From an uncultured Pseudomonadota bacterium (lineage in GTDB: Bacteria; Pseudomonadota; Gammaproteobacteria; Natronospirales; CAVUBB01), in contig CAVUBB010000001.1 of the NCBI GenBank assembly GCA_963739695.1, positions 34,967-98,966 on the forward strand: DNA of 64,000 bases, in the 5' to 3' direction. The notes under the pieces are model-generated. The model saw only the letters and a program-made list of their open reading frames with translations, was not told the origin of the DNA and searched no databases. This document shows positions 1-64,000 of the stretch, one piece after another. Numbering within the stretch: position 1 is the stretch's first letter; each line of letters begins with the position of its first letter. The position numbers were made by a program, and so were the translations under genes.

Positions 1-274
1 TACCGCGTGGGATGCCGGGGAGCTGGTGGGAGTGGCGCGCTCCGTGACCGATTTCCACTATGCCTGCTATCTGTCGGATCTGGCGGTTAGCCAGTCGCAC
101 CAACGGCAAGGTATCGGGAAGCAACTGCAGGTGCTGACTCAGCAACAACTGGGCCCGCGCTGCAAGCTGATCCTTCTGGCGGCGCCGGCGGCGAACGAAT
201 ACTACGAACGTATAGGGTTCACCAACAATCCCCGTTGCTGGGTGCTTGAGCGAGCCAGGAGCATCGAAAGTTGA
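1..274 (+). CDS. GNAT family N-acetyltransferase, C-terminal part (5' end lies outside the window)
   Basis: The reading frame is open to the window edge. It carries an acetyl-CoA-binding type motif (QRQGIGKQL) and a C-terminal YYERIGF, both typical of the GNAT fold. Confidence 0.7.
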   Translation, partial: TAWDAGELVGVARSVTDFHYACYLSDLAVSQSHQRQGIGKQLQVLTQQQLGPRCKLILLAAPAANEYYERIGFTNNPRCWVLERARSIES

Positions 275-371
275 CGGATTCGCGCGCTCGTATCTGAGCA
301 CGGTTTGCGACCGGTAATTCAGGTACGCATGCAAAGCTGAGGTGCGCGATCCGGCGTTGCGGAGAAAAGCC

Positions 372-773
372 ATGTCTCCAGGTCTTTTCATCAAGGCGGT
401 CGCTGTGTGGCTGGGTATCCTGGTTCTTGCCATCGGCAATGGCATGCTCAGGGAAGCTGTGCTCATACCCAGGCTAGGGCAGGCTCCAGGCCTTATCGTG
501 AGCGGCCTGGTGCTTGCGGCCTTGATCGGCCTGGCCGCCTTTGTCTGCGTGCCGTGGTTCGGCACCCGCAAAGGCTCGGTACTCCTTGCCATCGGAGTGG
601 GCTGGCTTGCCCTCACGCTGGCATTTGAATTCAGCTTTGGCCTGCTGCGCGGTATGCCGCTTGCCCGAATACTCGAGGCCTACACCTTCAAGGGCGGCAA
701 CCTCTGGCCGTTCGTGCTGCTGGTCACCGCGATCGCGCCCTGGCTGGCGGGCAAGCTGCGCGGTTGGTTGTGA
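372..773 (+). CDS. Hypothetical integral membrane protein (about 4 hydrophobic helices)
   Basis: This lies in ORF 342..773. The in-frame ATG at 372 is preceded by GGAG (361-364). The product is strongly hydrophobic and I recognise no family. Confidence 0.55.
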   Translation: MSPGLFIKAVAVWLGILVLAIGNGMLREAVLIPRLGQAPGLIVSGLVLAALIGLAAFVCVPWFGTRKGSVLLAIGVGWLALTLAFEFSFGLLRGMPLARILEAYTFKGGNLWPFVLLVTAIAPWLAGKLRGWL

Positions 774-1195
774 CTACGAAGCCGTTTGCGGCACCGTGAG
801 CGCAGCCCTCTTCGTCGTCTCCCGTGCTTGCGTGTCGGAGAGACAGATGCAGTCACGTTTCCCATCCGTTGAGGAGTCTTCGGCCCAGAAACCCGCCTAC
901 GGTGGATCTTTCGGAATGGCAGTAAGTCGCGCTGCCGGCCGGAACCGTCCAGCGTACGCGCGCCATCGGGCGCACGGTGAATATCACGTTCGACAAACAA
1001 GCCGCCGAAACGATTTTCGTCCGAGACGATCGATGATCCATCGATAGCGGGGCCGATCCGGGCTGCGTGCCGGTGGCTACTTTTTACGCATTTAAGCGCG
1101 TTCAAATATTCACCCCGGGTTGGCATCTCGCTCCCGCTTCTTCTAGACTCCTATAGCCCAATTTGGGGAGGCGTTCCGAGAACGTCTTGTGAGGG

Positions 1196-1288
1196 GGGCT
1201 TAGAAAAAAGGCCAAGCCGTCGTGAGGCGGTGTCGCAAAGCCAAGGATCTCGCCGGGGAGGATGAGACAGCCAGGCTGCCAAAAGTCC
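1196..1288 (+). promoter_or_regulatory. Candidate c-di-GMP-I (GEMM-I) riboswitch aptamer in the leader of the S8 protease gene
   Basis: Segment 1210-1242 (GGCCAAGCCGUCGUGAGGCGGUGUCGCAAAGCC) has the same length as, and is colinear with, the V. cholerae Vc2 core as I remember it (GGCAAACCAUUCGAAAGAGUGGGACGCAAAGCC). The hairpin 1216-1221/1226-1231 is kept by compensatory changes and is capped by the GNRA loop GUGA. The 3' strand AGCCAGGCUGCCAA (1269-1282) is also present. Two further pairings fit: AGCC(1239-1242)/GGCU(1274-1277) and the outer stem GGGCUU(1196-1201)/AAGUCC(1283-1288). Confidence 0.5.
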
Positions 1289-1362
1289 GTGATGCTGGAT
1301 CGCCGCGCACACCTGTGCGCAATGGGGCGGTCCGTTCTGCCATCAATGGAGAGGACTGATCA

Positions 1363-2718
1363 ATGAGTAAACGATGGATAACCGGCGCGCTCGGCGCGCT
1401 GGCAATCGCCGCGTGCGGCATCTCTGCCGCCAATGCCGGTACCTATGTGGTGCTGGCCAACAAGAACGCCCTGCCGAACGGGCTCTCGAAGAAGATCGAA
1501 GCCGCCGGTGGCCGGGTTGTCGCCAACCTGCCCGAGATCGGTGTGGCGATCGTGGACGCGGACGCTGAAAACTTCGCGGCCGATGTGGGCAAGGTGCCCG
1601 GCATCCGTTCGGTAACCGAAGATTTCAAGATGCAGTGGATCCACCAGCTGCGCGACGCGCATGCGGTCTCGATCAAGGAAGCCACCGCCAACCCGCCGTT
1701 CAGCGGCAACGACGATTTCTTCTACGATCTGCAGTGGGGCCTGGATGCGGTGAATGCGCCCGAAGCCTGGGATATGGGCGATCGCGGTGCCGGTGTGCGC
1801 GTGGCCGTGCTCGATACCGGTTTCGACCTGTATCACCCGGACTTGCAGCAGAACATCGACTACGCGGACAGCCGCAGCTTCGTGCCCGGCGAGGGCCTGC
1901 AGTACGCGCTGCCGGATCCGTTCAGCCACGGCACGCACGTCTCCGGCATCATCGCCGCGGCCGATAACGGCTTCGGCACCATCGGTGTCGCGCCCGAAGC
2001 CCAGCTGCTGCTGGTCAAGGTGCTCTCCGATGCCGGGTCGGGGAGCTTCAGCTCCATGATCCAGGGCATCGTCTATGCCGCGCAGAAGCATGCCGATGTG
2101 ATCAACATGAGCCTAGGCGCTTCCGTGCCGCATAACGTGCACGGCGCCGCCGAGCTGATGGTGGCCATGGGCCGTGCCACGAACTATGCCTACCAGCATG
2201 GCGTGACCATCATCGCCGCCGCCGGCAACGACGGGGCGGACATGGATCACGATGCTTCCACCAAGTTCCTGCCGGCCGAGCTGCCGCACGTGCTCGCCAT
2301 CTCCGCCACCGGTCCGGTGGGCTGGGGCGCGAACCCGAACACGAACCTGGATGTGACGCCGAGTTACACCAACTACGGCCAGAGCGCGATCGCGTTCGCA
2401 GCACCCGGCGGTAACTTCGACAGCGCCTATCAGGGTTACACCGGGCCGTGCACGGTGGACGGCCTCACCGAGCCCTGCTACGTGTTCGATTTCGTGTTCA
2501 GCGACGGCAACCAGGGCTGGTTCTGGGCCGTGGGCACGAGCATGGCGAGCCCGCACGCCGCGGGCGTGGCGGCGCTGATCATCAGCCGTAACGGCGGCCA
2601 TATGGACCCGGCGCAGGTCGAAGCGGCCATGGCGCATGGTGCGGATGATCTGGGCAAGCCCGGGAATGATGATTTCTATGGTGCCGGGCGTGTAAATGCC
2701 TTGAACTCGATTCAGTAG
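1363..2718 (+). CDS. Secreted subtilisin-like serine protease (peptidase S8)
   Basis: It has an N-terminal signal peptide (ALAIAACGISAANA) and the catalytic triad motifs VLDTGFD, HGTHVSGIIAA and GTSMASPHAAGVAALI. The RBS GGAGAGG lies at 1348-1354. Confidence 0.9.
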   Translation: MSKRWITGALGALAIAACGISAANAGTYVVLANKNALPNGLSKKIEAAGGRVVANLPEIGVAIVDADAENFAADVGKVPGIRSVTEDFKMQWIHQLRDAHAVSIKEATANPPFSGNDDFFYDLQWGLDAVNAPEAWDMGDRGAGVRVAVLDTGFDLYHPDLQQNIDYADSRSFVPGEGLQYALPDPFSHGTHVSGIIAAADNGFGTIGVAPEAQLLLVKVLSDAGSGSFSSMIQGIVYAAQKHADVINMSLGASVPHNVHGAAELMVAMGRATNYAYQHGVTIIAAAGNDGADMDHDASTKFLPAELPHVLAISATGPVGWGANPNTNLDVTPSYTNYGQSAIAFAAPGGNFDSAYQGYTGPCTVDGLTEPCYVFDFVFSDGNQGWFWAVGTSMASPHAAGVAALIISRNGGHMDPAQVEAAMAHGADDLGKPGNDDFYGAGRVNALNSIQ

Positions 2719-2744
2719 ATCGAGAATCGACATGGATGGTTGAG

Positions 2745-2779
2745 AAAAGGCCGGAGCAGCGATGCCCCGGCCTTTTTGT
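2745..2779 (+). terminator. Rho-independent terminator of the S8 protease gene
   Basis: The stem GGCCGG (2749-2754) pairs with CCGGCC (2767-2772), flanked by an A-run and followed by TTTTT (2773-2777). Confidence 0.75.
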
Positions 2780-2893
2780 TTCGCTCTCCACCTTCCGAAG
2801 GAGGGAGGATTGGGGAGGATGCTCTTGGAGAGGGTATGTCGAGTCGCCTGCGCCGACGGGCTTTTCCAACGGGCTTCCGCGCCCCTGCGGCAG

Positions 2894-2920
2894 GTCCTTT
2901 TCTTTCAAAAAGAAAAGGAC
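2894..2920. repeat. Perfect 12-bp inverted repeat with a 3-nt spacer (GTCCTTTTCTTT-CAA-AAAGAAAAGGAC)
   Basis: Read directly from the sequence. It is an AT-rich palindrome embedded in a GC-rich non-coding stretch (2780-3230) and has no flanking U-tract. Confidence 0.9.
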
Positions 2921-3358
2921 GAAAGAAACTGCCCCGGAGATGGCGCGGTTGCTTCCGGCTTCGCCTCCAGCGCGTCCCCAGCCATGCTCGCGTCCTCGGG
3001 GCCCCGTCGGCGGCACATCCATGTGCCGTCGCCGGGGGCTCGCCATCCATGGCTTCGCCCCTCGCTTCGCTCAGGCTCTTCCCTGCGGGCGCTGCGCTGT
3101 CCGGTGCCACCAGACGGGGCGGGGAAGAGCGCTCTCCGCCAAGCTCCAGATTCATCGGCGTATATTGGATGCGGAAAGCGAGAACGCTGCGATATTACAT
3201 GGAGATTTGGCTCTTCGTCCGCTAACCTAATGAATATTGGGGTAATTCAAGGAAGATGAAGATGTGGATAAGTCGGAGATATACAGAAGTCTGCTTTATT
3301 CAATATCGCAGCGTGCGGTCTAATCACTGTTGGGCGTCAAGGTAGGCTCGGTACTAGA

Positions 3359-3778
3359 TTGAAGCGTCGTCATGACCCATTGACCCCCGCCGAACGAAGT
3401 GAGCGTATGTCGCGAATTCGTGCGACAGACTCTCAGCCGGAGCTGGTTGTTCGGCGGCTTGTCCATGGATTGGGATACAGATATCGCTTACACTCCAAAG
3501 ACTTGCCGGGGAAACCCGATCTGGCATTCCGTTCAAGGAAGAAGGTGATCTTTGTTCACGGCTGCTTCTGGCACCAGCATGGATGCCGGCAGTATAGAAT
3601 GCCCCGCAGTCGAGAGGACTTCTGGGTACCGAAGCTGCAGAAGAACGTGCAACGTGACGCAGCGGCACAAGAGGCGCTGCGTCAAATGGGATGGCGCTTC
3701 CTCGTGATTTGGGAGTGTGAGTTACGAGACTTACCGGAAATCGAGCAACGAGTAATCGAATTCTTGGGCAACAGATGA
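3359..3778 (+). CDS. vsr: Very-short-patch repair endonuclease (Vsr)
   Basis: It is colinear with E. coli Vsr: RSERMSRIRATDSQPEL, LPGKPDLAF, VIFVHGCFWHQH, FWVPKLQKNVQRD and FLVIWECEL. The start is TTG at 3359, and the stop overlaps the methyltransferase start (ATGA at 3775-3778). Confidence 0.9.
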   Translation: MKRRHDPLTPAERSERMSRIRATDSQPELVVRRLVHGLGYRYRLHSKDLPGKPDLAFRSRKKVIFVHGCFWHQHGCRQYRMPRSREDFWVPKLQKNVQRDAAAQEALRQMGWRFLVIWECELRDLPEIEQRVIEFLGNR

Positions 3779-4950
3779 AAAAACAAAAGACATCGGTCGA
3801 GCTTTTTACGGGTGCGGGTGGATTGGCTATCGGGCTAGAGAACTCGGGGTGGAAACATCGAGCGCTGGTAGAACGAAACAGGGATGCGTGCGCGACGATT
3901 GAGCTAAACCGGCTCAATGGGCAAAAACAAGCCAAAAACTGGAAGCTAATTCCAGGCGATGTGCGCGAAATTTCCTATTCCGATGTCGCGGAGCATGTGG
4001 ATATGGTTGCGGGAGGCCCTCCTTGCCAACCGTTTTCTTTGGGCGGGAAGCATCGAGCGTACAACGATGCTCGCGATATGTTTCCGGAAGCCGTACGAGC
4101 GGTCCGAGAGCTTCAGCCAACCTGCTTTCTCTTTGAGAACGTAAAAGGCCTGCTTCGACAAAGTTTCTCCACATACTTCAACTACATTCTTTTGCAGCTT
4201 GCACACCCAACGGTGGTCCGGAGACCCGGAGACAGCTGGCAGAATCACCTCGAAGCCTTGGAGAAGATCCACACGGGAGGAAAAGAGTCGGAATTGACCT
4301 ATCGTGTCGTGTTTCGGCTACTAAATGCAGCTGATTATGGCGTCCCGCAACATCGACACAGGGTGTTTATTGTTGGCTTTCGGAGCGACCTTGGAAAGGA
4401 GTGGAGCTTTCCACGTGCTAGCCACTCGTTTGACCGGCTTTTGTGGGAGCAATGGGTATCTGGCTCCTACTGGGATGAACACAAGATTGCGAAGCGCGCT
4501 CGGCCCAAAATCAATCCACGCTATATCAAGCGCATTTCTGAACTAGAGACGGATTTTTTCCTTCACCCCCCTCCTGGCGAACGCTTTCTAACCGTCCGCG
4601 ATGCTCTGAAAGGTCTTCCTAATCCAGTGACGAAGCCTGACGAAGAATGGAATCATGTGTTCAGGCCCGGAGCCCGCCCTTATCCGGGCCACACTGGCAG
4701 CCTGTTGGATGAACCATCGAAGGCGTTGAAGGCTGGAGATCACGGAGTGCCGGGTGGCGAAAACATGATGGCATTGCCTGACGGAAGCTATCGCTATTAC
4801 ACCGTACGAGAAAGCGCCAGAATTCAAACTTTCCCGGATGATTATTTGTTCTCTGGGTCCTGGTCCGAGGCAATGCGGCAATTGGGTAACGCTGTGCCTG
4901 TTCAGTTGTCACAGGTAGTAGGCCACAGCATCCGCGCACAGTTGGTGTGA
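3775..4950 (+). CDS. DNA (cytosine-5)-methyltransferase
   Basis: It carries the C5-MTase motifs I (FTGAGGLAIG), IV (GGPPCQPFS), VI (ENVKGL), VIII (QHRHRVFIVG), IX (TVRESARIQTFPDDY) and X (GNAVPVQL). Confidence 0.95.
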   Translation: MKKQKTSVELFTGAGGLAIGLENSGWKHRALVERNRDACATIELNRLNGQKQAKNWKLIPGDVREISYSDVAEHVDMVAGGPPCQPFSLGGKHRAYNDARDMFPEAVRAVRELQPTCFLFENVKGLLRQSFSTYFNYILLQLAHPTVVRRPGDSWQNHLEALEKIHTGGKESELTYRVVFRLLNAADYGVPQHRHRVFIVGFRSDLGKEWSFPRASHSFDRLLWEQWVSGSYWDEHKIAKRARPKINPRYIKRISELETDFFLHPPPGERFLTVRDALKGLPNPVTKPDEEWNHVFRPGARPYPGHTGSLLDEPSKALKAGDHGVPGGENMMALPDGSYRYYTVRESARIQTFPDDYLFSGSWSEAMRQLGNAVPVQLSQVVGHSIRAQLV

Positions 4951-4951
4951 A

Positions 4952-5614
4952 ATGAGCAAAGACACACCATCCCGGATTCAGCCATTTAATCCACTGGACA
5001 AGAAGAACCTTGGCGACAGCGTTGCAGAGGCCATGCTTCATCAGCCGGTCGGAAATCTTCCGCCCGATCCATTTATAGGTGCTGGCATATATGCCATCTA
5101 TTACATCGGCGATTTCGACCTGTACAGCCAAGTTTCTGAACTAAACGTTGACGACAGCTACTCTTGGCCGATCTATGTAGGAAAGGCAGTCCCGGCCGGG
5201 GCAAGGAAAGGCGGATTCGGCCTTGGCGCCGACCCTAAGCAAGTGTTGTATCGGCGTTTAGTAGAGCATGCTGCTTCGATCGAGCAAGCCGAAAATCTGG
5301 ATATCGCTCATTTCAAGTGCCGCTTCTTGGTTGTCGACGATATTTGGATACCGCTGGCTGAGTCGCTCCTAATAGAAACCTATCATCCGCTGTGGAACCG
5401 CAAGATTGATGGTTTCGGGAATCATGACCCCGGCAAAGGCCGCCACAACCAACAGCGATCTCCTTGGGACACGCTGCACCCTGGCCGCCCTTGGGCAGAG
5501 CGGCTTCGTCCCTCCGCGAATAGCCTGAACAAAATCGAGGAGGAAGCCGGTGTATATCTCACAACGACACGCCGGAGAATTGACGCCCAACAAGGCGCTG
5601 CAGGGGACGTTTGA
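4952..5614 (+). CDS. GIY-YIG type II restriction endonuclease, Eco29kI-like
   Basis: It starts 1 nt after the methyltransferase stop. The GIY-YIG signature is GIYAIYYIG ... WPIYVGKAVPAGARKGG. The size (220 aa) and layout match my recollection of the Eco29kI family. Confidence 0.75.
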   Translation: MSKDTPSRIQPFNPLDKKNLGDSVAEAMLHQPVGNLPPDPFIGAGIYAIYYIGDFDLYSQVSELNVDDSYSWPIYVGKAVPAGARKGGFGLGADPKQVLYRRLVEHAASIEQAENLDIAHFKCRFLVVDDIWIPLAESLLIETYHPLWNRKIDGFGNHDPGKGRHNQQRSPWDTLHPGRPWAERLRPSANSLNKIEEEAGVYLTTTRRRIDAQQGAAGDV

Positions 5615-5657
5615 CCCGCCGCCCAATTTTGCTACCGCAAAAGCGGGCGTCGCCTCA

Positions 5658-5768
5658 AACGCCCCTGAGCTTAGGCGTTAAACCGCAGGTCAAAGTCAAC
5701 TGTGAATCGCGCGGAGACAGGACCGTAGGTTGGGCTGACAGCGGAAGCCCAACTGATAGCTAGGAGCA
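5658..5768 (+). repeat. Hairpin repeat module, upstream copy (motifs X1, Y1, Z1)
   Basis: X1 is AACGCC-N10-GGCGTT (5658-5679). Y1 is GTTGGGCT-GACAGCGGA-AGCCCAAC (5729-5753). Z1 is GATAGCTAGGAGCA (5755-5768). Each motif recurs downstream of the zinc-ribbon ORF. Confidence 0.7.
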
Positions 5769-5779
5769 TTGGGGGACGC

Positions 5780-6235
5780 ATGGAAGGCGAAGATTCAGAG
5801 GTCCGGTGTGAGAACTGCGGTCGGCCGTTAGCCGGGCCAGATGCCGTTTGTATGCACTGCGAGCCGGAGATCGAGGAAATCGCGGCCAGATTGCGGGGGC
5901 AGAAACCACAGACTTGTCCGGTGTGCCATGAGCGCGTCCCAAAATTCGAGTCGGTCCGGTGGCCAAGGGGTGCTCGTTGGTATCAGCCGGAGAGAGTTCG
6001 GTTCCGCTGCCCTGAATGCCACAGCTTTGTTCGAATTAAGCCTTTCTCCAAGCTCGAAAATGTGCTGATGTGGCTGATTGTGCCCGTTGCATTTGGTCCG
6101 ATTCTCCTCAGAGCGAAGCTATTGCATGACATCCACTTGAATTTGCTGGGTGTGTCTATCGCCTGGACCTTGCTCATGTCGGCCATCGGAGCAGTACGTC
6201 CGATTGATGATTCCTTTGAGGCGGACAAGGGTTAG
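5780..6235 (+). CDS. Hypothetical double zinc-ribbon protein with 2 C-terminal transmembrane helices
   Basis: There are four CxxC pairs (CENC..CMHC and CPVC..CPEC), followed by two hydrophobic segments (LMWLIVPVAFGPILL and LLGVSIAWTLLMSAIGAV). The RBS-like GGGGGA lies 4 nt upstream of the ATG. Confidence 0.6.
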   Translation: MEGEDSEVRCENCGRPLAGPDAVCMHCEPEIEEIAARLRGQKPQTCPVCHERVPKFESVRWPRGARWYQPERVRFRCPECHSFVRIKPFSKLENVLMWLIVPVAFGPILLRAKLLHDIHLNLLGVSIAWTLLMSAIGAVRPIDDSFEADKG

Positions 6236-6343
6236 ATCGCTAGGCGCAAAATGGCGACAGACCACGGTTTCTCATTTGGGTTTCCACCCGGTAGCTTGGG
6301 CTGACGCAGGGAGCTCAAGACCTTCGACGCCAGATTAGGCGTT
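6235..6343 (+). repeat. Hairpin repeat module, downstream copy (motifs Z2, Y2, X2)
   Basis: Z2 is GATCGCTAGGCGCA (6235-6248). Y2 is CTTGGGCT-N9-AGCTCAAG (6295-6319), with a G-C pair of Y1 replaced by G-T. X2 is GACGCC-N6-GGCGTT (6326-6343). Confidence 0.7.
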
Positions 6344-6373
6344 CAATCCAATCGGTCCTTTATGGGGGTGCTC

Positions 6374-6829
6374 ATGTTCAGCCGTCTTCTTCCGCAGCCG
6401 GCGGACAACACGTTTCGGGGGCGCAAGCCGGGATTGTGGCTTTATGCGGTGCTTCTGGTGTTGTTTGCGATCATGAGTATCAATTCGATGTTCAACGGCC
6501 AGATGGTTGCGACCAGCGCGGATGGCATCCCGCTCGCGAGCTATACGCCGGCCGGGGCGCAGGCCATCGTGTCGTTCTATGCGATCTGGGGTGCTACGCA
6601 GCTGGTGGTCGTGCTGTTCGGCTTCATCATCCTGATCAGGTATCGTTCGCTGGTGGCGCTGGGCTGCTCGCTGCTGTTTTTGGAGCAGGTGCTTTTGCGC
6701 GTGGTGGGCTATTTCCTGCCTATCGCCAAGCCCCACGGCTTTTCCATGTCCTGGTTCGTTCTCCTGCTGCTCTTGTTGCCGCTCCTGGGGCTGGTCTTAT
6801 CTCTGTGGCACCGCCGGGCCGAGGCCTGA
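6374..6829 (+). CDS. Hypothetical integral membrane protein (about 4 TM helices)
   Basis: This lies in ORF 6362..6829. I prefer the ATG at 6374 because GGGGG (6364-6368) sits 5 nt upstream. The product is hydrophobic and I recognise no family. Confidence 0.55.
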   Translation: MFSRLLPQPADNTFRGRKPGLWLYAVLLVLFAIMSINSMFNGQMVATSADGIPLASYTPAGAQAIVSFYAIWGATQLVVVLFGFIILIRYRSLVALGCSLLFLEQVLLRVVGYFLPIAKPHGFSMSWFVLLLLLLPLLGLVLSLWHRRAEA

Positions 6830-7100
6830 TTTGCAGCCTTGAGTTCCGGTAATGGCTCGCTGAGACCGCTCTTTTCTCCCACAGCGAACTGTCAGGGGCG
6901 AAGGCTGGCGAATCATGAAAAAGATTGACGGATCATGTGGTTAGGGGTATTCGGTCGAACCCCGGTCAGCGGTGGGCCGAGCCTCATCTTGCGAAATTGT
7001 GAACCAGTCCGAGTCTACTTCCTGCCCCGAGTGTTATATGTTCAAGCATCCCACTGACCGCGATCTTTGCCATGGGATGACAACAGGCTACGCTAAGTGT

Positions 7101-7784
7101 ATGCAGCGAATACTGGTACTTAACGCGAAAGGCGGTTGTGGCAAGTCCACCATCGCCACCACTCTGGCCGGCTATTTCGCCAGCCGGGGGCTGGTGACTG
7201 TGCTGATGGACCACGATCCGCAGGGTTCGAGCATGAAGTGGCTGAGCTTGCGCAGCCACGATCTCCCGCGTATCCATGGCATTGCTGCCTTTGAGAAACG
7301 TCTCGATGTCACCCGTGCATTCCAGCTGAGATTGCCGCTGAGCGCGCAACGGGTGGTGATGGATGTGCAGGCCGGGATCGGTGGGCTGCGGCTGGCCGAG
7401 TATGTGTCTCAGGCCGATGTGATTCTGGTGCCCGTGTTGCCCTCTCCCATCGATATCCACGCCGCTGCTCATTTCATCCAGGATCTGCTGCTGGTCGGCA
7501 GACTGCGCCGGCGGGGCACCAAACTCGGTGTTATCGCGAACCGGGTGCGCGAGAACACCATCATCTTCAAGAATCTCGAAAGATTCCTGAGTACGCTGAA
7601 CCTCCCCTTGCTCGCCACGCTGCGTGACAGCCAGAACTATATCCGTGCGGCCGAGCTGGGTGTTTCTCTGCACGAGATGGAAGGCCGTCGCGTCGATCAT
7701 GACCGCGCACGCTGGAATGAGTTGCTGGCCTGGCTTGAGCGTCTGGCGGAACCCGCACAAGATGCGAGCCGTGGATTGGGCTGA
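7101..7784 (+). CDS. ParA/MinD-like P-loop ATPase (orphan, no ParB nearby)
   Basis: It has the deviant Walker A motif LNAKGGCGKSTIA, then DHDPQGS, and a Walker B-like region (ADVILVPVLPSPID). The start is set at MQRILVLN (ATG 7101) inside ORF 6972..7784. Confidence 0.8.
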   Translation: MQRILVLNAKGGCGKSTIATTLAGYFASRGLVTVLMDHDPQGSSMKWLSLRSHDLPRIHGIAAFEKRLDVTRAFQLRLPLSAQRVVMDVQAGIGGLRLAEYVSQADVILVPVLPSPIDIHAAAHFIQDLLLVGRLRRRGTKLGVIANRVRENTIIFKNLERFLSTLNLPLLATLRDSQNYIRAAELGVSLHEMEGRRVDHDRARWNELLAWLERLAEPAQDASRGLG

Positions 7785-7912
7785 AGGTTGAGGCCCCATC
7801 CGGTTCATGGGCGGCCGCAACGGATCGGATAGCCGGGGGCTGAGCCATACTTGACGCCGGCGGTTCCTTGATCCAGATTTTGATCAAGTCGGTCCTACAG
7901 GGAAGTAACAAT

Positions 7913-8506
7913 ATGAAAAGGCTGTTGTTGCTGGTTTTGACCGCCTTGCTCGTGACCTCATGCCAGACGATCCCGCCGCCGACGGTCCGCCCGTTTGCCG
8001 ACAGCCATGATTGGGTGCTCGTCGAGAGCCTCACCTACCAGATAGGTAACAGCGGACTATCGATCACGGTGCCGAAAGGTTTCGTTACCGATTTCGCGAG
8101 CATTCCCAAGCCGCTCTGGTCGCTCGGGCTTTCGCCCTATGGCCGCTACAGCAAGGCGGCGATCATCCATGATTATCTCTATTGGGCTCAGGGCTGTACG
8201 AAAGAACAGGCCGACAACATCCTCATGATCGCGATGAAAGAGAGCGGCGTAAGTCGCTTCAGGGCAGGGACGATCTATGAAGGGGTGCATGTCGGCGGTA
8301 GATCGTCATGGGCGGCGAATGCCGAAGAGCGCAGACGCCAGCTTCCCCGGGTCATCCCTTCAAACTACCTGGATATCCCCAGTGATGCGACCTGGTCTGA
8401 ATACAGGCACACGCTCGAAGAGTCCAAGGTGAAGGATCCGGCATTCCCCTCCACTCCGCCCTACTGCAAGCTTGGCGACAGCCGCGATATTCCAGAACAC
8501 GGATGA
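7913..8506 (+). CDS. DUF1353-like lipoprotein
   Basis: It has a lipoprotein signal MKRLLLLVLTALLVTSC. The core GFVTDFASIPKPLW ... AAIIHDYLYW matches the DUF1353 pattern (TD.ASIP ... HD.LY). Confidence 0.65.
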   Translation: MKRLLLLVLTALLVTSCQTIPPPTVRPFADSHDWVLVESLTYQIGNSGLSITVPKGFVTDFASIPKPLWSLGLSPYGRYSKAAIIHDYLYWAQGCTKEQADNILMIAMKESGVSRFRAGTIYEGVHVGGRSSWAANAEERRRQLPRVIPSNYLDIPSDATWSEYRHTLEESKVKDPAFPSTPPYCKLGDSRDIPEHG

Positions 8507-8642
8507 GATGCCGGCAATCAGGGCGAAGGCCACGGTTTGGGTCTGCCCGGCGCTTGCAGTAACCTATAGCGCTGATCGCCATTCCAGTAGTTCCCTCTGG
8601 CGCTCTTGTAGCGCCTTTGATTTCAATCACTTGGAGGTTCCC

Positions 8643-10697
8643 ATGAGATCGGTGATTGCCGGATTTTTGTTGGTGGCTGCAGGCGGTGTCGCCGCGGCGG
8701 CGACCCATCCCTTCACGGCCAGGGATCTGGCGATGATGGATCGCGTGGGCGCGCCGGTGGTCTCGCCGGACGGGAACACGGCGGCGTTCTCGGTGCGTTC
8801 GACGGACTGGGACGCGAACAAGGGCGTGCACAGTCTGTGGACGGTGCCGGTGGCAGGCGGCGAGGCGCACGAGATCGTGAGCGCGAAGATCGGCGCCACG
8901 GACCCGCACTTCTCGGCTGACGGCAAGGTGATCTACTTCCTGGCTCCGATCAAGGATGTGAACGCGCTCTGGCGGGTGCCGGCCGCGGGCGGCAAGGCGG
9001 AAGTGGTGAGTTCTCTGCCGCTGGATATCAATACCTATCGCATCTCTCCCGATGGCAAGACGATCCTGCTCTCGGTCGATGTGTTCGAGGATTGTCCGCT
9101 CAAGAGCGCGCTGGAGTGCTCGGCAGACCGCCTGCAGGCGCGCAAGGACAGCAAGGCCACGGGCATGCTGTACAAGCGGCTGTTCGTGCGCCACTGGAAT
9201 GTGTGGATGGACGGGCGCCGTTCGCAGCTGTTCACGGCCAGCCTGAGCGATGACGGCAAACTGGGCACGCTGCACTGGATCACCCACGGTATCGACGGCG
9301 ACACGCCTTCCAAGCCCTGGGGTGACGCTTCCGAGTTCGTGTTCTCGCCGGACAGCAAGACGGTGTATTTCGATGTGCGCATCGCCGGGCACAGCGAGCC
9401 GTGGTCAACGAATTTCGATGTCTATTCCGTGCCGGCCGATGGCTCGGCCGCACCGAAGAACCTGACCGCTGCGAACAAGGCCTGGGATGCCTACCCGGTG
9501 GTCTCGCATGATGGCAAGACGCTCTATTATCTCGCCATGAAGACGCCGGCTTTCGAGGCCGACCGCTTCGGTATCATGGCGCTGGATCTGGCCAGCGGCA
9601 AACGCCATGAGGTGGATCCAAACTGGGACCGCTCGGCCGGGCCGATGGCGCTCTCCGCAGACGGCAAGACGCTCTACACCACGGTGGACGACAACGGTGA
9701 TCACGCGCTGTTCGCGGTGGACGTCGCTTCGGGCAAGGCCACGCATCTGGTGGGTAGCGGCAAGGTGACCGGCTTCGAGCTGGCGGGCGCCAACATCGTG
9801 CTCGGCCGCGAAGACTTCCAGCATCCGGCCGATCTGTATCGCTTGCACCGCGGCAAGCTGGCCCAGATCACGCACTTCAACGCGAAGCGTTTGAGCAAGA
9901 TCGCCTTCGGCGATGCCCAGTGGTTCACGTTCAAGGGCTGGAACGGCGATACCGTGCAGGGCTATGTGATGAAGCCGGTGGGCTACAAGGCGGGGCACAA
10001 ATACCCGGTGGCCTTTCTGGTGCATGGCGGCCCGCAGGGGTCATGGACCAACGAGTTCCACTACCGCTGGAATCCGGAGACCTATGCGGGACAGGGCTTC
10101 GCGGTGGTGGCCATCAACTTCCATGGTTCCACCGGCTATGGCCAGGCCTTCACCGATGCCATCAGCCAGCACTGGGGCGATCGCCCGCTGGAAGATCTGC
10201 AGAAGGGCTGGACGGCCGCGCTCTCTCAGTTTTCGTATCTCGACGGCGACCGCGCCTGCGCGCTGGGCGCGAGCTATGGCGGCTACATGGTGTACTGGAT
10301 GGCCGGGGTCTGGAACCAGCCCTGGAAGTGTCTGGTGGACCATGACGGCGTGTTCGATTCGCGCATGATGTATTACGCCACCGAAGAGCTCTGGTTCGAA
10401 GAGCACGAGAACGGCGGCACACAGTACGACCACCCGGCGAACTACGAGAAGTTCAACCCGCTGAACCATGTGAAGGACTGGAAGGATCCGATGCTGATCA
10501 TCCACAGCGACAACGACTTCCGCATCCCCATCACGCAGGGCCTGGGCGCGTTCACCGCGTTGCAGCGCCAGGGCATCCCCAGCGAATATCTGCGTTACCC
10601 GGACGAGACCCACTTCGTCTCCAAGCCGCGCAACAGCGTGCAGTGGCACCACATCGTGAATGCCTGGATCGAGAAGTGGACCAAGGCGGAAAAATAG
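8643..10697 (+). CDS. S9 family serine peptidase (prolyl oligopeptidase / dipeptidyl-peptidase type), secreted
   Basis: It has a signal peptide (MRSVIAGFLLVAAGGVAAAA), N-terminal propeller repeats (SPDG motifs) and a C-terminal alpha/beta hydrolase domain with GASYGGYM, SDNDFRIP and DETHF. Confidence 0.9.
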   Translation: MRSVIAGFLLVAAGGVAAAATHPFTARDLAMMDRVGAPVVSPDGNTAAFSVRSTDWDANKGVHSLWTVPVAGGEAHEIVSAKIGATDPHFSADGKVIYFLAPIKDVNALWRVPAAGGKAEVVSSLPLDINTYRISPDGKTILLSVDVFEDCPLKSALECSADRLQARKDSKATGMLYKRLFVRHWNVWMDGRRSQLFTASLSDDGKLGTLHWITHGIDGDTPSKPWGDASEFVFSPDSKTVYFDVRIAGHSEPWSTNFDVYSVPADGSAAPKNLTAANKAWDAYPVVSHDGKTLYYLAMKTPAFEADRFGIMALDLASGKRHEVDPNWDRSAGPMALSADGKTLYTTVDDNGDHALFAVDVASGKATHLVGSGKVTGFELAGANIVLGREDFQHPADLYRLHRGKLAQITHFNAKRLSKIAFGDAQWFTFKGWNGDTVQGYVMKPVGYKAGHKYPVAFLVHGGPQGSWTNEFHYRWNPETYAGQGFAVVAINFHGSTGYGQAFTDAISQHWGDRPLEDLQKGWTAALSQFSYLDGDRACALGASYGGYMVYWMAGVWNQPWKCLVDHDGVFDSRMMYYATEELWFEEHENGGTQYDHPANYEKFNPLNHVKDWKDPMLIIHSDNDFRIPITQGLGAFTALQRQGIPSEYLRYPDETHFVSKPRNSVQWHHIVNAWIEKWTKAEK

Positions 10698-10805
10698 TAA
10701 ACGACCGGGGAGCAGTATCTTGAGGTGATCTTCGGGCTGGAGTTGGCGCATTTCCACGCTGGCTCCAGCCTGAATTTACTGCGCATTTGCCGGGAGGGCG
10801 CATCC

Positions 10806-11447
10806 GTGCTTGGCAATATCAGTACGCTTGTTTTCGACCTCGACGGAACCATCAGTGATTCCAGGCTGGGCATCTCCCGATGCCTTGATCACGCACTGGC
10901 CGCACACGGCTTCCCCGAGATGTCGCCGGAATGGGTGGCGGGGCAGATCGGTCCGCCGCTGGACGAGATCTTTGCCAATGCCCGGCCCGAAGCGGATGAG
11001 AAACTCATCACCAGTCTGATCGCGAAGTACCACGAGCGGTATGCCGAGGTTGGCTATTCCGAGAACGCGTGCTATCCCGGCATCGCGGATACGCTCCGCG
11101 CCTTGCATGCGCGGGGTATGCGGCTGGGAGTATGTACGTCCAAGCCGGAGCGCTTTGCGAAACCGATCCTTGCACTATTCGATCTGCTTCCCTTGTTCGA
11201 GTTTGTGGATGGTGGCGATGCCGGTATCAAGAAGCGCGCGCAGCTTGCAGGCTTGCTGGCATCCGGATCGATCGACACGAAAGCGGTGATGATCGGGGAC
11301 AGAGCTGTGGATATCCAGGCGGCGCAATTGAATGGCTTGCGGGCGGTCGGCGTGCTTTGGGGGTTTGGCAGCATCGAGGAACTTTCCCTGACCAATCCCG
11401 ATGCGATGCTTGAGGAAGTCTGCGACCTCGCCGGGCTCGTCGACTGA
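10806..11447 (+). CDS. HAD-IA family hydrolase (phosphoglycolate phosphatase-like)
   Basis: It carries HAD motif I (VFDLDGTISDS), motif II (CTSK) and motif III/IV (MIGDRAVDIQAA). The start is uncertain: GTG at 10806 or ATG at 10725. Confidence 0.8.
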   Translation: MLGNISTLVFDLDGTISDSRLGISRCLDHALAAHGFPEMSPEWVAGQIGPPLDEIFANARPEADEKLITSLIAKYHERYAEVGYSENACYPGIADTLRALHARGMRLGVCTSKPERFAKPILALFDLLPLFEFVDGGDAGIKKRAQLAGLLASGSIDTKAVMIGDRAVDIQAAQLNGLRAVGVLWGFGSIEELSLTNPDAMLEEVCDLAGLVD

Positions 11448-11644
11448 TTTCGGCCAGACCAGCCTGCGCGAAGACGGTCCAATATTAGAAGTCGTTGAAA
11501 TCCAACCGGATTGCGCTAATGTTATGAAAGGGTGAGAAATCAAGATCACTCACACGACGCAGGAAGCGAGATGGCGGGATTGGGAAACAGCCGGCTACTG
11601 TCTGAGCCGGGCGCCGGCATGGCGACCTTCGCGAGTGTGCGCCC

Positions 11645-12358
11645 GTGAGGCAGATCGTCATCACGAGCGTCTCGCGCCTGCCGACCAAGGCGGCGCTCAA
11701 CGTGTCGGGTATCGATCTGCAGACTGACGAGTGTCTGACCCTGATGCCCCATCCAAGCCGCGAGGCGTGTCGGCAGCTGAATGTTGTTCCCGGTTCTGTG
11801 CTTGGCGGAATCTTTTCGCCGGTGCCGGGTGCAGAGGCGCCGCACATCGAGGATGCGCAGTTCCAGAACCTGACTTTCGTACGCCATTGCAGCACCGATG
11901 AGTTTCGACAGATCCTGGCGCGATCGGCGGTGCCTTCGCTGGAGCAGGGGCTGGGCCCTACACTTGAAGACCGCCAGAAATTCGTTACCCGGGAGATGGA
12001 GCCTGTGCGTTCGCTCATCACCATCGCGGTTACGCCGGCGATGGTGGAAGTGGTTCAGGATGGTTTCGGCTACAGTCCTTCCAACCTCAAGGCACATATC
12101 ACCGACCATTCCGGCAAGGAATATACCTATCTGCCGGTTGCAGACGCCGGGTTCCATGCCTATGCCGAGAGTCATTATCGTGAACTCGCCGATTACCAGC
12201 AATTGAACGGTCTGATCCATGGGCAGAAGGAGATCTTTCTGTGTATCGGGCTGAGCCGCTTTCACGAGGCCGTGAACGGGCGCGCAGGCTATTGGATACA
12301 GATCGTCGGCATCTACGGGTTTCCGGCATTTTTCGATGAAGCGCGGGCGTATCCATGA
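11645..12358 (+). CDS. Hypothetical protein (237 aa), no family recognised
   Basis: It has clean coding periodicity but more A/T-ending codons than its neighbours. The GTG start has no obvious SD sequence. The GTG overlaps the TGA stop of a 25-codon upstream ORF (11571-11648). Confidence 0.6.
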   Translation: MRQIVITSVSRLPTKAALNVSGIDLQTDECLTLMPHPSREACRQLNVVPGSVLGGIFSPVPGAEAPHIEDAQFQNLTFVRHCSTDEFRQILARSAVPSLEQGLGPTLEDRQKFVTREMEPVRSLITIAVTPAMVEVVQDGFGYSPSNLKAHITDHSGKEYTYLPVADAGFHAYAESHYRELADYQQLNGLIHGQKEIFLCIGLSRFHEAVNGRAGYWIQIVGIYGFPAFFDEARAYP

Positions 12359-12499
12359 TCGGTACCTGCGCGGCACGGATGTAGCGCTCGGTCGTGGTAC
12401 GTTCGAACGCTTGCCGCCTTACCGTCTGGATTGTTGCTGACCCGCGGATCCTCGGGAGCCTGCAGTCTGTGACCGTGCAAACGCGATAAGCATCACGCC

Positions 12500-13099
12500 A
12501 TGAGCATCTGGCAAGTCGAGTCTGCAACCTTGAAGCAGCCGCGCGGCATTCGCCTCGAGGTGAGGTCCGGGGCCCTGCCCCTCACTTACGTAGAAGTGAT
12601 CGGTCTGTGGCGAACGAGCGACGCCTTCAGGGCATTTTTCGGTGGCGCACTGGCGGCGATGCCTTATCGAGCCTTGCGCTGGGAGACGCCGCCGCTCACG
12701 CATGAGTACAGTGCACGCAGCTTCGAGTGCGTGGCGCTGGACAGCCCGGATCTGCTGCGTGCGCCGGAGCCGGACGTGTTTGCCGGTGAGTTTTCGGGAC
12801 GGCGCGCCCCCGACGTGATCAGTTTTCCCAACCTGGGTGGCGATGCCCGCATGATCGTGCCGTGCCCGGGCGAACCCGCATCCGCCTATGCCCACCTGGC
12901 CGCATTCCTGCGCGAGGCCCCGATCGATCAGTGCGATCGGCTGTGGCAGGCGGTGGGGCAGGCGATGGCAGAGCGGATGAGCGATGTACCCATCTGGCTC
13001 AATACCGCGGGCGCGGGTGTCGCCTGGCTACACATGCGCCTGGATAGCCGGCCCAAGTACTACCATTACCGCCCGTACTGCACGAGCCGGGATGCATAG
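12500..13099 (+). CDS. Hypothetical protein (199 aa), no family assigned with confidence
   Basis: It has an ATG start and good GC3 periodicity. Conserved-looking blocks are FPNLGGDARMIVPCP, YAHLAAFLREAP and WLNTAGAGVAWLHMRLDSRPKYYHY. Confidence 0.6.
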   Translation: MSIWQVESATLKQPRGIRLEVRSGALPLTYVEVIGLWRTSDAFRAFFGGALAAMPYRALRWETPPLTHEYSARSFECVALDSPDLLRAPEPDVFAGEFSGRRAPDVISFPNLGGDARMIVPCPGEPASAYAHLAAFLREAPIDQCDRLWQAVGQAMAERMSDVPIWLNTAGAGVAWLHMRLDSRPKYYHYRPYCTSRDA

Positions 13100-13360
13100 C
13101 CGCCTGCAGTCCACATGCAAGGAGTTGATGGAAGTCCGCTTCGTGCTGGTCAAGCATCTCTGCGCCCTGGAGCGGTGGACCACTGAAGATGCCTGTCCGT
13201 GAAACATGTCGGCGCCAGTCTTGATGACCGTCAAGTGATCGGACAGCCCGTTCTGTATAATCGTCTCTGCTTTGAGAGGCTTTGCACGTTTCCTGTCTTT
13301 GGTGGCCTTTCAGACCGATCGATAACCTTTCAAATTTGCCGATACAACATGGAGTCCGTG

Positions 13361-14233
13361 ATGTTCCGTCGCGTCCTGCTGACCGCCGCTTTGGCATTCG
13401 TTTCCACCCTTCCCGCAGTTGCCACCGCCCATGGTTTTGCCGGCAAGCGTTTCTTTCCGGCGACGCTGGCGGTCGAAGATGCCTTCGTGGCCGATGAGGC
13501 GGATTTCCTCGGCAGTTATACCAAGGGCCATGACGATGCCGGGAACGAGAGCCAGACGACCGCTATCTCGGCGGAGTTCGCCAAACGCTTGAGCAAGGAT
13601 TGGCAGTTTTCCATCGGCAACGCCTTCAGCCGGCTCTCGGCCACGGGCCAGCCCACGCTGAGCGGTTGGGATAACTTCGAAGTCGGGGTGAAATACCAGG
13701 CCTTCATCGACCCGCAGAGCGAATCTGCGCTGGCGTTCGGATTGAGTGCGGAAGTGGGTGATACCGGTAACAGTGCGATCGTGGAGACCAGCACCAGCTA
13801 CGGCCCCGCCATGTATTACGCCAAGGGTTTTGGCAACGTATCGGCTGACTGGGCCAAACCGCTGGCGTTCACCTTCGTGGCACAGCCCACGTTTTCCACG
13901 GAATCGGGCGCGGGCGAGTCGCTGGAGTGGGGCATGACCCTGCAATACAGCCTGCCTTACATGCAGAGTTTCGTGCACGACACCGGCATGAGCGAGCCAT
14001 TCCGCAGTATGATCCCGCTGCTGGAAGTGCCGATGTCCACCTGCATGAGCCGCTGCGGGCCGGGTCCGCGTACCACCGGCAGCTTCAATCCCGGCTTCGT
14101 GTGGATCGGCAAGAAGAGCCAGCTCGGCTTCGAGTTGGTGCTGCCCATGAACGATGCCAGCGGGCGCAGCGTGGGCGTGCTGCTGCAATACCATCTGTAC
14201 CTGGACGATTTCTTCCCGAGCTGGAAGTATTGA
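13361..14233 (+). CDS. Putative outer-membrane beta-barrel protein of unknown function
   Basis: It has a signal peptide (MFRRVLLTAALAFVSTLPAVATAHG) and alternating amphipathic strands. It lies directly upstream of copC-copD. An alternative start is ATG 13349. Confidence 0.55.
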   Translation: MFRRVLLTAALAFVSTLPAVATAHGFAGKRFFPATLAVEDAFVADEADFLGSYTKGHDDAGNESQTTAISAEFAKRLSKDWQFSIGNAFSRLSATGQPTLSGWDNFEVGVKYQAFIDPQSESALAFGLSAEVGDTGNSAIVETSTSYGPAMYYAKGFGNVSADWAKPLAFTFVAQPTFSTESGAGESLEWGMTLQYSLPYMQSFVHDTGMSEPFRSMIPLLEVPMSTCMSRCGPGPRTTGSFNPGFVWIGKKSQLGFELVLPMNDASGRSVGVLLQYHLYLDDFFPSWKY

Positions 14234-14255
14234 GGTCGTTCGCGGACGAGGGGGA

Positions 14256-14630
14256 ATGACGATGAGACACTGGCTGGTCACGTTCACAGGCTTGGCGGCA
14301 GCGCTGGTCATGTCCGCCGCGATGGCACACGCGTTTCCCAAGCGCAGCGTGCCCGGTGCGGGTCAAGAGTTGCAAGCGGCTCCGGTCCGGGTCGACATCT
14401 GGTTCGACGAGAAGATCGAGCCGCTGGTCTCGAAGCTGGTGGTGAAAGACGCCTCCGGTGGCCTGGTGAGCGCCAGGGCGAAGGTAGATGGCAAGGACCC
14501 GCGTCACCTCAGTGCCGCGCTCAAGCCACTTGCGCCGGGTAAGTACCGCGTCTTCTGGAAGGCCGTCGGTCACGACGGTCACAAGACGCAGGGTGATTAC
14601 AGCTTCACGGTGGCGGCGAAGCCGCATTGA
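14256..14630 (+). CDS. copC: CopC-domain periplasmic copper-binding protein
   Basis: The signal peptide ends AMAHA, giving a mature N-terminus FPKRSVP. The CopC-type pattern is present (V.LWFDE, GKYRVFWKAVGHDGHKTQGDYSFTV). The stop overlaps the copD start (ATGA). Confidence 0.8.
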   Translation: MTMRHWLVTFTGLAAALVMSAAMAHAFPKRSVPGAGQELQAAPVRVDIWFDEKIEPLVSKLVVKDASGGLVSARAKVDGKDPRHLSAALKPLAPGKYRVFWKAVGHDGHKTQGDYSFTVAAKPH

Positions 14631-15577
14631 TGCTGGCCTGGGCCTACACTGCCTGCATGGCGCTGGGGTTTTGGCTGTTTGCCCTGCTGGCGGGTGTGCT
14701 GGTCTGGCGCCGCTTCAACATCCACGACCAGGCCTATGACGATGCCAGACTGCGCGATGTCGGCATCGTGGCCTGGCTCATGCTGCTCGCCTTGGAGCCC
14801 GTGCTGGTGTGTGTGTGGACGGCCAACGTCACCGGACAAGGCCCGTCTGCAACACTGACCATCCTGCCTGGTGTCTTGTCCGCGACGCACTTCGGGCATG
14901 CGATGGCGGTTCGATGGCTGGCGCTGCTCGCGCTCGGTGTCGCTTTTCTCAGATATCGCGGCTGGCATGTGCGTGTCTGGATCGCGGTGTGTCTGATCGC
15001 GTTCGCCTGGAGTCACAGCATCGCCGGACATGCCGGCGAGACGAGCGATTTCGGTTGGCCCGTGTGGGTGGACAGTATGCATTTCCTGGCCACCACCGTG
15101 TGGGCTGGCTTCATCCTTGCCGGCGCGCGGCCACCGCTGGCCAACGCACACCGGGAATACGCGCGGACCGTGCAGCGGCTCTCCACTATCGCAGCTGTGC
15201 TGCTGGTGTTGGTAGCGGCGACAGGTATCGCCAACGCGGGGTACGTGCTGCACCGACCGGCCGATCTGCTGGCTTCCGCTTATGGTCACATCCTGGATGC
15301 CAAACTCGCCGCGGTAGCTGTCGCCCTCGTACTGGCGGCTGTAAATCGGTATCTCCTGCTGCCACGCCTGGCGTTGGCGTGTTCGGTCCCGGTGCATCGC
15401 GGACCGGTGCGCGATTGGATGTATGCGCGGTTTCTGGCGGGCAGGCGCGGCGTCAGCGCCGATTCGGCACAGGATGCCCTGCGTATCAGCCTCGGATTGG
15501 AAGCGGTGACTCTGTTTATCGCGTTGTTCCTTGCCGCGTTGTTGCACCAGTCCATGCCGCCCATGGCGGGCGGTTAG
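14627..15577 (+). CDS. copD: CopD family copper-resistance membrane protein
   Basis: It is a polytopic membrane protein (about 8 TM helices) with a 4-nt overlap with copC. The size and His-containing helices (SHSIAGHAG) are typical of CopD. Confidence 0.75.
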   Translation: MMLAWAYTACMALGFWLFALLAGVLVWRRFNIHDQAYDDARLRDVGIVAWLMLLALEPVLVCVWTANVTGQGPSATLTILPGVLSATHFGHAMAVRWLALLALGVAFLRYRGWHVRVWIAVCLIAFAWSHSIAGHAGETSDFGWPVWVDSMHFLATTVWAGFILAGARPPLANAHREYARTVQRLSTIAAVLLVLVAATGIANAGYVLHRPADLLASAYGHILDAKLAAVAVALVLAAVNRYLLLPRLALACSVPVHRGPVRDWMYARFLAGRRGVSADSAQDALRISLGLEAVTLFIALFLAALLHQSMPPMAGG

Positions 15578-15585
15578 GCGGGCAC

Positions 15586-15614
15586 GAAAAAGCCGGCATG
15601 AAGCCGGCTTTTTC
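15586..15614. terminator. Bidirectional rho-independent terminator between convergent copD and the aminotransferase gene
   Basis: The stem AGCCGGC (15591-15597) pairs with GCCGGCT (15603-15609). An A-run lies on one side and a T-run on the other. Confidence 0.8.
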
Positions 15615-15635
15615 GTTGCTGACTCGGTCACAAGA

Positions 15636-17129
15636 TCAGGCGGCGGAAGACTCCGCCTTGCGCGGGCCGTTCTTGAGTGCCTCTTTCGTCTGCGCCACGA
15701 TCAGGTCGACTTCATCAGAAGTGATGCCGAAGTGCGGGGTGAAGCGCAGCGAGTTCTCGCCGCCGTGGATCACGCCGATGCCTTGCGTGCGCATGTACTC
15801 TTCGATGGAGCCGGCACCGTAGCACTTGAAGCTGGAATCGAGCTCGCAGCTGAACAGCAGGCCGGTGCCCTGCACCTTGGTGATCATGCCGTCCATCTCC
15901 TTCGCGAGAGCGCGGAATTTGGTCAGAAATTCCTCGCCGCGTTCGCGGATGTTCTTGCGCAGCTCCGGGGTCACGTTGGCCAGCACCGCACAGGCCACGT
16001 CCATGGCGCGCGGATTGGAGGTCATGGTGTTGCCGTAGACACCCTTGCGGTAGAGGCCGGCGGCCTTCTCGTTCATGGCGAGTACCGAGAGCGGATATTG
16101 ACCGGCGTTCAGTGCCTTGGAATAGGTTTCCATGTCCGGCGCTTCGCAGCTCTCGAAGCCCGGGTAGTCCACGATCGACAGGCAACCGGTGGTACGCAGG
16201 CCGGCCTGGATGGAATCGACGAGGAACAGGCTGCCGTGGTCACGAGTGAGCTGACGCGCGGCATCGTAGAATTCGCGCGTGACGGCCATGCCGGGGTTGC
16301 CTTCGCCCATCACGGGCTCAAGGAAGAACGATTCGATGAACACGCCCTGGGCTTCGGCTTCGGCATAGGCCTTGCGCAGGTCGTCGACGTTGTTCGGGGC
16401 GACCGTGATCAGATTGTCGCGGTCGCGGAAGCTCGCCAGGTGCTCTTTGTAGGTGCGGCGGCTGGAATCGGAATACTGCGCCGGACGATCGGTGCGCCCG
16501 TGGAACGCGCCCTTCAGCGCGAGGATCTTGATGCGCTTGCCTTCATGACGGCCGCCCTTGTCCGTCATCAGTTTGGCGTTGATGTCGGAGATGCGTGCGC
16601 CCACGGTGACGGCTTCTGAACCGCTGTTCATGCACAAGAAGCGGTGGAAGGGATCGGCGCCGCGGGTGTGGCCGATCTCCTTTTCCAGAGCGTCGATGAG
16701 CCGGCGCTGGCTGAAGCTTGCCGTCATGATGTTGGCCATCACGTGCGGGCGGCTCATTGCTTCGAGGATCGCCTTGGGCGCATGGCCCATGCCGAGCATG
16801 CCGTAACCGCCCGAATCGTGCAGCACGGCGCCCTTGACGGTGACGATCCACGGACCGGCGGCGGCGAGCGCAACATAAGGGTTCACGGCATCGTCGGGGT
16901 AGAAGTTGACGAAGCGCTCCTGGATGGCGGCGATCTGATCGACCTCGTCCATCTCCAGGATCTCCGCGTATTCGGCCTGCAGGATCTTGTACTGCGCGTG
17001 GGCCTCGTTCACGGCGGCGACCAGCGTCGCATCCTTCGCCGCGAAGCGCTGGATGATCTCGTCGGCCAGACCGGTGGTCTTGGCCTTGCCGTGGGAACGT
17101 AATTCTTTCAATAGCTCGATGACATGCAT
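15636..17129 (-). CDS. Class-III PLP-dependent aminotransferase
   Basis: Fold-type I class III blocks are present: MNSGSEAVTVGARI, LEPVMGEGNPG, LVDSIQAGLRTTG and the PLP-lysine region YSKALNAG. The start is set at MHVIELL (17129) inside ORF 15636..17231. Confidence 0.85.
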   Translation of the reverse strand: MHVIELLKELRSHGKAKTTGLADEIIQRFAAKDATLVAAVNEAHAQYKILQAEYAEILEMDEVDQIAAIQERFVNFYPDDAVNPYVALAAAGPWIVTVKGAVLHDSGGYGMLGMGHAPKAILEAMSRPHVMANIMTASFSQRRLIDALEKEIGHTRGADPFHRFLCMNSGSEAVTVGARISDINAKLMTDKGGRHEGKRIKILALKGAFHGRTDRPAQYSDSSRRTYKEHLASFRDRDNLITVAPNNVDDLRKAYAEAEAQGVFIESFFLEPVMGEGNPGMAVTREFYDAARQLTRDHGSLFLVDSIQAGLRTTGCLSIVDYPGFESCEAPDMETYSKALNAGQYPLSVLAMNEKAAGLYRKGVYGNTMTSNPRAMDVACAVLANVTPELRKNIRERGEEFLTKFRALAKEMDGMITKVQGTGLLFSCELDSSFKCYGAGSIEEYMRTQGIGVIHGGENSLRFTPHFGITSDEVDLIVAQTKEALKNGPRKAESSAA

Positions 17130-17334
17130 AGCTTCGATCTCTGCATCCGGAAAACAAATAGTGTGGGAAACGACCGTTGGCCCGCCGGCATTTTTGGTGT
17201 GCGCCGGTCTGCCCTTCAGCGGGTGGCCCAACTGCCGCGATCTTCAGTGTTGCGGCTGGGGTGTTTCGAAGGGCGAAAGACTAGCATAATCGGCCATTTG
17301 GCGGTACCCCGTGCCTCTTGTACAGGAGAGGGCA

Positions 17335-17961
17335 ATGTATATACCCCGGCGATTCCAGGTTACGGAAACCGAGGCAGGACAGGAACTTATGCGTGCGTAT
17401 CCCTTCGCCACGCTGGTGAGCGCCGGCGCAGACGGGGTGCTGGTGACGCATCTGCCCATGCATCTTTCAGTGGCCGGTGAACCGGGTGTGTTGCAGGCGC
17501 ACATGGCGCGCGCCAACCCGCATTGGCAGGCATTCACCGGCTCCACTCCAGCGGTATGCATCTTTCACGGTCCGCACGGCTACGTATCGCCGCGATGGTA
17601 TGGCGACAGCGAAGCGGTGCCTACCTGGGACTACGTGGCGGTACACGCGCACGGCGTACCGCAGGTGATCGAGGACCCGGGCGAGTTGCACACATTGCTG
17701 GCGGAGCAGATCGAGCCATTCGAGGCGCATCGCGCCCGACCCTGGTCGCTGGAAGAGTCGCCGCCTGCGATCGCCCGGCGTCTGTCCGCGATCGTCGGCC
17801 TGCGCATGACGATCACGCGGCTGGAGATCAAGTTCAAGCTCAGCCAGGACCGGCCGCAAGAGCAGCGCGACACTGTGATCAAAGAGCTGGGGGCATCGGA
17901 GCATCTGGGCGATCAGGCGCTCGCCCGATTCATGCGCGCATTCTATACGGGGACTTCGTAG
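17335..17961 (+). CDS. PaiB-family FMN-binding negative transcriptional regulator
   Basis: The N-terminus MYIPRRFQ ... YPFATLVS is typical of PaiB, as is the C-terminal KLSQDRP motif. The start is set at ATG 17335. Confidence 0.8.
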   Translation: MYIPRRFQVTETEAGQELMRAYPFATLVSAGADGVLVTHLPMHLSVAGEPGVLQAHMARANPHWQAFTGSTPAVCIFHGPHGYVSPRWYGDSEAVPTWDYVAVHAHGVPQVIEDPGELHTLLAEQIEPFEAHRARPWSLEESPPAIARRLSAIVGLRMTITRLEIKFKLSQDRPQEQRDTVIKELGASEHLGDQALARFMRAFYTGTS

Positions 17962-19286
17962 ACTTTCGCCGGCGTCACCACCAGGTCTTTCAGGGTGCGC
18001 GCGCCCAGTTGCGTCTCCAGCGCCTGTTCGATGCCGGCAACCACCTCGTCCACCACGCTCTCCGAATGCAGGTGCCGTTCGGCGAGTTCGCTGCCGTGGT
18101 CGTGATGGCGCACGGCTTTCACGATCTCGCGGAGATGGATCTCGGCGAGGTCGTAGCCGGGCACATAGCCGCGCGGATCGCCGGCTGTTGCCACCAGCAG
18201 GCCCTGTGCTTCGAGCAGGTGCACGATATCGCCCAGATGCTGCCCGGGCATGCGCACATGCTCGGCGAGCTCGTCAAGCGTCCAGGGCGGGGCGCTGCGC
18301 ACGAAGCGCTCCCCTACCAGATACATCAGCAACAGTGCCAGGCGTTCGCGCAGGCGGCCGGTGATGCGCAGACGTGCGCGGTCGCGGGTGATCAGCTCGG
18401 GATGCTGCCAGTAGAACGATATCTGCGCACCGAAGAGCAGGATCAACCAGCTCAGGTAGAGCCAGAGCATGAACACGATGAGGATCGCGAAGCCCGAATA
18501 GATGGCGGTGTACTGGGTGGAGGTGGCGGTGAAAGTGGCGAACAGCCAGCCGGCCGTCTCCCAGAGCACGCCCGCGGTGATGCCGCCGAACAGGGCCGCA
18601 CGGATCTTCACCTTGGTGTTGGGAACGAAATAGTAGAAGAACGTGAAGGCCGCGATCACCAGCGCATAGGGCGTGAGCTTGGCCGCGAGCACATACAGGT
18701 GGCCCAGCGGCTCGATGCTTAGCACGTGCTGCACCAGCGAATGGCTGCTGACCGAAGCGGTTATGCCCATGGCCGAGACCACGAGCAGGGGGCCGACCAC
18801 GATCACGCTGAGATAATCGCTGAAACGCTCCGCCAGGCTGCGCGGTTCGGTGACGCGCCAGATGAAATTGAAGCCGTTTTCGACTTTCTGCACCAGTGAG
18901 ATCACGGTATAGAGCAGCAGCGCGAGACCGATGGAGCCGAGCACGCCGGCCTTCACGTTCTCCACGAAATGCATGATGTTCTGGCCTATCTCGACGCCCT
19001 TGGGCCCGAGCGGTTCGAGGAACTTGAACAGCAGCGGTTCGATGCGATTGTGGACGCCCAGACCCTTGAGCAGCGAGAAGCTGAAGGCGATGAGCGGCAC
19101 CAGCGAGAGCAGCGTGGTGTAGACCAGGCTCATGGCGCGAAGGGTGAGCTGGCCTTCGTAGAAATCGCGTACCAGTACCACGATCAGGCGCAGGCTTTTC
19201 AGGCTGAAACGACGGAGCCCGCGCAGCTTGCGCAGATCTTCGTCCCATATCTTCTCGGTCAGAAGCTGGCGGATCTCGCTTAACAC
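17943..19286 (-). CDS. YihY/BrkB (formerly 'RNase BN') family inner-membrane protein with a C-terminal cytoplasmic extension
   Basis: It has six hydrophobic helices and the YihY-type N-terminus (RAMSLVYTTLLSLVPLIAFSF), followed by a soluble tail of about 150 aa. Confidence 0.8.
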   Translation of the reverse strand: MLSEIRQLLTEKIWDEDLRKLRGLRRFSLKSLRLIVVLVRDFYEGQLTLRAMSLVYTTLLSLVPLIAFSFSLLKGLGVHNRIEPLLFKFLEPLGPKGVEIGQNIMHFVENVKAGVLGSIGLALLLYTVISLVQKVENGFNFIWRVTEPRSLAERFSDYLSVIVVGPLLVVSAMGITASVSSHSLVQHVLSIEPLGHLYVLAAKLTPYALVIAAFTFFYYFVPNTKVKIRAALFGGITAGVLWETAGWLFATFTATSTQYTAIYSGFAILIVFMLWLYLSWLILLFGAQISFYWQHPELITRDRARLRITGRLRERLALLLMYLVGERFVRSAPPWTLDELAEHVRMPGQHLGDIVHLLEAQGLLVATAGDPRGYVPGYDLAEIHLREIVKAVRHHDHGSELAERHLHSESVVDEVVAGIEQALETQLGARTLKDLVVTPAKVYEVPV

Positions 19287-19322
19287 CGGTCTTCCCTCCC
19301 GTCGCGTCCCTGATCTTCGCGC

Positions 19323-20828
19323 TTACGCTTTACGCTTTTTCTCCAGCCGCGCGAGGAACTCCAACAGGAGGATACGATACAACTCGTCTTTAAGGTAGGC
19401 ATCTTCCACGCCAGCCTCGATATTCGGGTTGTCGTTCACCTCGATCACGTAGCAGCCGCGTTCGTTCTGCTTCACGTCCACACCATAGAGGCCGTCGCCG
19501 ATGAGGTTGGCGGCCTTGAGGGCCGCCTCGAGCACGTCGGGCGGTGTATCGGCGACGCCGAGGGTGCGATAGCCGCCCTGGCTGATGCGCCCGCCCGGCT
19601 TGTGATTGACGATCTGCCAGTGGTCTTTCGACATGAAGTACTGGCACGTGAACAGCGGCTTGCGGTCGAGCACGCCGATGCGCCAGTCATAGGCCGTATA
19701 GACATACTCCTGGGCCAGGATCAGATCCGATTCCTTGAACAGCTTCGCGGTGATCTCCATCAGCTCTTTGTGGTCGCGCGCCTTGTACACGCCGCGCGAG
19801 AACGAGCCATCCGGGATCTTCAGGACGATGGGATAGGGGATCTCGGCTTCCGCGTTCTCTGCCTGGCCTTTTTGCAAGATGACCGTCTTCGGGCGCGGCA
19901 CCTTGTGCGTGCGCAGGAGCTCGGCGAGATACACCTTGTTGGTGCAGCGGAGGATGGAATCGGGGTCGTCGATGACCACCATGCCTTCGCTCTCCGCCTT
20001 GCGCGCGAACTTGTAGGTGTAGTGATCCATACGCGTGGTCTCGCGGATGAACAGCGCGTCGTACTCCGCGAGACGGCCGTAATCGCGCCGGCCGATAACC
20101 TCCACGTTCACGCCCAGTGTCTTGCCCACGCGGACGAGTTTCTTCAGTGCGCGCGGGTCGGAAGGCGGCAGCGGGTCGTCGGGGTTGAAGAGCACGGCCA
20201 GATCGCAGCGGTAGCTCGTGCGCGCACGCGGCGAGCGCCAGCGCTGGCTGGTGTAGGAGGTGAGCGCTTCGCCGAAGGCTGCGCGCTGTTCGGCATCGAG
20301 CTGGTTGAGACCCACCGAGCGGATGCGCTGGATGCTCCAGCGTCCGTTGCGTTTGAACTCGATGCGTAACAGCGGGCAGGGGAACAGATCGAATACCTGA
20401 CGCCCTATATCCTGGAAGCGCTTGTCTTCACAGTGACCGAAGTACAGGTGCACATCCACCGTGTCGCTGGACGAACGGCCGAGCTGCTTTTGCATGCTCT
20501 CGTCGAGATCGCTCGCCTCCAGACTGTAGAGCGCCTTGCGCGTGAGTTCGGAGAGCGTCTTCACGCCGGGGAGCACGCGATGGCGCCGGGCCTCGGCGAG
20601 CAGCGAGCAGTAATAGCCCGTGCTCAGATAGCTGTAACTGCGACACAGGTTGATGACCTTAACGCCCTTCTGGGTCATGAACGACGGATCGGAGAGGTAA
20701 TCGCGTGCGGTGACGACGGTCTGTTCCGGGAGGTCGTCGCGCCAGTCGCCCGCCTGCTCGACGACGATGATATGGGTGGGGAGTGTCTTCGATTGTCGGT
20801 CTGGCATGCCTTGGGGCTCCGGTGTCAT
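19323..20828 (-). CDS. RimK-like ATP-grasp ligase with an N-terminal RimK-like accessory (RLAN-type) domain
   Basis: The C-terminal ATP-grasp region reads IVLKIPDGSFSRGV ... ILAQEYV ... DWRIGVL ... GVDVK ... VIEVNDNPNIE. About 190 aa of N-terminal domain precede it. The start overlaps the stop of the upstream GNAT-peptidase gene by 4 nt. Confidence 0.85.
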   Translation of the reverse strand: MTPEPQGMPDRQSKTLPTHIIVVEQAGDWRDDLPEQTVVTARDYLSDPSFMTQKGVKVINLCRSYSYLSTGYYCSLLAEARRHRVLPGVKTLSELTRKALYSLEASDLDESMQKQLGRSSSDTVDVHLYFGHCEDKRFQDIGRQVFDLFPCPLLRIEFKRNGRWSIQRIRSVGLNQLDAEQRAAFGEALTSYTSQRWRSPRARTSYRCDLAVLFNPDDPLPPSDPRALKKLVRVGKTLGVNVEVIGRRDYGRLAEYDALFIRETTRMDHYTYKFARKAESEGMVVIDDPDSILRCTNKVYLAELLRTHKVPRPKTVILQKGQAENAEAEIPYPIVLKIPDGSFSRGVYKARDHKELMEITAKLFKESDLILAQEYVYTAYDWRIGVLDRKPLFTCQYFMSKDHWQIVNHKPGGRISQGGYRTLGVADTPPDVLEAALKAANLIGDGLYGVDVKQNERGCYVIEVNDNPNIEAGVEDAYLKDELYRILLLEFLARLEKKRKA

Positions 20829-21961
20829 GCAGGCAGGCGCAGGATCAGCGCCGCCTGTTGCGCGCTCTTGCCGTAGCGGATCATGCGCGCGAATTCGTCT
20901 CTGGGGACGGGCATGTTGATGCAGTCGAGGCGCAACTTGCCCTTGTCGTAATCCACATACGGATCGTGCAGATACACGAAGCGTTCGTCAAAGCCGGTGA
21001 TCACCACCCAGTGCGGGAACTTCTCATCGTAGAGCCGGTAGGAACTGATCAGCACCACGGGGATGCCGCCGGCCTCGAAGTGCTCCTGCAACGTCTCCAC
21101 GGTGATCGGCTGGTAGTGCACGGGGATGCCCAGCCGTTCGATCTCGTCGGTGAAGTCTTCCTGCACCAGACGGATCACTTCCTTTTTCTCTTCGCTACGC
21201 ACCGAATCGATGAACAGCGCAGTCTCGTCGTTGACGTAGATCTCCACCTCAAAGCCACGGTGATGTGCGGACAGGGCCATGCCGTAGGGGCCGCAGCCCC
21301 CATGCCCTGAGGTCATGAACACGGTGGTGGACTCGCGCCACAGCCGTGTCTCCAGTTTGCGGTCGGGGCCAAGGCCCGGATCGAGCGCCTGCATGGCCAT
21401 GATCAGCGCGGCGGGGCCGCAGGTGAAGTCGAGCGTCTGTTCGTAATAGGGCACGCGCACCATATCGGGAGCGAGGTGCGGCACCAGCAGTTTCTCCATG
21501 CGCAGGGCGTCGGCGTGATCTTCGTAGTAATCCTTCACCTGGCCGAGGGGGCGATAGCCGCTCTGGCGGTAGAGCTTCTCCGCCGGCGCGTTATCCACGC
21601 GGATCTCCAGGCGCATGCTCACGCAGCCATGCTCCACGGCGGCGGCTTCAGCCGCCTTGAGCAGCTTGGCACCGACGCCGTGCCCGCGCGCCTCGGGCGC
21701 CACCGCGATGGAATACAAGCGTGCCAGCGAGGTGCCGGCATGGAACAGTACCAGCGCGTAGCCGCGGATGCGCCCGCGGACTTCATCCACCAGAGTGGTG
21801 GCCTTGGCGCGCGTGAGCAGGTGGCGGAAGCTGCGGCGCGATATACGGTCGCTGTCGAAGCAACGTTCTTCCAGCTCAGCTAGCGGCTCGAGGTCGGCTA
21901 ATGTGGCGGCTCTGATCACCCCGAGATCCTTCCGGGACGGGTTACGGGCGGTATCGCCCAC
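20825..21961 (-). CDS. Fusion protein: N-terminal GNAT acetyltransferase plus C-terminal papain-like (peptidase C39-like) domain
   Basis: The GNAT motif is ARGHGVGAKLL. The C-terminal domain has a Cys motif (FTCGPAALIMAM) and a His motif (HWVVITGFD). Confidence 0.8.
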   Translation of the reverse strand: MGDTARNPSRKDLGVIRAATLADLEPLAELEERCFDSDRISRRSFRHLLTRAKATTLVDEVRGRIRGYALVLFHAGTSLARLYSIAVAPEARGHGVGAKLLKAAEAAAVEHGCVSMRLEIRVDNAPAEKLYRQSGYRPLGQVKDYYEDHADALRMEKLLVPHLAPDMVRVPYYEQTLDFTCGPAALIMAMQALDPGLGPDRKLETRLWRESTTVFMTSGHGGCGPYGMALSAHHRGFEVEIYVNDETALFIDSVRSEEKKEVIRLVQEDFTDEIERLGIPVHYQPITVETLQEHFEAGGIPVVLISSYRLYDEKFPHWVVITGFDERFVYLHDPYVDYDKGKLRLDCINMPVPRDEFARMIRYGKSAQQAALILRLPA

Positions 21962-22015
21962 GCGCGCTATTCTCGCACCGGGCAGGGCTTTCGCCTATGG
22001 GGTTAGTACGTATTT

Positions 22016-23011
22016 TTACAGGATCTGCAGGGGCGGTTCGTCGAGCAACGGCACCTGCTCGCGCAGGGTCTGGATATGCTCTTCCCAGTAGCGCGGGGTG
22101 GCGAACCAGGGGAAGTTGCGCGGGAAGGCGGGATCGTCCCAGCGCCGTGCCAGCCAGCCTGCGTAGTGCACCAGGCGGAGCGAGCGCAGGGCTTCCACCA
22201 GCAGCAGGCCACGCGCGTCGAAATCGTGGAATTGGGTGTAGCCTTCGAGCACGTCCGCAAGCTGGATCTGCATGTCGCGGCGCTCGCCCGCAAGCAGCAT
22301 CCAGATGTCCTGCACCGCCGGGCCCATCATGCAATCGTCGAGGTCGACGAAATGCGGGCCGGCATCCGTCCACAAGATGTTGCCGGGATGACAATCGCCG
22401 TGGATGCGCTGCCAGGTCAGCCCCTCGGCGCGGACGAAGGCGCGCTCCACGCCCTCCAGCAAGAGCGCGCTCACTTCCTCATAGCGCGGCACCAGCTCGC
22501 CCGGCAGCATGCCCGATTCCAACACTGCCGCGCGCGGGCCATGGCCGAGCAGCTCGCTGTCCAGCCGTACGCGGTGCTCGAAACCCCGTGCCGCCCCCAG
22601 CGCGTGGATGCGGCCGAGGAAACGTCCGATCCAGCTCAGTCCTTCCGGATCTTCCAGGTCTGGCGCGCGCCCGCCCCGGCGCGGGAAGAGCGCGAAGCTG
22701 AAGCCGGCGTGTGCGAACAGGGTGTTGCCGCCAGCGTCCGCCAGGGGCGCGACCATCGGGATCTCGTGCTCGGCCAGTTCGAGCGCGAACTCGTGTTCTT
22801 CGAGTATCTGCGCGCGCGTCCAGCGGTCGGGGCGGTAGAACTTCACCACCAGCGGCGCGGCATCTTCGATGCCCACCTGATAGACGCGGTTCTCGTAGCT
22901 GTTGAGCGCGAGCAACATGCCAGAGCTGGTGAAGCCGGCGCTGTCGACGGCATCCAGGATGGTATCCGGGTCGAGGCGGTCGTAGGGATGCGTGGAGACG
23001 CTTTCGATCAT
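22016..23011 (-). CDS. srkA: Stress-response serine/threonine kinase SrkA (YihE/RdoA family)
   Basis: It is colinear with E. coli YihE: LNSYENRVYQ, VVKFYRPDRWT, QILEEHEFALEL, IHGDCHPGNILW and DLDD. Confidence 0.9.
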   Translation of the reverse strand: MIESVSTHPYDRLDPDTILDAVDSAGFTSSGMLLALNSYENRVYQVGIEDAAPLVVKFYRPDRWTRAQILEEHEFALELAEHEIPMVAPLADAGGNTLFAHAGFSFALFPRRGGRAPDLEDPEGLSWIGRFLGRIHALGAARGFEHRVRLDSELLGHGPRAAVLESGMLPGELVPRYEEVSALLLEGVERAFVRAEGLTWQRIHGDCHPGNILWTDAGPHFVDLDDCMMGPAVQDIWMLLAGERRDMQIQLADVLEGYTQFHDFDARGLLLVEALRSLRLVHYAGWLARRWDDPAFPRNFPWFATPRYWEEHIQTLREQVPLLDEPPLQIL

Positions 23012-23103
23012 CGCGGCAGCTTACTCCATCGTGCGCGCCTTTGGCATCGGCGCCGACCTGCGCTTATGTTGTGCGCCTTTCCGAGGCTTGAACGAGGTTT
23101 CGT

Positions 23104-23904
23104 GTGAGCGACCCTTATCCGCAACGTATCGTCTGCCTCACCGAGGAGACCACGGAGACGCTGTATCTGCTCGGCGAGCAGGCACGCATCGTGGGTATCT
23201 CAGGCTTCACCGTGCGCCCGCCCGAGGCACGGCGCGACAAGCCCAAGGTCTCGGCCTTCACTTCGGCCAGGATCGACAAGATCCTCGCGCTGGAGCCCGA
23301 TCTGGTGTTCGCGTTTTCCGACCTGCAGGCCGACATCGCGGCCCAGTTGGTACGTGCCGGGGTGGAAGTGCACGTCTTCAACCACCGCTCCGTGGCCGAG
23401 ATCTTGCGCATGATCCGCAGCGTAGGCGGACTGATCGGCTGCCAGAGCAAGGCCGAGGTGCTGGCGCAGACGCTTGCGAGCGGCTTGGACGCGTTGCGCG
23501 GGCGCGTGGATGCCTTGCCGCGCAGGCCCCGGGTCTATTTCGAGGAATGGGACGAGCCGCAGATCTCCGGGATACGCTGGGTGTCGGAGCTGATCGGCAT
23601 CGCCGGCGGGCAGGACTGCTTCCCGGAACTGGCTGCGCAGTCGCTGGGGCGCGACCGGATCATCGCCGACCCGGACGAAGTCATCCGCCGCGCGCCCGAT
23701 ATCATCTTCGGTTCGTGGTGCGGCAAACGCTTCCGTCCGGAGAAAGTGGCCGCGCGCCCCGGCTGGGAGACGATCCCGGCGGTGCGTGACGGCGAAGTGC
23801 ACGAAGTGAAATCCGCGATCATCCTCCAGCCCGGCCCCGCCGCACTCACCGAAGGGGTGGCGGCGCTGGCGGCCATCGTCGAGCGCTGGGCTGCGCGCGG
23901 CTGA
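23104..23904 (+). CDS. Periplasmic-binding-protein-fold (cobalamin/siderophore-binding type) protein without a signal peptide
   Basis: The start is GTG. The pattern RIVCLTEETTETLYLLG ... PDLVFAF ... VYFEEWDEP is typical of BtuF/FhuD-like class III binding proteins. There is no N-terminal hydrophobic leader. Confidence 0.65.
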   Translation: MSDPYPQRIVCLTEETTETLYLLGEQARIVGISGFTVRPPEARRDKPKVSAFTSARIDKILALEPDLVFAFSDLQADIAAQLVRAGVEVHVFNHRSVAEILRMIRSVGGLIGCQSKAEVLAQTLASGLDALRGRVDALPRRPRVYFEEWDEPQISGIRWVSELIGIAGGQDCFPELAAQSLGRDRIIADPDEVIRRAPDIIFGSWCGKRFRPEKVAARPGWETIPAVRDGEVHEVKSAIILQPGPAALTEGVAALAAIVERWAARG

Positions 23905-23923
23905 AGGCCGAATTCGGGCCTTT

Positions 23924-24826
23924 CTAGATCTCTTTTCCCGTCAGCAAGCGATAGGCCTCGCGGTATTTTTCCGAGGTCTTCTGGATCACGTTGGGCGGCA
24001 GGTGCGGACCGGGTGCGGTCTTGTCCCAGTCCAGCGTCTCCAGGTAATCGCGTACGTATTGTTTGTCGAAGCTGGGCGGGCTGACACCTGGGCGATACGT
24101 GCTGGCCGGCCAGAACCGCGAAGAATCCGGTGTCAGCGCTTCGTCGATAAGGGTGACCCGGCCTTTCTCGTCGAGCCCGAACTCGAATTTGGTGTCGGCG
24201 ATGATGATGCCGTGCTCGCGCGCGAAGTGTGCGGCGTAGGCATAGATCTGCAGGCTGATGTCGCGCACCTGGCGGGCGATGTCTTCGCCGATGGCCTGGG
24301 CCATGGTCTCGAAGCTGATGTTCTCGTCGTGTGCGCCCACGGCGGCCTTGGTGGATGGCGTGAATATGGGGTGCGGGAGCTTGTCGGCCAGTTTCAGGCC
24401 TTGGGGCAGCTCGATGCCGCAGATCGTGCCTTTCTCTTTGTATTCCTTCCAGCCCGAACCGATGATGTAACCACGCACGATGGCTTCCACCGGCAGCGGT
24501 TTGAGGCGGCGGACCACGACGGCACGGTCACGCACCTGGGCGCGCTCTTCATCGAGACCGAGCACCACATCGGGGGTCAGTTCCGAGAGGTGGTTGGGCA
24601 CGATATCGGCTAACTTGGCGAACCAGAAGGCCGAGATGGCGTTCAGCACCACGCCCTTGGCCGGGATCGGGTCGGGCAGCACGACGTCGAAGGCCGAGAG
24701 CCGATCGGTGGTGACGATGAGCATGTGTTCGGCATCCACCGCATAGATGTCGCGCACCTTGCCCCGATGGATCAGCTTGAGCGTGGACAATTCGGTGTTG
24801 AACAGCGTCTCTGGGTACGTCTTCAT
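23924..24826 (-). CDS. purC: Phosphoribosylaminoimidazole-succinocarboxamide (SAICAR) synthase
   Basis: PurC blocks are present: [28 protein letters not shown] and [14 protein letters not shown]. The start is set at MKTYPE (24826). Confidence 0.9.
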
Positions 24827-24934
24827 GAGCTCGTGATCCTGCTGCAAGGGTGGGTCTGCGGCGTACTCGTGTGCCTCGGCGCGTATCTTGCTCAATGGGT
24901 CGGGTGCTGTCCAGCGCCGCGTGCCGGACCGGCC

Positions 24935-25369
24935 TCAATCGGGTTCGATCTCGCGCGGGAAGCGGTCGGGGTCGTCATGGATGGCAAGGAAGATGCCGGG
25001 TGCATCGGTGTCGCCTTCCTGGTGCCAGGCCTGCACGGCGCGGCGGCCTTCCGCGCGCATGTCGGCGGCCGCGGTGTCGGCGGCTTCGGTGAGCATCTTG
25101 GCGGTGGCCACCGCCCGGATGCGGTCGCCAAGTTGCGGTTCGAGTACATCCACGAGCAGTTCGAAACGCGTGGTGTCGCCGAAGGTGGCGTCCGGCGCCA
25201 GCGTCTCCACCAGTCCCTCGATGGCACCGTGCAGGAAGAACTGGAAATAGACAGCGGTGACGGGGTCGGTCAGCGAATTCTCGGGCAGGCTCTTCGCCGC
25301 CAGCTGGCTGAAGCGGAGCGCGTGGCCGCCAACGGCGGATTGCGCGGCGGGATCGGTGTGAGGGTTCAT
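24935..25369 (-). CDS. Hypothetical acidic protein (144 aa)
   Basis: GC3-rich codon periodicity on the minus strand supports coding. I recognise no family. Confidence 0.5.
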   Translation of the reverse strand: MNPHTDPAAQSAVGGHALRFSQLAAKSLPENSLTDPVTAVYFQFFLHGAIEGLVETLAPDATFGDTTRFELLVDVLEPQLGDRIRAVATAKMLTEAADTAAADMRAEGRRAVQAWHQEGDTDAPGIFLAIHDDPDRFPREIEPD

Positions 25370-25479
25370 GCGCAGACCTCCCCTGGCGTCGGCGAATCCA
25401 GTCTTGGCCAGACCGCCTGCGCCGTCAAGCGGCCCCGTTTCTGTACAATAACGCCTCCCGTATCCGTTCTTGCAAGGAG

Positions 25480-26265
25480 ATGCGATTGAACTGGTGGAAG
25501 ACCCTGCTGCTCGGCACTCTCGGCTATGCCATCGGCGGGCCGATCGGAGCGCTGCTGGGCGCGGCGATAGGCTACGGCATGCGGGAGATCGGCGCGGACT
25601 CCGCGGGTGCGGGCGACCCGGTGCGCATCCAGACTGTGTTCTTCACCACCGTATTCTCGGTGATGGGTTATGTCGCCAAGGCCGACGGACATGTCTCGCG
25701 CGACGAGATCCGTGCGGCGGAAGCGGTGATGGGGCACATGCAGCTCGGTGCCGACCAGCGCCGTGCGGCGATACGCCTGTTCGAGGAAGGCAAGCAAGCC
25801 GGATTCGCGTTCGATGCGGTCATGGAGCAGTTCCGTCTGGAGTGCCACCGCCGCCGCGATCTCTACCGCATGTTCATCGAGATCCAGCTGCAGGCGGCGT
25901 TCGCCGACGGCGAGATCCATCCGGCCGAGAAACAGGCGCTGATCGCCATGTGCCGGCATCTGGGCATCTCGCGTTTCGAACTCGAGGGCTTGGAGGCGCT
26001 GATCCGGGCACAGCGCCGTACCGCCGGCGGGCAGGCAGCGCCGAAGGCGGTACGCCTGGCCGACGATTACCGCATTCTCGGTGTGAGCGAAAGTGCCTCC
26101 GATGCCGAGGTGAAGAAGGCCTACCGCCGGCTCATGCACCAGCACCATCCAGACAAGCTCGTAGCCAAGGGCCTGCCGGAGGAGATGATGCAGGTGGCGG
26201 TGGAGAAGACGCGCGAGATCAACGCGGCCTACGACCGCATCAAGGCCGCGCGAGGGATGAGCTAG
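25480..26265 (+). CDS. djlA: Co-chaperone DjlA (membrane-anchored J-domain protein)
   Basis: It has an N-terminal TM helix, a TerB-like central region and a C-terminal J domain (DYRILGVSESASDAEVKKAYRRLMHQHHPDKL). Confidence 0.9.
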   Translation: MRLNWWKTLLLGTLGYAIGGPIGALLGAAIGYGMREIGADSAGAGDPVRIQTVFFTTVFSVMGYVAKADGHVSRDEIRAAEAVMGHMQLGADQRRAAIRLFEEGKQAGFAFDAVMEQFRLECHRRRDLYRMFIEIQLQAAFADGEIHPAEKQALIAMCRHLGISRFELEGLEALIRAQRRTAGGQAAPKAVRLADDYRILGVSESASDAEVKKAYRRLMHQHHPDKLVAKGLPEEMMQVAVEKTREINAAYDRIKAARGMS

Positions 26266-26290
26266 CCGCCGTCTGGTTCGTGGCTGACAG

Positions 26291-26752
26291 CTAGATGAAA
26301 CGCCCGCCGGCGGCGATGGCGACCAGGATGAATCCCAATATCGTATTGATGCCCACCACGCGGCGGATGCGCGCGATCTGCCGCCCGCCGCCGGGTACGT
26401 CGCCGTTTTCCACGCACCGCGCGAGTTTCGGGTAGGGCCCGAAATAGACGTGGAAGAACAACAGCATCATGAGTATCCCCAGGCCTTGCATCGCATCGAT
26501 CCGCCAGGGCAGGCGGGCGAAGCCGCCGAAGACCTTGAACACCATCAGATACCCGGAGCCGAGCAGCACGACGATGGCCGCCCAAACCCATGGAAAGAAG
26601 CGGCGGAATACGGCCACCCACAATGCCTGGCGCATTCCGGGCTCGAGCGCGCCGACGGCTGGGCGCAGGCACATGTAAGCGAAGAACATGCCGCCGACCC
26701 AGAGGACAGCGGAGGCGATATGCAGGGCGAGTGCGATGGCGATGGCAGGCAT
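26291..26752 (-). CDS. Small CopD-like / DUF-type 4-TM membrane protein
   Basis: It has four hydrophobic helices. The N-terminal LHIASAVLWVGGMFF resembles the CopD/HemJ-type helix-1 pattern. The family assignment is tentative. Confidence 0.5.
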   Translation of the reverse strand: MPAIAIALALHIASAVLWVGGMFFAYMCLRPAVGALEPGMRQALWVAVFRRFFPWVWAAIVVLLGSGYLMVFKVFGGFARLPWRIDAMQGLGILMMLLFFHVYFGPYPKLARCVENGDVPGGGRQIARIRRVVGINTILGFILVAIAAGGRFI

Positions 26753-26865
26753 GTGCTACTCCTGAACCTGGCCGGGATCGGACCTGGGCCATGTCGGGAC
26801 GATCAGCGGGCGTCGTTTTCCCTTCGGCAGCGATCAGTCTACCCCGGCGAAGCCCGAGCGGCTGC

Positions 26866-27954
26866 TCAGGCAGCTGCGCGTTGACCGACCAGATTACGCA
26901 GGGCGTGGCGGATGCGGATGTCCTTCAGCCGCAGCGCATGCTTCTCCACGAGGTGCCAGGAGAACATGGCGCAGGCCAGAGTGAGGATGCTTGCCGCGAT
27001 GAACATCTGCATCGGAGAGATGTCGGGGAAGTGTTGCCGCAGCCCCTGTTGGATCGGGAAAGCGTAGATGTAGAGGCCATACGAGTAGTCGCCGAAACGG
27101 TTGAACCAGCGTAGATTCGGCACGTAACTGAACCATATCACGCCATAGGCAAGGACCGGCCCCAGCAGCCACGGGAAGGCGCCCGATTTGTGGAACGGCA
27201 GCACTAGCACCACGAGCGCGGCCAGGATCCAGAGGTTCAGGGGTATCCGGTCACGATATACGCTCATCGCCGAGCCTGCCGCGAAGAACAGGCACAGCCG
27301 TGCATACCGGTCCGGGTAATAGACCAGCGGGATGTTGAATGGGATCGCTACCGCGAGCACCGACAGCATCGCCAGCAACCACAGATACCAGCGCTTGTTG
27401 AAGAGGATCCCGCTTGCGCCGAACAACCCGAGCAGCAGGTACATGCGTATCTCTACAGGAAGTGTCCATAGAGAACCGTTTACGCCTGTGATCGGCAGCT
27501 GCTGGAACACGCCCGGCAGTGAAAAGTTCATGCGTATGAGGCTGAAGTTCTCGACCACATAGGCATAGACATGGTACGAGCTGAAATATCTGCCGGGCGC
27601 CAGGCTGGTCTCTACGGCGCCGAGAACAAATGCCGTCAGGATCAGACAGACGAACAGGCCCGGGAAGATGCGCAGACATCTTGATTTGATGAAATCCGGG
27701 AGATTGCGCCGATTCAGATAACTGGAGGTGACGAGAAATCCGCTGATCACGAAGAAGATGTCGACGCCGACGGCGCCGGAAAACGTGAATCGTGTCAGGC
27801 GCAGGATGGGGTCGGTGTGGCCAGGCAACGCGGTGATCGCAAAGCTGTGACCCAGGATGACCATCAGGGCCGCGGCGAACCGGAGTATCAGATAATTGTT
27901 CTGCGGAAGGCCGACGTAATGGTCGATCGTGCGCATGCTCAATCGCTGGATCAT
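26866..27954 (-). CDS. Acyltransferase family 3 (OafA/YrhL-like) membrane protein
   Basis: It has about 10 TM helices and the N-terminal motif LRFAAALMVILGHSF, characteristic of acyltransferase-3 enzymes. Confidence 0.8.
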   Translation of the reverse strand: MIQRLSMRTIDHYVGLPQNNYLILRFAAALMVILGHSFAITALPGHTDPILRLTRFTFSGAVGVDIFFVISGFLVTSSYLNRRNLPDFIKSRCLRIFPGLFVCLILTAFVLGAVETSLAPGRYFSSYHVYAYVVENFSLIRMNFSLPGVFQQLPITGVNGSLWTLPVEIRMYLLLGLFGASGILFNKRWYLWLLAMLSVLAVAIPFNIPLVYYPDRYARLCLFFAAGSAMSVYRDRIPLNLWILAALVVLVLPFHKSGAFPWLLGPVLAYGVIWFSYVPNLRWFNRFGDYSYGLYIYAFPIQQGLRQHFPDISPMQMFIAASILTLACAMFSWHLVEKHALRLKDIRIRHALRNLVGQRAAA

Positions 27955-28089
27955 GGTTCCATGCCTGTCTGGACTGGTTGCATGATAGCAGGAGCGCCCC
28001 CTCCCGGGGGTACGATCTCAGAGGCTGAATTCGTGGGCTTTATGGGCTAAAGTAGTCCAACTTCCAATCGTCGGCACAGAGGGTTTTCG

Positions 28090-28761
28090 ATGGCGCAGGG
28101 ACTCATCGCTCCGTCCATCCTTTCGGCCGATTTCGCGCGCCTCGGCGCCGAAGTCGATGCCGTGCTCGAAGCGGGCGCCGACATGGTGCACTTCGATGTC
28201 ATGGACAATCACTACGTGCCCAACCTCACCATCGGTCCGCTGGTGTGCGAGGCGCTGCGCAAGCATGGGGTGACCGCACCCATCGATGTCCATCTGATGG
28301 TCAAGCCGGTGGACCGGATCATCCCCGATTTCGCCAGGGCGGGCGCGAGCTACATCACCTTCCACCCCGAGGCCAGCGAACATATCGATCGCAGCCTGGG
28401 TCTGATCCATGAGCATGGCTGCAAGGCGGGCCTGGTGTTCAATCCGGCCACGCCGCTCGATCATCTGCGCTATGTGATGGACAAGGTGGACATGATCCTG
28501 ATCATGTCGGTGAACCCCGGCTTTGGCGGCCAGAGCTTCATCCGTTCCAGCCTGGACAAGCTGCGCGAGGCACGCAAGCTGATCGCTGCCAGCGGGCGCG
28601 CTATCCGCCTGGAGATCGACGGCGGCGTGAAGGTGGACAACATCCGCGAGATCGCCGCGGCAGGTGCCGATACCTTCGTGGCCGGTTCGGCCATCTTCGG
28701 CGCACACGACTATGCGGCCACGATCGCGGCCATGCGCGAAGAGCTCGCCAAAGCCGGTTAA
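28090..28761 (+). CDS. rpe: Ribulose-phosphate 3-epimerase
   Basis: Rpe blocks are present: [37 protein letters not shown] and VDGG. Confidence 0.95.
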
Positions 28762-28765
28762 ACCC

Positions 28766-29452
28766 ATGCCCGATCTTTCCGGTCTCAGGCCGGCTTTCAT
28801 CGCCTTCGATCTCGACGGCACTCTGGTAGACAGCGTTCCCGATATCGCGGCCGCGGTCGCTGCGATGTGCGTCGAGCTTGGCTATCCCGTGCCGAGCGAG
28901 GCCCAGGTGCGCGCCTGGGTGGGCGATGGCGCCGCGCGGCTGGTGGAGCGCGCGCTCACTGGCCGACTCGACGGCAGGCTCGAGCCCGACCTCGCCGCGC
29001 TCGCTCTGACTTCCTTCAAGGACGCCTACCGCCGCTGCCTGGTGCGCGACAGCCGTATCTATCCGGGGGTGCGCGAGACGCTGGACGCGTTACAGGCAGC
29101 CGGCATCCCGCTGGCCGTGGTCACCAACAAGCCGGCCGAGTTCGCCCGTGGCCTGCTCGCAGGTCTCGCGCTCGATTGTTTCTTTGCCGAGCTGGTGGGC
29201 GGTGACAGCCTGGCGGAACGCAAGCCGCATGCGCAGCCGTTGCAGCATGTCGCCCACCGTTTCGGCGCAGCGGTCGAAGCGGGTCTCATGGTGGGCGATT
29301 CAGCTACCGATATCGGTGCCGCGCGCGCGGCCGGCATGCCGGTCGTGTGCGTGGACTATGGCTATCACCAGGGTGTGGATCTGGCGGCACAAGCGGATGT
29401 CGTGTGTTCGTCGCTGACCGAGTTGGCGGCTTTGCTGGCGCTCGCGGATTGA
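28766..29452 (+). CDS. gph: Phosphoglycolate phosphatase
   Basis: It has the HAD motif [10 protein letters not shown] and the blocks AVVTNKP and [17 protein letters not shown]. It follows rpe, as in many Gammaproteobacteria. The start is ATG 28766. Confidence 0.85.
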
Positions 29453-29462
29453 GTCACCTGCC

Positions 29463-30041
<579 letters not shown>

Positions 30042-30050
30042 GGCGCGCGG

Positions 30051-30749
30051 CTATTTGAAGGCGAGCCCCGCAGTGAGTTCGCTGTCTTCGCTATCCGGAC
30101 GCGCACCGAGCACGACGATGGTCTTGCCGGAGACCGAGACCAGGTTCTGTTCTTCCAGTGCTTTGAGCACCCGGCCGGCCATCTCGCGAGAACAGCCGAC
30201 GATACGGCCGATCTCCTGGCGGCTGACGCGGACCTGCATGCCGTCCGGGTGCGTCATCGCGTCAGGCTGGTGGCAAAGGTCGAGCAATGCGCGCGCGACC
30301 CGTCCGGTGACATCGAGGAAGGCGAGGTTGCCGACCTTGCGCGTGGTGCGCCCGAGGCGCGCAGCGAGCTGTCCGGAAAGTTCGAACAGCAGATCCGGAT
30401 CGTTCTTTGCGAGTTGGCGGAAGCGGCCATAGGTGATCTCGGCGATGCTGCACTCGGTACGCGTGCGTACCCAGGCGCTGCGCGTCGGGTCGTCCTGGAA
30501 CAGGCCCAGTTCCCCGAAGAACTCGCCGCGGTTGAGATAGGTGAGCACGATCTCGTTGCCGTTCTCGTCTTCGATGACCACCGCCACCGAGCCTTCGATC
30601 ATGAAGTAGAGCGTGTGCGAAGTGTCGCCGGCGTGGATGACGACCGTCTTGGACGGGAAGTGCCGTACATGGCATTCCGACAGAAAGCGGTCGATGGCCG
30701 CCACGCCGAACGGGCGCACGGTCTCTTTCGCATTTTTGCTGTCCGTCAT
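30051..30749 (-). CDS. crp: CRP/FNR-family cyclic-nucleotide-binding transcriptional regulator (Crp/Vfr/Clp-like)
   Basis: It has a cNMP-binding beta-roll ([10 protein letters not shown]) and a C-terminal HTH ([25 protein letters not shown]). Confidence 0.85.
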
Positions 30750-31056
30750 AATTCGGTGTCCTGCGCGGAGGTCGAGTTAACAGTATATGCCCAAGCGGCC
30801 CGCGCCGAGCTCGGACCGCTGCTTGCATAATGCTTGATCCCCGTGGGAAGTAGAGCACAAACCCGGAGAAAATCAAAGTCTTGCGCGGTCCGTGCATCTG
30901 TCTTCGCGGGCCGTCCGTCGCGCGCCACGCTTGCGGCCGATGTAACGATCCATCCCCCTCGGCGGTCAAATCATGGATAATGCCCCGATTCAGTCCGCTC
31001 GCCAGTGGCGATGTGCCGGGTGCACTTGCAGAGGAGGTGCCGAATTGTCGATGTCC

Positions 31057-31878
31057 ATGAAGAAGCTCAAGCTCGAAGGTTTCAATAATCTGACCAAGAC
31101 CCTGAGTTTCAATATCTACGACATCTGCTATGCGAAGACCGAGCGGCACCGCGACGAATATATCGAATATATCGACGAGGCCTACAACGCAGAGCGCCTC
31201 ACCCAGATCCTGACCGATGTCTCCAATATCATCGGCGCCAACATCCTCAATATCGCGCATCAGGACTACGAGCCTCAGGGCGCGTCGGTGACGATCCTAA
31301 TCTCGGAGGAGCCGGTGGTCTCGCAGCAGATCCTCGCGGCGTCGGCCACCGAGGCTCCCGGTCCGCTGCCGGATGCGGTGGTGGCGCATCTCGACAAGAG
31401 CCATATCACGGTGCACACCTATCCGGAGAGCCACCCGGATAACGGTATCTCCACTTTCCGTGCCGACATCGACGTCTCCACCTGCGGGCGCATCTCGCCG
31501 TTGAAGGCCCTGAACTATCTGATCCACGTGTTCGAATCGGATATCGTCACCTGTGATTACCGGGTACGCGGGTTCACGCGCGACGTCAAAGGAACCAAGC
31601 ATTTCATCGATCACAATATCGATTCGATCCAGAATTTCCTCTCCGAGGATACGAAGGAGCGCTATCGCACGATCGACGTCAACGTGTACCAGGAGAATAT
31701 CTTCCACACCAAGATGATGCTCAAGGATCTCGACCTCGATAACTACCTGTTCGGCACCGGGGTCGAAGAGTTGAACGAAGAAGAGATGGAAGTGATCCGC
31801 GAGCGCGTCGAATCCGAGATGCTGGAGATCTTCTACGGCCGCAACATGGCCAAGGGGGCGCGCTCGGAGATCCTCTGA
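31057..31878 (+). CDS. speD: S-adenosylmethionine decarboxylase proenzyme
   Basis: The N-terminus [28 protein letters not shown] is nearly identical to E. coli SpeD, and the processing region HITVHTYPE is present. Confidence 0.9.
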
Positions 31879-31894
31879 GCGGGAGGGCCGGGTG

Positions 31895-32536
31895 TCAGAC
31901 CCAGTACGCCGTCTGCGTCATCACTTTCGAGATCATGCGCATCACGCGGCGCACGGGAGCCGGCAGGCGCGCGGCGCCGGCGCGGCGCGCGCTCTCGCCG
32001 TGATGCGCCTCGTCGGTCTTCATCTGTTCGATGATCGCGCGGCTGCGCGCATCGGTTTCCGGTATCCGCTGCAGATGTCCTTCCAGATGCTCGACCACCT
32101 GGCGCTCGGTCTCATCCACGAACCCGAGGCTCCAGCGATCGCCGACGATGCCGGCCAGCGCGCCGATGGCGAACGAACCCGCGTACCAGACCGGGTTGAG
32201 CAGACTCGTGCGATCGCCCAGTTCTTGCAGTCGTTCTTCGCACCAGGCGAGATGATCGTTCTCCTCGTCGGCGGCACGTTGCATGGCGGTACGCACCTTG
32301 GCGCTGTGCGCGACTACAGCCTGGCCATGGTATAGCGCCTGTGCCGCGATCTCGCCGGCATGGTTCACGCGCATCAGCCGCGCGGTCTCGCGCCGTGCAC
32401 GATCGTCGTCGTTGGTGTCGGGTTTGTCGTCGGCCGGATTGGGCCGTTGCTGCGGCGGGCGGCCGAACAGCGTGCGCAGGGCGCGGTCGCCCTGAGCGAT
32501 GAGCTGGTCGGCCGGGCTGTAATGACGTTTGTGCAT
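31895..32536 (-). CDS. coq7: Demethoxyubiquinone hydroxylase (di-iron carboxylate, Coq7 family)
   Basis: Di-iron motifs are present (RVNHAGEIAAQALY, EENDHL, ETERQVVEHL and DEAHH). The start is set at MHKRHY (32536). Confidence 0.85.
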   Translation of the reverse strand: MHKRHYSPADQLIAQGDRALRTLFGRPPQQRPNPADDKPDTNDDDRARRETARLMRVNHAGEIAAQALYHGQAVVAHSAKVRTAMQRAADEENDHLAWCEERLQELGDRTSLLNPVWYAGSFAIGALAGIVGDRWSLGFVDETERQVVEHLEGHLQRIPETDARSRAIIEQMKTDEAHHGESARRAGAARLPAPVRRVMRMISKVMTQTAYWV

Positions 32537-32544
32537 GGGCGCGA

Positions 32545-33816
32545 TTATACCGCGCCCGCGTCCTGGCGGGTGTCGAGTTGGCGCGCCAGCAACACCAGCG
32601 GATGCACCACCGGTACCGCTTTGCCGAGATCGCGGAGGTTGGCGGCGAACTGTCCGGCGCAACCGACATTGGAGGTGACGACAAGATCGACGCTTTCGAC
32701 CTCCATCGCCGCCTGGCGGCCGAGACGGTCGGAGAATGCCGGCTGGGTGAGGACATAACTGCCGGCGGCCCCGCAGCAACCGGTCCGCGCCTCGATGATC
32801 TTGAGCGCGGGGATGGCTTCCAGCACACGTCTCGGTCCGGTGGCAGTGCGCATGCCGTTGCGCAAGGTGCAGGGGGTGTGCAGCAATACGCGCGCAGACA
32901 AGGGCGCGAACTTCAGTGCGCTCCCCGCGAGGTGCGCGGCGATAAAATCGCCGATCTCGCGCACGCGCACGGCCAGCGGCGCCAATTCCGTACCGAGCAG
33001 GTCATACTCCAGCAGCATCGCGCCACAGCCGCTGGCGGTGATCAGGATGGGTTCGTCGCCCGGGAATGCGTCGAGGTTGCGCCCCGCCAGGGCAGCAGCT
33101 TCGTCCGCGTGGCCGCCATGGAATGCGATCGCACCACAGCAGGTCTGGGCGGAGGGGATGACGACTTCGAACCCGAGCGCTTCGAGCACGCGTATGGCGG
33201 CGGCGTTGGTCGCATTGTCGAGCACTGGACCCATGCAGCCGGTGAACAGGTAGACGCGTCCGCGTGCGGGCGCCCCCGGTGCATGCGTGGCAAGTGCGCG
33301 CGGCATCGCCGGGCGGCGGATCATCCGCGCGAGTCTTCCGAGCAGCGTGCGCTTGAGCAGCGTGCGCGCGATCGCGGCCAGACCGGAACGATCCAGAAGC
33401 CAGACCAGCCAGGCGAGCAGGCGCACGCGTTGCCGGCCGGCGGCAAGCCAGCGCAGCCAGCCGAGTTTGCGCGAATCGCCGAGACGGTTCGCCGCGAGCC
33501 CCGCGCGCGCGGCATCGATCAGCTGTCCGTAGGGCACATCCGCGGGACATACCGATTCACAGGCCCGGCAGACCAGGCAACGGTCGAGGTGGCCTGCCAG
33601 GCGTGCGTCGGGTGCGAGTTCGCCTTGTGCCGCGGCGATCATCAGCGCGATACGCCCGCGCGGCGACTCCGATTCGTCCCGGGTAAGCTTATAGGTGGGG
33701 CAGTGCGGCAGACACAGCGCGCATTTCACGCAGCGATCGGCAAGCTCGACGGGAAAATCGGGCAGACCGTTGCCGCGTTGCGGGCGGACGTCGGGATCTG
33801 GCGAGGGCGGTAGCAT
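32545..33816 (-). CDS. GlcF-like (Fe-S)-binding oxidoreductase subunit (two 4Fe-4S motifs plus two CCG domains)
   Basis: It has CVKCALCLPHCP and CLVCRACESVCP, followed by Cys-rich CCG-type repeats (TGCMG, CCGA). No glcD or glcE is adjacent. Confidence 0.75.
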   Translation of the reverse strand: MLPPSPDPDVRPQRGNGLPDFPVELADRCVKCALCLPHCPTYKLTRDESESPRGRIALMIAAAQGELAPDARLAGHLDRCLVCRACESVCPADVPYGQLIDAARAGLAANRLGDSRKLGWLRWLAAGRQRVRLLAWLVWLLDRSGLAAIARTLLKRTLLGRLARMIRRPAMPRALATHAPGAPARGRVYLFTGCMGPVLDNATNAAAIRVLEALGFEVVIPSAQTCCGAIAFHGGHADEAAALAGRNLDAFPGDEPILITASGCGAMLLEYDLLGTELAPLAVRVREIGDFIAAHLAGSALKFAPLSARVLLHTPCTLRNGMRTATGPRRVLEAIPALKIIEARTGCCGAAGSYVLTQPAFSDRLGRQAAMEVESVDLVVTSNVGCAGQFAANLRDLGKAVPVVHPLVLLARQLDTRQDAGAV

Positions 33817-33885
33817 CTTTCTGTATAATAACAGTTTTTGCCGTCAATCCTCGGCCAGGCGGCGTCGGGAAAGGAGCGTTCCAAA

Positions 33886-34647
33886 GTGTCTTCGATCAGG
33901 TACATGCTTGCCATCACTCTTCTGGCGGCGGCCGGCGTCGCTCATGCCGATTCCATCTGGGACCAGATGGGCAGTGCCGATGTGACCGGCGAGGATGCCA
34001 CCCCGAAGCAGGGTTTTGCCGGCAACTTCTCGTTCGGCTATCTCGCCAGCACGGGCAACGCGCCCAACAGCAATCTCAACACGAAGCTCGGTCTGGGGTA
34101 CACGAAAGGCCGCTGGCAGCATGGCGCGGTATTCGAGGTGATACGCGCCACCGAGAACGGCGCCACCACGGCCGAACGCTACGACGCCGCTTTCCAGAGC
34201 GATTATCAGCTCAACCAGAAAAGTTATCTGTTCGGTTATGCGAGCTACGAGAACGACAAGTTCAGCGGCTACAACCGCCGTACCACGGAAGCGGTAGGTT
34301 ATGGCCGCCATATCCTCAAGACCAAGACACAGACGTTGGATCTGGAGGCGGGTGTCGGTGCGCGACAGGCGAATCTCATCGATGGTACGGATCAACACAA
34401 CGGTATCATCCGCCTGGGCGGCGATTACGCCTGGCAGTTCAGCGATAGCGGCAGTCTCTCGCAGTCGCTGGCGCTGGAGAAGGGCGCAGACAACACCTAT
34501 ACGGAATCGGTGACCGCGGTGAAGGCCAGCCTGATCGGCTCGCTGGCGCTGTCGGTCTCCTACACGGTGAAGCACAACAGTAGCGTCCCGGTCGGCACCG
34601 TGAATACGGATACTTATACTACGGTGTCGATCGAATACAGTTTCTGA
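33886..34647 (+). CDS. DUF481-family outer-membrane protein (YdiY-like)
   Basis: It has a signal peptide (MLAITLLAAAGVAHA), beta-strand repeats and a C-terminal aromatic residue (IEYSF). The GTG at 33886 is preceded by AAGGAG; an alternative start is ATG 33904. Confidence 0.7.
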   Translation: MSSIRYMLAITLLAAAGVAHADSIWDQMGSADVTGEDATPKQGFAGNFSFGYLASTGNAPNSNLNTKLGLGYTKGRWQHGAVFEVIRATENGATTAERYDAAFQSDYQLNQKSYLFGYASYENDKFSGYNRRTTEAVGYGRHILKTKTQTLDLEAGVGARQANLIDGTDQHNGIIRLGGDYAWQFSDSGSLSQSLALEKGADNTYTESVTAVKASLIGSLALSVSYTVKHNSSVPVGTVNTDTYTTVSIEYSF

Positions 34648-34695
34648 GACAGCCGGGCGGCAGCATCAGCGGCTTTTGGCCGGGAGGTTCAGGCG

Positions 34696-35004
34696 ATGTC
34701 GTACTATCGCAGGCACATCTTCTTGTGCACCAACAAACGCAGCGACGGGCGTGCCTGCTGCCAGGATCACGGCGCCGCCGATATGCGCGCTCATGCCAAG
34801 GCTCGGGTCAAGGCGCTGGACCTGTCCGGACCCGGCGGCGTGAGGGTGAACACGGCCGGTTGCCTGGACCGTTGCGACGAGGGTCCGGTGGCCGTCGTCT
34901 ATCCGGAAGGGGTCTGGTATACGTATGTGGATGCCGAAGACATCGACGAGATCGTAGACGAACATCTGGTGCACGGCCGGATCGTCGAGCGACTGCTAAT
35001 ATAA
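34696..35004 (+). CDS. Thioredoxin-like [2Fe-2S] ferredoxin
   Basis: Cys ligands are spaced as in this family (FLCTNKR...CC and GCLDRCDEGP), with VVYPEGVWY also present. Confidence 0.75.
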   Translation: MSYYRRHIFLCTNKRSDGRACCQDHGAADMRAHAKARVKALDLSGPGGVRVNTAGCLDRCDEGPVAVVYPEGVWYTYVDAEDIDEIVDEHLVHGRIVERLLI

Positions 35005-35149
35005 GTTATTGATGTAATTCGTATAATTTCGGGCTTCGCCAGAAGCTGCAAGAACCCTCCGAGACAGGGCCCGGGGGAGGCCGGGCAGTTGAAAAAGCCC
35101 GGTACCTCGGGTAAGATTCGCGGTCTTTCGGTCCCCGGAGCGGAGTTAG

Positions 35150-35584
35150 ATGAAGACGTTTTCTGCGAAACCGGAAACGGTGCAGCGCGACTGGTATGTG
35201 GTTGATGCCGCGGGCAAGACGCTGGGCCGTCTGTCCACCGAGATCGCCCGTCGCCTTCGGGGCAAGCATAAGCCTGTGTACACGCCGCACGTGGATACCG
35301 GCGACTACATCGTGGTGATCAATGCGGAGAAGGTCCACGTGACCGGCCGCAAGATGACCGACAAGGTCTACTATCACCACACGGGTTATATCGGCAACAT
35401 GAAGTCGATCACCCTGGAGAAGTTGTTGCAGAAGGCTCCGGAGCGCGTCATCGAGACGGCGGTCCGCGGCATGCTGCCGAAGAATCCGCTGGGCCGCGCC
35501 ATGTTCAAGAAACTCAAGGTCTATGCAGGCCCCGAGCACAAGCATGCGGCGCAGCAGCCCCTGAACCTGGAAATTGACGCGTAA
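35150..35584 (+). CDS. rplM: 50S ribosomal protein L13
   Basis: [20 protein letters not shown] ... [12 protein letters not shown] closely matches bacterial L13. Confidence 0.97.
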
Positions 35585-35617
35585 TCCTGCGCGCCGACAC
35601 TGAACGAGAAGACGATA

Positions 35618-36010
35618 ATGGCAGATCAGGCATACTACGGTACCGGCCGCCGCAAGAGCTCCACGGCCCGCGTGTTCCTGCGCCCCGGCAAGGGTGCGAT
35701 CACGGTCAACGCGCAGCCGCTGGATGAGTACTTCGGTCGTGAGACGGCGCGCATGATCGTGCGTCAGCCGCTCGAGGTGGCCGATCTCGTCGACAAGTTC
35801 GACGTGACCGTGACCGTCGTCGGTGGCGGCAACACCGGGCAGGCTGGCGCCATCCGTCACGGCCTCACCCGCGCTCTGATCGCCTACGACGAAGCCAACC
35901 GCAGCCCGCTGCGCAAGGCCGGTTTCGTGACCCGCGATGCACGCGAGGTCGAGCGCAAGAAGGTCGGTCTGCACAAAGCCCGCCGCGCACCGCAGTTCTC
36001 CAAGCGCTAA
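35618..36010 (+). CDS. rpsI: 30S ribosomal protein S9
   Basis: [16 protein letters not shown] ... C-terminal [11 protein letters not shown] closely matches bacterial S9. Confidence 0.97.
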
Positions 36011-36028
36011 ACCGCGCCGCCGCCTTAT

Positions 36029-36102
36029 TGGGGGATCGTCTAGCGGTAGGACTACGGACTCTGACTCCGTCAACCCAGGTTCGAATCCTGGTCCCCCAGC
36101 CA
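36029..36102 (+). tRNA. tRNA-Gln (anticodon CUG), CCA encoded
   Basis: I folded the cloverleaf by hand. The acceptor stem pairs TGGGGGA with TCCCCCA. The anticodon arm is ACGGA-CTCTGAC-TCCGT. The T arm is CCAGG-TTCGAAT-CCTGG. The discriminator is G, followed by CCA. Confidence 0.9.
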
Positions 36103-36137
36103 ATAGAAAGCCCCGCCGCCAGGCGGGGCTTTTTGTT
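36084..36137 (+). repeat. Direct repeat copy 1 (54 bp): 3' 19 nt of tRNA-Gln plus its terminator
   Basis: The sequence AATCCTGGTCCCCCAGCCAATAGAAAGCCCCGCCGCCAGGCGGGGCTTTTTGTT is identical to 36257-36310. Confidence 0.95.
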
Positions 36138-36138
36138 T
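36107..36138 (+). terminator. Rho-independent terminator after tRNA-Gln
   Basis: The stem GCCCCGCC (36110-36117) pairs with GGCGGGGC (36122-36129), followed by TTTTT. Confidence 0.85.
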
Positions 36139-36140
36139 GC

Positions 36141-36275
36141 TGGGGGACTGGCCCTGGTTCGGACCTGCGTTCGACAAAATCGCCGGGAGCGATTTTGAAC
36201 AGTGCCGCGAAGCGGCGCTGGCCCCGAAGGGGCGGCGGGCAGGGAAAGCCCGCCGTAATCCTGGTCCCCCAGCCA
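36141..36275 (+). pseudogene. tRNA-Gln-like remnant (acceptor 5' strand and 3' end retained, internal arms replaced)
   Basis: It starts with TGGGGGA, identical to the tRNA 5' acceptor strand, and ends with AATCCTGGTCCCCCAGCCA. The roughly 110 nt between them are unrelated and contain two hairpins: AAAATCGC/GCGATTTT and GGCGGGC/GCCCGCC. Confidence 0.5.
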
Positions 36276-36310
36276 ATAGAAAGCCCCGCCGCCAGGCGGG
36301 GCTTTTTGTT
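36257..36310 (+). repeat. Direct repeat copy 2 (54 bp), including a second copy of the terminator hairpin
   Basis: It is a perfect match to 36084-36137, offset by 173 bp. Confidence 0.95.
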
Positions 36311-36485
36311 GACTTGTGATCAGCTCTTCCCGCGGCAGTCTACGTTGGCGCCAGGCCCCGCAAATCATCGCCCGCGACCGATGGCGGCGCTGTACGGTCC
36401 GACGGTGGGACTCGCACAGCACAAGGCCGTTATACTATGTGGGCAACGTCCGTGATCGATCACCCCCGGCCCGGAGCCTAGTGAC

Positions 36486-37469
36486 ATGAGATCTTCTGTT
36501 CTGCCACTTGTCCTGACCGCCGTCGTGCTCGTGCCCGCATACGCGCGAGCCGACCTCAGCCTCTATGGCAAGCTGTATGCCGAGGTCACGCAGCGCACCG
36601 ACGGAGAAGGCGCGACGGCGCTCGATCGCACCACGCTCGACGATGAAGGGAATGCCGGGCGTATCGGGCTCAAGATGGAGCAGGATCTCGGCGACGGACT
36701 CACTGCCTTCGGCCGCTACGAGTTCCAGGCCAATGCGCCCGCCGGCCAGAGTCAGTTCCAGACCCGCCAGGCCTATGTGGGTCTGAAGGGCGCGTACGGC
36801 GCGCTCGCGCTGGGACGTTTCGAGGGCGCCTACAAGATCACCGGCGGCGTGGAGTTCGACTCTTTCGCGTATACCAGCCTGCAGGCCAGGGGTAACGGCG
36901 GTATGTCGGATACATCGTTCGGGACGAGCGGGTTCATCTCGCGCGCGGTGCAGTACGAGACCCCGACATGGGGCAGCCAGGAGGGTGCGCGGTTCAGTGC
37001 CATCGGCCAGTATGGCGCAGACTCTACACCGGGTGTGACCGATGCCAATCGCGGCAGCTATCTGGCGGGCCTGGACTTCGGTTACGGCACGCTGGATCTG
37101 GTCACTGCCGTGTCCCACGACAAGGCACTGGACAAGACGAACGTCAAATACGGGATCAAGGTGCTCTCGGGCGATATCACCTACTTCGTCCAGCAGGAGA
37201 AGGTGGAAGAGGGCGGCTACGATCCCGGCGGGGCCGGCACCTTCCTGCTTGGGGCCATGCAATATCGGGTCGGCAACGTGATGTACGTCGGGCAGGTGGG
37301 CAACTACCGCAGCGACGCTCTCCAGGCTGATGCCAGCTACTGGGGCCTGGGTTTTCGCTACTACCTGGCGCGCAACATCTGGGCGGTGGTCGGCTACCGG
37401 CAGACGACGTCCGATATCGCGGCCCTGAACACCAAAGTCACGGCGGTGGGTCTGCGCTACGATTTCTAG
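36486..37469 (+). CDS. Gram-negative general porin (OmpC/OmpF-like trimeric porin family)
   Basis: It has a signal peptide ending in ARA, the mature N-terminus DLSLYGKLYAEV, Gly/Tyr-rich beta strands and a C-terminal GLRYDF. Confidence 0.85.
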   Translation: MRSSVLPLVLTAVVLVPAYARADLSLYGKLYAEVTQRTDGEGATALDRTTLDDEGNAGRIGLKMEQDLGDGLTAFGRYEFQANAPAGQSQFQTRQAYVGLKGAYGALALGRFEGAYKITGGVEFDSFAYTSLQARGNGGMSDTSFGTSGFISRAVQYETPTWGSQEGARFSAIGQYGADSTPGVTDANRGSYLAGLDFGYGTLDLVTAVSHDKALDKTNVKYGIKVLSGDITYFVQQEKVEEGGYDPGGAGTFLLGAMQYRVGNVMYVGQVGNYRSDALQADASYWGLGFRYYLARNIWAVVGYRQTTSDIAALNTKVTAVGLRYDF

Positions 37470-37493
37470 GGGAACCGCCGGGCGGCGGTTCCC
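37470..37493. terminator. GC-rich 10-bp stem-loop between convergent porin and rpiA genes
   Basis: It reads GGGAACCGCC-GGGC-GGCGGTTCCC. There is no clear U-tract on either side, so terminator function is only inferred from its position. Confidence 0.5.
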
Positions 37494-37504
37494 TGTCAGA
37501 TGCG

Positions 37505-38164
37505 CTAGAGGGTGAAGGTCTGCACGCCGCTGCTGCCGCCGAGGAGCAGCACGTCGGCCGGGCGCCTGGCAAAGAGCCCTACCGTCACCACGCCGGCGAT
37601 ATCGTTCAACTCGCTCTCCAGCTTTGCGGGGTCCAGGATGTGCAGGCCGTGCACGTCGAGGATCACGTTGCCGTTATCGGTCACGAAGCCTTCGCGCAAC
37701 TGCGGCTGGCCGCCGCGCTTCACCAGTTGGCGCCCCACATAGCTGCGCGCCATGGGGATCACTTCGATCGGCAGCGGGAAGCGGCCAAGGACGTCCACCA
37801 GCTTGCTCTGGTCGGCGATACAGATGAAGCGGCGCGATGCCGCGGCGACTATCTTTTCCCGGGTCAGCGCGCCGCCGCCGCCCTTGATCAGCTGCAGGTG
37901 GCGGGTCGCCTCGTCGGCGCCGTCCACATAGACGTCGAGATCGCCCGTGGAGTTGAGGTCCAGCACCGGGATCCCGAGCGCTTTAAGCCTTTCGGTGGAA
38001 GCCTCGGAGCTGGATACGGCACCTTCGATCTGCGCGCGTCTGGATGCCAGCGCGTCGATGAAGTGGTTGACTGTCGAACCTGTGCCGACGCCGATTATGC
38101 CGGCATCGCCAAGGTGTTCGAGGGCCGCCTGAGCGGCGATTTTCTTGAGGTCTTCCGCGCTCAT
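37505..38164 (-). CDS. rpiA: Ribose-5-phosphate isomerase A
   Basis: RpiA blocks are present: [37 protein letters not shown] and GVVTVGLF. Confidence 0.95.
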
Positions 38165-38269
38165 CCCGGATTCTCCCGGCAGGGATCACAAACACATAGG
38201 CCCGCATGAGCGGGCCTACGCAATGGATATCTCGAAACGGGCGGCTGCCAGGCAGCCGCCGCCCCGAAA

Positions 38270-38734
38270 TTAACGGCGTTTCGCAGTAGTCTTCCTGCGG
38301 CTGGCCGTCGTCTTCCTGCGTGCTGCCGTCTTTTTCTTGGCGGCAGTTTTCTTCCGGGCTGCAGTCTTCTTCTTGCGAGCCGGAGCCTTCTTGCGCTTGG
38401 CAGCGGCTTTCTTCTTGCGAGCCGGAGCCTTCTTGCGCTTGGCGGCGGCCTTCTTCTTGCGAGCCGGAGCCTTCTTGCGCTTGGCTGTAGCTTTCTTCTT
38501 CTTGGCAGCGGCTTTCTTCTTGCGAGCCGGTGCCTTCTTGCGCTTGGCTGTGGCTTTCTTCTTCTTGGCAGCGGCTTTCTTCTTGCGAGCCGGTGCTTTC
38601 TTCTTGGCAGTTGCCTTCTTCTTGGCAACTACTTTCTTGCGCGCCGCTGCCTTCTTGGCAGTTACTTTCTTCTTGGTAGAAGTTTTCTTTTTCGCGGCGG
38701 TCTTCTTACGGGTCTTGCGTTTAGTCGTAGCCAT
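38270..38734 (-). CDS. Histone H1-like lysine/alanine-rich nucleoid protein
   Basis: It is a 154-aa protein made almost entirely of K, A, R and T, with repeated KAPARKKKAAAK(KKKATA)KRK units. The composition resembles AlgP/Hc1/BpH-type proteins. Confidence 0.75.
   Translation of the reverse strand: MATTKRKTRKKTAAKKKTSTKKKVTAKKAAARKKVVAKKKATAKKKAPARKKKAAAKKKKATAKRKKAPARKKKAAAKKKKATAKRKKAPARKKKAAAKRKKAPARKKKAAAKRKKAPARKKKTAARKKTAAKKKTAARRKTTASRRKTTAKRR
38366..38612. repeat. Tandem coding repeats (42-bp and 63-bp periods) inside the H1-like gene
   Basis: The motif GCGAGCCGG(A/T)GC recurs at 38375, 38417, 38459, 38522 and 38585, with spacings of 42, 42, 63 and 63. Confidence 0.9.
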
Positions 38735-38961
38735 AAGATTCTCCCAGTGCCTAGACTCGCCGTTGAGTATATACGAGAAAAGTCAAAATTCCAGCAATAG
38801 GCATGCGAAGTTTTGTCGTCGAATCAAACGGCTGCGACGCACGGTCGGTTCATCAGCGCGGCGCGAATCGATTTCGAAAGCGTGTCGACGCGATCGTGGA
38901 CGAGGTGTACCGCAGGTGCTGAAGTTCGGTACCGTGCTTTCCCGCACAGCACTGTGCTGCG

Positions 38962-39426
38962 TCAAATACCCTTTAAATGCAGGATAAAACGCCATTCGTT
39001 GGCGGTGACGGGGGTGATGGACAGGCGGTTGCCGCGACGCAGGACGAGCATGTCCTGGAGCTCGGCAAAGGTCTTCATCTCCTGCAGCGTTACGGTGCGT
39101 GCGAAACGTCTTTCGAAGCCGACATCGACCATGTACCAGCGGGGGTTTTCAGGGTCGCTTTTGGGGTCGAAATGCGCATCTTCGGGGTCGAAGGCGCTGA
39201 AATCGGGATACGCTTCGCGGATCACGCGTGCGATACCGACCACTCCCGGTTCGCCACAGTTGGAATGGTAGAAGAGTACGCCGTCGCCGATACGCATGTC
39301 GTCGCGCATCATGTTGCGCGCCTGATAGTTACGTACGCCGTCCCAGTGCTCGCCTTTCTTGCCGCGCTTTGCCAGGTCATCGATCCCGAACACGTCGGGT
39401 TCGGATTTCATCAGCCAATACTTCAC
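38962..39426 (-). CDS. EVE-domain (PUA-like) protein
   Basis: MKYWLMKSEPDVF ... WDGVRNYQARNMMR ... GDGVLFYHS ... VVGIARV is the characteristic stand-alone EVE pattern. Confidence 0.85.
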   Translation of the reverse strand: MKYWLMKSEPDVFGIDDLAKRGKKGEHWDGVRNYQARNMMRDDMRIGDGVLFYHSNCGEPGVVGIARVIREAYPDFSAFDPEDAHFDPKSDPENPRWYMVDVGFERRFARTVTLQEMKTFAELQDMLVLRRGNRLSITPVTANEWRFILHLKGI

Positions 39427-39437
39427 GGAGCCTCTCC

Positions 39438-40046
39438 TCAGGGCGTAGGGGATGTGTCTGTCGCGGCCACGAGCAGCAGCTCTTGATCGGTCGCGACTGC
39501 GTGAAGGGGTATGTCCCAGGATCTGACGGGCAGCTTATCCACGCGCTGGAAGGCATACCCCAGGCCGGCCAGCACCGGCCCCTTGCCGGCGGCACGCAGG
39601 AAGGCGAAGGTTCGGTCGTAATAGCCTCCGCCCATACCCGCGCGGTTGCCCTGGCCGTCGAACGCGACCAGCGGTGCGAACACGATATCGAGTTCGACCG
39701 CGTCCAGGAGTTGCCGGGCGGCGCATTCCGGTTCGGGGATACCGAGGCGGTTGGGGTGCATCGAGACATGTTCAGGATACGGCGCGAAGCGCAAGCCGGT
39801 ATCCGCGGTATCACCGAGGACGGGCAGGAAGATCTGTTTGCCCTGTGTGCGCAGACGGGCCAGGAGGGGTGCGGGGTCGAGTTCGCCGTTTACTGCGATG
39901 TAGGCGGCGATGCGTTGCGCATCGGCCAGCGCGGGCAGTCCCAGCGCATGCTGGGCGGCGCGGCCAGCCGCTTGCAAACGCGCATGTGGGTCGAGTGCGG
40001 CGCGGTATTCGCGCATGCGCCGGCGCAGACTCTGCAGGTCGTCCAT
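39438..40046 (-). CDS. fau: 5-formyltetrahydrofolate cyclo-ligase
   Basis: The blocks IAAYIAVNGELD, VAFDGQGNRAGMGGGYYDR and WDIPLHAVATD are present. It lies immediately downstream of the 6S RNA, as with E. coli ygfA. The start is set at ATG 40046. Confidence 0.85.
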   Translation of the reverse strand: MDDLQSLRRRMREYRAALDPHARLQAAGRAAQHALGLPALADAQRIAAYIAVNGELDPAPLLARLRTQGKQIFLPVLGDTADTGLRFAPYPEHVSMHPNRLGIPEPECAARQLLDAVELDIVFAPLVAFDGQGNRAGMGGGYYDRTFAFLRAAGKGPVLAGLGYAFQRVDKLPVRSWDIPLHAVATDQELLLVAATDTSPTP

Positions 40047-40063
40047 GTCGAGTGTAGAAGTCA

Positions 40064-40260
40064 GGGGAGCATCTCCCGCCAGTGCCGTTATGGGCTTTCG
40101 CCCTTGAACCAGAGGTTCAGGTGGGAACGGCGTGGGCGCCTCAGGCTTTCCGCTACAAGGCGGACATGCACACCGGCATCCCTGTACACGCTCCCGGGGT
40201 AATTGATTAGGCTCAAAGAGTATACCCAGCCCGTATCGAACACCGCAGGAGATGCTGTAT
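40064..40260 (-). ncRNA. ssrS: 6S RNA
   Basis: It sits in the conserved position between zapA and the 5-FTHF cyclo-ligase gene. The minus-strand transcript has a closing stem AGCAUCUCC ... GGAGAUGCU. Its 3' motif CCUGAACCUCUGGUUCAAGGGCGAAAGCCC resembles E. coli CCUUGAACCAAGGGUUCAAGGGUUACAGCC. The ends are approximate. Confidence 0.8.
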
Positions 40261-40438
40261 TTGACCTGTCGGCGGCGATGAAGCCGCACACGTGCCCATG
40301 ATGCCGCAATAGTGCAGTCTGTCCAAGGCCTGTTTGCATCAGCGGGGAGGTTATTTTTTCACGCTGCACTGCAACGCGGCGGGCGGTCCAAGGCGGCGTG
40401 CTATCGCTTGCGGGTGCGGCCCGTAGCGGGCCGGCAAT

Positions 40439-40759
40439 TCAGTGGGGGAGGCTCAACTGCGCATCGTGTCCGAGCGCGAGGCTGATCCGGTCGTTCAGAG
40501 CGCGCAGACGCCGCGCGAGATCGCTCCCGAGCGACTTGGCCTCGGTGCCCGATTCGATGCTCTCGTGGGCCAGGTTGAGCGCCGCCATGACCGCGATGCG
40601 GTCGAGTCCGACCACCTTGCCAGTGGCGCGGATCTCCTGCATCTTCGCGCTCAGCAACTCGGCCGACTGGATGAGGGCTGCACGCTCCTGTTCAGGGCAG
40701 GCGACCTGATATTCCTTTTCCAGTATGCGTACGGTGACGCGAACCAGGTTATCGCTCAT
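40439..40759 (-). CDS. zapA: Cell division protein ZapA
   Basis: VTVRILEKEYQVACPEQERAALIQSAELLSAKM ... DRIAVMAALNLAHE matches the ZapA pattern. It has a 4-nt overlap with the upstream small coiled-coil gene. Confidence 0.9.
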   Translation of the reverse strand: MSDNLVRVTVRILEKEYQVACPEQERAALIQSAELLSAKMQEIRATGKVVGLDRIAVMAALNLAHESIESGTEAKSLGSDLARRLRALNDRISLALGHDAQLSLPH

Positions 40760-40989
40760 GCGCCCTGCTCCAGTGCCTTGAGTCGCGTGATCATGGCCTC
40801 GACCCGCGAGCGGACCTGTTCGTTCTTCTGCAGCAGGCTGGCGCGCTCGCTCATCATGCCTTCGAGGCGGTCCATCAAAGAGTGGTTTTCTTCGCGCAGC
40901 CGTTCACAGGTGACCACGAGATCCTCGATACGCCCCTCGAGGCGCTTGAGTTCACTTTCTACGGCTTCACGTGCTGCATTGTCGCTCAT
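40756..40989 (-). CDS. Small coiled-coil protein (ZapB-like / TIGR02449-type) upstream of zapA
   Basis: It is 77 aa with heptad-rich sequence (LKRLEGRIEDLVVTCERLREENHSLMDRLE...). It is the only credible part of the 1154-aa ORF 40756..44220. The start is ATG 40989. Confidence 0.65.
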   Translation of the reverse strand: MSDNAAREAVESELKRLEGRIEDLVVTCERLREENHSLMDRLEGMMSERASLLQKNEQVRSRVEAMITRLKALEQGA

Positions 40990-41118
40990 GGCGCTCACTA
41001 TAGAGCCGGGCCCCGATACGGTCAACGCGGCGAGACGGCGGATATGTTGGGGCCGGTTGCGCGCGATGATAGGATATGGCTTCCGCCCGCAGGCGCCGTT
41101 GCAATTTCCGAGGCCGCC

Positions 41119-41694
41119 TTGTCTGCCACCGACTATACCGAGCTCAACGAAGCGTTCAGCCGCGCCGGCGCGGGCACCGATGCCGCGGAGTGCCACGGCA
41201 CCATCTGCGGCATCCTGTGCATCGGCCGGCCGACCGACGACAAGGTCTGGTCGGACATCCTGCTCGAGGGTCTGGATCCGGACAGCGTCCTGGTCGCCGA
41301 GGCGCGCGCCATGATCGGCCAGCTCGCGGACCAGACCCAGGCTGGCCTGCGTTCGAACGACATGGCCTTCGCGCCGCTCCTGCCTGACGACGACGCGCCT
41401 CTTGCAGCGCGTGCCGGGGCGCTGGCGCAGTGGGTGCAGGGCTTTTTGTTCGGGCTTGCCGCCGGTGCCGCGCAGCGCACGCCGAACTACTCGGACGAGA
41501 CGCGCGAGGTGATAGAAGATTTCTCCCAGATCGCGCGCCTCGGGGCCCCCGAGGATGGTGGCGACGAAGACGATGAGATCGCGTTTGCAGAACTGGTGGA
41601 ATATCTGCGTGTCGGCACCCAGCTGGTCTACGAGGAGCTGCGCGAAGGCAAGAGCCGGACCGCGGCCGCCGCGGCACCGCCCACAGTCCATTAA
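41119..41694 (+). CDS. ygfB: YgfB/UPF0149 family protein
   Basis: It is colinear with E. coli YgfB (AECHGTICGILC, LAQWVQGFLFGL, FAELVEYLRVG). The start is uncertain: I prefer TTG 41119 with GAGG 5 nt upstream on N-terminal alignment; the alternative is ATG 41044. Confidence 0.8.
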   Translation: MSATDYTELNEAFSRAGAGTDAAECHGTICGILCIGRPTDDKVWSDILLEGLDPDSVLVAEARAMIGQLADQTQAGLRSNDMAFAPLLPDDDAPLAARAGALAQWVQGFLFGLAAGAAQRTPNYSDETREVIEDFSQIARLGAPEDGGDEDDEIAFAELVEYLRVGTQLVYEELREGKSRTAAAAAPPTVH

Positions 41695-41724
41695 CCCGCT
41701 GCCGAGAGAGGAGAGCCGTCGCTC

Positions 41725-43032
41725 ATGACTCGCCAGGAATTCGCCCGCCGCCGCCGCCAGCTGATGCGCATGATGGGCAATGACGCCATCGCCATCATCC
41801 CCGCCGCGCCGGAAAAGATTCGCAACCGGGACGTCGCCCATCGCTACCGCCAGGACAGCGATTTCCAGTACCTCACGGGCTTCCCGGAGCCTGAGGCGGT
41901 CGCCGTGCTCGTCCCCGGACGCAAACAGGCCGACTACATCCTCTTCTGCCGCGATCGCGATCCCTTGCGCGAGACCTGGGATGGGCGGCGCGCCGGTCCG
42001 GAAGGTGCCTGCCGCGACTATGGCGCCGCCGATGCCTTCCCCATCGGCGATATCGACGACATCCTGCCCGGGCTCATGGAACAACGCAGTTGCGTGTACT
42101 ACACGATGGGCGTGCACCCGGAATTCGACAAGCAGGTGATCCGCTGGGTGAACGAACTCAAGACGCAAGCGGGGCGCGGCAAGCACGCGCCGTACGAGTT
42201 CGTCTCCCTGGAACACCTGTTGCACGACATGCGCCTGTACAAGAGCAAGGCCGAGGTGGCGACCATGCGCCGCGCCGCGCGCATCTCCGTGGCCGCGCAC
42301 CTGCGCGCCATGCGCGCCTGCAAGCCGGGGCGTTTCGAATACGAGATCGAGGCCGAGCTGCTGCACGAGTTTCGCCGCCACGGCGCGGATACCGCGTATG
42401 CCTCCATCGTCGGCGGTGGCGCCAATGCCTGCATCCTTCACTACATCGAGAACGACGCCCGCCTGAACGACGGCGATCTGTTGTTGATCGATGCGGGTGC
42501 GGAATATGAATGCTATGCCTCCGACGTCACCCGCACTTTCCCGGTGAGCGGGCGCTATTCTCCCGAACAGCGCGCGATCTACGAACTCGTGCTCAAGGCC
42601 CAGCTTGCCGCCATCGACAAGTGCCGTGCGGGTGCGCACTGGAACGAGCCGCATCTGGCGGCAGTGAGAGTGCTCACGGCCGGGCTGGTGAAGCTGGGCA
42701 TCCTCAAGGGCGCGGTGCCCAAACTGATCAAGGAAGAAGCGTACAAGCCCTATTACATGCACCGCACCGGACATTGGCTGGGCATGGATGTGCACGATGT
42801 CGGCGATTACAAACTCGGCGACCAGTGGCGCGAACTCGAGCCCGGCATGGTGCTCACCGTGGAGCCGGGTCTCTACATCCCGGCCAACAGCAAGGGCGTG
42901 GCGAAAAAATGGTGGGATATCGGCGTGCGTATCGAGGACGATGTACTGGTGACGCGCGGCGAGCCCGATGTCCTGAGCGGCGATCTCATCAAGGACCCCG
43001 ATGAGATCGAAGCTCATATGGCGGTGGCCTGA
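41725..43032 (+). CDS. pepP: Xaa-Pro aminopeptidase
   Basis: M24B blocks are present: YRQDSDFQYLTGF, DLLLIDAG, HRTGHWLGMDVHD, LTVEPGLY and GVRIEDDV. Confidence 0.95.
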   Translation: MTRQEFARRRRQLMRMMGNDAIAIIPAAPEKIRNRDVAHRYRQDSDFQYLTGFPEPEAVAVLVPGRKQADYILFCRDRDPLRETWDGRRAGPEGACRDYGAADAFPIGDIDDILPGLMEQRSCVYYTMGVHPEFDKQVIRWVNELKTQAGRGKHAPYEFVSLEHLLHDMRLYKSKAEVATMRRAARISVAAHLRAMRACKPGRFEYEIEAELLHEFRRHGADTAYASIVGGGANACILHYIENDARLNDGDLLLIDAGAEYECYASDVTRTFPVSGRYSPEQRAIYELVLKAQLAAIDKCRAGAHWNEPHLAAVRVLTAGLVKLGILKGAVPKLIKEEAYKPYYMHRTGHWLGMDVHDVGDYKLGDQWRELEPGMVLTVEPGLYIPANSKGVAKKWWDIGVRIEDDVLVTRGEPDVLSGDLIKDPDEIEAHMAVA

Positions 43033-43041
43033 GTCCTCGTC

Positions 43042-44277
43042 GTGGCCCTGCCGCGCCGCAAGAACTTCGATGTCCTGATCGCCGGCGGCGGCATGGTCGG
43101 CGCGAGCCTGGCGGTGGCGCTGGCGCCTACCGGTCTGGAGATCGCGGTGATCGAAGCCTTCCCGCCCGGGGCCGCGAGTCAGCCCAGCTACGACGACCGT
43201 TCGACCGCGCTGGCGCAAGGCAGCCGGCGTATCCTGGCCGGCATGGGCGTGTGGGAAGCGATCGCACCGCATGCTGCGCCCATCCGCGAGATCCACGTCT
43301 CTCATCGCGGCCGCTTCGGCAGTGTGCGTATGCGCGCGCCCGAGTATGGCGTGTCGGCGCTCGGCTATGTCGTGTGCAACCGCGATATCGGGGCGGCGCT
43401 GGCGGGCGCGCTGGCTGCGTGCAGCAACGTGAGTTGTATCAGCCCGGCGCAGGTGGTGGGCCTGGCACTGGGCGAGGAGCGCAACGAACTGGCGCTCGAA
43501 TGCGAAGGCAAGGCGACCCGTGTGCGCGGACGCCTGCTGGTGGCTGCGGACGGCGCCCGCTCCTGGTTGCGTGAACGGCTGGGTGTCGATGCGCGGGTCT
43601 GGGATTACGGCCAGACCGCGGTGATCGCGAATGTCAGCCTGGATCGCGCGCACGGCGGTGTGGCCTATGAACGCTTCACCGATACCGGGCCGCTGGCGCT
43701 GTTGCCGCTGGATGCGGATCGCATGGCCCTGGTGTGGACAGTGCGCAGCGAGGAGCGCGCTGCCCTCATGGCTTTGGACGATGCCCGGTTTCTCGCGCGT
43801 CTGCAGCAGCGCTTCGGTTATCGCGCAGGACGTTTCCTGCGCGTGGGCCAACGCGCGGCCTACCCCTTGAGTCTGGTGCGTGCGGTCGAACAGACCGCGG
43901 AGCGCACGGTGATCATCGGCAACGCGGCGCACAGTCTGCACCCGATCGCCGGCCAGGGGTTCAATCTCTCGCTGCGCGATGTCGCGGTCCTGGCCGACGT
44001 GCTTGCCGACACTGCCGCTGCCGGCAACGATCCGGGTTCGTCGGCGACGCTCGCGCGCTACCTCGAATGGCGCAGCAAAGACCAGCTGGGTACCATCGCT
44101 TTCACCGACGTACTCAATCGCATCTTCGCGAACCCCTTGGCACCGGTGGCTGCGGTACGTGGGCTCGGCCTGCTCGCTACCGGTCTGCTGCCACCACTCA
44201 AGGATCTGCTCGCCCGCCACACCATGGGCATCGCCGGACGTCTGCCGCGACTGGCCCGGGAGCGCGAACTGCGATGA
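43042..44277 (+). CDS. ubiH: 2-octaprenyl-6-methoxyphenol hydroxylase (UbiH family flavin monooxygenase)
   Basis: It has the FAD fingerprint DVLIAGGGMVGASLA and the motif GNAAHSLHPIAGQGFNL. It follows pepP, as in E. coli. The start is GTG. Confidence 0.85.
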   Translation: MALPRRKNFDVLIAGGGMVGASLAVALAPTGLEIAVIEAFPPGAASQPSYDDRSTALAQGSRRILAGMGVWEAIAPHAAPIREIHVSHRGRFGSVRMRAPEYGVSALGYVVCNRDIGAALAGALAACSNVSCISPAQVVGLALGEERNELALECEGKATRVRGRLLVAADGARSWLRERLGVDARVWDYGQTAVIANVSLDRAHGGVAYERFTDTGPLALLPLDADRMALVWTVRSEERAALMALDDARFLARLQQRFGYRAGRFLRVGQRAAYPLSLVRAVEQTAERTVIIGNAAHSLHPIAGQGFNLSLRDVAVLADVLADTAAAGNDPGSSATLARYLEWRSKDQLGTIAFTDVLNRIFANPLAPVAAVRGLGLLATGLLPPLKDLLARHTMGIAGRLPRLARERELR

Positions 44278-45482
44278 ATACCTCTTATCGCGCCATCGTC
44301 ATCGGCAGTGGCGCCGTCGGCGCCACTCTGGCTTGCCAGCTCGCGCGCAAAGGGGTGCGCACGGCGCTCATCGAGGCACGCGAACCGCCCGCCTTCGATC
44401 CGGATGCCCTCGATCTGCGCGTATTCGCGATATCCCGGGCGACGCAGCGGATCTGGAACCAGCTCGGAGTCTGGGGCGAGATGCATGCGCGCCGCGCTTC
44501 GCCCTACCGGGCGATGGAAGTCTGGGACGCGCGCGGGCGCGGGCGGATCCACTTCGACGCCGCCGAACTCGGCGAACCCGATCTTGGCCACATCGTCGAG
44601 AACCGGCTGATCCAGTCGGTGCTGTTCGAGCTGGCGCGCTCGCTCGATACACTCGACATGTTTTGCCCCGCAAGCCCGGAAGCGATCGCGCTGGAGCCGG
44701 ATTGCGCGCGCGTCACGCTCGCCGACGGACGCGTGCTCGAAGCGGAGCTGGTGGTGGCGGCTGACGGTGCGCGTTCGCGCGTGCGCGAACTTGCCGGTAT
44801 CGATGTGCAGACCCATGCCTATGCGCAAAAGGCGCTGGTGGCTCACGTGCGCGGTGAGCAGGCGCACGGCGAGACCGCGCGCCAGGTGTTTCTGCCGGAG
44901 GGGCCGCTGGCCTTCTTGCCGTTGCTCGACGGGCGCTGCTCCATCGTCTGGTCGGCCGACGATGCGCGCGCCGATCAACTGCTGGCGCTGGACGATGCGG
45001 CGTTTCTGGCCGAGCTCACACAGGCCAGCGAGGGCGTTCTCGGCGCCATGCTCGAGACCACTCCACGTGCCAGTTTCCCGCTGGCCGCGGTGCATGCCCG
45101 GCGCTATGTGATCCCGCGGCTCGCACTGATCGGGGACGCGGCCCATACCGTGCATCCGCTTGCGGGTCAGGGTGTGAACCTGGGCGTGCTCGATGCAGCT
45201 GCTCTGGCCGAGGTGCTGGAAAGCGCGCTGCGCGAGGGTGATCTCGGCGAGCTGGCGCTGCTGCGCCGCTACGAACGCTGGCGTCGCGGCGAGAACCTGT
45301 CCATGCAGACGGCGTTGACGGGGTTCAAGGCGCTGTTCGGTTCCCGTCTGGGGCTGATCGCGTCGATCCGCAGCGCGGGTATCGGTCTGGTCGATCGTAT
45401 GGGGCCGGTGAAGAGCGAGCTCATGCGCCGCGCGATGGGTATCAGCGGCGATCTGCCGCGTGCCGCGCGGCCTTCAGTGTAG
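44274..45482 (+). CDS. ubiI: UbiH/UbiF/VisC/COQ6-family ubiquinone biosynthesis hydroxylase
   Basis: The blocks IVIGSGAVGATLA and GDAAHTVHPLAGQGVNLG are present. ATG 44274 overlaps the ubiH stop. The position matches E. coli visC/ubiI. Confidence 0.8.
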   Translation: MNTSYRAIVIGSGAVGATLACQLARKGVRTALIEAREPPAFDPDALDLRVFAISRATQRIWNQLGVWGEMHARRASPYRAMEVWDARGRGRIHFDAAELGEPDLGHIVENRLIQSVLFELARSLDTLDMFCPASPEAIALEPDCARVTLADGRVLEAELVVAADGARSRVRELAGIDVQTHAYAQKALVAHVRGEQAHGETARQVFLPEGPLAFLPLLDGRCSIVWSADDARADQLLALDDAAFLAELTQASEGVLGAMLETTPRASFPLAAVHARRYVIPRLALIGDAAHTVHPLAGQGVNLGVLDAAALAEVLESALREGDLGELALLRRYERWRRGENLSMQTALTGFKALFGSRLGLIASIRSAGIGLVDRMGPVKSELMRRAMGISGDLPRAARPSV

Positions 45483-45484
45483 TT

Positions 45485-45985
45485 TCAAGCGCCTGTGCGG
45501 CGCTCCAGCACGCGAAAGCTGTAAGGGTGGGGGTTGTCCGCATCCGCCGGATGATCTTCGCGTGAGACTTCCTTCCATTCGTCCTCCGGCAATGCCGGGA
45601 AGTAGGTATCGCCTTCGAGTTCGGTCTCGATCAGGGTGAGGTGGATACGCGTGCAGCGCGCCAGCATGTCGGCATACAGGCGTCCGCCGCCGATCACCAT
45701 GATCTCGCCGTCGCCGGCCAGCGCCAGCGCGGCGTCAGGGCTGGCCGCGATCTCGCAGCCGGGTGCCGAGAAGTTGCGATCGCGCGTGATCACGATATTG
45801 CGTCGTCTCGGCAGCGCGCGGCCGATGGATTCGAAGGTGCGCCGACCCATGAGCACGCTGTGATCAAGGGTCACCGTGCGAAAGTGGCGCAGGTCGGCCG
45901 GCAGATGCCAGGGCATGCCCTGATCGCGGCCGATGACGCGGTTGCGCGTCATGGCGACCACCATGGTGATGCGCGCAGGGTTCAT
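45485..45985 (-). CDS. folA: Dihydrofolate reductase
   Basis: DHFR blocks are present: VIGRDQGMPWHLPADLRHFR, VLMGRRTFESIG and VIGGGRLY. Confidence 0.95.
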   Translation of the reverse strand: MNPARITMVVAMTRNRVIGRDQGMPWHLPADLRHFRTVTLDHSVLMGRRTFESIGRALPRRRNIVITRDRNFSAPGCEIAASPDAALALAGDGEIMVIGGGRLYADMLARCTRIHLTLIETELEGDTYFPALPEDEWKEVSREDHPADADNPHPYSFRVLERRTGA

Positions 45986-45988
45986 GAC

Positions 45989-46783
45989 TCAGACCGCGAC
46001 CGGCGCCTTGATGCCCGGGTGCGACTGATAATCCACGATCTCGAAATCCTCGAAGCGGTAGTCGAAGATGCTTTCCGGTCGCCGGTGGATGCGCAGCGTG
46101 GGCAGTGCCAGCGGCTCCCGGGAGAGCTGTTCGCGCGCCTGCTCAAGGTGGTTCAGGTAGAGGTGGCAGTCGCCGCCGGTCCACACGAAATCGCCCGGCT
46201 CGAGATCCAGTTGCTGCGCGAGCATGTGGGTGAGCAGGGCATAGGAGCAGATGTTGAACGGCACACCCAGAAACACGTCGGCACTGCGCTGGTAGAGTTG
46301 GCAGGACAGCTTGCCGCCGGCTACGTAGAACTGGAAGAACGCGTGGCAGGGCGCGAGCGCCATCTTGTCGAGCTCGCCCACGTTCCACGCGCTCACGATC
46401 AGGCGTCGCGAATGCGGTTTTGCGCGCAGTTGCTCGACGAGGAGCTTGATCTGGTCGATGTGGCGCCCGTCGGCAGCGGGCCACGAGCGCCACTGGCGGC
46501 CGTAGACCGGGCCCAGGTCGCCGTTCTCGTCCGCCCATTCGTCCCAGATGCTTACGCCGTTCTCTTTCAGGTAGGCGATATTGGTGTCGCCGCGCAGGAA
46601 CCACAGCAGCTCGTGGATGATGGAGCGGAAATGCAGCTTCTTGGTGGTCACGGCCGGAAAGCCCGCGCCGAGGTCGAAGCGCAGCTGGTGGCCGAACACG
46701 CTCAGGGTGCCGGTGCCGGTGCGGTCGTCTTTTTGGGTGCCATGCTCGAGGATGTGGCGCATCAGGTCGAGGTATTGCCGCAT
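45989..46783 (-). CDS. thyA: Thymidylate synthase
   Basis: [31 protein letters not shown] ... [12 protein letters not shown] ... the C-terminus AV. The start overlaps the lgt stop (TGATG). Confidence 0.97.
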
Positions 46784-47571
46784 CAGGCCGTCTCCGCCGG
46801 ACTCTGCTTGCGATACGCCAGCACCAACAGGACGATGCCGGCGACGATCAATGGCACGGACAGTACCTGACCCATGGTCACCCAGCCGAAGGCGAGATAG
46901 CCGAGCTGGATATCGGGTACGCGCACGAACTCCACCAGGAAACGGAAGCAGCCATAGAGCAGCGCGAACAGGCCCGATACCGCCATGCGCGGACGCGGAC
47001 GAGCCGAGAACCACCACAGCACCGTGAACAGGACCACGCCTTCGAGCGCGAACTCGTAGAGCTGGGACGGGTGGCGGGGTTCGCCACGATAGATCATCGC
47101 CCAGGGCACGTCGGTGACTTTGCCCCACAGTTCGCCGTTGATGAAATTGCCCAGCCTGCCCGCGCCGAGCCCGATCGGGACCACGGGTGCGATGAAGTCG
47201 GTGAGCTGGAAGAAACTGCGCCCGGTCTTGCGCCCGAACAGCCACATGGCCACGAGCACGCCAAGCAGGCCGCCATGGAAGGACATGCCACCTTTCCAGA
47301 CTTCGAAGATCAGCAGCGGGTGCGCCGCATAGAGGGGCAGGTCGTAGAACAGGACGTAGCCGATGCGTCCGCCCAGCACCACGCCCATGGCGACATAGAA
47401 GACGAGGTCGCCGAGCGCGTCAGTCGTCCAGCCGTCGGCACGTCTGTTGATGCGATAGCTCAACAGGCCCCAGCCGCCGGCGAAGCCGACCAGGTACATG
47501 ATGCCGTACCAATGGATCTTGATCGGGCCGAGGTCGAGCGCGACCGGGTCGATGTTCGGATAGGGGATCAT
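46783..47571 (-). CDS. lgt: Prolipoprotein diacylglyceryl transferase
   Basis: Lgt blocks are present: [22 protein letters not shown] and [10 protein letters not shown]. The lgt-thyA linkage is as in E. coli. Confidence 0.95.
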
Positions 47572-47613
47572 GGCGGGGAAGTTTATCAGGTCGGCGCGTG
47601 CTGTGCGCGCCGC

Positions 47614-48801
47614 TCAGCCACTCACCACGCGCACGAAACAGGCCTTGAGATAGTCCGTCTCGCGGATCGCGGGATGCACCGGATGATCGGGCCCCTGGCC
47701 GCCGAACTCGAGGATGGCGGCATGGCGGTTGAGGTGGCGCGACGCGCCCTGGATGACCTCCACCAGGGCCTCGCGCCCGAGATGGTAGGAGCATGAGGCG
47801 GAGACCAGGATGCCGTCACGCGGCAGCAGTTGCATGGCGAGCTGGTTCAGACGCCGGTAGGCCTGCGTACCCGCTTCCATATCCTTCTTGCGCTTGATGA
47901 AGGCGGGCGGGTCGACGATGACCACGTCAAAGCGTTCGTCGCCGTCGCGCAGTTGGCGCATGGCCTCGAAGGCATCACCTTCGAGTGTAGCGATCTCCAC
48001 GCCGTTGCGCTCGCCGTTGGCGCGCGCCGAGGCCAGGGCATCGCTGGAGGCATCCACGCAGAGGACTTCGCTGGCGCCATCGAGCGCGGCGCGCACACCC
48101 CAGGCGCCGACGTAGCTGAACACGTCGAGCACGCGCGCGCCGCGCACGTAACGGCCGAGACGGGCGCGGTTGTCGCGCTGATCGAAGAACCAGCCGGTCT
48201 TCTGGCCGCCTGCGAGGCTGACGCTGAAGCGGGCGTCGCCTTCGCGCACCTCGACCTGCTCCGGGACTTCGCCCGCAGCGGTCTCGACGTAGCGCGTGAG
48301 GCCTTCCATCTCACGGATGCTGCTGTCGTTGCGCAGGAGGATGCCGCGGGGCTTGAGGACTTTGGTGAGCGCGTCGATCACCTCGCTGCGCATGGCTTCC
48401 ATGCCCGCAGTGGTGATCTGCGCGACCAGGACATCGTCGTAGCGGTCCACCACCAGGCCGGGCAGGCCGTCGGATTCGCCATAGACCAGGCGGTAGAAGG
48501 GGGCCGCGTAAATGCGCTCGCGCAGGGCCAGGGCGATGTTCAGCCGATGCACGATCAGCGAAGCCGATGGCGGATGCGCCGGGTCGCGGCTCATCAGGCG
48601 GGCGCAGATCAGCGAATGCGGGTTCACATAGCCCGTGCCGATGGGGCGGCCGTCGGCGCCCTGGACTTCGACGATGTCGCCCGGCGCGAACGCCTTGAGC
48701 GGGCTGCGCCGGTTGTCGACCTCGTTGCTGAAGACCCAGTCGTGACCGGCCCGCAGGCGGCGGTCTTCACGCTTGTTGAGGATCAGTGCGGGCAGGGTCA
48801 T
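47614..48801 (-). CDS. rlmI: Class I SAM-dependent 23S rRNA (m5C) methyltransferase, RlmI-like (PUA + MTase)
   Basis: The N-terminal PUA-like region is KREDRRLRAGHDWVF. The SAM motif is VLDVFSYVGAWG and the catalytic region is DPPAF. Confidence 0.8.
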   Translation of the reverse strand: MTLPALILNKREDRRLRAGHDWVFSNEVDNRRSPLKAFAPGDIVEVQGADGRPIGTGYVNPHSLICARLMSRDPAHPPSASLIVHRLNIALALRERIYAAPFYRLVYGESDGLPGLVVDRYDDVLVAQITTAGMEAMRSEVIDALTKVLKPRGILLRNDSSIREMEGLTRYVETAAGEVPEQVEVREGDARFSVSLAGGQKTGWFFDQRDNRARLGRYVRGARVLDVFSYVGAWGVRAALDGASEVLCVDASSDALASARANGERNGVEIATLEGDAFEAMRQLRDGDERFDVVIVDPPAFIKRKKDMEAGTQAYRRLNQLAMQLLPRDGILVSASCSYHLGREALVEVIQGASRHLNRHAAILEFGGQGPDHPVHPAIRETDYLKACFVRVVSG

Positions 48802-48968
48802 GAGTGGTTCCTGTCGGTTAAAATCCGGTAAATATCACTATCTCGCCGCTAGAATTGGTTAATTTTCGAGAAATGCGCTAATCGGAAATATCCAGGCGGC
48901 TTTGGTCGGAGGGAAGCCTTCCGATATAGTGGTCGGCCGCTATTCTACCAGCCCGGAGTAAGCGCGGC

Positions 48969-50993
48969 ATGCCGGCCGATCCCCAGCCACACAACTCTCT
49001 CGGTGCAGAGCCGAGCCTCTATCTGCGCCAGCACGCGGACAATCCGGTGCACTGGCATCCGTGGAGCGAAGCGGCGCTGGCCGAAGCCCGGCGCACGGGC
49101 AGGCCCATCCTGCTTTCCATCGGCTATGCGGCCTGTCACTGGTGCCATGTGATGGCGCACGAGTCTTTCGAAGACCCGGCTACCGCGAAGTTGATGAACG
49201 CGCACTTCGTAAATATCAAGGTGGATCGCGAAGAACGGCCCGATCTCGATCGCACCTATCAGCTCGCACACCAGCTCATCACCGGACGCCCCGGCGGGTG
49301 GCCGTTGACGCTGTTTCTCGACCCCGACGATCTTGCGCCGTTCTTCGCCGGTACCTATTTCCCGGCAGATGCGCGCTACGGCATGCCCGCATTCACCACG
49401 GTGCTCGAACGCGTTGCCGAATGGTATGCCGCGGCCGGCGCTGAGCGGGCCGACATAGCGGCGCGTGTGCGCTCCGCGCTCGAGGAGATCGCACGTGCCG
49501 AGCCGGCCGCGCTCGATGCCTGCGCCTGGCGCGACGCCGCCGTCGCGGAACTGGCGGCCCAGTTCGACCGGGAACATGCCGGCTTCGGTCGCGCACAGAA
49601 ATTTCCGCGTGCTCCCGCACTCGAGCTGCTGCGTACCTCGAGTCGGGACACGCGCATGGCCGAGATATCGGAACGGACTCTGCACGCGATGGCGCGGGGC
49701 GGTGTGCACGATCATGTCGGGGGCGGCTTCTTCCGCTATACCGTCGATCGCGAGTGGGAGATCCCGCATTTCGAAAAGATGCTGTATGACAACGCATTGC
49801 TGCTGGGTCTGTACGCACAAGCGTGGCGCGAGAGGCCGACACCTGAACATGCCGATGCAGCGCGCGGTATCGTGCGCTGGGTGCGGGCCGAGATGCGCGC
49901 GCCGGGGGGCGCGTTCTATTCCAGCCTGGATGCCGACAGCGCCGGCGGGGAAGGCGCCTATTACACTTGGACTCCGACCGAGATCGAGGCGCTGCTCGCA
50001 CCGCCTGCGCGCAGCCTGGTGAGCGCGCGCTTCGGCCTGGACAGACCCGCGAATTTCGACGGTCGCTGGCATCTGCGGGTGGTGGACTCCGATGGCGTGC
50101 GTGCGGACGTATGTGGCGCCGACGCGCAGATACTTGCCGAGGCGATGGCACTATTGCGTCGTGCGCGTGCCGCACGCGCGCGTCCCCCGCGTGATGAGAA
50201 GGTGCTGGCGGCCTGGAACGCGATGCTGGTGGATGCGCTGGCACGGGCCGGCGAGATATTTACCGAACCGGAATGGGTCGTGCTCGCCAGGACGGCTTTC
50301 GACTTCCTGCGCGCGAAACTGTGGCGCGACAGCACACTGTTCGCCGTGTGGGCCGGCGGCAAGGCCTATAACCCTGCTTATCTTGACGACTATGCCTGGA
50401 TGCTACGCGCGAGTCTTAGCCTGCTGGAGCGGCGCTGGTGCGGCGACGACCTTGCCTTCGCCTGCGCACTCGCCGATGCCCTGCTCGATCGCTTCGCGGA
50501 TGCCGACGACGGTGGCCTGTGGTTCACGGCGCGCGAGCAGCCCGTGCGCCTGGCGCGGCCGCGTGGCGGCATGGACGACGCCACACCGGCCGGGGCGGCG
50601 GTTGCAGCGTCGGCTCTATACCGTCTCGGCGAGCTCTGCGGCGATCTCCGCTATATGGAGCAGGCACGGCGCGCGCTGGAAGCGCTGGGCGGGCAGATCG
50701 CCGCGCAGCCGTCGGCGCATGCGGCGATGATCGGCGCGGCGCTGGAAGTGGATGGCGGACTGACCCAAGTGATCCTGCGCGGGGAGCCGGAGCATCTGGC
50801 CGAGTGGCGCACGGCGATCGCAGCGACACAGGCCAGGCCCGCAGTGTATGCGATTCCGGCCTCGGCCACGGATCTGCCGGCATATATCGCCGCGATGCCA
50901 TGCGCCGGTCCGGTCGCGGCCTATGTCTGTCGCGCAGGGCGGTGTTCGCCGCCGGTAGCCGAACTCGAGGCGGTGCTCAGGCAGCTGGCTTGA
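48969..50993 (+). CDS. Thioredoxin-domain (DUF255) / six-hairpin glycosidase-like protein (YyaL/SPATA20 family)
   Basis: The N-terminal block HWHPWSEAALAEARRTGRPILLSIGYAACHWCHVMAHESF is typical of DUF255, followed by an alpha-toroid-like region of about 450 aa. Confidence 0.8.
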   Translation: MPADPQPHNSLGAEPSLYLRQHADNPVHWHPWSEAALAEARRTGRPILLSIGYAACHWCHVMAHESFEDPATAKLMNAHFVNIKVDREERPDLDRTYQLAHQLITGRPGGWPLTLFLDPDDLAPFFAGTYFPADARYGMPAFTTVLERVAEWYAAAGAERADIAARVRSALEEIARAEPAALDACAWRDAAVAELAAQFDREHAGFGRAQKFPRAPALELLRTSSRDTRMAEISERTLHAMARGGVHDHVGGGFFRYTVDREWEIPHFEKMLYDNALLLGLYAQAWRERPTPEHADAARGIVRWVRAEMRAPGGAFYSSLDADSAGGEGAYYTWTPTEIEALLAPPARSLVSARFGLDRPANFDGRWHLRVVDSDGVRADVCGADAQILAEAMALLRRARAARARPPRDEKVLAAWNAMLVDALARAGEIFTEPEWVVLARTAFDFLRAKLWRDSTLFAVWAGGKAYNPAYLDDYAWMLRASLSLLERRWCGDDLAFACALADALLDRFADADDGGLWFTAREQPVRLARPRGGMDDATPAGAAVAASALYRLGELCGDLRYMEQARRALEALGGQIAAQPSAHAAMIGAALEVDGGLTQVILRGEPEHLAEWRTAIAATQARPAVYAIPASATDLPAYIAAMPCAGPVAAYVCRAGRCSPPVAELEAVLRQLA

Positions 50994-53829
50994 CCGCGAC
51001 GGCGGTGCGGCGGACGTAAGGATCCTGCAGCATGTCGCGCACCCAGCCTTGCGGGGTGTGCCGGATCATGTAGGTCGGCCAGTAACGCAGATCCAGCTTG
51101 AGCGTGATCACCTGTACCTGACCTTGCCAGTCCACGGTCTTTAAACGCACCGCTTCGCGGTCGTGCTTCTTGCTCACCACGTCGAGGAAGCTGTCGAGGC
51201 TCGGCGTCGGTTGGCCGTCCACCGCGACGATGCGCAGACCGGGCGCCAGCCCATAGCGACTGGCCGGACTGCCATAACTGAAGTAGCCCACCAGCACACC
51301 GGTTCGCGGGATACCGCGTTGGGCGGCCACGGCCCGGTGCGGCTTTTGCAGCAGCGCGCCGCCCCAGAGCAGGATCCGTTCCGTCCCGCGCCCGTCGAGT
51401 GCGTCGGTGGGGACCTCGAGCTCGTGCACTTTGCCGTCGCGCAGGATCGTGAGCTTCGCCACCGGCGTCTGACTCGCGCGTTCCATCTCGGCGAAGGTGT
51501 GGATGGGCCGGGCCGCCATGGCGAGCAGTATGTCACCGTCCTGCAGCATCTTTTCCGCCGGACTGCCCGCGGTGATTCGGACCACCGAGAGCAACTGTCT
51601 AAGATCTGGATCCGACACCTCGAAACGCTTCGCCCAGGCGGCGGGCAGACCGAGCTTGCGCGCGCTGGCGAGCGGCAGCACGGTGAATTCAGCGTCCAGC
51701 GTACGCAGCGGCGCGGCCCCGGGGAGCGCGAGCCGGGCGAGATCGCGAAGCAGGTAAGCGGGGATGCCGCTGGTGGTCTGGTGGATGCGCGAGCCACCCT
51801 GATAGGCGAAGCTCGCCCACATGGCGACGACGCGGCCGCGGCGGTCGGCGAGCACGCCGTCCACATCGTCGGGTGCGTTGACCACGCTGTAGGTCTCGAG
51901 ATTGGTATCGCGGAAGCGGAAGGTACGCGAGAGCGGGAACATCACCGGATCTTCGGAAGCGATCTGCGTGGCCTGACTGGCCAGCGTCTGGTCCGGCTTG
52001 AAGCCGATAACCCAGACGTCGTCGCCGGGCTGTGCCGTGCGCGTGGCGAAGCGCGCCGCGCGCACGGGCGTGTCGCCGAGCAGCTTCGGATCGTAGGAGA
52101 TCACCGCAAGATCGTGCAGCGGATGCACGTAGACCACCTTGCCCGGAATCTCCACCGATCCGGCAAAGGTCAGGTGCACATCGCCAAGGCCCACCGGCAC
52201 GGTGTTGCGGTCCACCGCCACCAGACCGTGGCGGGCATCGATGACGATACCGGTGCCGGCATAATGCGTGCTTTCGACGCCGTCCGGTTGGTAGGGCATG
52301 TCGAAGTTCACGAATACCAGCGAGGGCGCGAGCGCCTGTGCACGCGGATCGGCGTAGTGCGGGAATGTGACCGTCACCGGCTTGGGCGGCGCCACTTCGC
52401 CTGCTTTGGGCAGCGCGGTGCATGGCCAGGTTCCGGTGCCGTCGTCGCGCTCGCAGCGGCGCGCGGGAAACCAGCGCCGGTCCACGGTGATCGAGCCCAG
52501 GATCGGGTGCTGCGGGTCATCCGGCTCGAAGAAGCGCAGCCGTACCCGGGCACCATCGTCGAGCGTCTCCAGCGCGGCCTGCAGATCGTCGAGCGTATCC
52601 ACCGGCTTGCCATCGAAGGCCACCACCACATCGCCGCGCTCGATGCCGGCAGTGGAAAACGCATAGCCCGGATCGGCCACGAATACTCCCTTGGGGGCGA
52701 CGTTGAGACTGCGTGCCTGCTGGTAGGAAAGACGGTTCAATACGGCGCCGCCGAACTGCAGGAAACTCGCCGGCGAGATCGCGTGCAGGTCACGCACCGC
52801 CAGGTCGACGTGCATCGGCTTGCCGCCGCGCTCGATATCCAGACCCACCTTGTCGCCGACGTTGCCGTCGAGCGCATCTTCGAGCGGGTCGAACCGCGTC
52901 AGGGCGTGGCCGTCCACTCGCACCAGGATATCGCCCGGTTGCAGGCTGCCGTCCGCCGGGCCGCCGGGGATGACCTGGTCCACCACCAGCATCCCGGTCT
53001 GACGCGGGAAGGCTTTGCGCGTCGCGGCCTCGGTGGCGGGGCGCAGGCCGAGGCGGCGCAATTCGTCATAGGCCTGAAACGAGAATACCGTCTCGATGGT
53101 GCCGCGCGGGATCGGCTGGCGAGCCTGGATCAGGCGCAAGGCGCGGCGCACGCGTTCCAGAGGCAGGAAGAAACTGGACGCGGCACCCACGCGCGCGCCG
53201 GCATTCAGTGCGATCGCCTCGCCATCGATATTGACCACGGGTGAGCCGGAGGAGCCGCCCGAGGTGCCGGAGGCGGCCTGGTAATAGAACGTGTTGAAGT
53301 CGTTGTAACTGCCACGGCCGTAGTCGGGTGCTTCGCGATCAAGACGGGCGAGGGTGCCGCTGAGGATGGACAGCTGTTCGCCGGCGTCGTTGCCGACTAC
53401 GCGGATGTCTTCGCCGACGTGGGCATCTTCCGGAGCCAATGGCAGGCTCACCGGGTTGCTGAAATGCAGATCCTTCGGGTCGTAGTGGTAGAAGCCGAAG
53501 TCATGGACGGGATCGCGGTAGATCGGCGTGAGGGCGACTTCTTCGTGATTCTCGAAAACAGCTTCGGCGACGACCGGGCCTGGTTGTACGACATGCCGGT
53601 TGGTGAGGATGATGCCGCGCTTGGCGTCCACCACGAATCCGGTGGCCTGACCGCTCAGGTTCCATTCGGTGTCGAAGGCACGGGTGGCATCTACCCTGAT
53701 GCTGACCACCGCGCTCGAAACTCGATGCAAGGTCTTCGACCAGGCGTCGTCGATGCGGTCGGCGGCCAGCGCCGCCAGCGGCAGGAGCGAAAGGAGAGCG
53801 ACAGGAGTCGCACGGATCAGACGGCGCAT
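50977..53829 (-). CDS. Large secreted trypsin-like serine protease with multiple PDZ domains (Nma111/HtrA-like)
   Basis: It has a signal peptide (MRRLIRATPVALLSLLPLAALAA), catalytic motifs (TNRHVV, GTSGGSSGSPVV) and several PDZ-like segments. The start is set at ATG 53829 inside ORF 50977..54030. Confidence 0.85.
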   Translation of the reverse strand: MRRLIRATPVALLSLLPLAALAADRIDDAWSKTLHRVSSAVVSIRVDATRAFDTEWNLSGQATGFVVDAKRGIILTNRHVVQPGPVVAEAVFENHEEVALTPIYRDPVHDFGFYHYDPKDLHFSNPVSLPLAPEDAHVGEDIRVVGNDAGEQLSILSGTLARLDREAPDYGRGSYNDFNTFYYQAASGTSGGSSGSPVVNIDGEAIALNAGARVGAASSFFLPLERVRRALRLIQARQPIPRGTIETVFSFQAYDELRRLGLRPATEAATRKAFPRQTGMLVVDQVIPGGPADGSLQPGDILVRVDGHALTRFDPLEDALDGNVGDKVGLDIERGGKPMHVDLAVRDLHAISPASFLQFGGAVLNRLSYQQARSLNVAPKGVFVADPGYAFSTAGIERGDVVVAFDGKPVDTLDDLQAALETLDDGARVRLRFFEPDDPQHPILGSITVDRRWFPARRCERDDGTGTWPCTALPKAGEVAPPKPVTVTFPHYADPRAQALAPSLVFVNFDMPYQPDGVESTHYAGTGIVIDARHGLVAVDRNTVPVGLGDVHLTFAGSVEIPGKVVYVHPLHDLAVISYDPKLLGDTPVRAARFATRTAQPGDDVWVIGFKPDQTLASQATQIASEDPVMFPLSRTFRFRDTNLETYSVVNAPDDVDGVLADRRGRVVAMWASFAYQGGSRIHQTTSGIPAYLLRDLARLALPGAAPLRTLDAEFTVLPLASARKLGLPAAWAKRFEVSDPDLRQLLSVVRITAGSPAEKMLQDGDILLAMAARPIHTFAEMERASQTPVAKLTILRDGKVHELEVPTDALDGRGTERILLWGGALLQKPHRAVAAQRGIPRTGVLVGYFSYGSPASRYGLAPGLRIVAVDGQPTPSLDSFLDVVSKKHDREAVRLKTVDWQGQVQVITLKLDLRYWPTYMIRHTPQGWVRDMLQDPYVRRTAVAVKPAA

Positions 53830-53851
53830 CGCGACCTCCGTTGCCCCGAGT

Positions 53852-54784
53852 TCAGAAGCGGTAGTCGAAGGCGCGCTCGAACCGGTCCGCGAATTCCTCG
53901 GGCGTGAAATGATGGTTCTGGGTGCCGGCGTGTTCGATCTTGATCGAACCGAGCAGAGAGGCGATGTTGCCGGTGGTCTGCCAGTCCATGTCGTTGAGCA
54001 GACCATAGAGCAGGCCGGCGCGGTAGGCATCGCCGCAGCCGGTAGGATCGACCTCCACCTGCGCAGCCACCACGCCGATATCGGTGCGTCGGTTGTCGTG
54101 ATAGATGACCGAGCCCTTCGCGCCGCCGGTGATGATCAACGCATCCACTCGTTCCGCGATCTGGTAAGGGGTGAGCCCGGTGCGTTGATGCAGCAGCTCG
54201 CCTTCGTAATCGTTGACCGTGACCCATTTCGCCAGATCGATGAACGCGAGCAGTTCTTCGCCGTCGAACATGGGCAGACCCTGGCCCGGATCGAAGATGA
54301 AGGGTATGCCCGCAGCCGCGAACTGGTGAGCGTGATCGAGCATGCCGTCGCGCCCGTCGGGGGCGACGATACCGACGCTCACGCCGGCATCGGCCGGCAC
54401 TTCGTTGAGGTGCGAGGAATTCATCGCGCCCGGATGGAATGCCGTGATCTGATTATCGCTCAGGTCAGTGGTTATATAGGCTTGGGCGGTATAGGTATCG
54501 GGGACCTCGCGTATGAAGCGGCGGTCGATACCGTGGCGGTCCATCCATTCCGCATAGGCGGCGAAGTCGTTGCCCACAGTGCCCATCGGCCAGCCTTCGC
54601 CGCCCAGGAGCGCGAGGTTGTATGCGATATTGCCGGCGCAGCCGCCGAATTCCCGGCGCAGTTGCGGCACCAGGAACGAGACGTTGAGCATGTGGACCTT
54701 GTCGGGAAGGATGTGGTCCCGGAAACGGCCGTCGAACACCATGATGGTGTCGAAGGCGAGGGAACCGCAGATCAATGCCGACAT
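53852..54784 (-). CDS. PfkB-family carbohydrate/nucleoside kinase
   Basis: The blocks GGCAGNIAYNLALLG and the C-terminal anion-hole motif DPTGCGDAYRAG are present. The start is set at MSALICG (54784). Confidence 0.85.
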   Translation of the reverse strand: MSALICGSLAFDTIMVFDGRFRDHILPDKVHMLNVSFLVPQLRREFGGCAGNIAYNLALLGGEGWPMGTVGNDFAAYAEWMDRHGIDRRFIREVPDTYTAQAYITTDLSDNQITAFHPGAMNSSHLNEVPADAGVSVGIVAPDGRDGMLDHAHQFAAAGIPFIFDPGQGLPMFDGEELLAFIDLAKWVTVNDYEGELLHQRTGLTPYQIAERVDALIITGGAKGSVIYHDNRRTDIGVVAAQVEVDPTGCGDAYRAGLLYGLLNDMDWQTTGNIASLLGSIKIEHAGTQNHHFTPEEFADRFERAFDYRF

Positions 54785-54801
54785 GCTCTTTCTCCGCCGC
54801 T

Positions 54802-56256
54802 TCAGGCTGATTCGGGCTTCCACGCCAGATCGAGCTGGCGTGCCGCGCGCACGTCGTCCAGCCTGCGTACCGGCAGAGTGTATGGCGCTCCGCGCACGGT
54901 ATCGGGCTCGCTCTCGGCTTCGGCGCGGATCTTCACCATGGCGTCGATGAAGCCATCGAGTGCTTCGCGCGCCTCGGTCTCGGTGGGCTCGATGAGCAGG
55001 CACTCGGGGACCAGCAGCGGGAAGTAGGTGGTGGGCGCATGGAAGCCATAGTCGAGCAAGCGCTTGGCAAAGTCCATGGCGTTGACGCTCAGATCCCTGG
55101 CCTGGCGCTTGAGGGTGACGATGAATTCGTGGCTTGCGCGCCGTTGCGGGTAGGCCAGGTCGAAACCGGCATCGCGCAGCTTGACCATCATGTAGTTGGC
55201 ATTGAGAGTGGAGAACTCGGCCACGCGCTTCATGCCCTCGCGGCCGAGCAGGCGCGCATAGACGTAAGCGCGCAGCAAGACGCCGGCATTGCCCATGAAT
55301 GCCGACAGGCGGCCGATGCTCTGCGGCAGATCCTTCTCGGTGAGCCAGCGATAGCTGTCGCCCTCGCGCCCGACCACAGGGATGGGCATGAAGGGCAGCA
55401 GGCGTTCGCCCACACCGATCGCGCCCGCACCCGGACCGCCACCGCCGTGCGGGGTGGAGAAAGTCTTGTGCAGGTTCATGTGCATCACGTCGAAGCCCAT
55501 GTCGCCCGGACGCACCTTGCCGAGGATGGCGTTGAGGTTGGCGCCGTCATAGTAGAGCAGGCCGCCGGCGTCATGGACGATGTCGGCGATGTCCTTGATC
55601 TTGCGCTCGAACACGCCCAGCGTGGACGGATTGGTGAGCATGATCCCGGCCGTCTTCGGCCCCACCGCGGCCTTCAGTGCATCCAGATCGACGTCGCCGT
55701 CCTTGTTGGTGGGCAGTTCCTTCACGGTGCAGCCGCACATCACTGCGGTCGCCGGGTTGGTGCCGTGCGCGGCGTCGGGCACCAGCACTTCGGTGCGTTC
55801 GGTGTCGCCGCGTGCCTGGTGATAGGCGCGGATCATGGCCATGCCGGCGAACTCGCCCTGGGCACCGGCCATCGGTGTCAGCGAGACGCCCTTCATGCCG
55901 GTGACTTCCCTGAGCATCTCCTGCAGTTCGAACATGCACGCGAGAAAGCCCTGGCCGTGCTTCTCCGGCGCCAGCGGATGGCGGGCGAGCAGTTCGGGCA
56001 GCATCGCCAGCGTGTGGCATGCGCGAGGGTTGTACTTCATGGTGCACGAACCCAGCGGATAGAAATGCGTATCGATGGAGAAGTTCTTCTGCGACAGGCG
56101 CGTATAGTGGCGCACCACCTGCAGTTCGGAGACTTGGGGCAGCGCGGGCGGCTCGTCGCGAAGCAGCTGGGCTGGTATGCCCTCGACCGCTGCGGCTTGC
56201 AGCGGTGCCTGCGCCGTCGCGCGCCGGCCGGGCCGCGAGTGTTCGAAGATCAGCAT
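54802..56256 (-). CDS. gcvPB: Glycine dehydrogenase (decarboxylating) subunit 2
   Basis: The blocks [13 protein letters not shown] and the PLP-lysine region [16 protein letters not shown] are present. The start is set at MLIFEHS (56256). Confidence 0.95.
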
Positions 56257-56284
56257 GGATGGATCGCCCACGTCCCGTCTCTCC

Positions 56285-56785
56285 TTAGCCCAGCGCCTTG
56301 AGCGCTGCTTCGTAATCCGGCTCGTGGCCGATCTCGGGCACGAGCTGGCGATAGACGACGGTGTTGTTCTCGTCGAGCACCACCACAGCGCGCGCGGTGA
56401 TGCCGGCGAGCGGACCGTCCTCGATGAGCACACCGTAATCGGTGGCGAACTCGCGTCCGCGCATCAGCGAAAGATTGATCACATTATCGAGACCTTCGTC
56501 GCCGCAGAAACGGCTCATGGCGAAGGGCAGGTCGGCCGAGATCATCAGCATCACGGTGTCTTCATGCTCGCGCGCATAGTTGTTGAACTTGCGCGTGGAT
56601 TCGGCACACACCGGGGTGTCGAGGCTGGGCACGATATTGAGCAGCTTCTTCTTGCCCTCGAAATTGTCGAGGGTGACGTCCTGCAGGCCTTTGTCGACCA
56701 GACGGAACTCGGGCGCGCTGCTGCCTACTTTGGGCAGTTCGCCGTTGGTGTGGATCTCGTTGCCTTGCAGTGTGATGGTCGCCAT
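56285..56785 (-). CDS. tpx: Thiol peroxidase (atypical 2-Cys peroxiredoxin)
   Basis: The blocks [16 protein letters not shown] and RFCGDEGL (peroxidatic and resolving Cys) are present, and the size is typical at 166 aa. Confidence 0.9.
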
Positions 56786-56816
56786 ATCGATTCTCCTTGC
56801 GGTCGGGCAGGTGCCG

Positions 56817-58190
56817 TCAGGCTACCTGGAGATCACGCAGCACGCGGCTCATGGCTTCGGCGTAGGCTGCGATGTCGGCTTCGGTCTTGGTCTCGGTGGC
56901 GCATACCAGCAATGCTTCGCCGAGATCGGGGTGATAGGGCTTGAGCGCCAGGCCGCCCAGGATGCCTTCGGCCGCGAGCGCGGCGAGTACGGCCTCTACC
57001 GGGCGGTCGAGACGGAGCACGCACTCATGGAAGTGGGGGCTGTCGAACGCGGCCTCGATGCCGTCGAGCGCGGTGAGTCTGGCGACCAGTTCCCGCGTGT
57101 TGGCGAGGCTGGCTGCGGCGACGCGGCGCAGCCCTTCGGCGCCGAGCAGCGACATGTAGATGGTCGCGGCCGTCACCATCAGGCCCTGGTTGGTGCAGAT
57201 GTTCGAAGTGGCCTTGGAGCGGCGGATGTGCTGTTCGCGCGCTTGCAGCGTCAGGGCATAGCCGGTGCGGCCGTCGAGATCGACTGTACGCCCCACGATA
57301 CGTCCGGGCATCTGGCGCACGAACGCCTGTTTGCAGCACATGAACCCGAAGTAGGGGCCGCCGGAAGACAGCGGTACGCCCAGTGGCTGGCCTTCGCCGC
57401 AGGCGATATCGGCACCGGTCTCGCCCCATTCGCCGGGCGGCTTGAGCAGCGCCAGCGATGTGGGGTTCACGCTCGCTATCAGCAGCGCGTCATGCGCATG
57501 CGCCCAATCGGTCAGTTCATCGACCTGTTCGAGCGCACCGAAGAAATTCGGCTGGGCGACGACCAGTGCGGTGAAATCTTCGTCCGCGAAGGCCGCCAGC
57601 GCTTTCGGGTCGATGCGTCCGCTCTCGGGGTCGAAGGGGATGTCGACGAATGCGATGCCCTGGGTGCCGGCGATGTTCTCGGCGACTTCGCGATACAGCG
57701 GGTTGACCGTGCCGGCGACGAGGATGCGGCGGCTCTTCGAGCCGCGATTCGAGCGTACGGCCATCAGGCAGGCTTCGGCGAGCGCCGAGGCGCCGTCGTA
57801 GAGCGAGGCGTTGGAGACTTCCAGGCCCGTGAGCGCGGTCATCATCGACTGGTATTCGTACACCAGTTGCAGCGTGCCCTGGCTGGCTTCCGCTTGATAG
57901 GGCGTGTAGGCGCTGTAGAACTCGCCGCGACCGACGATCTCCCACACGGCGGCCGGGATGTGGTGCTCATAGGCGCCGGCGCCGATGAAGCACGACGGCG
58001 TGCCGTCGGCGTCGGCACGCGCGTGCATGAGCCGCGTGATCTCCATCTCCGAGGCCGCTTCCGGCACCCCGGGGATGTCATCGACACGCAGTGATGCGGG
58101 GATCTCGTCGAACAGTTGCGCGATACTGTCTACGCCGATGGCATCCAGCATCTCGCGGATGTCGCTTTCCGTATGCGGTATGAATGGCAT
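56817..58190 (-). CDS. gcvPA: Glycine dehydrogenase (decarboxylating) subunit 1
   Basis: The blocks [24 protein letters not shown] and [16 protein letters not shown] are present. Confidence 0.95.
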
Positions 58191-58236
58191 GGCTGCTTCC
58201 GGTCCAGGGCTCCGGCGTCGCGGCTGCGGCGCCTAA

Positions 58237-58632
58237 TCAGTGATCTTCGTCGGCCAGGAACTGCGTGTAGGCGGCGGCGTCCATGAGGCCGTCCAGCGTA
58301 CCGGCATCCTCAGGGCGCAGGCGCATCAGCCAGCCTTCGCCGTAAGGGTCCTGGTTCACGTTTTCGGGGGTGTCGGCGAGGCTGTCGTTGGCCGCGGTGA
58401 CCTCGCCCGCGAGCGGGCTGTAGACATCCGATGCCGCCTTCACCGATTCGACCACGGCGCAGGCCTCTCCGGCTTCGAGGACGCGGCCGATCTCCGGCGC
58501 TTCCACGTAGACCAGGTCGCCCAGCGCTTCCTGAGCGTGATCGGTGATGCCCACGGTGACCGTGCCGTCCGCTTCGGTACGCACCCACTCGTGGCTCTTG
58601 GTGTACTTCATATGCTCAGGCACATTGCTCAT
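58237..58632 (-). CDS. gcvH: Glycine cleavage system H protein
   Basis: The blocks YTKSHEWV and the lipoyl-lysine motif [13 protein letters not shown] are present. Confidence 0.95.
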
Positions 58633-58687
58633 CGATGCTCTCCCCAGATATGGCGCGGGCCGGGTCTCGCCGGGCCCGCGCCCGGTT

Positions 58688-59779
58688 TCAAAGTTCGATC
58701 TGCGGTGCGCCGTTGCGCACGAACACGGTCTTTACTACGCGCGCCTTCGCCATGCGGCCGCGGATGTCGACCTCGCATTCGGCGCCGGTCTGCGCCGGCA
58801 CGCGGGCCAGGGCGATGGAACGGTTGAGGGTCGGCGAGAAGGTGCCGCTGGTGACATCGCCTTCGCCGATGCCTGCCACGTGCACCTTCTGGTGGCCGCG
58901 GAGCACGCCCTTGTCTTCCAGCACCAGACCGACCAGTTTACGCCCGATGCCGCTTTCGCGCTGACGCTCCAGCGCTGCACGGCCGATGAAATCGCGCCCT
59001 TCGGGCTCCCACGCTACGGTCCAGGCCAGGCCGGATTCCAGCGGGGTGACCGATTCGTCCATGTCCGAACCGTAGAGGTTCAGGCCCGCCTCCAGGCGCA
59101 GCGTATCGCGCGCACCGAGCCCGCAGGGAGCGACCCCGGCGGCGGCGAAGGCCTGCCAGTACTCGGCGGCCTGCGCGGCGGGCAGCATGATCTCCCAGCC
59201 GTCCTCGCCGGTATAGCCGGTGCGGGCCACGAACAGATCGCCGAGTTCGGCGGCGTTGAACGGTTTGAGCGCCAGTGCTGCTTCGCGCGCCGATTCCGGC
59301 AGCGCGGTAGCGGCGCGTTCGCGTGCCTTGGGGCCCTGCACCGCGATCATGGCGACGTCCGCGCGTTCGCTGACTTCTACGCCGAATACGGTGGCCTGTT
59401 GGCGGATCCAGGCGAGATCCTTGTCGTGGGTGGCTGCATTGACGACCAGCCGGAACCAGTCATCACGCATGAAATAGACGATAAGATCGTCGATAATGCC
59501 GCCATCTTCCTGCAACATGCAGGTATAGAGCGCTTTGCCGGGGGTCTTGAGCTTGCCCACGTCGTTGGCGACGAGACGCTGGAGGAATTCGCGTACGCGC
59601 GCTCCGGTCAGGTCGACCACGGTCATGTGCGAGACGTCGAATATGCCGGCTTGTTGACGGACCTTGTGATGTTCGTCGATCTGAGAGCCGTAATGCACCG
59701 GCATATCCCAGCCGCCAAAGTCCACCATCCGCGCACCCATCGCGAGGTGGCTGTCGTAGAGCGGCGTTCTCATTCCCAT
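58688..59779 (-). CDS. gcvT: Glycine cleavage system aminomethyltransferase T
   Basis: [48 protein letters not shown] is colinear with E. coli GcvT. Confidence 0.95.
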
Positions 59780-59815
59780 GGCTGAAGCCCTCTGGCGCCG
59801 TACGGCGCGGCTTGG

Positions 59816-59855
59816 CGGAAAACAAAGGCGGTAGCCCCGGAGAGTGGCTTACCGC
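59816..59855 (-). promoter_or_regulatory. Terminator-like hairpin plus U-tract inside the gcvT leader (possible attenuator)
   Basis: The minus-strand RNA reads GGCGGUA-AGCCACUCUCCGGGGC-UACCGCC and is followed by UUUGUUUU. It ends about 37 nt upstream of the gcvT ATG. No upstream minus-strand gene needs terminating. Confidence 0.45.
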
Positions 59856-60175
59856 CTGTGGACAGTGCCCAGACCGGGCGCGCGATACGCTCGTCGGCAC
59901 CCCGGGGCCGGACTCGAAACGGAGTCTTTGCGCGGGCGCGCAGATGATAGCGGATTACGCGATACAGACCAACCGCCCGCCCTCGGTGTAGCGCAGCGGC
60001 GGGAGCCTGATATAGAGTGGCCCGGGGGAGGTGAATCGCCCGGCCCGGGGGAGCCCGATGGACTTCGGTCGTCATCGTGCTAGGCTTGAAAAACCACCAT
60101 ATTAAGGAAGAAGTGCGGCTGGTCCCCGGGAACGGGTGTCAGACCCACGGACAGTCACAATCACGGAGACAAGAT

Positions 60176-61812
60176 ATGTCCGCGCCGTGTCCGCGCACGC
60201 TGTTCCGCGTGCTTGCCTGTGTCGCAGCAATCTCGCTGCTTTCATTGTCTGCCGCCGCCGCCGAAGCGCCAACGCCCGGCTCGGTGCAAGATACCCTGCC
60301 GAGCGCGCCGCCTCCCAGGCCGCAGCCGGCGCCACCGCCGGTGGAGCAGAGCCCCCGCGCACAGGCGCCCGCGCCGGGCGGCAAAGCAGTGCCGGTCAAG
60401 CGCTTCGAGATCTCGGGCAATACCGTCATCTCGACGGCCGAACTCGATGGCGTGGTGAAAGCGTATATCGGCCGGGCGCTCACGCTCGCCCAGATCTATG
60501 AAGTGGCGGATGCACTGACCGACTACTACCGTTCCAAGGGCTATGGCCTGGCCGATGTCACCGTGCCCGCGCAGAAAGTCAGCGACGGCGTGGTCAAACT
60601 GGAGGTCATCGAGGGCCGCATCGGCAAGATCGAATTCCAGGGCAACGTGCGCACCCATACGCCGGTGCTGAAGCGGCAGACGCGCAATATCCAGCCGGGC
60701 GAGGTCTACCGCACACCGGACATGGAGCGCGACATGTTGCTGCTCAACGATCTTCCCGGCATGCGGGCTCGTGCTGTGGTCAAGCCCGGAGCGGAGTTCG
60801 GCACGTCGGATATCCTGATCAAGGCTCAGGAGAAGGCTGTCGATGCCAGTGTGACCGGCGACAACTACGGGCGCGATGCGATCGGTCGCGCGCGCATATC
60901 GGCGGATGTGAACGTGAACAGCCCGTTCGGCATCGGCGATCGCCTGAATCTGGGTTTCCTTCACTCGCAGGAGAATCTGCTCAACTACTACAAGGCGGCC
61001 TATGGACTGCCGGTCGGTCCGGGCCGTCTGCGCGTTTCGTTCAACCGCACCAGCTACAACGTGGGTACGGACGTATTCGCCAAACTCGACATCACCGGCG
61101 ACAACACGAACTACCGCTTGGATTACACTTACCCCGCAACGCGAAGCCAACTCGACAACACCTATTACGGTATCGCCGTCACGCATGGCGCCAGCCAGTC
61201 GCTGAGTCTCGGATCGCCGATCAGCGAGACCAACCAGAATCTGCTGGAAGTGAGCTGGTTGAAGAGCCATGTCTATACCGATAACGGGTACTACACCGCA
61301 TCGGCGGTGCTGAGCACCAACGGGCAGAGCAATGACGGCAGCGACCCGGGAGCGCAGAAAGCACGGCTGCAGTTCGACGGCACCTACATGCATCCCTTCG
61401 CCGGCCGCTGGGCCTTCCTGGGCGGATCTCGGCCGAGTATTCGCCCGACCCTCTGATCGATACGCAGAAGTTCTCGCTGGGTGGGCCGAGCAGCGTACGC
61501 GGCTATCTGCCTTCGGAAGCGCGCGGCGACCGCGGCGCGTTCCTGAGCCTGGAGCTGCGCCGTTATTTCAACATGGGCGCCTTGCCGGTCGGAGTGTCGA
61601 TCTTCGGCGACAGCGGCAAGGTCTGGACGCTAGCGGCGCTGGGCGCACCGTCTGTCTCGACTGGTCTGAGCAGCGCGGGCGCGGGCCTGATCCTCTGGCC
61701 CGGAAGCACGCTGAGCGCAAGCATCCAGTGGGCCAAACCGATCGGCAACTATGTGCCGACCGACGGCGACAACAGCTCCCGCGTGTGGGCGTCGGCCACG
61801 CTGCGTTACTGA
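60176..61812 (+). pseudogene. ShlB/FhaC/HecB-family two-partner-secretion (TpsB) outer-membrane transporter, interrupted by a frameshift
   Basis: It has a signal peptide, a Pro-rich linker, a POTRA region (VKRFEISGNTVIS ... IEGRIGKIEFQGN) and barrel strands. The frame ends at TGA 61454. The conserved C-terminus (RISAEYSPDPLIDTQKFSLGGPSSVRGYLPSEARGDRGAFLSLELR ... ATLRY) continues in the +2 frame to 61812. The frame switch is needed near GGGCGG at 61420-61425. Confidence 0.8.
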
Positions 61813-62004
61813 TATCTCGGCTCGCGCGCGTCACCCGGTTCGGGATGCCGGCAGACGTCGCCGACGGACTGCGCATACCTCCGGGTACGATGGCGCTGCG
61901 GGTCCTGCCCGGGGGCGCGCCGGGCCGCCGGGCCTTTGCCTGGCCGAGATGCTGAAACCCGGCAGACGCAACCGCGTTTGCCGTCCAATCGAGGTGATGC
62001 CGAT

Positions 62005-63816
62005 ATGATCGATACGAGTCTTCGCATGCGTCGCTGGCTGCCGGTCGGCATCGCGGCCATCGTCCTCTTTGGCACGGCCATTCCGGCATTTTCCGCATCC
62101 ATCTCATCAGCCGATGCGAGTGCGTCCCTGCACGCCCTATTCAACACGGCCTGGGCGCGGGAGATGCGCGAGAATCCGGTCGAAGCATCCTACGACGGCG
62201 TGCACACCTATGACGATCGCTGGCCCGATCTGAGCCTGAAGGCGATCGCGCGCGAGCATGCTGAAGATATGGATACGCTGAAGCAGCTTGCGCAGATTCC
62301 CCGCGACGCGCTCGACAACGAAGATCAGCTCGACTATGACCTGTTCAAATATCGTTATGAGCAGTCGGTGGCGAGCTACGGATTTCATGAATACCTGCTC
62401 GCGCTGAACCAGCTCGGCGGTATCCAGACCGAGTACATGCTTGCAAGCAGCATGCCGTTCAAGACCGAGAAGGATTACGCGAACTGGATCGCGCGCCTGC
62501 AAGGCTTTGGCACGCACATGGATCAGACGATCGCCCTGCTCGAGCAGGGTATCCAGGAAGGCATCACGCAGCCCAGGGTGGTCATGCAGCGCATCCCGCG
62601 CCAGATCGCGGCGCAGATCGTGACCGATCCCAAGGCCAGCAGCTTCTATGGTCCGTTCAAGCAGATGCCGGAGATGATCCCCGCCGCCGAGCAGGCGCGC
62701 TTGCGTGCGCTTGCGGCGAAGGCCATCGCCGAGGTCGTGGTGCCTGCGTTCACGCGCATGCAGGCTTTCTTCAACGATCGCTATCTCCCGCATTGCCGCG
62801 ATACCATCGGCGCGAGCAGCTTGCCTAACGGCAAGGCGTACTACGCCTACCGGGTGCGCGCGTCCACCACCACCGGGATGACCCCGGAACAGGTGCATCA
62901 GCTGGGTCTGCGCAAGGTGGCCGAGATCCACGCGCAGATGGAGAAGATCTTCGACCAGCTCAAGTTCAAGGGCAGCTACAAGGATTTTCTGCATTATCTG
63001 CGCACCGATCCGCGTTTCTATTACCAGAATCCGGACGACCTGCTCGAGGCGTATCGCGCGGCGGCGAAACGCGTGGATCCGCATCTGGTGCAGTTCTTCG
63101 TCACCTCCCAGTTGCCGCACGTGCCCTATGGCGTGCGCAAGATCCCCGACGCACTGGCGCCGGACACCTATCCTGCCTATTCCGTACCGCCCGCGGGGGA
63201 CGGCACTGTGGCCGGCTACATGGCGGTGAATCTCTTCAAACCGGAATCCCGCCCAAAGTACGAGATCCAGGTGCTGACCTGTCATGAAGCGCGGCCCGGA
63301 CATCAGTTGCAGATCCCGATCGCCATGGAACTGAAGGATGTCCCCCAGTTCCGCCGCTTCGATTACTACAGCGCCTTCGGCGAAGGCTGGGCACTCTATT
63401 CCGAGACCCTGTGCGACGAGATGGGGCTGTACGACGACCCCTACTCGCGCTTCGGCTATCTGGACTACCAGATGTGGCGGGCAGTGCGTCTGGTCGTGGA
63501 TACCGGTATCCATGCCTTCGGCTGGTCGCGCGCACGCGCGGTGAAGTACTTCGAGGACAACACGGCGCTGAGCGAGCAGAACATCAATACCGAAGTCGAC
63601 CGCTACATCGCCTGGCCGGGCCAGTCGCTGTCCTACATGGTGGGCGAGGTGCGCATCCAGAAGCTGCGCCACGAGGCAGAGCAGCGCCTGGGAACGCGCT
63701 TCGACATCCGCGCTTTCGACAGTCTGGTCCTGAAAAATGGCGCCATCCCTCTGGACCTTCTGAGCCGGGTGGTGGAGCGCTGGATCGGGGCCGAGGAGGC
63801 CCAGGCCGCGCACTGA
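62005..63816 (+). CDS. DUF885-family protein (putative secreted metallopeptidase-like)
   Basis: It has a signal peptide (RRWLPVGIAAIVLFGTAIPAFSA). The DUF885-type blocks are present, including the HEXXH-like CHEARPGHQLQ and the ending RYIAWPGQSLSYMVG. The start is ATG 62005, preceded by GAGGTG. Confidence 0.8.
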   Translation: MIDTSLRMRRWLPVGIAAIVLFGTAIPAFSASISSADASASLHALFNTAWAREMRENPVEASYDGVHTYDDRWPDLSLKAIAREHAEDMDTLKQLAQIPRDALDNEDQLDYDLFKYRYEQSVASYGFHEYLLALNQLGGIQTEYMLASSMPFKTEKDYANWIARLQGFGTHMDQTIALLEQGIQEGITQPRVVMQRIPRQIAAQIVTDPKASSFYGPFKQMPEMIPAAEQARLRALAAKAIAEVVVPAFTRMQAFFNDRYLPHCRDTIGASSLPNGKAYYAYRVRASTTTGMTPEQVHQLGLRKVAEIHAQMEKIFDQLKFKGSYKDFLHYLRTDPRFYYQNPDDLLEAYRAAAKRVDPHLVQFFVTSQLPHVPYGVRKIPDALAPDTYPAYSVPPAGDGTVAGYMAVNLFKPESRPKYEIQVLTCHEARPGHQLQIPIAMELKDVPQFRRFDYYSAFGEGWALYSETLCDEMGLYDDPYSRFGYLDYQMWRAVRLVVDTGIHAFGWSRARAVKYFEDNTALSEQNINTEVDRYIAWPGQSLSYMVGEVRIQKLRHEAEQRLGTRFDIRAFDSLVLKNGAIPLDLLSRVVERWIGAEEAQAAH

Positions 63817-63904
63817 GTGCGCTTGGGGGCTTTGGCGCCGACGCGGTATCATTGACGCCGCGCCCGGCCGGGCGCGGCTTTCTTTTGCAGGCACCGGATA
63901 CGCC

Positions 63905-64000
63905 ATGAGTCAGATCGAATCTCCCGCGAAGCGCCGCACCACGACCGCTGTGGATGTTGCCGGCGTGGTCATCGGCAGTGCCGCACCCATCGTGGTGCAG
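63905..64000 (+). CDS. ispG: 4-hydroxy-3-methylbut-2-en-1-yl diphosphate synthase, N-terminal 32 codons (continues beyond the window)
   Basis: RRTTTAVDVAGVVIGSAAPIVVQ aligns with E. coli IspG ([23 protein letters not shown]). Confidence 0.75.
   Translation, partial: MSQIESPAKRRTTTAVDVAGVVIGSAAPIVVQ

Follow-up and report, generated by a model that had tools for sequence, protein, structure and literature searches.

In the original 2007 description of GEMM RNAs, which include the class I c-di-GMP riboswitches, 'subtilase (superfamily of extracellular peptidases)' is named among the gene associations, the linker between the two hairpins is said to be 'virtually always AAA', and a tetraloop receptor is found in only about half of GEMM-I members, those with GAAA loops, while it 'almost never' accompanies GYRA tetraloops (PMC1950547). 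In one design described there, the 5' half of a terminator overlaps the 3' side of the aptamer and the element acts as an ON switch (PMC1950547). Points of ligand contact are described for Vibrio cholerae. G20 and A47 are separated by 27 nt in both Vc2 and Vc1, with C44 placed 3 nt before A47 (PMC4744006). [quoted passage not shown]

How does a new locus from an uncultured gammaproteobacterium compare with these systems? The locus lies in a stretch of 64,000 nucleotides, here called the window (64 kb); coordinates are those of the window, and features are on the forward (+) strand unless marked (-). It resembles Vc2 in its architecture of two hairpins and a closing stem P1, in its AAA linker and in its equivalents of G20, A47, C92 and the C44-G83 pair. 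As in other members of Rfam family RF01051, the element is in the 5' UTR of a gene with an extracellular function, and subtilase is one of the original associations (PMC1950547). It differs from Vc2 in that the loop is GUGA (GYRA) and not GAAA, the 11-nt receptor is missing, as in a known receptor-less subclass, the A43 position is occupied by U, and the expression platform has no terminator. The host is gammaproteobacterial and belongs to neither of the orders mentioned in 2007, Vibrionales and Alteromonadales; its GcvPA protein is closest to those of uncultured Gammaproteobacteria and to those of Natronospira and Thioalkalivibrio at ~70-75% identity (~70-73% for these two as its nearest named relatives).

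Considered as a whole, the locus is very probably a functional c-di-GMP-I aptamer in the ~205-nt 5' UTR of an mRNA for a secreted S8 protease. The occurrence of GEMM before a subtilase was already reported in 2007; what is new is a further member, from a lineage that has no cultured relatives.

The aptamer, its leader and its gene

A search of the 64-kb window with 4227 Rfam families matched RF01051 (c-di-GMP-I) to positions 1200-1283 (+) with 54.1 bits and E 8.6e-8, where the gathering score is 35 bits. The match spans model positions 1-87 of 87, and a local search gives an equal score. It is the sole match of its clan in the window; RF01051 is the best family of clan CL00126 for this aptamer, over RF03167, and RF01786 (c-di-GMP-II) has zero matches at E<=10 in 700-1500. 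With a covariance model built in this analysis (R1), 1196-1288 scored 96.2 bits. The RF01051 match, the minimum free energy (MFE) fold and R1 together outline a complete aptamer at 1196-1288, including P1, and the defining features of RF01051 are present wherever tested, the optional tetraloop receptor excepted. Judged by these sequence comparisons, 1196-1288 is almost certainly a class I c-di-GMP riboswitch aptamer of the GYRA-loop subclass without receptor. A preliminary description, made by eye, had proposed a Vc2-like c-di-GMP-I aptamer here and suggested that both c-di-GMP families be searched; the proposal agrees with the outcome of these searches.

The 33-nt core at 1210-1242 (GGCCAAGCCGUCGUGAGGCGGUGUCGCAAAGCC) aligns without indels with Rfam model positions 11-43. 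Within it, the Rfam alignment and a check of pairing place a six-bp hairpin at 1216-1231 (1216-1221 with 1226-1231; pairs G-U, C-G, C-G, G-C, U-G and C-G) capped by the GYRA tetraloop GUGA (1222-1225) and flanked by a 2-bp stem, G1211-C1236 and C1212-G1235, with the loop CAA between. The AAA linker (A1237-A1239) joins the two hairpins. AGCC (1239-1242) is paired with GGCU (1274-1277), which is part of the conserved 3' strand AGCCAGGCUGCCAA at 1269-1282, and P1 consists of GGGCUU (1196-1201) with AAGUCC (1283-1288), 6 bp that include one G-U and form part of the MFE fold. The preliminary description had pointed to a 33-nt core with the length of that of Vc2, the hairpin with the pairs C-G, C-G, G-C, U-G and C-G and its GUGA cap, the 3' strand, the AGCC/GGCU pairing and the outer stem, all of which can be read directly in the sequence. 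It had failed to fold the second helix by hand.

This second helix (1239-1277; P2 in Weinberg 2007, P3 in crystal structures) does fold, and is seen both in the MFE structure of 1196-1288 and in comparative alignment A3, which is taken up below. Its strands AGCC/GGCU (1239-1242/1274-1277), GG/CC (1245-1246/1271-1272), UCUCG/UGAGA (1248-1252/1263-1267) and CC/GG (1253-1254/1260-1261) end in the loop GGGGA, and are interrupted by an internal loop AA/A and a bulged A1269-G1270; there is no tetraloop receptor. Folded alone, 1196-1288 adopts the canonical GEMM-I structure as its MFE (-30.5 kcal/mol). The receptor columns (CUAAG...UAUG) are deleted in the Rfam alignment of this aptamer, and receptor docking is thus lacking, but this does not disqualify it, because absence is expected with GYRA loops. 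In folding stability, neither 1190-1295 (z = 0.06) nor 1157-1390 (z = -0.90) stands out from shuffled sequence. Because these values are unremarkable, the case for the aptamer rests on the covariance model and the comparative data.

The leader had been taken as about 590 bp long, but this is the intergenic distance. In the orthologous locus L170, homology with the window extends from ~1094 to the coding region and the sequences further upstream are unrelated. A consensus scan shows a promoter-like site at 1120-1149, with -35 TTGGCA (1120-1125), an 18-nt spacer and -10 TAGACT (1144-1149); both hexamers are unchanged between the window and L170, and the spacer differs. A transcription start near 1156 is implied by this putative promoter. 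Given the start of the L170 homology and the promoter-like site, the transcribed leader is probably ~205 nt. Between the putative start and the aptamer is a hairpin at 1169-1187, AGGCGUUC-CGA-GAACGUCU, which is present in all folds (-6.7 kcal/mol). Its stem is retained in L170 although both strands have changed (ACGGGUUC...GAAUCCGU); the loop there contains an 11-nt insertion. The hairpin may stabilise the 5' end of the mRNA.

Other signals are found further upstream. A block just 5' of the -35 hexamer, ATTTAAGCnCGT...AATATTCACCCnGGG (1094-1119), is conserved in L170 as well and may represent an UP element or a binding site for a transcription factor. At 1061-1085 (+), 5' of the protease promoter, a terminator-like hairpin GGCTGCGTGCCGGTGGCT is followed by the T run ACTTTTTACG, and may end an upstream transcript. 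No open reading frame with a Pfam match was found in 774-1060.

The aptamer ends 74 nt before the ATG of the protease gene, on the same strand. The gene (1363-2718, +) encodes a 451-aa S8 (subtilisin-like) serine protease (Pfam PF00082, 170.7 bits) with an N-terminal signal sequence, the amino terminus MSKRWITGALGALAIAACGISAANAG being signal-peptide-like. Its triad D151, H189 and S393 (GTSMA) is invariant in 15 homologues. The secreted subtilisin-like protease of the preliminary description is recognised in this product, and the remark made there that GEMM-I elements precede genes of secreted proteins has its counterpart in the subtilase association of the 2007 paper (PMC1950547). The same amino terminus (1363-1440) contains a possible lipobox, IAAC, as well as an Ala-X-Ala site, both conserved in L170, and the protease could be a lipoprotein instead of being freely secreted.

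Several other constituents of the window can be mentioned. In a type II restriction-modification pair, a C5 cytosine DNA methylase is encoded at 3775-4950 and an endonuclease of the Eco29kI family at 4952-5614; because the G+C content of this stretch (3775-5614) is 0.53-0.57, lower than the ~0.62 of its flanks, the pair is probably an acquired island. Only two other Rfam matches are present, a 6S RNA at 40069-40254 (-) with 97.5 bits and a tRNA at 36029-36099 (+) with 61.4 bits. The 6S gene is near a TIGR02449-family open reading frame and pepP (41725-43032), a layout typical of Gammaproteobacteria. Two further putative proteases or peptidases score under their cut-offs, a Dpp5-like dipeptidyl peptidase at 8472-10697 (+; 442.9 bits, cut-off 900 bits) and a 1017-aa DegP/HtrA-like protein at 50977-54030 (-; 142.9 bits, cut-off 416 bits), and no GEMM-I match precedes either gene. 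When the 64 kb were scanned for motifs, no GGDEF turned up, and EAL, HD-GYP and PilZ gave loose matches only.

Recurrence of the aptamer in related loci

The window protease has one close relative (P0121, in the same 90% cluster); its other homologues are <=67% identical and come from several phyla. Loci of the nearest homologues and 160 more were fetched from metagenomes and GTDB genomes, and a scan of GTDB genomes with the window protease as single query found nothing. Searched for by exact sequence, the window protease had no record, and the orthologous leaders were taken from its homologues. A GEMM-I aptamer is located 5' of a homologous S8 gene in 12 other loci (L170, L001, L005, L006, L011, L014, L016, L019, L086, L093, L099 and L144). 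These aptamers were located with the R1 model, and each passes an Rfam gathering score independently. Most other homologous loci have no aptamer, including a 64%-identical gammaproteobacterial one (L002 to L004, L090). The association between aptamer and protease is therefore recurrent but not universal. L170, whose protease is at least 90% identical to that of the window, has the promoter, aptamer and platform in common with it.

The alignment of 16 sequences (A3) displays strong covariation, the comparison of related leaders that the preliminary description had recommended. Of the pair cells 93.4% are paired, and 12 of 18 pairs are changed on both sides, values that none of 500 shuffles reaches and that can be set beside the 22-43% paired with slid partners; since the sequences were aligned by fitting them to the model, these values lean somewhat towards the structure. 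The GUGA hairpin (helix 2 of A3) is 97.9% paired, with both-side changes in 4 of 6 pairs, and the second helix (helix 3) 89.4% paired, with such changes in 8 of 10. The sequences that make up P1 are unrelated from one locus to another, e.g. ACUG/CAGU, GGAGA/UCUCC and GUUCGU/GCGAAC.

In some loci the arrangement is repeated. A second GEMM-I aptamer is found 3' of the protease gene in L011 (1887-1995), L014 (2461-2568), L019 (2231-2324) and L129 (3057-3146), and in two of these, L019 and L129, a further S8 paralogue (27-37% identical to the protease of the window) comes after it, an arrangement suggestive of tandem modules of riboswitch and protease.

Read-out and direction of the switch

How might the aptamer act on the gene? 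A terminator scan between the aptamer and the ATG revealed no terminator-like site. Directly 3' of the aptamer, folds show a composite hairpin at 1297-1333 (GGAUCGCC/GGCGGUCC, -23.1 kcal/mol) built around GCGCAC-ACCU-GUGCGC (1305-1320), and it is the tip of this larger structure that the preliminary description had recorded as a hairpin without a U tract. The composite hairpin is kept in L170, where U1300C converts a G-U pair to G-C. The sequence that follows is not a U tract, either in the window (GUUCUGCC) or in L170 (GUUCCGCC). Because no intrinsic terminator follows the aptamer, translation initiation would be the likeliest read-out, and translational control of the protease can be proposed with moderate assurance from the modelled folds. 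Of the earlier preference for translational over terminator control, the lack of a terminator stands and the Shine-Dalgarno (SD) sequence does take part in predicted alternative pairings, which makes translational control plausible. The ribosome binding site had been placed at 1348-1354; the SD is in that region, but a core at 1351-1355 is more likely, the conserved candidate being GAGGA in the window and AAGGA in L170.

Two predicted structures compete around this core. A weak hairpin at 1334-1356 (-5.1 kcal/mol), seen in aptamer-forced folds, pairs GUUCU (1334-1338) with AGGAC (1352-1356) and CCA (1340-1342) with UGG (1347-1349), and covers the SD. In the unconstrained MFE, a long-range helix (1286-1350; duplex -7.8 kcal/mol) joins UCCGUGAUG (1286-1294) to CAUC(A)AUGGA (1341-1350); it takes three bases of the P1 3' strand and so excludes P1. 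Aptamer-forced and alternative folds are 1-2 kcal/mol apart, an arrangement to be expected if ligand binding decides the outcome.

In the scheme that we favour, c-di-GMP would be bound where the three helices meet, by G1210, A1237 and C1279, and P1, a weak outer stem (1196-1201 with 1283-1288), would thereby be locked. With P1 locked, 1334-1356 would fold on itself and cover the SD core (1351-1355); with P1 open, 1286-1294, i.e. the P1 3' strand and linker, would pair with 1341-1350, break the SD hairpin and leave the core freer. c-di-GMP would then lower translation of the protease. Direction is the step of this scheme that we infer most conditionally. There is a tentative lean towards OFF because forcing the aptamer lowers the predicted accessibility of the SD core, in the window as in L170. 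In the window, the predicted probability that 1351-1356 is unpaired falls from 0.35-0.47 to 0.20 when the aptamer is forced, and that for the SD core of L170 from 0.42-0.48 to 0.23, but in both the gap is small and is gone once more than ~15 nt of coding sequence are included. The SD is mostly paired in every predicted state. Both strands of the alternative helices are identical in L170, the only close orthologue, and covariation supports neither.

The same aptamer could act in the opposite sense, with c-di-GMP raising protease expression, and such an ON switch, though rather unlikely, is the best surviving of the other explanations. Without ligand, AGUCC (1284-1288) and UGAUG (1290-1294), from the free P1 3' strand and linker, would clamp GGACU (1353-1357) and CAUCA (1341-1345), so that the ribosome site would be hidden; once ligand is bound, nothing but the weak local hairpin of about -5 kcal/mol would be left, and ribosomes would open it. 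The bipartite 10-bp helix does exist among the predictions, ~2 kcal/mol from the aptamer fold, and the near-isoenergetic fold with a free P1 3' strand, in which AGUCC pairs with GGACU and hides the SD, points in this direction; the weakness of the local SD hairpin is also in its favour. In addition, the aptamer 3' strand serves as the 5' half of a terminator in L006, L011, L014, L016, L019, L093 and L099, which is the ON design of 2007 (PMC1950547). The GEMM-I ON switches of the terminator type (Weinberg 2007, Fig. 2B), here in Chloroflexota L093 and L099, represent the same subclass before homologous S8 genes. In L093 and L099 the aptamer 3' strand (ACCGCCGAA) becomes the 5' half of a hairpin, ACCGCCGAA-GCGAAC-UUCGGCGGUUUUUGUUU in L093, followed by a U run. 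The window, however, is without such a U tract and without the terminator design of these distant orthologues, and its ensembles give slightly lower SD-core accessibility with the aptamer forced.

Control could also be exerted on transcription or RNA stability, by Rho-dependent termination or by an atypical terminator at 1297-1333 gated by the aptamer, but this is distinctly improbable. The very stable hairpin directly 3' of the aptamer would suit such a role, and GGCGGUC (1326-1332) can pair with GGCUGCC (1274-1280) of the aptamer 3' strand (-10.1 kcal/mol), a pairing that echoes the terminators of the orthologues. Yet G1278A in L170 weakens that pairing, no U tract is present, the terminator scan was negative, and the 1297-1333 hairpin forms regardless of aptamer state in constrained folds. 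GGCUGCC/GGCGGUC, considered as a cryptic terminator-like competitor, was rejected on account of G1278A and the missing U tract.

The likely ligand and the meaning of the locus

The favoured scheme presupposes c-di-GMP as ligand. Binding-site positions of the window and L170 were read off the Rfam alignment and spacing. G1210 is the equivalent of G20 (Rfam alignment position 11, 27 nt before A1237), and the core CGCAAA (1234-1239), which is invariant in homologues, provides C1234 (C44), the ligand-contacting A1237 (A47) and the AAA linker (1237-1239). C1279, in the 'gCC' of the Rfam alignment, corresponds to C92, and its equivalent is kept in 17 of 17 aptamers. This assignment, 9 nt past the bulged G, follows the Vc2 sequence and agrees with the roles in the literature. 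The equivalent of the interhelical pair C44-G83 is C1234/G1270. The one normally conserved A that the preliminary description found replaced by U is U1233, the Vc2 A43 position, which proves to be variable among homologues. Because the ligand-contact positions are canonical and G1210 equals G20, the sequence points to a c-di-GMP signature, not one of cGAMP, from which ligand binding is inferred.

Orthologous aptamers vary in these respects. In the aptamers L019 523-618 and L093 1299-1399, position 20 is A, not G (AAAAA[A]GCAAA), which is the GEMM-Ib cGAMP/bispecific signature; L093 is Anaerolineales UBA2395. Eight aptamers in seven loci (L006 2291-2379, L011, L014, L016, L019, L099 and L129) are assigned to c-di-GMP-I-GGC (RF03167) above its gathering score, and in these eight the A47 position is occupied by A (GCAAAG), where the consensus has G (GCGAAg). 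Their assignment seems to be driven by architecture and not by the binding site.

Could the window aptamer, too, sense another cyclic dinucleotide, such as 3'3'-cGAMP, as GEMM-Ib RNAs do, or an unknown ligand, as has been proposed for variant families such as c-di-GMP-I-GGC? The A at position 20 in two orthologous leaders and the RF03167 assignments would speak for this. The window aptamer shares fold and clan with the GEMM-Ib 3'3'-cGAMP riboswitches (Geobacter Gs1761), and with RF03167 a GYRA loop, a P2 that lacks the receptor and a P1 that is part of the model. However, it has G in place of the defining A of GEMM-Ib at position 20, and, like the orthologues, A (GCAAAG) where the RF03167 consensus has G (GCGAAg), and RF01051 is its best family. 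Wild-type G20 Vc2 discriminates against cGAMP, with a KD of 10 uM compared with picomolar (PMC6140456). A different ligand is thus very improbable for this aptamer. That the element is a decayed relic or a chance match, to which an MFE z-score of ~0 and the absent tetraloop receptor might be turned, is scarcely credible in view of the E value of 8.6e-8, the functional positions, all of them intact, the near-identical sequence in L170 despite unrelated adjacent upstream sequence, and the normal absence of a receptor in GYRA-loop members (PMC1950547).

What, then, does the locus signify? Knowledge of the class is unchanged, because standard Rfam-based annotation would find this aptamer. A regulator and a likely signal, c-di-GMP, can be assigned to a secreted protease of an uncultured gammaproteobacterium, and a terminator-less platform is added to a class of riboswitches for which the logic in vivo has been tested in only a few species. 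A more speculative and rather doubtful proposal is that the cassette of aptamer and S8 gene persisted in, or moved across, several phyla (Gammaproteobacteria, Chloroflexota and Gemmatimonadota) while its read-out was rewired, an ON terminator in Chloroflexota giving way to a translational form here that has no terminator and may be OFF, and that in some orthologues, those with A20, the messenger may have changed as well. If such rewiring did take place, one enzyme family would be coupled to sessility signals in opposite senses, depending on the lineage.
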